Assembly: GCA_037440485.1 (NCBI GenBank)
Contig: JBBIUD010000001.1
Coordinates: 1-26,205, forward strand
Direction: 5' to 3'
DNA from: Chlorobiota bacterium
Lineage (GTDB): Bacteria; Bacteroidota; Ignavibacteria; Kapaibacteriales; NICIL-2
DNA length: 26,205 nt
Positions 1 through 26,205 of the stretch are shown here, piece by piece. How positions within the stretch are numbered: position 1 is the first letter of the stretch; each line of letters opens with the position of its first letter. A program made the position numbers and the translations under genes. Under the pieces are notes generated by a model. That model did not search any database. It was not told where the DNA came from and worked only from the letters and a program-made list of their open reading frames with translations.

Positions 1-2
1 TA

Positions 3-950
3 ACTGGTGCCGATTCACTCGATCAGCGGCAAGTGAATGCAGCGTTCATCAAAAATGGTTTGTACGTCGTCCCGTTACCATCGGTAGTGTACGAAGGGAC
101 GTCGCCGATGCTCTATGCGTATCTGGAGCTGTACAATCTCGATCAGTGTCGTTGCGATAGTATTGATCTGCGGTATCACATCCTCGATGCTGCGCTCAAT
201 GAGGTGTTCGATCTGCGGTTCCGACGTCCGGTCGTTGGGAACGGTCAAGCAGAAGTCGTAGCGGTTGCGCTCGATGGGCTTGCCAGCGGTTCGTACTACC
301 TGTCTGTTGGAGTGGAGCGTCCCGATAAAACCGAGCTGACTGTTGCACGGCAACAATTTTACGTCGTCAATCCTGAATTGCCACCCGAACAGCCCCGCTT
401 GCTCAGTGAAGATGAACTTTTTTTACAGAGTCCGTTTTCAACCATGGACGAACAGCAACTTGCAACTGAAGTTGCTTCGGCACGCCTTGTCGCACGACCT
501 GGAGAGCTGGAATCCTATGAACAGCTCACAACTCTGGTCTCACGGCGTCGGTATCTGTTCCGTTTTTGGCTTCAGCACGATCCAGATCCGACAACGCCCG
601 TCAATGAACGCTACGAGGAATTCAGAAAAGCGCGAGAGTATGCAGCGAAGTATTATCGCACATCACGGTATCCTGAGGGCTGGAACAGCGACCGCGGTCG
701 GGTTTTGCTCAAGTACGGTTTCCCATCGCAAATTGATCGTGCCTATTTCAACATGGATGGTGCCCACCCACACGAGATTTGGCGCTACGACAACGTTCAA
801 GGTGGTGTCATTTTTGTCTTTGTTGACCAGCAAGGTACGGAAAATTTTATTCTCGTCCATTCCACTGCGCTCAACGAAATTCGGAACGAAAATTGGTACC
901 GGCAGTTTGCTATGCCGAATTACCTCGACCCTAATGCACCGATTCGATAG
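3..950 (+). CDS. GWxTD domain-containing protein (5' truncated by window edge)
   Basis: Frame is open from base 3 (ACT GGT GCC GAT...) into the 33..950 ORF. It contains the family signature EGWNSDRGRVLLKYGFP, preceded by FWLQHDPDPTTPVNE and followed by EIWRYD...FVFVD. Confidence 0.85.
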   Translation, partial: TGADSLDQRQVNAAFIKNGLYVVPLPSVVYEGTSPMLYAYLELYNLDQCRCDSIDLRYHILDAALNEVFDLRFRRPVVGNGQAEVVAVALDGLASGSYYLSVGVERPDKTELTVARQQFYVVNPELPPEQPRLLSEDELFLQSPFSTMDEQQLATEVASARLVARPGELESYEQLTTLVSRRRYLFRFWLQHDPDPTTPVNERYEEFRKAREYAAKYYRTSRYPEGWNSDRGRVLLKYGFPSQIDRAYFNMDGAHPHEIWRYDNVQGGVIFVFVDQQGTENFILVHSTALNEIRNENWYRQFAMPNYLDPNAPIR

Positions 951-958
951 CAGTTAGC

Positions 959-1828
959 ATGATTAGATTGCTGCTACGGGGTCTTGGATGGCTTACCTGG
1001 CGTATCGGAATGCGTGGACGTCGAATTCTTGCAGCAATCGTGGGATCAGTGTTGTACTATGCCGTCGGTTCGCGCCGCCGATTGACGATCGAAAATGTGC
1101 GCCGGGCTTATCCGACTGAAGACAGGAGCACGGTTACCTCGATCGCTCGGAGGAGCTACAGCAATTTGGTGACCGTGTTTGCGGAATTGTTAGCGACACC
1201 ATACCTTTCGACCCATGAGATTCATGCTGCATTCCGGTTTGTCAATCCAGACGTGGTGCATCGAGCACAGGCAGAAGGGAATGGCATTATACTGTTGAGC
1301 GCTCATCTTGCGAACTGGGAATGGTCTGCACTCGCTGCAGCTATTGAGTTTGGCACTCCGCTGATGGTTATTGTTAAAATCCAGCGCAATCGCGGCTTCA
1401 ATGCATGGCTCGATGATGTTCGGCGTCGTACGGGTAATCACACTGTGCCAATGGATAAGGCAGCACGTCCAATGGTACGGTGGCTGCAACAGGGTGGCAT
1501 CGTTGCACTACTTGGCGATCAAGCAGCCGAGCCGGCAAGCGATGTATTTGCGCCATTGTTTGGCTATCCCGCAGTTACGTATAAAGCACCAGTAATACTT
1601 GCACGCCGTACTGGTGCACCCATTGTTTTTGCATATTGCCGGCGAACCAGCTCGGGAATCTACGATGTTTTTTTTGAACGCATCGCTACAGCTAATGACA
1701 AAAACACACCCATTGAATCGGTCGTCGCTGAGTACAACTACAAACTCGAAGCAGCAATACGCCAGGCTCCAGAACAATGGGTATGGCAACACAATCGTTG
1801 GAAGTATCAACCACCAGACATTCGATGA
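959..1828 (+). CDS. Lipid A biosynthesis acyltransferase family protein (LpxL/HtrB-like lysophospholipid acyltransferase)
   Basis: 289 aa with N-terminal hydrophobic helix, catalytic H-x4-E motif (HLANWE), LGDQ motif and C-terminal PEQWVWQHNRWK. Exact substrate cannot be read from sequence. Confidence 0.85.
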   Translation: MIRLLLRGLGWLTWRIGMRGRRILAAIVGSVLYYAVGSRRRLTIENVRRAYPTEDRSTVTSIARRSYSNLVTVFAELLATPYLSTHEIHAAFRFVNPDVVHRAQAEGNGIILLSAHLANWEWSALAAAIEFGTPLMVIVKIQRNRGFNAWLDDVRRRTGNHTVPMDKAARPMVRWLQQGGIVALLGDQAAEPASDVFAPLFGYPAVTYKAPVILARRTGAPIVFAYCRRTSSGIYDVFFERIATANDKNTPIESVVAEYNYKLEAAIRQAPEQWVWQHNRWKYQPPDIR

Positions 1829-2613
1829 AAATCTCACTTGACGGACATACCGCACTCGTAGGAGGTGCTACCAGTGGGATTGGATGGGCAATAGCCGAGG
1901 CGCTTGCGAGCGCTGGTGCCCGTGTCGTGCTTGTAGCCCGCAATGCCGAGCGGCTAACCGATCGTGTCCAATCACTCGAAGCAAAAACTGCTCGAAAGCA
2001 TGATGCGATTATGGCAAACTACGACAACCCCAGCGATATTGCTACAATCATCGAAACACTCCAGAGCAAACAATTGCAGCCCGATATCATCATCAACAAT
2101 GCCGGAGGACCATCACCGGGCGCTATCGTATCTGCAGAACGCGATGAGTTTCATCGAGCACTCGATCGGCTGATCCTTGCGACACATGCACTGATCCAGG
2201 CATGTCTGCCGACGATGCAGAAGCTACACTGGGGAAGAATCATCAACATTATCTCCACGTCGGTTCGGCAGCCGATCGAAGGACTTGGCGTTTCTAACAC
2301 AATTCGAGCGGCAACAGCAGCATGGGCGAAAACACTCTCACTCGAGCTTGCACCGCTGGGTATTACTGTCAACAGTATTCTCCCCGGAGCAACGCGGACT
2401 AAGCGACTGGAGGATCTGATACGACGTCGAGCGCAACAACAGGGCGTAGATCCTGATGTCATTGCCGAGCAAATGCGCCAAGAAATTCCGATGAGACGGT
2501 TTGCCGAACCCTCAGAAATTGCAGCGTTGGCGGTTTTCCTCTGCTCCGATTATGCCGCGTACATTACCGGTGAGTGCATCCGCGTTGATGGGGGACGGAC
2601 GCGCTGTCTCTAA
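1825..2613 (+). CDS. Short-chain dehydrogenase/reductase, 3-oxoacyl-ACP reductase-like atypical subgroup
   Basis: ATG at 1825 overlaps the upstream stop (ATGA) and is preferred over the 1777 start. Motifs: Rossmann GGATSGIG, NNAGG, SNTIR in place of YxxxK, VNSILPG, and C-terminal YITGECIRVDGG. Confidence 0.88.
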   Translation: MKISLDGHTALVGGATSGIGWAIAEALASAGARVVLVARNAERLTDRVQSLEAKTARKHDAIMANYDNPSDIATIIETLQSKQLQPDIIINNAGGPSPGAIVSAERDEFHRALDRLILATHALIQACLPTMQKLHWGRIINIISTSVRQPIEGLGVSNTIRAATAAWAKTLSLELAPLGITVNSILPGATRTKRLEDLIRRRAQQQGVDPDVIAEQMRQEIPMRRFAEPSEIAALAVFLCSDYAAYITGECIRVDGGRTRCL

Positions 2614-2615
2614 CG

Positions 2616-2646
2616 AAAAAAGCGATGCTCACCACGAGCACCGCTT
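2616..2646 (-). terminator. Intrinsic terminator downstream of tRNA-fMet
   Basis: Plus strand reads AAAAA-AGCG-A-TGCTC-ACCAC-GAGCA-C-CGCTT. On the minus strand this is a 10-bp hairpin whose 3' end runs into a U6 tract, about 10 nt past the tRNA 3' end. Confidence 0.72.
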
Positions 2647-2655
2647 CACAAGGAG

Positions 2656-2728
<73 letters not shown>

Positions 2729-2742
2729 GTCAATTTGCATTG

Positions 2743-2750
2743 CAAAAATA
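2743..2750 (-). promoter_or_regulatory. Bacteroidota-type -7 promoter element (TAnnTTTG) for tRNA-fMet
   Basis: Minus strand reads cgTATTTTTGca, ending 14 nt before the tRNA 5' end, with a TTG 21 nt upstream of it. Confidence 0.6.
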
Positions 2751-2795
2751 CGCAATCTTTGTTCAATTCTGCAACAGCTTGTTAGAAACGGAAAC

Positions 2796-2803
2796 TAATT
2801 TTG
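2796..2803 (+). promoter_or_regulatory. Bacteroidota-type -7 promoter element (TAnnTTTG) for pheT
   Basis: TAATTTTGcg about 30 nt upstream of the ATG at 2833, divergent from the tRNA promoter. Confidence 0.55.
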
Positions 2804-2832
2804 CGCGTGCATTTTTCCAGACGCTTCCGAAT

Positions 2833-5229
2833 ATGCGTATTCTTCGCTCTTGGTTATGCGACTATGTTGATTGGACCGGTGATGTCAGTGAACTTTCAGC
2901 AATTCTGACCAAAACCGGGATTGAGGTCGAAGCGATTGAACACGTTGGTTTTGATGCAAACGGTGTTGTCGCTGCTCGTGTAGTCGAGGTTAGTCCCCAT
3001 CCGAATGCGCAACGTCTGCGTCGCTGCGTTGTCTTTGATGGAACCAACCATTATCCAGTTGTGTGCGGTGCTCCGAATGTCGCTGCTGAGCAGATTGTCG
3101 CGTTTGCGGCTGTTGGCGCTCGATTGCCCGACGGCACCATCATTTCCACGCGAACAATTCGCGGCGTTGAATCTCAAGGGATGATTTGCTCTGCCGCAGA
3201 ACTTGGGCTTGGGGATGACCACGATGGCATTCTTGTTCTCGACCAGAGCATCAAGCCTGGCACAGTGCTTCGCGAGATATTTCCACCTGATGTTGTGCTG
3301 GAAATAGGCATAACCCCTAATCGCGCCGATGCACTCTCACACTTTGGCATTGCCAGAATTCTTGCCAGTAGCGGCGCCATGACGGCAAAACTGCCGACGG
3401 TGCACGTGCACGCTGATTTTGCTGCACCCTGCGTTGTTGAGCTTCCAGAGCCTGACCTCTGTTGGCGATACGCTGCTCGTGTGCTCGATGATGTCACTGT
3501 CGGTCCATCGCCGCGATGGCTCCAAATGCGACTTGAGCGCGTGGGACTACGCCCACGAAATGTTGTCGTTGATGTTACCAATTACGTCATGCTTGAGTGT
3601 GGGCAGCCGTTGCATGCATTCGACTTCGACACCGTCGAGGAACGGCGCATTATTGTACGACGTGCGCAGCCAGATGAAACAGACTTTGTGACACTCGATG
3701 GTGTCCAACGATGCGTTGATACTTCGATGCTCTGCATTTGCGATTCGAGCAAGCCGCTTGCAATTGCGGGCATCATGGGTGGTGCAAATTCAGCAATCAG
3801 CGCCTCGACAAAACGTGTACTCCTGGAGTCAGCGTTTTTCTTACCTTCATCCATTCGACGGACTGCTAAATCACTCGGGCTGCAGACAGATGCATCGTAT
3901 CGCTTTGAGCGTGGTGCAGACATCGAAATGATTCCCTACGCACTCGATCGCGCTGCAGCACTTATTGCCGAACTGACGGGTGCTCGAGTTTCTGAACGGG
4001 TGGATAACTATCCACGCTACTGGCATGCTCCGGTGATCTCGCTGCGATTTTCCAGAACCGAGCGGATACTCGGTGCAAAGCTCGACCACGATTTTGTTGC
4101 TGCATCGCTCGAACGAGCAGGCTACACGATTCAATCACGCGATGATGAAAAACTCACCGTTTGCGTTCCATCGTACCGAAGGGATGTGAGTGCAGAAATT
4201 GATGTGATCGAGGATGTTGCGATCGCATGTGGTTACGATGCAATTGAACCATCGCGTCAAGCTGTTATCCCATTTTCGGCACAAGCAATTCCACCCTCAC
4301 TCCGTGTACCACCGCAGCGAGATGAGTTGCGCAGATTTCTTTCGTCGCTCGGTTTTTATGAGACGCTCAGTTTTAACCTGGAAGCTCCCGAAACAGCACT
4401 CAATGCCGGTGCAACAGTTGAGGTTGCCAATGCACTCGGACGCGAACGAAGCGTGCTTCGCCAATGGTTATTGCCATCAATGCTGGATAATCTTTCCCGC
4501 AATGCACGCTATGGAGCGACCAGCATTCGATTATTCGAGATTGGCAAGACATTTTGGCGTAATACATCGAACAACAGCATAGTCAGCGAACACGAACATC
4601 TTGCTATCGCGATTGCTGGACTTGCTGCCGAGCGTCACTGGCTTGAACACGAACGGAAAGCCGACCTATTCGATCTCAAAGGTCTCGTTGACGCAATCCT
4701 CAGCAAGTTCGGCGTGCAATACGAGTGGTCTGAGTTACAGCCCGATACGTATCAACAGTGGCTTCAAGAGCCAATTCTCGGCATCGTTGTTGGAACAATG
4801 CCTATTGGTTATCTGGCGCAATTCAATGCGGCTTGTGTAGAAAAGTTCGACCTTCCGGACACGACGTTCGTCGCTGAGATAACGCTTGATGCGCTGTACA
4901 CAACTCAACAGCAGCGGCGTTGGCACTACACTCCACCATCTCCTTACCCTGAAGTTGTACGCGATGTGGCAGTAGTCGTTGAGCACAGAGTACCGAGTGC
5001 AATGTTAGAACAGGCAATCGTCAGCTCTGCGGGGCCGCTTTTGCGAAGCGTCAAGCCATTCGATGTTTTTGTCCATCCATCATTGGGCGAAGACAAAAAG
5101 AGCATAGCGTTTCGGCTGACGTTCAGCTCGCCAGAGCGAACACTGACCGATGACGACGTCAACGCAGCACTTGAACACGTATTCGATGCCCTTGCAAGCC
5201 AATTCAATGCACAGTTACGCACATCCTAA
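2833..5229 (+). CDS. pheT: Phenylalanine--tRNA ligase beta subunit
   Basis: Begins MRILRSWLCDYV. Contains the tRNA-binding OB fold (HPNAQRL...VCGAPNV...RGVESQGMICS), B3/4 (ITPNRADALSHFGIAR, NVVVDVTNYVMLECGQPLHAFD, RFERG), B5 and the C-terminal ferredoxin-fold anticodon-binding domain. The track start at 2671 runs through the tRNA and is rejected. Confidence 0.97.
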   Translation: MRILRSWLCDYVDWTGDVSELSAILTKTGIEVEAIEHVGFDANGVVAARVVEVSPHPNAQRLRRCVVFDGTNHYPVVCGAPNVAAEQIVAFAAVGARLPDGTIISTRTIRGVESQGMICSAAELGLGDDHDGILVLDQSIKPGTVLREIFPPDVVLEIGITPNRADALSHFGIARILASSGAMTAKLPTVHVHADFAAPCVVELPEPDLCWRYAARVLDDVTVGPSPRWLQMRLERVGLRPRNVVVDVTNYVMLECGQPLHAFDFDTVEERRIIVRRAQPDETDFVTLDGVQRCVDTSMLCICDSSKPLAIAGIMGGANSAISASTKRVLLESAFFLPSSIRRTAKSLGLQTDASYRFERGADIEMIPYALDRAAALIAELTGARVSERVDNYPRYWHAPVISLRFSRTERILGAKLDHDFVAASLERAGYTIQSRDDEKLTVCVPSYRRDVSAEIDVIEDVAIACGYDAIEPSRQAVIPFSAQAIPPSLRVPPQRDELRRFLSSLGFYETLSFNLEAPETALNAGATVEVANALGRERSVLRQWLLPSMLDNLSRNARYGATSIRLFEIGKTFWRNTSNNSIVSEHEHLAIAIAGLAAERHWLEHERKADLFDLKGLVDAILSKFGVQYEWSELQPDTYQQWLQEPILGIVVGTMPIGYLAQFNAACVEKFDLPDTTFVAEITLDALYTTQQQRRWHYTPPSPYPEVVRDVAVVVEHRVPSAMLEQAIVSSAGPLLRSVKPFDVFVHPSLGEDKKSIAFRLTFSSPERTLTDDDVNAALEHVFDALASQFNAQLRTS

Positions 5230-5237
5230 CATCGAAG

Positions 5238-6833
5238 GTGAAAGCAATGGAAACGATGCCCGATTCTCTGCATGCTGATCTTGAGCAGCTCTGGAAGCAG
5301 GTCTATAGTGCTGGCGCTCTCATCAAGACATTTGCCGAACAGTTGCGTGCCTCCCGGGATGCAGTGCGCAAACTGGAAACGGAAGTTGCCAGTCTTTCGG
5401 CTCAACTACGAAGCCGAGAGGAACAGTTGGATTCAATGCGGATGGAGTTCGATCATATCGAGGAACTCCGTACTGCGCTGAGCAAAGCAGAAGGAGATCT
5501 CCAGGCTGCGCACGTAACCATTGCTCAGCTCCGTGAGCATTTGACACAGGTAGAGCAGCAGCATCACGATGCAGAGCGGTTGCAGCAGCAAGTCGAGCGC
5601 CTCCGCAACGAACTATCCACGCTCCAACAGCAATATGCAGCACTGACCGACGATTATCGTACTGCACAAGAAACGATTGCATCGTTGAACACGTTCGAGG
5701 AAGAACGCGCTAATCTCCAGGCAAAGATTGCCGAACTTGAGCATGAGCATTTACGTAGTGTAGCTGCCAGAGAGGAGCTTGCGTATCTGCGGGAACAGAT
5801 CGAACAACTCCATCAGGAGCGCGAGCACCTTTTGCAGTCGCTCCAACAGCAAAAGCACGAGATAGAGCTGTTGACTAAGCGCAGCCAAGAATACGAACAC
5901 CTTCAAAGAGAGCTTGATTCTGCCAAGCATACGATTGCGTCCTACCAGGAAAAACTTACTGCCTGCGAAGCAGACATTGCTCGACTCAGCGAACAACTAC
6001 GCCAGGCAGAATCTGCTCTATCGGCGGCAACCCCTGATGCACAATTTGCGCGCTGGAAAGCTGAGCAGGAAGAACTTCTCCGGTCACGCGAGCTGGAACA
6101 TCAACGCTTGCAAGAACAATATCAGGCGCTGGAGCAACAGCTTGCGCGTTTACGCGAAGAGCTGGAATCCCAACGCCAACTGAATACAGAACTTGAACAC
6201 CAGCTCAAAGACCAGCGTCAGGATCAACACCCACAGTCGGCTGATGCGATAGAAGAGGAGTTGATCTCCCTTCGACGCGAGTTAGAGCTTGCTGAGCGTG
6301 CATCGGCTCAGCGTCAGGAGCAACTGAACGAACTGTCCGATGAAATCGCACGCTTGCGAAAACAGATCCTCGAGTATCAGCAAAACGATAAGTCCATCGA
6401 ACAGCGCATTACCGAGGCAATTTCTCCGCTGGAAATCAAGCTTCAAGCCGCTGAACGCGAACGCAAACATCTTCAAGTCCAGCTTATGTCACAGCGTCAG
6501 CGCATTCATCAGCTTGAAGACCAGATTCGGATTGAACTGGAACGAAATATTGTTCTCAAACGCCGAATTCGTCAGCTTGAAGGGCAGCCACCGAAAGTAC
6601 AGATTGAACACATCGTCGAACAGCTCGATCAGCTTGTCGAAGCACTCCGCTCGCAGGCAGAGCATTCCCAGCAGCAGGTGGGGCTGGCACCGCCGGTGGA
6701 AGAGGTGACATCGCTCATTGAGCGAATCGAGAAAGTTGTGTCGTACCACCACCGGTCCATTGACGATGAACTGCTCGAAGCGGTCAAGCAATCGCGAGCA
6801 TTGTTAGAGCAGCAGTTGAAGAAGTCAGACTGA
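5238..6833 (+). CDS. Long coiled-coil protein at the ZapB-like position upstream of zapA
   Basis: 531 aa, very E/Q/L/R rich with near-continuous heptad character and no P-loop or hinge. Alternative ATG starts at 5247 and 5256. Confidence 0.8.
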   Translation: MKAMETMPDSLHADLEQLWKQVYSAGALIKTFAEQLRASRDAVRKLETEVASLSAQLRSREEQLDSMRMEFDHIEELRTALSKAEGDLQAAHVTIAQLREHLTQVEQQHHDAERLQQQVERLRNELSTLQQQYAALTDDYRTAQETIASLNTFEEERANLQAKIAELEHEHLRSVAAREELAYLREQIEQLHQEREHLLQSLQQQKHEIELLTKRSQEYEHLQRELDSAKHTIASYQEKLTACEADIARLSEQLRQAESALSAATPDAQFARWKAEQEELLRSRELEHQRLQEQYQALEQQLARLREELESQRQLNTELEHQLKDQRQDQHPQSADAIEEELISLRRELELAERASAQRQEQLNELSDEIARLRKQILEYQQNDKSIEQRITEAISPLEIKLQAAERERKHLQVQLMSQRQRIHQLEDQIRIELERNIVLKRRIRQLEGQPPKVQIEHIVEQLDQLVEALRSQAEHSQQQVGLAPPVEEVTSLIERIEKVVSYHHRSIDDELLEAVKQSRALLEQQLKKSD

Positions 6834-6893
6834 TACTGGTTGCTGTGTACAACATTCAACATTATTTTCCGTTTAGTTGATCGGTCAAGTTCG

Positions 6894-6901
6894 TAAATTT
6901 G
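6894..6901 (+). promoter_or_regulatory. Bacteroidota-type -7 promoter element for zapA
   Basis: cgTAAATTTG about 30 nt upstream of the ATG at 6931, in an AT-rich intergenic gap. Confidence 0.55.
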
Positions 6902-6930
6902 ACCAGTGCAACGATGATCAACCCGATTCC

Positions 6931-7230
6931 ATGATGACGACGGTGACTGTAACGATCAGTGGACGGCAATTTCGATTACGGTGCGATAATCAAGAGCGTA
7001 CACTCCGCGCGGCAGCAGAGGTCGAGCGATTGCTTGAGCTGCTGCGGCATGACTCTGCTGATCAATCAACACCGACGCTTGCGTTCCTAACTGCACTCAA
7101 TCTTGCCGAACAACAAGAAGCGCTCAACGAACACCATCGCCACACAATCGAATATCTACGTCAGCAACTCAACTCGATGAGTGCATACCTTCGTGACGCA
7201 ATTGAAAGCGCGGTTGAAGCAGCAGCATAG
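6931..7230 (+). CDS. zapA: Cell division protein ZapA
   Basis: 99 aa. VTVTISGRQFRLRC...LRAAAEVERLL...LAFLTALNLAE followed by a coiled tail matches the ZapA pattern. It sits in the typical zapA-6S-rny context. Confidence 0.88.
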   Translation: MMTTVTVTISGRQFRLRCDNQERTLRAAAEVERLLELLRHDSADQSTPTLAFLTALNLAEQQEALNEHHRHTIEYLRQQLNSMSAYLRDAIESAVEAAA

Positions 7231-7290
7231 AAATACGCAGAGTTGCCATCCGGCAGTGACGGTCACCTGATCTTTGGAAAACCAACATTG

Positions 7291-7532
7291 ATGCGAGCCG
7301 TACTGCATCATCGTTGCACACGCGTAGCGAAGAACCGATACGTTTGAGGCAGGGAAATAGGCTCCGCATCCCAATGGCAGACTGCACCGTACCTCAGCGT
7401 ACGGCCATTGTACTATGGCGGCAGGAGCCAGCGGCATGCGGGCTATTACCCACTGTGTGCTGAAGGGTTCTTGCGATACCCGTAGTCGCCACTGGAGGCG
7501 GACGATGACTGAAGTACGGCTCGTGTTTTTTT
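7291..7532 (+). ncRNA. ssrS: 6S RNA
   Basis: Rod-like fold read by eye. Closing stem ATGCGAGCCGTACT (7291-7304) pairs with AGTACGGCTCGTGT (7513-7526). TCATCGT pairs with ACGATGA. AAGAACC (7330-7336) pairs with GGTTCTT (7466-7472). A central bubble of 15/14 nt follows, then GGGAAATAG/CTATTACCC, CCGCAT/ATGCGG and CAATGGC/GCCATTG. It ends in a T7 tract, at the conserved position between zapA and rny. Confidence 0.85.
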
Positions 7533-7561
7533 ATCATGTCCCATAACATCCGACAGAAGCA

Positions 7562-9124
7562 ATGGAATACATGACAACACTAGTTCTAAGCGTCATTGGC
7601 TTAGTCCTCGGTTTTGGTATCGCATATTTTGCGGGCACACGCGCAGCAAAAGGCATTATTGCGGACGCCCGCGAAAAGGCAAAATCAATTCTCGAGGAAG
7701 CAGAAAAAGACGCACGTTCGCTCAAGAAAGAAAAGCTCATTGAAGCTAAAGAGGAGCTGCACAAAAAACGCCAAGAACTGGAAAAAGAATTTGCCGCTCG
7801 TCGCAATAAACTCCAACAGCAAGAAAAGCAGATCGCCAGCCGAGAGGAAGCTATCGAAAACAAACTGGAGTTGATTGCACGCAAGGAAAAGCAAATCCAA
7901 CAAACTGACCAGGAGATTCAACGGAAGCAGCGCCTGATTGAACAAAAACTCAAAGAGGCAGAAGCGCTTGTTGCCGAGCAGAATCAACGTCTCGAACGTA
8001 TCACGGGTATGTCACAGGAGGATGCGAAGCGCTATTTGATCGAGAATATGGTCAACGAGGCTCGCGCAGAAGCTGCTCTTCTGGTCAAGCAAATTCGTGA
8101 TGAGGCGCGCCAGCAAGCACAACGCGAAGCGCAAAAGCTTATCATCGAAGCAATTCAGCGGACAGCGTCCGATCATTGCGTCGAGACGACAGTCTCGGTG
8201 GTGACGCTTGCCAGCGAGGAACTCAAAGGTCGCATTATTGGCAAGGAAGGACGCAACATCCGTGCATTCGAATCTGCAACGGGTGTGGATTTGATTATTG
8301 ATGACACACCAGAAGCGGTTGCTATCTCAGCGTTTGATCCCTACCGTCGCGAGGTTGCTCGCATTGCTTTAGAGCGCCTGCTTGCTGATGGACGGATACA
8401 TCCAGCGCGCATCGAAGAAATAGTCGAAAAAGTCCGCAAAGAAGTTGACGAAGAGATCGTTCGTGCCGGGGAGCATGCCGTCATGGAGCTTGGCATTCAC
8501 AACATGCATCCGGAACTGATACGGCATGTTGGTAAAATGAAGTTTCGCTCTAGTTATGGGCAAAATCTACTGGCACACTCTATCGAGGTTGCATTCCTGG
8601 CTGGGATTATGGCGTCAGAACTTGGTTTAGATGTCCATCACGCCAAGCGTGCTGGCTTACTCCACGATGTTGGGAAGGTTCTTGATCGAAACACCGATGG
8701 TCCTCACGCTCTGCTCGGAATGGAACTTGCTAAGCGATACCGCGAGCATCACATCGTATGCAACGCCATAGGTGCTCACCACGAAGACATCGAAATGGAA
8801 TCACCTATTGCGGTGCTGGTACAAGCAGCCGACTCCATTAGCGGGGCACGACCCGGTGCACGACGCGAGTCACTCGAACAGTACATCAAGCGTCTCGAAA
8901 AACTCGAAGAAATTGGTATGAGTTTCGATGGAGTGCAGAAAACATTTGCTATCCAAGCTGGGAGGGAAGTACGGGTCATCGTCGAACCTGAAAAAGTTGA
9001 CGATCTGACCGCTGATCAATTAGCAACGGAGATTGCCAAACGAATCGAACAGGAAATGGAATATCCAGGGCAAATTAGGGTCACCGTTATTCGCGAACGC
9101 CGAAGTTATGCTATTGCGAAATAG
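7562..9124 (+). CDS. rny: Ribonuclease Y
   Basis: N-terminal TM helix, coiled coil, KH domain (GRIIGKEGRNIRAFE), HD domain (HSIEVA...GLLHDVGK...ADSISGARPGARRE) and C-terminal AIQAGREVRV. Confidence 0.97.
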   Translation: MEYMTTLVLSVIGLVLGFGIAYFAGTRAAKGIIADAREKAKSILEEAEKDARSLKKEKLIEAKEELHKKRQELEKEFAARRNKLQQQEKQIASREEAIENKLELIARKEKQIQQTDQEIQRKQRLIEQKLKEAEALVAEQNQRLERITGMSQEDAKRYLIENMVNEARAEAALLVKQIRDEARQQAQREAQKLIIEAIQRTASDHCVETTVSVVTLASEELKGRIIGKEGRNIRAFESATGVDLIIDDTPEAVAISAFDPYRREVARIALERLLADGRIHPARIEEIVEKVRKEVDEEIVRAGEHAVMELGIHNMHPELIRHVGKMKFRSSYGQNLLAHSIEVAFLAGIMASELGLDVHHAKRAGLLHDVGKVLDRNTDGPHALLGMELAKRYREHHIVCNAIGAHHEDIEMESPIAVLVQAADSISGARPGARRESLEQYIKRLEKLEEIGMSFDGVQKTFAIQAGREVRVIVEPEKVDDLTADQLATEIAKRIEQEMEYPGQIRVTVIRERRSYAIAK

Positions 9125-9186
9125 TGTGTCGCGTTCGATCGGGACAAGTCGGAGCGCCGTGTTATGGTGCACTCTTGATCCATGAG

Positions 9187-10080
9187 CTATCGTACCTTGT
9201 GCACGTGGGGATCACTTTTTCGAGAACAAAGTTCTGCTTGTTGTTCTGGATCAGTCTCGGATTCATACTCTTGGAGTTTTTGCCGGAGGTCGTTGCAGAT
9301 CTGAGTGTGGATTTGGCAGATACGACTTTCGGTTAGTCCGAGAATTTCGCCGATTTCCTTGAATGTCAGCTCTTCGTAGTAATAGAGCGTGATGACTAAT
9401 CTTTTACGCTCTGGCAGCTTTTCAATGTAGTTGCGGACAAATTCGATTCGCTCTCGGTGGGCAAGGAGGGTAAAGGGATTTTCCGTGTCGTAGTCGGGAA
9501 TTTCTTCGACTGAATCGTGCTCGTTGCCATCATCGTCGTAATTGACTTCAGAATTCTGCAAGGAAAATGATGCCGTCGCTGCAGCCATAGCATTGAGGTA
9601 TGACTGGTATTCCTCTACCGAAATACCGAGTCGTGATTGAATTTCATCCGGAGATGCTTCTCTCCCCAGCTCGCTCCGGAGTTGATCACTGATTTCTGTG
9701 TATTCGTGGACTTTCCGCCGTGCAGTGCGTGAGAGCCAATCAAGCTTACGCATTTCATCGAGGATAATACCTCGCACGCGTGGTACTGCAAAGGTTTCGA
9801 ACTTTATGCCACGCTCCGGTTCAAAGCGCTCGATGGCATCGTGTAAACCGAGCAATCCAACGTGGAGAAAATCTTCCTCGTCGAGGAGTGCATGCGAGGG
9901 AATGTTCATGTTATAGAGCGTATAGCGCACAATCCAAGTGTAGTGGAGAAGGAGTTGGCGTTTGATTTCTTGTTTGCGCGCTTTCGATGTTCGTTTTGCA
10001 CGAAGCTCACTCCAAAGCTGATCAAGATTATTCTCTTTCGTTGCAGTTACTTCAGGTGTTAATGATTTAGCTGGTGCCAT
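9187..10080 (-). CDS. fliA: RNA polymerase sigma factor FliA/WhiG family (sigma28)
   Basis: Region 2 GLLGLHDAIERFEPERGIKFETFAVPRVRGIILDEMRKLDW, region 3 with REASPDEI, and region 4 LYYYEELTFKEIGEILGLTESRICQIH. Downstream of flhF. Confidence 0.93.
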   Translation of the reverse strand: MAPAKSLTPEVTATKENNLDQLWSELRAKRTSKARKQEIKRQLLLHYTWIVRYTLYNMNIPSHALLDEEDFLHVGLLGLHDAIERFEPERGIKFETFAVPRVRGIILDEMRKLDWLSRTARRKVHEYTEISDQLRSELGREASPDEIQSRLGISVEEYQSYLNAMAAATASFSLQNSEVNYDDDGNEHDSVEEIPDYDTENPFTLLAHRERIEFVRNYIEKLPERKRLVITLYYYEELTFKEIGEILGLTESRICQIHTQICNDLRQKLQEYESETDPEQQAELCSRKSDPHVHKVR

Positions 10081-10164
10081 AGCTATTCGTCCGTGGTAAA
10101 TTAGTTATCAATTGCCGTCAGTGCCTGAATTGAATAGAAAATTTGCATGGTGTCTTGTGGAAGG

Positions 10165-10536
10165 TTATCCAGACGGTACGCCCGCATTGTTCTGGTCAGA
10201 AATGTTGGCTGTTTGCGATGCGTCGTGTAGGTTCAATGATGCTGCTATTTGTTCTTCTTCAGCCAGGCGCAGTCGCTCGCTTAGTTCTTCCTGCTTGATA
10301 CGATGAATGATTGAGATTGCCACTGCCATGATAATACTGCCAGCTACCGCAAATGCAATAAAGATGAGCATTGCGCGGAGCATAATGCGATAAAGCTCAT
10401 CATCACCAGTGGCAATAGCAAATAGCACGCTCAATGCTGCAGCAAGAGTGCTGACATTGAAAACCAATCGCAGTGGCAGTTGAATAGCTCTTTCGAGCTG
10501 AGCGTCTTGAGCGGGTGACTGTTTACGTTTGCTCAT
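10165..10536 (-). CDS. Hypothetical membrane protein (two predicted TM helices, then a charged helix and a polar tail)
   Basis: 123 aa, 12 nt downstream of the flhF stop on the same strand. Hydrophobic runs LVFNVSTLAAALSVLFAIA and AMLIFIAFAVAGSIIMAVAISII. Confidence 0.75.
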   Translation of the reverse strand: MSKRKQSPAQDAQLERAIQLPLRLVFNVSTLAAALSVLFAIATGDDELYRIMLRAMLIFIAFAVAGSIIMAVAISIIHRIKQEELSERLRLAEEEQIAASLNLHDASQTANISDQNNAGVPSG

Positions 10537-10548
10537 CGCTGATGATCG

Positions 10549-11733
10549 CTACGCAGTCGTGAACATAGTGCGATGTTGTGTTGGTACCAAGAACCGAAGC
10601 AAATGGTCAACCGATGGTTCGGTAATGTCGTCGGGGAGTTGCGTGCCCGTAGTTAGGAGCGAGAGCGGAATACGCAATTCCCAAAACAGTGGAAGCAAAT
10701 GTCCGCATCGCGGAGACTCATCGAGCTTGGTCAATGCAATGCGGAAAGATGCATTACCGCTTGCACGCTGCAAAAGAGTTTTTGCGATTTCCGTATCACA
10801 CGAAGCAGGGAGCGTAAGAACAACAAGACCATTCGACCGTACAACGACATCAATGAGCATCTCCGAAAGTGGCGACGTTCTCTGCGATGGTGGAGGCAAG
10901 TCTACAAGCGTGATTGACTCTGGTGCTCGTGCTGGCAAGTTTGCAACGTGATCGCGCGTGCGGATAATCTCAAGCGGCATTTGCACGAGTGCAGAAAACG
11001 ATCGAATTTGTTCAACAGCAGCAATGCGCTCGGTGTCGGCTGTGACAAGTCGCATTGTTTTTTCAGGATATGCACGGTGGAGGAGTATGGCAGCTTTCAT
11101 CAGCGTTGTTGTTTTTCCGCTACCACTTGGACCTGCGAAAGCTATCAACGTCGGTGGTCCCTCCACTATGAAACGACGTGTCGGTAGAAGCTCAACCAGG
11201 ATGCTGTGCAATCGCTGAATGCACTCGTCAAGATCGTAAGCCGGCTGATCACCGGCAATGCGCGAAATCAAATAACCCGCATGGTGATCACTAAACCCTG
11301 CGTCGCGGAGTAGTTGATACATTGTCCGATATGGATCGGGTAGAATCGCACTGTATCGGTAGGCAACTGCATGCGTGAGTGCAGTTAGCTTAGCCGACAA
11401 TTGATGAATCTCTTCCTGCAGTGCAAGTATTGTGGAATCGCTTGTAGGGTGGGGCGATTGCTCAAGGTAATATCGCAGCGGAACCGGTTCAGCTTGATGC
11501 TGAGTCGGGCGAGTCCGTGGAAATGTTGGTGCGCCCGCAGCAGTGGCGATTGTGCTGCTGTGATCACTGCGGACGCCTGTGGACATACCGACAACCTCGG
11601 CATAGGGTGAACCGTTGCTATCAATACCTGAGTTCGTTGCCAGAAGCAGTGCATCCTCGCCAAGCTCTTGTCGCATTGCATCGAGTGCCTGGCGCAGCGT
11701 CGGTGCGATAAATTTTTTTGTTCGCGACATCAT
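10549..11733 (-). CDS. flhF: Flagellar biosynthesis SRP-type GTPase FlhF (divergent)
   Basis: N-terminal KKFIAPTLRQALDAMRQELGEDALLL, G1 GPSGSGKTTT, DTERIAAVEQI, G4 TKLDE and GTQLPDDI. G3 reads DLPP instead of DTAG. Start set at ATG 11733 (or 11730), with GGAGG 10 nt upstream. Confidence 0.88.
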   Translation of the reverse strand: MMSRTKKFIAPTLRQALDAMRQELGEDALLLATNSGIDSNGSPYAEVVGMSTGVRSDHSSTIATAAGAPTFPRTRPTQHQAEPVPLRYYLEQSPHPTSDSTILALQEEIHQLSAKLTALTHAVAYRYSAILPDPYRTMYQLLRDAGFSDHHAGYLISRIAGDQPAYDLDECIQRLHSILVELLPTRRFIVEGPPTLIAFAGPSGSGKTTTLMKAAILLHRAYPEKTMRLVTADTERIAAVEQIRSFSALVQMPLEIIRTRDHVANLPARAPESITLVDLPPPSQRTSPLSEMLIDVVVRSNGLVVLTLPASCDTEIAKTLLQRASGNASFRIALTKLDESPRCGHLLPLFWELRIPLSLLTTGTQLPDDITEPSVDHLLRFLVPTQHRTMFTTA

Positions 11734-11773
11734 TGGGTTTGTGCCTCCATGCAGTCTGTACACTATAGCTACC

Positions 11774-11789
11774 AGTAAAAACTGTGCCA
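11774..11789 (-). promoter_or_regulatory. Putative sigma54 (-24/-12) promoter for flhF-hyp-fliA
   Basis: Minus strand TGGCACAGTTTTTACT versus consensus TGGCACG-N4-TTGCW. Spacing is correct, but the conserved -13 G is A. It predicts a start near 11763, about 30 nt before the flhF ATG. Confidence 0.45.
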
Positions 11790-11964
11790 GCTCTGATTCA
11801 CACTGCCAGCCGATGCCTCGCCGTATATTGCATGTGTGATGTATTGGTGGTATTTTCCATCGCTACGTTCTTCGGTTTAGCGGTGAATCCCGAGCGCCTT
11901 CATCCCGTAACCCTGCAGTATTGTTCGGGCGTTCGACTTTACGCAACGATAATTCGATGATTCG

Positions 11965-13065
11965 ATGACCTCAGAACAGTCAGCCCCACTCGGGCAATTG
12001 TACATTGTTTCGACCCCTATCGGTAATCCCGACGACATTACCCTTCGTGCACTGGCGGTCCTTCAAACCGCCGATCTTGTGGTCTGCGAGGAGCGTGGGT
12101 ATGCACAAAAGCTACTCGGCTACTACGACATTGAGAAAGAATTGATCGAATTAAACGAACACAACGATGCCGACGCAACGATCGAATGTGTAAAGTTGCT
12201 CGGAGCAGGGAAAAAACTTGCGCTCATTAGCGATGCAGGAACACCTGTTCTTGCTGATCCGGGTGGACTTTTAGTTGCGGCTGCAATTCGCTATGGCTAC
12301 GCTGTGCATGTTATTCCTGGACCGTCGAGCATTACAGCCGCGCTGGTTCGATCCGGTCTCCCGACCGATCAATTTCTCTATGCTGGCTTCTTGAGTCGTA
12401 AAAAAGAGGAGCGGGAGAAACAAGCTCGCCTATTGGCTCTTGAACCACGAACGATTGTTGTGCTCGATACGCCGTATCGCCTCAATACGGTCTTGAGCAC
12501 GTTAGCAGATGTGATGCCTGAGCGACGAGCGTATATCGGTTGCAATTTGACCATGCCGAGTGAATCACACCATTACGGTAGCTTGACCGAACTGCGGGAT
12601 TACTTTGCCCAACACCGCTTCCGCGGAGAGTATGCGATTGTTATCGAAGGCAATCCCTCGGTGAAACAATGGTATGAACTGTTGAACGCTGCAACCTCAC
12701 ACCACATCGCCAATGGCGCTCAACTCCAGAAAGACGAGCACTCTCTGGCTGAGCAAAGCGATGCTGATGCGAAAGTCGGTAATGCTCAGAGCGAACGTTA
12801 CCACCAAGCACGCCAGCAATACGCGCACCGGTATCACGGGAATAATCGCCGGCGCTTCCGACCGCACTATCACAAACACCATTCGCACCAGCGTGAGGAG
12901 CGGCGTCCATCACTACCCAACACTCACGAAGGGAGTCGGTATGATTACGAGCAACCAATCATTAACTACACGCTGAGTAATCCATACCAGCAGCACAGTC
13001 ATCCCTCAAAAGAGCAGCGTTCGTTGCATCGGGTGCGCCGCCCCAAAAAGCGCTGGCGACGGTAG
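11965..13065 (+). CDS. rsmI: 16S rRNA (cytidine1402-2'-O)-methyltransferase RsmI with long C-terminal low-complexity extension
   Basis: LYIVSTPIGNPDDITLRAL, ALISDAGTPVLADPG, IPGPSSITAALV, FLYAGFL and GEYAIVIEG. About 137 further residues rich in H/R/Q follow. Confidence 0.95.
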   Translation: MTSEQSAPLGQLYIVSTPIGNPDDITLRALAVLQTADLVVCEERGYAQKLLGYYDIEKELIELNEHNDADATIECVKLLGAGKKLALISDAGTPVLADPGGLLVAAAIRYGYAVHVIPGPSSITAALVRSGLPTDQFLYAGFLSRKKEEREKQARLLALEPRTIVVLDTPYRLNTVLSTLADVMPERRAYIGCNLTMPSESHHYGSLTELRDYFAQHRFRGEYAIVIEGNPSVKQWYELLNAATSHHIANGAQLQKDEHSLAEQSDADAKVGNAQSERYHQARQQYAHRYHGNNRRRFRPHYHKHHSHQREERRPSLPNTHEGSRYDYEQPIINYTLSNPYQQHSHPSKEQRSLHRVRRPKKRWRR

Positions 13066-13084
13066 GGAGTCGGTACACAGCCAG

Positions 13085-13351
13085 CTATTGATCCTTTGAC
13101 CGATAAAGTAGCGCGATCGGGATAATCACAGCATATCCTACCACCAGGAGGATTGGTGATACAGTGACCGCAAAGGTATTATTCCACGCTTCCTGATGCT
13201 TTGCGGGATCATCGGTTATCGCAGTAAGCATCAGCAAATAAGCAACGGTGATGATTGCAATGCCAACTGCAAGCAGAATCAGATTCAATCGCGACAGTGG
13301 AAAATGCCACATAACCTTTGATGCAGATGCGTATCGCTGTTGCGCCGCCAT
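13085..13351 (-). CDS. Small two-TM membrane protein, DUF3098-like
   Basis: FPLSRLNLILLAVGIAIITVAYLLM...VTVSPILLVVGYAVIIPIALL resembles the DUF3098 pattern from memory. Start set at ATG 13351, which avoids crowding the divergent gene. Confidence 0.7.
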   Translation of the reverse strand: MAAQQRYASASKVMWHFPLSRLNLILLAVGIAIITVAYLLMLTAITDDPAKHQEAWNNTFAVTVSPILLVVGYAVIIPIALLYRSKDQ

Positions 13352-13470
13352 GGTGCTGAAAAATCGGTGAGACTCTTGATACAATGCAATATACAGCAGC
13401 GGACATGCATGCCAGAGAGGAATCCGGATTCATCGTAATTTGCATTCGAACACTTTTGCAGCGAGTGTCT

Positions 13471-15231
13471 ATGTATGCGTTCTGCCTCGTGGTTTGCTTT
13501 TTGGTTGCTATTGGCATGCAATCATGCCATAAGGCTGCCTATTCCACAGAGCAATACCATTACGACGGACCACCGGTAACGGGGGATGTTGTCTTTTTCC
13601 ACCTCCTGTCTGATCCGCAAGGGCTCAATCCCTACACATCCAACGACAACACCGCTTCGACACTTAATCGGCTCATCTTTGATGCCCTCCTGGAACAAAA
13701 CCCAGAAACGCTCGAGCTTGAACCAAGCATTGCACAGTCGCTGCCCGTTATATCCGACGACCACCTGCAGTACACACTTCGGTTGCGGCCGAACGTGTTT
13801 TTTTCCGATGGAATGCCGTTGACCGCTCGCGATGTTGTGTTCAGTTTCAAAGCAGTCAAGAATCCGTACATTCTCGAAGCATCCGCTTTGCGGAATTACT
13901 ATGACGACGTCGAAAATGTATCAGCGCCGGACGACACAACAGTTGTCATCACTATGCGCAAGCCCTATTTCTTGGCGCTTTACTTTTTAGGTGATCTGCG
14001 CATTCTTCCCAAGCATATTCTGGACCCTGAAGGACTCACCGATCGCTATACATTTGCTGAGCTGAACGATCCAACTGCTGCACAGCGCAACTCTGCAATA
14101 AAAAAATTTGCTGAGTGGTTCTCTCGAGCCGAATTGCGACGTGAACCTCAGTATTTGATCGGGTCTGGACCATACATCTTTCGGCAGTGGGATACGGGCA
14201 AACGTGTCGTTTTAGTCCGTAATAAGCAAGCCTGGAAGACTCCACTTTGGTGGCGCCGAGCCTATCCCGATGCTATTGTTGGCGTTGTGATCAATGACCG
14301 TACAGCGGCTCTTTCTGCATTGAAAACCGGAGAGGTGGATTTTATTGATGCGATCCCACCGGCGCTTTATGACGAACAGCTCGATACAGCGCGACTGGCG
14401 TATATCCGGAAAGGAAAGTACGAACAGTCTGTCTACACATACATTGGCTGGAACATGCGCAAACCACTTTTTCGCGATCGGCGTGTGCGGCAGGCGCTGT
14501 CGCATCTTGCCAATCGGGACTACTGGATAAGCACGATTGTGCGAGGTTATGCGCAACCAATCAACGGTCCGGTCTATCGCAATCGTCCCGAATACGACAC
14601 AACGCTTCCGGCGTACGATTTCAATCCTTCTCGTGCACTGGAGCTTCTCGCTCAAGCTGGCTGGAAAGACCGCAACGGCGACGGTATTCTCGACAACATC
14701 ATTGATGGCAAACTGACGAACTTTGAATTTGCACTCAGCTTCAATGCAGGCAATGAAACCCGCGAGAATATTGCAATTCTCTACTCGACGGAGCTTCGCA
14801 AATACGGCATTGTCTGCAATGTGCAAAAGCTTGAATGGTCAGTCTTCTTACGGCAACTCAGCGCTCAACAATTCGACGCGTATATCGGTGCGTGGGTCAA
14901 CGATAATATCCCAACCGATCCATACCAGCTCTGGCACTCATCCCAAGCAGATAATCGCGGATCGAATTACGTAGGATTTCGCAATCGCCGTGCTGATGAA
15001 CTCATCGAACGCAATCGGGTCGAGTTCGATCCCAACAAACGACTTCTGTTGATGCGAGAATTCCAGCGCATCGTCCACGAAGAAGCACCGTACACCTTTC
15101 TCTGGACGCCAGAGATACTGACAGCCTACAACAGGCGCTTGGCAAACGTTCGCTTTTATTCGGTTCGACCGCCGTATGTGATACCGAATTGGTTCGTGCC
15201 CCCACATCTGCAGCAACACGTTGTGCAATGA
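13471..15231 (+). CDS. ABC transporter substrate-binding lipoprotein, family 5 (OppA/AppA-like)
   Basis: Signal peptide with lipobox (GMQS-C) from ATG 13471. Contains LRPNVFFSDGMPLTARDVVFS, IGSGPY, YIGWN...PLFRDRRVRQAL and GSNYVGFRN. Confidence 0.9.
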   Translation: MYAFCLVVCFLVAIGMQSCHKAAYSTEQYHYDGPPVTGDVVFFHLLSDPQGLNPYTSNDNTASTLNRLIFDALLEQNPETLELEPSIAQSLPVISDDHLQYTLRLRPNVFFSDGMPLTARDVVFSFKAVKNPYILEASALRNYYDDVENVSAPDDTTVVITMRKPYFLALYFLGDLRILPKHILDPEGLTDRYTFAELNDPTAAQRNSAIKKFAEWFSRAELRREPQYLIGSGPYIFRQWDTGKRVVLVRNKQAWKTPLWWRRAYPDAIVGVVINDRTAALSALKTGEVDFIDAIPPALYDEQLDTARLAYIRKGKYEQSVYTYIGWNMRKPLFRDRRVRQALSHLANRDYWISTIVRGYAQPINGPVYRNRPEYDTTLPAYDFNPSRALELLAQAGWKDRNGDGILDNIIDGKLTNFEFALSFNAGNETRENIAILYSTELRKYGIVCNVQKLEWSVFLRQLSAQQFDAYIGAWVNDNIPTDPYQLWHSSQADNRGSNYVGFRNRRADELIERNRVEFDPNKRLLLMREFQRIVHEEAPYTFLWTPEILTAYNRRLANVRFYSVRPPYVIPNWFVPPHLQQHVVQ

Positions 15232-15899
15232 ATCGCCACCGTCTGCGCCAGTTGATTAGCGAAGGAGAAGGTGTGAGCCTCGAGTTTAAGCGACGTTTTA
15301 CTTCTCCGGAAAAGATTGCCAAAGAAATCTGTGCGTTCGCCAACACGCACGGTGGGTATCTGCTTTTCGGTGTAGATGACGACGGGACGATCGTCGGCGT
15401 CGAAAGCGAAAAGGAACAGATCGAATTGGTGCAACATGCTGCGGAATTCTGTATCAAACCGCCTGTGCCTGTTCAGATTGAAGTCGTCGAGATCGAATGG
15501 AAAGATGTTGTGGTTGTTCGTGTGGAGTCAAGCAGTGAGCGACCGCATGCTGTTGTCGGTGCCGATGGTCGAGATAATCGGCGGGGTATCGTGTACGTTC
15601 GCAGCCGTGCCGAATCCGTTCAAGCAAGCCATGAGATGGTGCGGCTGATGCGCGAGCAACGTCCCGATGCTCGTCCACTGCTTCTCTACATTGGTGATCG
15701 AGAGCGCAGACTCTTTGCATACCTCGAAGAGCATCAGCGTATCACGGTCGCCGAATTTGCTCGGTTAGTCAACATCTCGCGCCGTCGCGCATTGCAACTG
15801 CTGATTCGCTTGGTCCGCGCTCAAGTTCTTATCCTGCACACCGACGCACCGACCAACTACTTCACGCTTGTTGATGATGGAATTGCACATCAGCCTTGA
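15228..15899 (+). CDS. AlbA_2 (Schlafen-like) domain protein with C-terminal winged helix-turn-helix
   Basis: ATG overlaps the upstream stop (ATGA). Contains EGEGVSLEFK, ICAFANTHGGYLLFGVDDDG and VYVRSRAESVQA, then the wHTH-like LFAYLEEHQRITVAEFARLVNISRRRALQLLIRLV. Confidence 0.87.
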   Translation: MNRHRLRQLISEGEGVSLEFKRRFTSPEKIAKEICAFANTHGGYLLFGVDDDGTIVGVESEKEQIELVQHAAEFCIKPPVPVQIEVVEIEWKDVVVVRVESSSERPHAVVGADGRDNRRGIVYVRSRAESVQASHEMVRLMREQRPDARPLLLYIGDRERRLFAYLEEHQRITVAEFARLVNISRRRALQLLIRLVRAQVLILHTDAPTNYFTLVDDGIAHQP

Positions 15900-18282
15900 G
15901 CATTTGCTTCGACAAACATTTGGCTTTACCGCGTTCCGTCCTGGTCAGCGTGAGATAATCGAGGCTATTCTGCGCGGACGTGATGTGCTCGGCATCCTTC
16001 CGACCGGCAGTGGTAAATCGCTCTGCTACCAACTACCGGCCGTTGCAAGTTCTGCTGTGACGCTTGTGATCTCGCCGCTGGTTGCATTGATGCACGATCA
16101 GGTTAGCGCACTTCAACAGCGGGGAATACCGTCCACAGCGATTACCAGCACGCTTGGGAGCGAAGAAATTGCCTACCGACTCCGTTCTGCACAGCTCAAT
16201 CACGTTCGACTTCTGTACATTGCTCCCGAGCGACTTGAAAGCACTGGATTCCTTGAGCACCTTCGTCGTATCAACGTCGAGCGAATTGTTGTTGATGAAG
16301 CACATTGCATAAGCCAGTGGGGTCATGATTTTCGCCCTGCATACATGCGCATCAGGAACCTGGTGCATGTGATTGGTCGCAAGCAAATTGTTGCACTAAC
16401 TGCCACTGCGACACCACGCGTGCAGCACGATATTCTTGCTCAGCTTGGTATGCGTGACCCTTACGTGCATATCGAGAATTTCGACCGTCCGAATTTAGGA
16501 TTCTGCGTTGAGGAATGCCCTCCCTCGAAAGGTTATCAGCAAAAAGCAGCTCGGGTCGCAGATGCCGTTGAGCGATGCCGTGGAGCTGCGATTATTTATG
16601 TGGGCACTCGCCGTGCTACCGAGATTATATCGGCGCACCTTCGGTCGTTTGGAATCAATGCACGATCGTATCATGCTGGCATGCCTGATGCGATGAGACT
16701 GAATGTGCAGGAATGGTTTATGGCGGACTCTACGCCGGTGCTTGTTGCAACGGTAGCGTTCGGGATGGGCATTGACAAACCTGATGTTCGGCTTGTTGCG
16801 CACTGCGATCTTCCACTTAGCATCGAGAACTACTACCAAGAAGCCGGACGTGCCGGACGCGATGGGCGCGATGCAACGTGCCTACTGCTGTATTCGCATG
16901 GCGATGAGCGACTCCAGCGGCGCTTGATTGAATCGCAATTTCCACCCAGACGATTGGTTGAAGAAACCTATAACCTCATCGCAGAGCGATTACGAGTTGC
17001 CGTCGGGTTGCAAAGCAGTGCAGTATTACGCGATGATCCGGCAACGCTGGCACGTGCCCTTTCGTGCACAGTGAACCAACTTGAGAACGTGATTGATTTT
17101 TTGGAACGGCAGCAGCTTCTGTCCCGGCGTCGCGGTAATCGTTCTCTGCAGGTACGCATAGCGACCAGTCGCCAGCGGTGGCTTGAATACTGCTCAACTG
17201 CACCTGCAGATCGTGCTGCAGCATTGAATGCGCTGCTCCGTTCCCTTGGACCGTCTGCTTATGATGATGCAGTCGAACTATCGCTCGATGATCTTGAACA
17301 GCGACATGCTGTTTCCGTTGATGAACTCTACCGAGCGCTACGAGCTGCTGAGCTTGCTCGGATCATCGAAGTGTATCCCGGAAGCGACGGCGATGGTCTC
17401 CGATTGGTTGGGGAACGGTATAGTCGCCAGCGCTTACCCATCGAATGGCACCAGATTGATGAACGCCGTGCCGCTGCAGTGGAGAAGGCTATGGCAATGC
17501 TCGATTACGCGCGGTCGGCTCAATGTAAGCGTGCAATCATTCTTGCCTACTTTGGGCAACCAGCGCCGGACGTCTGTGGAAAATGTTCCTCATGCCGACG
17601 ACCAGCACGCGTGCAGAGCGTGTTTCCTGTGCATAAGCGTTCTGCATACGAAGAATTTATACGGCGAGTATTGGTCAGTATCATTGCCGACTATGATGGA
17701 TTACTTACGGTCCCGCTTGCTACTGCAATTGCCAATGGTCAATCCAACGATCAGATTGTTGCTCTTGGTGCGCATCGCAGCGAATATTTTGGGCAGCTTG
17801 TCGGCGTTTCACCGACGATCCTACGAACACGCTTTGACGAATTGATCCTTGATGGATACCTGGAACTCAAGCGACCAACAAACAGGCTGCGCATTACTGA
17901 TGCTGGATATACCTTGATCGGTCGGACGAGAGCGCGTACGGATTTGTCCAAACCGTCAACGCCAGAACAACTTCTTGACTCAACGGTCCAAAAGAGCATC
18001 GAGCTTGCACGTCAAGGGTATTCGCCTGCGCAGATTGCTCAAATGCGGGATCTATCGTTGACAACCATCGTCAGCCACCTTGTGCAAGCCCTCTCTGTTG
18101 GCGTTGATCTTCCACGCGCGACGCTGATAGATAAGCGTCTTTATCAAGAAACGTGTGCCTTTATTAGCCAGCGCCCCAATGCATTGCTGCGCGATTTACA
18201 AGCATATATCGGTGGCATGTACGATGTGGCATTGCTCCGCTTAGCCTTAGCGTTTGCGCGACGAGAGTGTTCCGCCAGTTGA
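15877..18282 (+). CDS. recQ: RecQ-family ATP-dependent DNA helicase
   Basis: LPTGSGKSLCYQLP, DEAHCISQWGHDFRP, ALTATAT, VATVAFGMGIDKPDVR and YYQEAGRAGRDG. Zn motif CKR..ILAYFG..CGKCSSC, an RQC-like winged helix and a C-terminal HTH_40-like segment. Start could be 15874. Overlaps the upstream gene by about 23 nt. Confidence 0.95.
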   Translation: MELHISLEHLLRQTFGFTAFRPGQREIIEAILRGRDVLGILPTGSGKSLCYQLPAVASSAVTLVISPLVALMHDQVSALQQRGIPSTAITSTLGSEEIAYRLRSAQLNHVRLLYIAPERLESTGFLEHLRRINVERIVVDEAHCISQWGHDFRPAYMRIRNLVHVIGRKQIVALTATATPRVQHDILAQLGMRDPYVHIENFDRPNLGFCVEECPPSKGYQQKAARVADAVERCRGAAIIYVGTRRATEIISAHLRSFGINARSYHAGMPDAMRLNVQEWFMADSTPVLVATVAFGMGIDKPDVRLVAHCDLPLSIENYYQEAGRAGRDGRDATCLLLYSHGDERLQRRLIESQFPPRRLVEETYNLIAERLRVAVGLQSSAVLRDDPATLARALSCTVNQLENVIDFLERQQLLSRRRGNRSLQVRIATSRQRWLEYCSTAPADRAAALNALLRSLGPSAYDDAVELSLDDLEQRHAVSVDELYRALRAAELARIIEVYPGSDGDGLRLVGERYSRQRLPIEWHQIDERRAAAVEKAMAMLDYARSAQCKRAIILAYFGQPAPDVCGKCSSCRRPARVQSVFPVHKRSAYEEFIRRVLVSIIADYDGLLTVPLATAIANGQSNDQIVALGAHRSEYFGQLVGVSPTILRTRFDELILDGYLELKRPTNRLRITDAGYTLIGRTRARTDLSKPSTPEQLLDSTVQKSIELARQGYSPAQIAQMRDLSLTTIVSHLVQALSVGVDLPRATLIDKRLYQETCAFISQRPNALLRDLQAYIGGMYDVALLRLALAFARRECSAS

Positions 18283-18283
18283 T

Positions 18284-18787
18284 TTACAGGTCCAACAATC
18301 CGGCGGGAGGATTAACAGTCAACGTTTGTGCAACACGATCAATGCCAACGATGAACTCGGTAACATAGGGCAGTAGTATTACGTTTCCGCCGCTACACTC
18401 GATAAGGAGCAGTGGGTGTGCGGGATTGTCTTCTATGCCAACAACGATTCCAATCACATTGCCCTGCATATCGAGAACTTTCCACTCAGAGATTCCGAAT
18501 AATGGACTGGCATTATCGTTCTCGAATGCGACGTCGCTCACGAAGATTCCATGCTCACGAAACTGTTCGGCTGCTGCTCGGCTGTTGATGCCTTCAAGAT
18601 GAATAATCGCGTTCCGCCCGGAGTGGGCATACGACTCGAGCGTGTATTCACGTCCGAATGAATGGTTAAATCCGATCCATACTCTCACACCGGTTCGAAG
18701 GTTGATTGGGTGTTGCAATGTAACCTGGAGGTCTCCACGGATACCGTGGGGGCGTACTATTGTACCGATAAATTGAAGCTGGCTCAT
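18284..18787 (-). CDS. rimM: Ribosome maturation factor RimM
   Basis: IGTIVRPHGIRGDLQV, HLEGINSRAAAEQFR, and a PRC barrel (GNVIGIVVGIEDNPAHPLLLI...ILLPYVTEFIVGID...PPAGLLDL). Start set at ATG 18787. Confidence 0.9.
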   Translation of the reverse strand: MSQLQFIGTIVRPHGIRGDLQVTLQHPINLRTGVRVWIGFNHSFGREYTLESYAHSGRNAIIHLEGINSRAAAEQFREHGIFVSDVAFENDNASPLFGISEWKVLDMQGNVIGIVVGIEDNPAHPLLLIECSGGNVILLPYVTEFIVGIDRVAQTLTVNPPAGLLDL

Positions 18788-18885
18788 GTGCTCGCGAATG
18801 AACATACCGGCAGAGAAAGCATTGATGTAACTTGTCCGTCGTGCAATGACGATATTTGCAACGTTCAAGTACTTGAAGAGCGGAT

Positions 18886-19506
18886 ATGGATACGATCGCT
18901 CGTGCTCATTTGGAAGCCTCTATAGCAACCAAACAACGCTTACTCGAGCAAACCATTGGTGACATCGTGCGAGTTGGGAAACGGCTTGCCGAGTCTCTTG
19001 CGGGGGGAGCGCTGGTCATGCTGTGCGGTAATGGTGGGTCGGCGGCTGACGCTCAGCACTTTGCCGCCGAATTGGTCATTCGATACCGCTCACAGGTGCA
19101 GCGTGCAGCTCTTCCTGCGATTGCCTTGACGACTGATCCATCAATGATGACCGCTGGTGGGAATGATATTGGTTTTGAGAATGTGTTCGCTCGTGCAGTG
19201 GATGCTCTCGGCAAATCTGGTGATGTACTGATCGGGATAAGCACAAGTGGCAACTCTGAAAACGTCCGACGGGCAATGGAGGCAGCACGCCAACGAGGTA
19301 TGCTGTGCGTAGGATTATTGGGGTGTGGGGGCGGGATTATCGCTCCACTGTGCGATGTTTCTGTGATTGTGCCGAGTACTGTGACGGCACACATTCAGGA
19401 ATGCCACATCACGATTCTTCATATTTGGTGCAGCATTATCGAGGCAGCGCTCTTTCCTGATGCTGTCAGTGGTGCTGGACTTGTACCATCGGGGAATACT
19501 CCGTAA
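18886..19506 (+). CDS. gmhA: D-sedoheptulose 7-phosphate isomerase
   Basis: CGNGGSAADAQHFAAEL, NDIGFENVFAR, GDVLIGISTSGNSENV and IQECHITILH. Confidence 0.95.
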   Translation: MDTIARAHLEASIATKQRLLEQTIGDIVRVGKRLAESLAGGALVMLCGNGGSAADAQHFAAELVIRYRSQVQRAALPAIALTTDPSMMTAGGNDIGFENVFARAVDALGKSGDVLIGISTSGNSENVRRAMEAARQRGMLCVGLLGCGGGIIAPLCDVSVIVPSTVTAHIQECHITILHIWCSIIEAALFPDAVSGAGLVPSGNTP

Positions 19507-19511
19507 TTTTG
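19504..19511 (+). promoter_or_regulatory. Bacteroidota-type -7 promoter element overlapping the gmhA stop codon
   Basis: cgTAATTTTGcg, an exact TAnnTTTG match lying 9 nt before the 5' arm of the structured element. Confidence 0.55.
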
Positions 19512-19520
19512 CGCCGGCAT

Positions 19521-19649
19521 TCGTTGAGTCTTTGCTTGTGTTCGATGCTAACCCTGCTTCAGCGGGGATTTGCTTTTGAGTCATGCTGAACGTGTTTCAG
19601 CATCTTTCATCTAACGGCGCACTGCATACAGCAGCATCGAACTCAACGA
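19521..19649 (+). ncRNA. Candidate structured RNA or long tRNA leader of unknown family
   Basis: TCGTTGAGT/ACTCAACGA (9 bp) and TCGATGCT/AGCATCGA (8 bp) close a junction holding hairpins CCCTGC-TTCA-GCGGGG and ATGCTGAA-CGTGT-TTCAGCAT. Strand is inferred from the promoter box. Confidence 0.45.
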
Positions 19650-19679
19650 CAGAGCGTACAGACGTATGTTGACCGTTGT

Positions 19680-19755
19680 GCCACTTTAGCTCAGTTGGTA
19701 GAGCAGCTGACTTGTAATCAGCAGGTCGCCGGTTCGAGTCCGGCAGGTGGCTCCA
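19680..19755 (+). tRNA. tRNA-Thr (anticodon TGT)
   Basis: GCCACTTTAGCTCAGTTGGTAGAGCAGCTGACTTGTAATCAGCAGGTCGCCGGTTCGAGTCCGGCAGGTGGCTCCA, a 76-nt cloverleaf with encoded CCA. Confidence 0.97.
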
Positions 19756-19870
19756 AATCATGAAAAGCAACCGACCAGCGCAATTGCGTAATTCTACGTA
19801 TTGAGCCATCAAGAAAGGGAGCGTAAGTTCGCCTATGCAAAAGTCAATCTACGTTGTGGGTGCTTAGACG

Positions 19871-21304
19871 ATGTACGAATTCGATGACGCGCCTGAATGG
19901 TCGAATCTGCGACCAGACCTTGAAATAGAGTCTGTTCTTCGGCAGTGTGCATTAGCATGCGTACACGGCTCATTGGAGTTGCTCGATGGTGAACTTCGAC
20001 TCCCTGACCAATTGGAGCAGCTCGCCAATTACTGCCTGGAGCAGGGACGCTTTGCCGATGCTGTCAATGTTGCATCCTTGTGGACCATGATTGCACCGTA
20101 TAGTGCTGAGGCATGGCATAAGCTTGGAGTTGCGCAGAATGGGGTGGGGCAGTATCGCCAAGCGACCGAATCTCTTCGCCATGCACTCTTGTGTAATCCA
20201 ACGGATGTTGAGATCATTCTCCACCTGGCCGAAGCGTACACAAATGCTGGTATTGTTTCCGAAGCTGAGAAATATTTCGACTACGCTCTATTGCTTGATC
20301 CTGCCTCGGAAGAGGCGATCTTCCAGAAAGCAGCCTTTCTTCAGCGGCGATGCTTGTACCGCGATGCTATCGAACTTTATGAACGCTTAGCTGATTCACC
20401 GACACTTGCAAAGGAGGTCCTCTTCGAGCTTGGGTACTGTTACGATTGCTGTCAGCGATACGATGACGCCATCACCGCCTATGATCGGGTGCTGGATATA
20501 GATCCGTACTATGCCGATGCGTGGTTCAATCGTGGTGTGGTGTTGACTCGACACGGACAGTACACCGAAGCGCTGTCCAGCTATGATTTTGCACTTGCCA
20601 TTGATCCCAAGCATGTTGCAGCGCTCTACAACAAAGGGAATGTCCTTTCACTGCTGGGCAAGTTGGAGGCAGCAGTCGCTTGCTATCGCGAAGCTCTCAA
20701 TTACGATAGAACTGATGCCGCAATCTGGCACAACCTGGGGAGTGTTCTTGGTGAGTTGGCGAGGTACTCCGAAGCAATTGAGGCGTTCACCGAAGCCATT
20801 TCACTCAATCCGCGCCACTTCGAGTCATATTTTGGTCGGGGTACCTGTTACGATGCAATCGAGAACTATTTCCAAGCACTCTCGGATTACGATGCTGCCC
20901 TGGCAATACAGCGCGCATATCCTGAGTTATGGTATGCTCGTGCCGATGTGTTAATGCAATTGGAACTCTACGACGACGCGCTTGCTTCATACCGCACTGC
21001 ATTAGAACTCAACCCCAAACACGCAGAATGCTGGTATGATTACGCTATTGCACTGCTCCATATTCGGCAATATCGGGAGTCTATCGAAGCATTAGAACGA
21101 GCTGCGATGCTCTCTCCAACCTGGGCGGACCCATACTTCGCGCTTGTGAAAGCATACTTATGGCTGGCAGATGTACCATCTGCTCAGCGTGCCCTGCAAC
21201 AAGCCATAGAGCTTAGTCCGCACCGGCGAGCTGAATTCGAAGCTGAGCTACTCGCAATACTTCCTTCTAACCTTGTCCAACTCCTTGGGCGAAGCAGCAA
21301 GTAA
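19871..21304 (+). CDS. Tetratricopeptide repeat protein
   Basis: 477 aa with many 34-aa repeats of the form AW.N.G..L...G.Y.EAL..YD.AL.IDP. Confidence 0.92.
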   Translation: MYEFDDAPEWSNLRPDLEIESVLRQCALACVHGSLELLDGELRLPDQLEQLANYCLEQGRFADAVNVASLWTMIAPYSAEAWHKLGVAQNGVGQYRQATESLRHALLCNPTDVEIILHLAEAYTNAGIVSEAEKYFDYALLLDPASEEAIFQKAAFLQRRCLYRDAIELYERLADSPTLAKEVLFELGYCYDCCQRYDDAITAYDRVLDIDPYYADAWFNRGVVLTRHGQYTEALSSYDFALAIDPKHVAALYNKGNVLSLLGKLEAAVACYREALNYDRTDAAIWHNLGSVLGELARYSEAIEAFTEAISLNPRHFESYFGRGTCYDAIENYFQALSDYDAALAIQRAYPELWYARADVLMQLELYDDALASYRTALELNPKHAECWYDYAIALLHIRQYRESIEALERAAMLSPTWADPYFALVKAYLWLADVPSAQRALQQAIELSPHRRAEFEAELLAILPSNLVQLLGRSSK

Positions 21305-21381
21305 GTATAACGGAGCGTAGAACGCTTCGGGGTCGTCGAGCACCGTATTGTGTTCGGATCCATCAACTGTGAGTGTCGCCG

Positions 21382-21402
21382 TAAATTTGAATGAGTCTAA
21401 AT
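21382..21402 (+). promoter_or_regulatory. TAnnTTTG promoter element (21382-21389) overlapped by a Fur-box-like 9-1-9 inverted repeat (21384-21402)
   Basis: cgTAAATTTGaatgagtctaaatt. The 19-mer AATTTGAAT-G-AGTCTAAAT has 6 of 9 arm pairs complementary and lies just upstream of feoA. Confidence 0.6.
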
Positions 21403-21415
21403 TCACTTGAAAACG

Positions 21416-21694
21416 ATGCTACGTCTCGAGAACATACGACCCGGGCAATCAGTGCGTATTGTTAGATTAGCTGGGTCGGTGGCGTTCGTTGATCGAATGA
21501 AAGAAATTGGTTTGGTCCCCGGAACAGTGATCTGTGTTCTACGTCGGTCGCTGTTTGGTGGTACTATTCAAGTTCGGTATGGTACGTCAACAATCGGGTT
21601 GCGTCTTTCTCACGACGACACCATCGAGGTAGAGCCGGTCGGTCAGGCGGTCATCGCTTGTCAATCGGTGAAAACACTCGATTTTGCATTGTAG
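21416..21694 (+). CDS. feoA: Ferrous iron transport protein A
   Basis: LENIRPGQSVRIVRL...RMKEIGLVPGTVICVLRRSLFGGTIQVRYGTSTIGLR, the SH3-like FeoA pattern, directly upstream of feoB. Confidence 0.9.
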   Translation: MLRLENIRPGQSVRIVRLAGSVAFVDRMKEIGLVPGTVICVLRRSLFGGTIQVRYGTSTIGLRLSHDDTIEVEPVGQAVIACQSVKTLDFAL

Positions 21695-21700
21695 CAAGCT

Positions 21701-23572
21701 ATGCGCTCACACTCCCTTCCGCATATTGCTTTCGTTGGCGTACCGAATTCTGGGAAAACAACACTGTTCAATGCTCTGACAGGAATGCGTCGAAAGGTCG
21801 CCAACTATCCAGGGGTAACGGTTGAACCATCGGTTGGCATTGTTCGCAAACATGCAAGGAACGTTGCTGTTATAGACCTGCCCGGGGTTTATAGTTTGTC
21901 TCCGAAGTCAACCGACGAAGAAATCACGCGGCAGGTTCTCACTGGTGCTGACACGAACCTTCCCGAACCCAACGCAATTGTCCTGGTTCTGGATGCAACG
22001 AACTTAGAAAAGGGCTTGACTCTCTTTGCGCAGCTTGCTCACCTGAGCAAGCCAATGCTTGTTGCGCTAACAATGGTAGATGAAATCAAGCGCCGGGGCG
22101 CGACACTCGACGATATTCAGCTCGAGTCCATCTTGGGGGTTAAAGTTGTTCCTATTGTGGGCGTCAAGGGCATTGGCATCGAAGAGGTACGATCTGAATT
22201 GATTGAATGCTCGCACTGGCGTATTCCATTTGTACACGTTCCAGCGGATGCATCCATCGAAGAGCGAATTGCATGGGCGCGCTCGGTGGTTGGACGTGTA
22301 CTCCGCAACGATCAACTCGATCTTCGGACTGAGCGAATTGATCGAATTGCACTCCATCCAATCTGGGGGATCGTTGGCTTTGTCTGTGTGATGGCAGTGA
22401 TCTTCCAATCCATCTTCACGTGGGCACAACCGATGATGGACTGGATTGATTATGGCTTCAATCAGCTTCGCGCGTGGATGATTGGCGACGCGGTGGTTCC
22501 ACCGCTGTGGTTGGATTTTTTAGCAAACGGTGTCATTGCGGGCGTGGGAAGCGTTTTAGTTTTTGCACCGCAAATTTTTATCCTGATGGTGTTGGTGACC
22601 TTTCTCGAAGATAGTGGATATTTGGCACGAGCGGCGTTCTTGATGGATAAAGTGTTGGGGAGTTTTGGTCTTCAGGGACGGTCCTTTATTCCGCTGCTCA
22701 GCTCGTATGCCTGTGCTATTCCTGGTATTCTCTCGGCACGGATGATTCCATCGCGTGCTGAGCGTATGGCAACTATCCTGATTGCGCCGCTGATGACGTG
22801 CTCTGCTCGCTTACCAGTTTACACGCTCTTGATAGCTGCGTTTGTACCACCAACGTTGATTGGTGGTGTTATCTCTCTGCAGGCAGTCGTATTGGGTGCG
22901 TTGTACCTTGCTGCAGCCAGCGTAGGACTTTGTGTCGCATGGGTGCTCCGTAAAACAGTGCTAGTCAGCGACAGAACGCCATTTTTCTTGGAATTCCCTC
23001 CGTATCGGCTTCCGCACTGGCGGAATGTGGTTGTTCGTGCATTTACTCGAATGCAAGATTTTCTCCAAACTGCCGGTACGGTAATACTGACACTATCAAT
23101 CATCCTGTGGGCGCTTTCAAGTTTTCCGCGACTGGAGCCAGAGCCAACCCAAAATGCAGATCAATTTCGCCGGCTTCAACTCGAGCAATCGTATGCTGCC
23201 CAACTTGGACGTGCCATTGCGCCCATCTTTGCACCGATGCATTTCGACTGGCACGTGACGCTCGGCATCATCGGCTCCTTTGCTGCGCGGGAAGTTTTCG
23301 TCTCGGTAATGGGACAGCTCTATGCAATCGGTGGAGATGATCCCGCAAACCACGGTTTACAGCAGGCACTGCAGCGTAGCCTTGATCCAGCGGTTGCCTT
23401 TGCTGTACTTGCGTTCTACATGTTTGCGCTTCAGTGTATGTCCACAGTTGCTGTGCTTTGGCGTGAGACTGGCTCTTGGGCGTGGACTGCGTTCGCATTT
23501 GCGTACATGTTAGGGCTTGCGTATCTGGCATCGGTTACTGTGTACAATATTGCGCATGCAATCCTGTCCTAA
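21701..23572 (+). CDS. feoB: Ferrous iron transport protein B
   Basis: G1 GVPNSGKTT, G2 NYPGVTVE, G3 DLPGVYSL. Gate motifs FLEDSGYLARAAF, SYACAIPG, MTCSARLPVY, LEFPPYRLP and FAAREVFVS. Confidence 0.96.
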   Translation: MRSHSLPHIAFVGVPNSGKTTLFNALTGMRRKVANYPGVTVEPSVGIVRKHARNVAVIDLPGVYSLSPKSTDEEITRQVLTGADTNLPEPNAIVLVLDATNLEKGLTLFAQLAHLSKPMLVALTMVDEIKRRGATLDDIQLESILGVKVVPIVGVKGIGIEEVRSELIECSHWRIPFVHVPADASIEERIAWARSVVGRVLRNDQLDLRTERIDRIALHPIWGIVGFVCVMAVIFQSIFTWAQPMMDWIDYGFNQLRAWMIGDAVVPPLWLDFLANGVIAGVGSVLVFAPQIFILMVLVTFLEDSGYLARAAFLMDKVLGSFGLQGRSFIPLLSSYACAIPGILSARMIPSRAERMATILIAPLMTCSARLPVYTLLIAAFVPPTLIGGVISLQAVVLGALYLAAASVGLCVAWVLRKTVLVSDRTPFFLEFPPYRLPHWRNVVVRAFTRMQDFLQTAGTVILTLSIILWALSSFPRLEPEPTQNADQFRRLQLEQSYAAQLGRAIAPIFAPMHFDWHVTLGIIGSFAAREVFVSVMGQLYAIGGDDPANHGLQQALQRSLDPAVAFAVLAFYMFALQCMSTVAVLWRETGSWAWTAFAFAYMLGLAYLASVTVYNIAHAILS

Positions 23573-23604
23573 TTTCAGCACGGACTTCGAGGAAAAATGT
23601 CACG

Positions 23605-23970
23605 ATGGAACAGCATGTTCTGACAGATCGCTTTATTGTCATCGGTGATCGTTTGCTGATTCGACCGCTACGCGCTGACATGCAAACGCCGAGCGGTCTT
23701 TATCTACCGCCAACGGTGCAGGAGAACCAAAAAACACAAAGCGGCTATGTGATCAAGGTTGGACCCGGATATCCAATACCAACGACTGCAGACACCGATG
23801 AGCCATGGAAAGAACCCACCGAACGCGTTCGGTACATACCACTTCAGGCACAGGTTGGAGACCTGGCAATTTATCTCCAGCGAGAAGCCGTCGAAATTGA
23901 GTACGAGGGTGAGCGGTATGTCATCGTACCACAGTCAGCAGTATTGCTGTTGATCCGGGAAGAATTTTAG
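23605..23970 (+). CDS. GroES (chaperonin 10) family protein, orphan paralog
   Basis: IGDRLLIRP...TPSGLYLP...GYVIKVGPG...PLQAQVGD...EIEYEGERYVIVPQSAVL follows the GroES fold pattern. No groEL is adjacent. Start set at ATG 23605. Confidence 0.85.
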   Translation: MEQHVLTDRFIVIGDRLLIRPLRADMQTPSGLYLPPTVQENQKTQSGYVIKVGPGYPIPTTADTDEPWKEPTERVRYIPLQAQVGDLAIYLQREAVEIEYEGERYVIVPQSAVLLLIREEF

Positions 23971-23976
23971 TTTGGA

Positions 23977-24870
23977 TCAGGAAGCGTCACTGGTGATACC
24001 AAATTGCTGCAGTAATCGCACGATGGCATCTTTGCTCTGCTGTTGAAGCGGTGCCAGCGGTAAGCGATACACTTCTTCGATCATGCCCATGTGGGCAAGG
24101 ATGAACTTAACCGGTATGGGATTTGATTCGATAAAGTTTGCCTGCATCAATGGGAGAAGGTCGAGTAGTACGGCACGCGCCGTTGCGAAGTCTCCCTTCA
24201 ATGCTGCACGGACACCATCGCCAAATCGCCGCGGTAGATAATTCGAAATGACCGATACTACTCCACGTGCTCCACATGCAATAGCCGGCAGTGTGAGCGA
24301 ATCGTCTCCGCTGTAGAGTACAAAATGCGATGGAGCCTCGCGGATGATTGCTTGAATCTGCTCAAGATTACCGGATGCTTCCTTTGTACCAATGATACGC
24401 TCCGACAGCACTGCAACCTCAATCTGTGTCTGCGGCAGCATGTTGACGCCTGTTCGACCCGGCACGTTGTAGAGGATGATGCGCGCATCGGTTTCGCGAA
24501 TCAATGCTCGATAGTGTTCGAGCAGACCCCGTTGTGTCGGCTTGTTATAGTACGGTGTAACAACCAGCACAGCGTCGGCACCGAGTTCAACTGCGCGGTT
24601 CGTTAGTTCAATAGTTGTGCGCGTGTCGTTTGTGCCAGTTCCAGCGATTACAGGCACTCGTTTCTGCGCCGCAGCAATGGTGAGTTCAATTACCGATAGT
24701 CGTTCGCTCATGCTCAATGTTGCAGATTCTCCGGTGGAGCCGCACGGCACGAGTGCTTCGATTCCATTGGCGATTTGAAATTCAACCAAGCGTTCGAGTG
24801 CAGCGGCGTCAATGCTTCCATCACTGCAAAATGGTGTGACTAATGCGGTAGCGGTTCCTTGAAAGAGCAT
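23977..24870 (-). CDS. dapA: 4-hydroxy-tetrahydrodipicolinate synthase
   Basis: TALVTPF, CGSTGESATL, TPYYNKPTQRGL, YNVPGRTG, catalytic Lys in GTKEASG, SGDD and SNPIPVK. Confidence 0.96.
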   Translation of the reverse strand: MLFQGTATALVTPFCSDGSIDAAALERLVEFQIANGIEALVPCGSTGESATLSMSERLSVIELTIAAAQKRVPVIAGTGTNDTRTTIELTNRAVELGADAVLVVTPYYNKPTQRGLLEHYRALIRETDARIILYNVPGRTGVNMLPQTQIEVAVLSERIIGTKEASGNLEQIQAIIREAPSHFVLYSGDDSLTLPAIACGARGVVSVISNYLPRRFGDGVRAALKGDFATARAVLLDLLPLMQANFIESNPIPVKFILAHMGMIEEVYRLPLAPLQQQSKDAIVRLLQQFGITSDAS

Positions 24871-24896
24871 GGGTGTTCGAGTGTGGGTGGTACTAA

Positions 24897-26204
24897 CTAT
24901 TGTGTTCGATTCAGCAACTTGATGCGAAGTTTATTCATGTCCACAATCTGCCGCAGCAGCTCAAGATTGTTTGGTTGTTGCTCGAGTTGCTGTTGTAATT
25001 CAGCGATACGCTCATCAATCTGGCGCACGTCGAGTTTTCCGACAGCATCATCGAGAAGCTGGAGGAAGTAGGTTTCGGAGTCGAGTTCAACACCAAATTT
25101 TGACCACCGCGGGCTTGGCAATTCACACGTAAAGGCAAGCCATTCCGCTAACGATCGAATATTCTCAGGCAAATGCAGTTCTGGTAGTGCTCTGCCAGGT
25201 GCACGATCACTCGAATCAGTTTTGATGAACGTTGACAGCGCGTGCATAAGCTCTCGTGCTTCTGGAGTCGGCAGCGTTGCAGGATCGAAAAGGTAGTCGT
25301 CGAACAAAGTGTGTGCAGCTTTGCGCGAAAACAACACCGCCTGTAGCAATGCAATTTCTTCCGAACGGAGAAATACAGGCGACGCTGGTAATGTGATCGG
25401 CTCGGTTGCTATGCGAATAGTGCGGTGTCGTGGGCGTTGCGTTTGTGGTGGTGGTGGAGTCGTGCTGGAACGCGCCAGTAATTCGGCATGAATTCCAACA
25501 CGATCGGAAAGTTCTCTGAGCAAAAGCTCACGATAAATGCCATCCGGTACTGACAGCACTGTGTCAGCTAATGCGCGAATCTGTGTTCGGGCTGTGTGGG
25601 GATTGGTCCAATCGTGCGAACGCTTGCTCCACGTCACCATGAATTCAACCGCCGACAGATGCTTAGCTAATTGCTGTCGAGCTATCTCAGCACCGCGCCG
25701 ACGCACCAGGCTATCGGGGTCTTCTCCCTCCGGTAGGATCACGATTTCAACAGCCATGCCGCTGCGCAGTGTCAAGGAAAGAGCACGATAGGCAGCGTTC
25801 CAGCCAGCGGTGTCTCCATCAAATACAAGGACCACGCGATCGGTAAGACGATGGAGTACCTCCAGATGACGTTCTGTGAGTGCTGTTCCACATGTCGCCA
25901 CGCAATGCTCGATTCCAACCGAGTGCAGCGCAATGGCATCCATGTAGCCTTCGACGATGAAGACATAATGTTGCCGAACAATAGCATGGCGAGCAAAATT
26001 GAGTGCGTAGAGAGTAGCGCTTTTATCGTAGAGCGGTGTCTGAGGTGAGTTGATGTACTTTGGCTCGTCGTTACTATCGGTAAGCGCTCTACCGGCGAAT
26101 CCAATGACATCACCTGCGATGTTCCAGATGGGAAACATCACTCTGTTCCGAAAGCGATCGTAGGGGCGGCTTTCCTCACGGGTGATGATAAGCCCTGCCT
26201 CGCT
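24897..26204 (-). CDS. dnaG: DNA primase (5' truncated by window edge)
   Basis: Frame stays open to the edge and reads YDRFRNRVMFPI, then GFAGR, PKYINSPQTPLYDKS, Toprim VEGYMD, CGTALT, FDGDTAG and EDPD. Confidence 0.96.
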   Translation of the reverse strand, partial: SEAGLIITREESRPYDRFRNRVMFPIWNIAGDVIGFAGRALTDSNDEPKYINSPQTPLYDKSATLYALNFARHAIVRQHYVFIVEGYMDAIALHSVGIEHCVATCGTALTERHLEVLHRLTDRVVLVFDGDTAGWNAAYRALSLTLRSGMAVEIVILPEGEDPDSLVRRRGAEIARQQLAKHLSAVEFMVTWSKRSHDWTNPHTARTQIRALADTVLSVPDGIYRELLLRELSDRVGIHAELLARSSTTPPPPQTQRPRHRTIRIATEPITLPASPVFLRSEEIALLQAVLFSRKAAHTLFDDYLFDPATLPTPEARELMHALSTFIKTDSSDRAPGRALPELHLPENIRSLAEWLAFTCELPSPRWSKFGVELDSETYFLQLLDDAVGKLDVRQIDERIAELQQQLEQQPNNLELLRQIVDMNKLRIKLLNRTQ

Positions 26205-26205
26205 C

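Follow-up and report, generated by a model that had tools for sequence, protein, structure and literature searches.

A conserved proline-rich loop in place of the G3 motif of an FlhF homologue from Kapabacteria

FlhF is the third SRP-type GTPase. In GTPases of this type, the Gly of the G3 motif DTAGR contacts the gamma-phosphate through its backbone NH, and the Arg contributes to the composite site formed in the GTP-dependent dimer. According to a 2025 review, flhF and flhG are "consistently encoded together" and form a conserved switch, in which the DQAxxLR helix of FlhG stimulates hydrolysis in the FlhF homodimer (PMC12826062). The window analysed here, a stretch of 26,205 nucleotides from a Chlorobiota bacterium, raises the question of what becomes of such a switch when its G3 motif is replaced and FlhG is missing. 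An earlier note on this DNA had read DLPP in place of DTAG in an flhF homologue, and proposed a candidate pseudo-GTPase whose altered loop would make FlhG dispensable. Is the loop genuine, which of the two changes came first, and what might the protein still do?

An FlhF homologue beside fliA

The flhF homologue occupies positions 10549-11733 on the minus strand. Its open frame (10549-11763, 404 codons) reaches a GTG at 11763, and the ATG at 11733, with GGAGG upstream, is the probable start; the resulting protein has 394 amino acids and the B-N-G domain architecture. TIGR03499 was the best NCBIfam match (118 bits, residues 15-279), under the curated cut-off of 174.15, and the Pfam SRP54 match was limited to the P-loop region. 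By sequence, the best match in the PDB was FlhF of B. subtilis (2px0, E 5.5e-21). Canonical FlhF structures considered for comparison were those of B. subtilis (2PX0, 2PX3 and 3SYN) and S. putrefaciens (8R9R, covering the NG domain, and 9EN1, covering the FliG-interacting domain, FID). An AlphaFold2 model, built from an input alignment of 96 sequences, had a mean pLDDT of 85, with values above 90 in the G domain and of 94-96 in the blocks around the G3 loop. The top Foldseek matches of this model were the FlhF structures 2px0, 2px3 and 8r9r (probability 1.00, TM-scores normalised to the target of 0.76-0.83), and the NG-domain fold of solved FlhF structures is thus predicted for the window protein.

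A B-domain head of the FID type was assigned to the N-terminus (11584-11724, minus strand), based on the TIGR03499 alignment, which begins at residue 15, and on 9en1, the FID of S. putrefaciens FlhF, which was the top PDB match of residues 11-65 with a weak E value of 0.07. The modelled head is a beta-alpha-beta unit with a pLDDT of about 93, and its sequence is almost invariant among members of the genus.

Downstream of flhF, after a gap of 12 nt, lie a gene for a 123-aa membrane protein (10165-10536, minus strand) and fliA, encoding sigma-28 (9187-10080, minus strand; TIGR02479, 230 bits, above the cut-off), which is the last gene of the unit. This order recurs in relatives. Housekeeping genes, including rny, rsmI, pheT and zapA, surround the unit. 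A promoter and terminator scan of positions 9000-12100 found nothing beyond chance. Every genome of the genus contains flhA, although in the source MAG it is split over two contig ends, and several flagellin genes are present alongside it. The retention of flhA and flagellin genes indicates that the flagellar apparatus was kept, as judged from gene content; to our knowledge, no Kapaibacterium is in culture.

The window protein is FlhF as judged by its ancestry, its fold, its head domain and the operon around it, and it has been inherited vertically in a genus of the Candidatus Kapaibacterium type (Kapabacteria; MAGs from hot springs). It shares with canonical FlhF the B-N-G architecture, the predicted NG fold and the FID-type head, as well as the P-loop, the Asp and Arg of G2, the Walker-B Asp, TKLD and a flagellar operon context by fliA. 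It differs in that flhA does not lie upstream, in its G2, G3 and G5 motifs, and in the lack of flhG both downstream and genome-wide. In three respects it falls short of the family: the curated score cut-off (118 versus 174 bits), the G3 motif and an adjacent flhG.

Other features of the window were observed at some distance from flhF. In RsmI, the C-terminus is extended by a tail of about 135 aa with many His, Arg and Gln residues (12652-13065, plus strand; also at L003 2837-4096). The end of this tail (YDYEQPI-NYTLSNPYQQH ... RRPKKRWRR) is also conserved in G007, a closed genome, so the tail is a conserved feature and not read-through. A Schlafen AlbA_2-domain protein (15189-15899, plus strand) overlaps the start of a RecQ-type helicase with a C-terminal HTH_40 domain (15868-18282, plus strand), and the two may form a defence-like pair among the housekeeping genes. 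Between pheT and zapA is an ORF of 531 aa (5238-6833, plus strand) with no Pfam match at E 1e-5.

The proline-rich loop and its conservation

Translation of positions 10882-10911 (minus strand) gives TLVDLPPPSQ, with DLPP exactly at 10891-10902. In the HMMER alignment to 2px0, VDTAGRNFKD of B. subtilis stands opposite VDLPPPSQRT of the window protein. The substitution described in the earlier note is therefore borne out by both translation and alignment. Over its full length the new loop reads DLPPPSQR (10879-10902, minus strand) in place of DTAGRSxx; the Thr, Gly and Arg are lost. DTAGR, which comprises DxxG and the catalytic Arg, is thus absent, and the Asp of DLPPP is its sole remnant. The eighth position of the loop holds a clade-specific Arg (R295).

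The readings of the remaining G motifs also hold in translation and alignment. The G1 P-loop, GPSGSGKT (11110-11133, minus strand), is intact and fits GxxGxGK[ST]; the clade has GPSGSGKTTT versus GPTGVGKTTT in canonical FlhFs. G2 is DTERIAA (11017-11037, minus strand) for DTYRIAA, with the catalytic Asp and Arg kept and the aromatic residue (Tyr or Phe in canonical FlhFs) changed to Glu in all 18 members of the clade described below. The guanine-specificity motif G4, TKLD (10720-10731, minus strand), is intact, fits TKxD and is present in 16 of the 18 members. In the G5 region, TTGTQLPDD (10627-10653, minus strand), GT (10642-10647) stands for the canonical GQ, again in 18 of 18.

The source genome is a fragmented MAG (389 contigs, 90.9% complete), and the FlhF score lies under the TIGR03499 cut-off. 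Both facts would be compatible with a sequencing or assembly error at the G3 site, or with a pseudogene under relaxed selection. Relatives of the window FlhF were searched for among 5.8 billion proteins. Eighteen clusters were recovered at 52-100% identity, after which identity dropped to 33%; their source names place them in Candidatus Kapaibacterium or Kapabacteria, and they come from hot-spring MAGs, Chlorobi bacterium NICIL-2 and bacterium HR20 among them. When 1.84 billion 50%-identity representatives were searched exhaustively with HMMER, the clade corresponded to one representative, and the next match scored 132 bits at 29% identity. All 18 clade proteins have D(L/F)P(P/A)(P/S/T)(S/T)xR at G3, and in all of them Dx-E-R replaces DT[YF]R and G-T replaces G-Q. 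Within the genus, seven of eight genomes contain the new G3 motif, the remaining genome being 86% complete. The DLPP-type loop is therefore conserved in the clade.

Outside the clade, G3 was D-T-x-G (Thr second, Gly fourth) in each of the 78 FlhFs of the same alignment, nearly all of which have the aromatic G2 residue and GQ. When the 142 nearest 50%-identity representatives were compared, 119 matched DTxG[RK]; most of the 23 that deviate have lost the Arg alone, and only three have lost the Gly. Given this uniformity of DTxG in other FlhFs, the deviation at G3 is real and far from chance.

The residues that are fixed in the clade and differ from the canonical consensus (T213S, V215S, A222M, Y245E, T289L, A290P, G291P, S319P, Y369L, Q374T and V376L) concentrate in G1, G2, G3 and G5. 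Common to the clade and canonical FlhFs are GPxGxGKTTT, K223, D243, R246, Q252, D288, TKLDE and G373.

Among the seven genus genomes with the gene, synonymous codon variation was observed at every position of the motif: Leu is encoded by TTG, CTG, CTT and CTA, Ser by both TCN and AGY, and Arg by AGA, CGA, CGG and CGC. The Nei-Gojobori dN/dS ratio was 0.155 for G006/G001 (dS 0.086), the sole unsaturated genome pair, and no more than 0.07 for G000/G007, where dS is saturated. FlhF identity within the genus (52-72%) was close to the value for the neighbouring RsmI (53-63%), and FliA identity was higher (77-83%). These values indicate purifying selection on flhF.

The same motif thus recurs across 18 protein clusters and seven independently assembled genomes, of which two are closed, in an intact frame, with synonymous turnover and a low dN/dS. 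Because the loop is conserved across independent assemblies, it is not an assembly error. Decay and assembly error, either of which could have overturned the initial interpretation, both fail against a clade-wide motif under purifying selection, and we consider an artefact of this kind refuted by the comparative data, with a negligible chance of being correct. As in a pseudo-GTPase, a catalytic G motif (G3) has been lost under purifying selection.

FlhG and the order of events

FlhG was searched for in 41 genomes of the order, using as query P0122, the FlhG of a relative within the order, which had FleN 5j1j and FlhG 4rz2 as its best PDB matches, ahead of MinD. Strong matches were found in families f3, f4, f5, f6, f9 and f11, where FlhF is also present. 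None of the 17 genomes in family f1, to which the window genus and its two closed genomes belong, gave an FlhG match; FlhF is present in this family. In the same search, families f7 and f10 had FlhF with FlhG not found, and neither protein was found in f2 and f8. A CbiA-family scan of the source genome, the two closed genomes and genus g4 detected only partition ParA and Mrp/ApbC; the FlhG of G018, used as a control, was detected. The absence of FlhG suspected earlier is therefore confirmed, both at the locus and genome-wide.

The 123-aa membrane protein that follows FlhF has two transmembrane helices, Arg residues at the start of the second and a polar tail, and matched no Pfam model. A matching architecture and position have been described for FlgV (BB0268 family; PMC10802407), and by this analogy the protein is FlgV-like. 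Its gene is kept order-wide and lies downstream of flhG where flhG is present (flhF-flhG-TM-fliA). As the membrane gene is retained after flhF while flhG is missing, flhG has been cleanly deleted in family f1.

Two candidates for a replacement of FlhG were rejected. The N-terminus of the 123-aa protein reads DQAVKL in G007, which resembles the FlhG enhancer motif DQAxxLR; the same gene also lies downstream of flhG in FlhG-bearing relatives, which makes it an ordinary, FlgV-like member of the operon. MinD was rejected as a stand-in, as the genus has only partition ParA and Mrp/ApbC, and no MinD homologue was found genome-wide in G000, G006 or G007. Placement of the division site in these three genomes must therefore work without a Min system.

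The note had suggested that loss of G3 makes FlhG dispensable. In genus g4, which also belongs to family f1 (locus L009), the order is likewise flhF-TM-fliA without flhG, and FlhF is canonical (GATGAGKTSS, DTYKIGG, DTVGRSHRD, TKLDE and GQ). In a FastTree phylogeny of FlhA, family f1 was monophyletic (0.998), and the window genus, g1, was sister to (g2,(g4,g3)) with a support of 0.953; the g4-g3 node had 0.78, and this branching order rests on FlhA as a single marker. In genus g3, G2 of FlhF is gone, G3 is E-L/V/M-x-x and G4 is T/S-x-x-D, with GxxGSGK[ST] kept. As a canonical FlhF without FlhG is nested beside genera with eroded motifs, the loss of FlhG preceded the erosion of G3. The most parsimonious account is a single loss of FlhG in the family ancestor, when FlhF would still have been canonical, followed by independent erosion of the catalytic loops in g1 (DLPP), g2 and g3; by the FlhA tree, the DLPP loop of g1 would have arisen independently of g3. 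In agreement with this account, in a quick maximum-likelihood tree of FlhF the stem of g1 measured 1.78 substitutions per site versus 0.2-0.45 inside the genus, and other lineages with a degenerate G3 were likewise on long stems. The sequences thus point to several independent erosions of G3 in this order.

The causal arrow of that suggestion is therefore reversed: FlhG was found in none of the 17 genomes of family f1, and the family includes a canonical FlhF. Other families pair FlhG with an FlhF whose G3 is degenerate. FlhG-bearing lineages with an altered G3 include genus g16 (DCDS/DFDS) and families f5 (ELPT/ELPG), f4 (DTPGW) and f9 (DTAGC). Conversely, families f7 and f10 keep DTVGR although FlhG was not found there. 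Across the order, the link between the state of G3 and the presence of FlhG is not one-to-one. A recognisable DQAxxLR enhancer helix is missing from most FlhGs of the order, an N-terminus of the SEQA type being confined to f9 and f11. Taken together, these patterns suggest, short of proof, that FlhG and the FlhF GTPase are weakly coupled throughout the order.

Several observations were made at related loci. The N-termini of most Kapabacteria FlhGs, including those at L013, L011, L037 and L036, are very short, and FlhG may not activate FlhF in much of the order. At L037 and L038 (G037 and G028, genus g16), where G3 of FlhF is DCDS or DFDS and G4 is TFID or SGLD, an intact FlhG (KGGVGKS) lies directly downstream of the eroded FlhF, so both coexist. 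The FlhF ORF at L015 (G008, genus g2; 1513-2781, minus strand) lacks the P-loop Lys (GSGATS), and its G3 region is shortened; its genome match contains an in-frame TAA, and the gene may either be a genuine pseudogene or represent a more advanced stage of erosion. At two loci of family f7 (L012 836-1498, minus strand; L020 736-1407, plus strand), the usual place of flhG, between a canonical FlhF and FliA, is taken by a protein of 221-224 aa that matched nothing in Pfam; FlhG was not found in these genomes.

Nucleotide binding, switching and a scaffold role

The course of events that we propose begins in the family ancestor, where FlhG, a MinD-like activator and antagonist, would have been deleted cleanly from flhF-flhG-flgV-fliA. 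A later burst of change on the genus stem would have rebuilt the active site, converting DTAGR to D-L-P-P-(P/S/T), DTYR to DxER and GQ to GT, and the new site would subsequently have been frozen by purifying selection. Selection acts on the intact P-loop, on the Asp and Arg of G2, on the Walker-B Asp and on TKLD, which argues that guanine nucleotide is still bound, and the intact G1 and G4 fit nucleotide binding with the gamma-phosphate sensor lost. A Pro at the position of the G3 Gly would offer no backbone NH to the gamma-phosphate, and the Arg of DTAGR is gone as well; with both changes, the canonical GTP-dependent composite site and the on/off cycle stimulated by FlhG are not expected to work. 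From these motifs we infer nucleotide binding, a loss of hydrolysis and switching, and a scaffold role. FlhF would then most likely be a constitutive, non-cycling factor for assembly and placement that works through its FliG-binding head and NG scaffold. That the protein binds nucleotide, no longer switches and acts through the conserved FliG-binding head is the reading we favour, with moderate confidence.

Studies of canonical FlhFs bear on this reading in both directions. P. aeruginosa FlhF alleles that are unable to bind or hydrolyse GTP still support polar assembly and FliG binding (PMC6855561), indicating that part of the FlhF job survives without catalysis. In C. jejuni, T368A, which alters the Thr of DTAG, roughly halved GTPase activity and impaired flagellation (PMC6282759), and Vibrio FlhF mutants in motif IV lost polar localisation (PMC5774409). 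As mutants in the G motifs of canonical FlhFs usually lose localisation or flagellation, a scaffold-only role is not the default expectation. These mutants (P. aeruginosa K222A, D294A and R251G; C. jejuni T368A; V. alginolyticus motif IV) touch the same catalytic loops as those changed in Kapaibacterium, and in some species their FliG binding and polar assembly outlast the loss of hydrolysis. They are, however, single laboratory or recent substitutions with fitness costs, whereas the Kapaibacterium change is a multi-residue replacement fixed throughout the genus.

A more extreme possibility is that nucleotide binding has been lost as well, with the G domain serving as a structural module and the P-loop kept for stability of the fold. 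FlhF of g3, in the same family, has lost G2 and G3 and has an altered G4, yet keeps GxxGSGK[ST], and so a retained P-loop is no proof of binding. Compared with g3, the window genus is intermediate: it retains G1 and G4 as well as two residues of G2 (Asp and Arg), and the gamma-phosphate loop alone has become a conserved Pro-rich motif. The presence of TKLD in 16 of 18 clade members and the retention of K217, T218, D243, R246 and D288 form a pattern that is hard to explain without a bound nucleotide, and we regard a pure scaffold as quite improbable.

The strict conservation of the new loop, Glu245 and Arg295 could equally mean that the site has been rebuilt and is still active. FlhF would in that case be a self-sufficient GTPase, predicted to hydrolyse GTP and to cycle without FlhG, with Glu245 of G2 and Arg295 replacing in cis the Arg of DTAGR and the Gln of the FlhG enhancer helix. 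Consistent with this, E245 takes the place of the canonical Tyr or Phe in 18 of 18 clade members, R295 is invariant in the clade at a position that is variable in canonical FlhFs, D243, R246 and Q252 are retained, and the whole loop is under strong purifying selection. P-loop GTPases, however, contact the gamma-phosphate through a backbone NH that is lost with Pro at the G3 Gly position, and we are aware of no SRP-type GTPase that functions in the absence of DxxG. Furthermore, the FlhG-less FlhF of the sister genus keeps a canonical site, so no rebuild was needed. We consider a rebuilt GTPase unlikely. The Pro-rich loop, Glu245 and the relocated Arg295 might also be viewed more broadly as a new design of active site or interface, either a cis-acting GTPase independent of FlhG or a nucleotide-loaded adaptor, in which the new loop would bind a different partner; this too we hold only tentatively, as an unlikely reading.

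FlhF without FlhG is already known from Bacillus cereus. This species resembles Kapaibacterium in being flagellated and in having an FlhF that works without an FlhG homologue; its FlhF is described as a GTP-dependent homodimer (PMC7218170), whereas the Kapaibacterium form has lost G3. In the literature we found no description of a natural FlhF without G3, nor of a 'pseudoGTPase' FlhF.

The annotation of a gene as flhF thus does not imply that flagellar number and position are controlled by a system of the FlhF/FlhG type. The genera of family f1 show successive states of an orphan FlhF: one with a canonical site, one with a Pro-rich gamma-phosphate loop (the window genus), and one in which G2 and G3 are gone. 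If the loop is indeed a new active-site or interface design, the family would record the stepwise rewiring of an SRP-type switch after the loss of its activator. The proteins of this family are concrete candidates for biochemistry and, given their thermophile origin, are likely to be well behaved. Family f1 offers a natural experiment on the need of FlhF for a GTPase cycle and on how a switch turns into a pseudo-enzyme.

What the first reader, a model, noticed from the sequence alone, without database searches (positions are those of the whole stretch)
19504..19679. Unexplained ~130-nt multibranched RNA-like element with its own promoter box, upstream of tRNA-Thr
Seen: an exact cgTAATTTTGcg box (19504-19511) is followed by a closed fold. 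A 9-bp stem (19521-19529/19641-19649) stacks on an 8-bp stem (19542-19549/19633-19640) with a 12-nt 5' bulge. These enclose hairpins at 19552-19567 and 19583-19603 and a small CTG-CATA-CAG loop. Two 7-mers each occur twice: TTGAGTC (19524, 19576) and TTTGCTT (19531, 19569). The second TTGAGT could compete for the 3' arm, allowing an alternative fold. A weaker box (cgTATGTTG) lies just before the tRNA, so the element may be separately transcribed. I could not match it by eye to SRP, tmRNA, T-box, TPP, fluoride or c-di-GMP motifs. Inference: a novel ncRNA, a regulatory tRNA leader, or a decayed MITE/REP-like element at a tRNA locus.
Basis: partly seen in the sequence, partly recalled or inferred. 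Interest (0 to 1): 0.7.

Follow-up and report, generated by a model that had tools for sequence, protein, structure and literature searches.

The report
Palindromic repeat insertion in tRNA-Thr leader
The "RNA-like element" is a young insertion, carrying copies of a genome-wide palindromic repeat, that has pushed the threonine tRNA gene about 150 bases away from its own promoter; it drifts at the neutral rate and its fold is not conserved, so it is ordinary selfish or junk DNA rather than a new RNA gene.

Summary
Every coordinate, stem and 7-mer checks out, and the 17-bp two-part inverted repeat was matched by none of 3000 shuffles. The reading as a novel ncRNA with its own promoter is not supported.

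- **Promoter box.** TAATTTTG (19504-19511) is the tRNA-Thr(UGU) promoter -7 box of Bacteroidota type. In this genome 18 of 35 tRNAs have TAnnTTTG 8-29 nt upstream. In six of seven congeneric species the same box lies 9-25 nt before tRNA-Thr; the seventh has a one-mismatch variant.
- **Insertion.** Only here and in one sister lineage does about 150 nt sit between box and tRNA.
- **Repeat content.** Hairpin 19580-19605 is an exact copy of a 26-nt REP-like palindrome. That family has about 70-120 mostly extragenic copies here, often in BIME-like arrays, and 212 copies in one congener. Hairpin 19552-19567 is a decayed second copy, still recognisable in the sister 42 nt upstream, which is the array period.
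- **No constraint.** Between the two lineages the spacer is 80.6% identical, against 79.3% at fourfold-degenerate sites. No helix shows a compensatory change, and the outer 9-bp stem is missing in the sister.
- **Other evidence.** No Rfam hit; MFE z = -1.6; no RNA data.

Verdict: a REP-array insertion in a tRNA leader, a new member of a known kind, of low interest.

The parts
18886..19506 (+). gmhA-like SIS-domain gene (phosphoheptose isomerase family); its stop codon TAA is the first three bases of the box
   Evidence: ORF. Pfam SIS_2 is on record for the identical product. Homologues are followed by tRNA-Thr in all congeners examined.
19504..19511 (+). TAATTTTG, the -7 promoter box (TAnnTTTG, Bacteroidota/Chlorobi type) of tRNA-Thr(UGU), now 168 nt from the tRNA
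   Evidence: It is conserved in 6 of 7 congeners and in the sister lineage, 9-25 nt before the tRNA. It is kept in G005 even where it no longer overlaps the stop codon. It scores 17.3 bits on a matrix built from 18 tRNA promoters of this genome (training range 14.2-26.4); every other spacer position scores -1.3 or less. Consensus from 10.1101/172254 and PMC7641319.
19512..19526 (+). Probable remnant of the ancestral short leader (CGCCGGCATTCGTTG); inferred
   Evidence: It resembles the whole leader of congener G007: CGCCG...GCATTTCGTGT before the tRNA. This is inference from one comparator.
19527..19673 (+). Inserted segment of about 147 nt, specific to this lineage and its sister; single copy apart from the REP units
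   Evidence: It is absent from seven congeneric species, whose spacers are 14-33 nt. The flanks of the REP have no significant match in the own genome, in five congeners, or (3' flank only) in 300 genomes of the class. The exact boundaries are inferred.
19543..19568 (+).
   Evidence: The orthologous sister sequence ATACTGAACCTGTTTCAG matches the REP HMM at 16 of 18 positions, 42 nt upstream of unit 2. The window copy is no longer detected by the HMM. It gives a terminator-like pattern match.
19580..19605 (+). REP unit 2, GTCATGCTGAACGTGTTTCAGCATCT: an exact member of the type-A palindromic repeat family (8-bp stem, 5-nt loop)
   Evidence: It has 68 copies within 2 mismatches in this genome and 212 in congener G004, with exact copies on C123 and C128. 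nhmmer score is 32.9 bits. It is 24/26 identical in the sister.
19521..19549 (+). 5' arms of the long inverted repeat (TCGTTGAGT ... GTTCGATGCT)
   Evidence: GATGCT is the 5' stem arm of decayed REP unit 1. GTTGAGT is missing in the sister.
19633..19649 (+). 3' arm of the long inverted repeat (AGCATCGAACTCAACGA); CAGCATC equals the 3' stem arm of the REP consensus
   Evidence: There are two uncompensated substitutions in the sister.
19674..19679 (+). CGTTGT just before the tRNA; CGTTG repeats 19522-19526, a candidate 5-bp target-site duplication (speculative)
   Evidence: Read directly from the sequence and compared with congener leaders ending TCGTGT or TCGTGAT. It is not visible in the sister.
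19680..19755 (+). tRNA-Thr(UGU), the only gene with this anticodon found in the assembly
   Evidence: ARAGORN and Rfam RF00005 at 73.7 bits. The genome-wide tRNA list shows Thr tgt, cgt and ggt once each.

Best explanation
The 173-nt gmhA/tRNA-Thr spacer is the old, short tRNA-Thr leader split by a lineage-specific insertion of about 150 nt.

The core of the insertion is a two-unit tandem array, with a 42-nt period, of a 26-nt REP-like palindrome. That palindrome is dispersed through this Kapabacteria-group genome in BIME-like arrays. One unit (19580-19605) is still canonical. The other (about 19543-19568) has decayed.

Part of the long inverted repeat that closes the fold comes from the complementary stem arms of REP-like sequence (GATGCT / AGCATC). 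The rest comes from changes found only in this lineage.

TAATTTTG at the gmhA stop is the tRNA's own promoter -7 box, not a promoter of the element.

Inferred, not shown: tRNA-Thr(UGU) is now transcribed with a 5' leader of roughly 160 nt that contains the repeats. RNase P then removes the leader, with or without earlier endonucleolytic cuts. The element itself has no sequence-specific function and evolves neutrally.
For: **The hairpin is a repeat-family member.**
- 19580-19605 recurs about 70 times in the own genome, often at 41-44-nt spacing, while the flanks are unique.
- There are 100 hits within 5 mismatches, and the stem variants are compensatory: GCTGAAC/TTCAGC, GCCGAAC/TTCGGC, CCCTGAAC/TTCAGGG.
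- The copies form mosaic arrays of two REP types in opposite orientation.
- Only 21 of 120 copies lie in stop-free frames of 150 codons or more, which cover 94% of the genome.
- The family is restricted to the genus and very unevenly expanded: 68 copies here, 212 in G004, 0-5 in the others, and none in 33 genomes of other genera.

**It is an insertion.**
- Seven congeneric species have 14-33-nt spacers, with the box (exact in six, a one-mismatch variant in G004) 9-25 nt before the tRNA.

**The box is the tRNA promoter.**
- 18 of 35 tRNAs of this genome carry TAnnTTTG 8-29 nt upstream, against 0.009 expected per 60 nt.
- On the promoter matrix the box scores 17.3 bits and nothing else in the spacer exceeds -1.3.

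**A sister lineage has the same insertion.**
- It is found in L213-L215, from two NCBI assemblies and a Logan run.
- There unit 1 is still a recognisable REP, 42 nt from unit 2.

**There is no constraint.**
- The spacer is 133/165 = 80.6% identical, with 13 further gap columns. Fourfold-degenerate sites of five flanking genes are 79.3% identical over 783 sites.
- Outside unit 2 the spacer is 78% identical. The intergenic stretch just after the tRNA is about 96% identical.

**The fold is not conserved.**
- There are 0 compensatory pairs. Helix 1 keeps 2 of 9 pairs in the sister, and helices 2, 3 and 5 each carry uncompensated breaks.
- The sister's MFE structure is different, with z = -1.1.

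**Other.**
- There is no Rfam match, even at E up to 10.
- The assembly is sound. Contigs from four independent studies carry the spacer with 0 differences and no joints.
Against: - The 17-bp interrupted perfect inverted repeat is far beyond chance (0 of 3000 shuffles). REP arms explain only about 6-7 of its base pairs.
- Relative to the sister, a 7-nt indel and two substitutions together create or destroy a perfect 9-bp helix. This could reflect selection for a closed fold in this lineage rather than drift.
- Two terminator-like hairpins with T-rich tails lie inside the presumed leader. They would hinder read-through to a single-copy tRNA.
- No transcript data exist. No RNA run holds the spacer.
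- Only two lineages carry the element, so the covariation test has little power.
- No REP-flanked RAYT gene was found that could explain mobility.
Confidence: 0.8

Rival explanations
1. It is an independent small non-coding RNA. It would be transcribed from the TAATTTTG box and ended by one of the internal hairpin-plus-T-run sites, or released by RNase P cleavage at the tRNA 5' end. It would act in trans or as a structured RNA.
For: A good promoter box lies directly upstream. Terminator-like hairpins are at 19552-19577 and 19583-19612. The closing inverted repeat is non-random.
Against: The box is the ancestral tRNA promoter. The element is absent from all seven congeneric species. Its divergence is neutral and there are no compensatory changes in the sister. 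The outer helix is absent there. MFE z is only -1.6. There is no Rfam family. No RNA run holds it.
Confidence: 0.05
2. It is a functional cis element. One possibility is that the REP hairpins act as a terminator or 3'-end stabiliser for the gmhA mRNA, as REPs do in E. coli operons. The other is that they act as an attenuator tuning tRNA-Thr(UGU) output from the distal promoter.
For: The hairpins lie immediately 3' of gmhA. There are terminator-like pattern matches, 5 found against 0.8 expected in shuffles of the 600-nt region. REP unit 2 is better conserved (24/26) than the rest of the spacer. Established knowledge: E. coli REPs can stabilise upstream mRNA and attenuate transcription (my own knowledge, not tested here).
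Against: The GC-rich terminator-like hairpin of unit 1 does not exist in the sister. Congeners manage with 14-33-nt spacers. Better conservation of unit 2 is equally expected from recent origin or homogenisation within a repeat family. The pattern scan is not evidence of function.
Confidence: 0.1
3. It is a one-off non-autonomous transposon (MITE-like) that inserted with a 5-bp target duplication (CGTTG) and terminal inverted repeats. The REP copies would be passengers or later arrivals.
For: CGTTG occurs at 19522-19526 and 19674-19678, flanking the inserted segment. The left flank resembles the complete leader of congener G007. There is a long inverted repeat near both ends.
Against: The inverted repeat is not terminal with respect to the putative duplication. 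The non-REP parts have no other copy in the own genome, in five congeners, or (3' flank) in 300 genomes of the class. The duplication is not visible in the sister, and a 5-mer match is weak evidence.
Confidence: 0.05

Closest known systems
REP elements and BIME arrays of Enterobacteria and Pseudomonas; REPINs (PMC3116915)
   Same: A short imperfect palindrome (26 nt, 8-bp stem) with tens to hundreds of mostly extragenic copies. Stem variants are compensatory. Copies cluster in arrays that mix two subtypes in opposite orientation. Copy number differs greatly between close species. The repeats break short-read assemblies.
   Different: The consensus sequence differs and there is no GTAG head. 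The host is a Kapabacteria-group member of Bacteroidota/Chlorobiota. Many arrays are head-to-tail with a 41-44-nt period rather than REPIN doublets. The only RAYT-like genes score below the NCBIfam cut-off and are not flanked by these REPs.
Bacteroidota/Chlorobi primary-sigma promoters (TTG-N17-23-TAnnTTTG; 10.1101/172254, PMC7641319)
   Same: The box TAATTTTG fits the -7 consensus. The same motif (consensus gTATTTTTGCa) precedes half of this genome's tRNA genes at 8-29 nt.
   Different: Here the box lies 168 nt from the tRNA it should serve, the longest distance in the genome. No transcription start has been mapped.
Palindromic repeats lodged between a -7 box and a tRNA gene, noted earlier in this scan on other DNA (e1-3614736 Bacteroidales tRNA-Arg; e1-686966 tRNA-Gly)
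   Same: The place of insertion is the same (the promoter-tRNA gap). The general nature is the same: a dispersed palindromic repeat in a fast-changing spot.
   Different: The repeat families and organisms are unrelated. I did not re-examine those cases.

Membership tests
REP/BIME-type repetitive extragenic palindromes | Short (about 20-40 nt) imperfect palindrome able to form a stem-loop | tested here: met
   The 26-nt unit has an 8-bp stem ATGCTGAA/TTCAGCAT and a 5-nt loop.
REP/BIME-type repetitive extragenic palindromes | Many dispersed copies in one genome | tested here: met
   68 copies within 2 mismatches. 100 hits within 5 mismatches on about 30 contigs. 0 hits for the reversed control pattern.
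REP/BIME-type repetitive extragenic palindromes | Extragenic location | tested here: met
   21 of 120 copies lie in stop-free frames of 150 codons or more, and such frames cover 94.4% of the genome. This is a crude ORF proxy, not a gene call.
REP/BIME-type repetitive extragenic palindromes | Clusters that combine subtypes in alternating orientation (BIME) | tested here: met
   Type A (+) is directly followed by type B (-) in arrays on C125, C128, C27, C18 and C123.
REP/BIME-type repetitive extragenic palindromes | Cognate RAYT (Y1 HUH transposase) gene flanked by the REPs | tested here: inconclusive
   A RAYT-like gene is present, with the HVH motif and the RNYFEH tyrosine. It scores 62 and 74 bits on NF047646 against a cut-off of 80. 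No REP lies beside it. Gene count does not track REP count across the genus.
The whole 173-nt spacer as a member of the repeat family (many-copy element) | The full element, not just the hairpin, recurs elsewhere | tested here: not met
   Flanks 19512-19579 and 19606-19679 give only chance-level hits in the own genome and in five congeners; the 3' flank gives the same in 300 genomes of the class.
Structured ncRNA or cis-regulatory RNA family (Rfam) | Match to a curated covariance model | tested here: not met
   Only tRNA hits at gathering threshold. Nothing in the spacer at E up to 10.
Structured ncRNA (any, novel) | Structure conserved with compensatory changes; sequence under purifying selection | tested here: not met
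   0 pairs changed on both sides. Helix 1 is lost in the sister. Spacer identity is 80.6%, against 79.3% at fourfold sites. Only two lineages are available, so power is low.
Structured ncRNA (any, novel) | A discrete transcript | not testable with these tools
   No RNA run holds the spacer.
MITE | Terminal inverted repeats, target-site duplication and multiple copies | tested here: not met
   An internal inverted repeat is present and a candidate 5-bp duplication CGTTG. The element is single-copy.

The most novel reading that the evidence does not exclude
The perfectly closed 17-bp fold could be adaptive. It exists only in this lineage and was made by a 7-nt indel plus two substitutions. Having had its single-copy tRNA-Thr(UGU) separated from its promoter by a repeat insertion, the lineage may have evolved a compact leader structure. 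Such a structure could bring the 5' end next to the tRNA, or mask the internal terminator-like hairpins, so that the precursor is still made and processed. That would be a REP-derived, newly born structured tRNA leader or attenuator.
Probability: 0.06. Interest if true: 0.5.

Novelty: new member of a known kind. Interest (0 to 1): 0.22.

Why it matters
It removes a candidate novel RNA from the list and explains it as repeat DNA.

Three by-products have modest value:
- A previously undescribed REP/BIME-like family in a thermophilic Kapabacteria-group genus, with 0 to more than 200 copies between sister species. I found no paper on it; the one combined literature search returned no paper holding both terms.
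- Direct genomic support that TAnnTTTG is the tRNA promoter box in this group.
- A natural case in which a single-copy tRNA tolerates being moved about 150 nt from its promoter by hairpin-rich DNA. This could be used to study leader length and RNase P processing in Bacteroidota-type organisms.

The promoter-tRNA gap now recurs in this scan as a landing site for palindromic repeats.

Tried and rejected
- **Rfam.** Searched at gathering threshold over the window and at E up to 10 over 19300-19900. Only tRNA and noise were found.
- **Folding both strands.** Unremarkable z-scores.
- **Searching for the non-REP flanks.** Searched the own genome, five congeners and (3' flank only) 300 genomes of the class. 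Only chance-level hits.
- **A third decayed REP at about 19621-19646.** I suspected one from the 41-nt period and the CAGCATC motif. nhmmer does not support it, so I do not claim it.
- **Link to a RAYT transposase.** RAYT-like genes exist but score below the cut-off, are not REP-flanked, and their number does not follow REP number. Left open.
- **Proximal weak box cgTATGTTG as the tRNA promoter.** Rejected by the matrix score and by its loss in the sister.
- **sigma-70 promoter scan.** Nothing found, and it is not the relevant promoter type.
- **Transcript evidence.** No RNA run holds the spacer. RNA runs with 0.07 of the words share only the tRNA.
- **Small ORFs across the spacer.** The 71-aa and 89-aa minus-strand ORFs, and a 65-aa call in L213, overlap the tRNA or gmhA and have no family. 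I treated them as spurious.
- **First codon comparisons for rimM and recQ.** These were out of register and were redone with protein-guided alignment.

Full report
**Observation.**
- TAATTTTG lies at 19504-19511, and its TAA is the stop codon of a gmhA-like SIS-domain ORF (18886-19506).
- tRNA-Thr(TGT) lies at 19680-19755.
- The 9-bp helix (19521-19529/19641-19649), the 8-bp helix (19542-19549/19633-19640), the three small hairpins and the two duplicated 7-mers are all in place. The 8-bp helix is in fact a 10-bp perfect helix, 19540-19549/19633-19642.
- The two-part inverted repeat is not a chance feature. No shuffle out of 3000 reached 17 stacked pairs (maximum 14).
- Overall folding energy is ordinary: z = -1.57 on the + strand and -0.92 on the - strand.
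- Rfam gives nothing in the spacer, even at E up to 10.

**The organism.** The nearest named relatives of the gmhA product are MAGs labelled Candidatus Kapabacteria (KatS3mg039, 77% aa) and Chlorobiota (SKW43, 79%). The DNA occurs in hot-spring, subsurface and sediment metagenomes. This group uses Bacteroidota-type promoters, TTG-N17-23-TAnnTTTG (10.1101/172254 and PMC7641319).

**The box is the tRNA's promoter.**
- In this genome 18 of 35 tRNA genes have TAnnTTTG 8-29 nt upstream of the mature 5' end, where 0.009 would be expected per 60 nt. Several more have one-mismatch versions, and the rest are mostly internal genes of tRNA clusters.
- The consensus is gTATTTTTGCa.
- A matrix built from these sites scores the window's box at 17.3 bits, inside the training range of 14.2-26.4.
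- In six of seven congeneric species gTAATTTTGc sits at the gmhA stop, 9-25 nt before an identical tRNA-Thr; G004 has a one-mismatch variant.
- In G005 gmhA ends earlier, yet the box is kept in place. It is therefore conserved for its own sake.
- Members of another genus of the family have TAtTTTTG at a similar short distance.
- tRNA-Thr(UGU) of the window is the outlier of the genome, with 168 nt between box and tRNA.

**The spacer is an insertion that carries repeats.**
- The seven congeners have spacers of 14-33 nt, so about 150 nt were added in this lineage.
- Searching the own assembly with the spacer shows that only 19580-19605 recurs, about 70 times. Copies often sit at 41-44-nt spacing and often lie at contig ends.
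- The unit is a 26-nt palindrome, GTCATGCTGAAC-nnGnT-TCAGCATCT. Its variants keep the stem by paired changes (GCCGAAC/TTCGGC).
- A second subtype, GTCACCCTGAAC...TTCAGGGTCT, lies next to it in the opposite orientation. This gives BIME-like mosaics.
- Copies avoid long open frames. Only 21 of 120 lie inside such frames, which cover 94% of the genome.
- The family is confined to this genus among 41 genomes searched, and its numbers are very uneven: 68 here, 212 in G004, 0-5 in the other six.
- The remaining parts of the spacer are single-copy.

**A sister lineage decides the matter.**
- The 90% cluster of the gmhA protein has three members. Their contigs give a second lineage (L213-L215; gmhA 91.5% nt and 92.7% aa identical) that has the same insertion in diverged form. 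They also give further copies of the window type with an identical spacer (L216).
- Four sequencing runs from four studies hold the window-type spacer with no difference and no joints, so the assembly is sound and no empty-site allele was seen. Both lineages co-occur in at least one sample.
This is a clear REP copy (nhmmer, 16/18) lying 42 nt upstream of the canonical one, which is the array period.
- The insertion is therefore a two-unit REP array, and its first unit has decayed in the window lineage into a different, GC-rich hairpin.
- The inner closing helix uses GATGCT of that decayed unit and CAGCATC downstream. These are the two arms of the REP stem, which explains part of the complementarity.

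**No sign of constraint.**
- The spacer is 80.6% identical between the lineages (133 of 165 ungapped columns, plus 13 gap columns).
- Fourfold-degenerate sites of five flanking genes are 79.3% identical (783 sites).
- Outside REP unit 2 (24/26) the spacer is 78% identical.
- As an internal control, the intergenic stretch after the tRNA is about 96% identical.
Helix 1 keeps 2 of 9 pairs in the sister: its 5' arm GTTGAGT is missing and its 3' arm has two substitutions. Helices 2, 3 and 5 have uncompensated breaks. Only the REP hairpin is intact.
- The sister's own MFE fold is different and unremarkable (z = -1.1).
- The duplicated 7-mers and the weaker box are likewise absent from the sister.

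**Mechanism.**
- *Shown:* it is an insertion, it contains REP units, the box is of tRNA-promoter type, divergence is neutral, and the fold is not conserved.
- *Inferred:* transcription still starts just after the box, so the precursor carries a repeat-rich leader of about 160 nt that RNase P removes. tRNA-Thr(UGU) is the only gene with this anticodon in the assembly (the assembly is 91% complete) and no other promoter-like box lies nearer.
- *Speculative:* the left flank CGCCGGCATTCGTTG resembles the entire leader of congener G007, and CGTTG recurs just before the tRNA. This would fit insertion at the leader-tRNA junction with a 5-bp duplication.
- *Open:* how the repeats move. RAYT-like genes are present, with the HUH motif and the tyrosine. 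They score below the NCBIfam cut-off, have no flanking REPs, and their number does not follow REP number.

**What remains odd.**
- The perfect 9-bp outer helix exists only in the window lineage. It differs from the sister by one indel and two substitutions that together make or break it.
- Drift, a templated (quasi-palindrome) mutation, or selection for a closed leader cannot be told apart with two lineages.
- Two terminator-like hairpins with T-rich tails lie in the presumed leader, so some attenuation of tRNA-Thr is possible.
- I give the adaptive or regulatory readings together about 0.15-0.2.

**Comparison and novelty.**
- The element works like, and its core belongs to, the REP/BIME kind of repeat (PMC3116915 for REPINs). 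Palindrome, copy number, extragenic location and mosaic arrays are all met. The RAYT link is inconclusive.
- It is not a member of any Rfam family, and it fails the tests for a conserved structured RNA and for a MITE.
- The scan has noted palindromic repeats in the gap between a -7 box and a tRNA on other DNA before (e1-3614736, e1-686966). I did not re-test those.
- Verdict: a new member of a known kind, of low interest as an RNA candidate and modest interest as a repeat family and as a natural test of leader length.

Noticed in passing
window 19779-19835: Downstream of tRNA-Thr and upstream of the 477-aa ORF (19871-21304) that precedes feoA/feoB lies the motif GCAATTGCGTAaTTCTACGTATTGAG ... 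GTAAGTTCGCc. It is kept almost letter for letter in the sister lineage and in 6 of 7 congeneric species, whose coding DNA is only about 70-73% identical. There is no Rfam hit. It is a candidate operator, alternative-sigma promoter or 5'-UTR element.
   Followed up: partly
own genome, e.g. C125:3500-3810, C18:11300-11540, C128:130-480, C27:6990-7350: A REP/BIME-like repeat family with two subtypes, GTCATGCTGAAC..TTCAGCATCT and GTCACCCTGAAC..TTCAGGGTCT. It forms head-to-tail arrays with a 41-44-nt period and inverted doublets. There are about 120 copies here, 212 type-A copies in congener G004, and none in two other congeners. Several copies sit at contig ends and probably fragment the assembly.
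   Followed up: partly
G000:C8:14769-15365 (locus L220:1432-2031, minus strand); G004 loci incl. L221:1144-1731: RAYT-like Y1/HUH transposase genes of 195-199 aa, with motifs MPNHVHG and WQRNYFEH. They score 62-74 bits on NCBIfam REP_Tyr_transpos (cut-off 80). In G004 one sits between the S and R genes of a type I restriction system. None is flanked by the REPs.
   Followed up: partly
own genome, upstream of tRNA genes: Half of all tRNA genes carry the box gTATTTTTGCa 8-29 nt upstream. This gives a clean, genome-derived promoter -7 consensus for this Kapabacteria-group organism. tRNA-Glu (C310) has an unusually long 68-nt gap without a recognisable repeat.
   Followed up: partly
sequencing runs X4 and assembly GCA_900175155.1 (L215, L217): Two lineages of this organism, with about 8% nucleotide divergence in gmhA, co-occur in the same samples. 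One carries the window-type spacer and the other the sister-type spacer.
   Followed up: no
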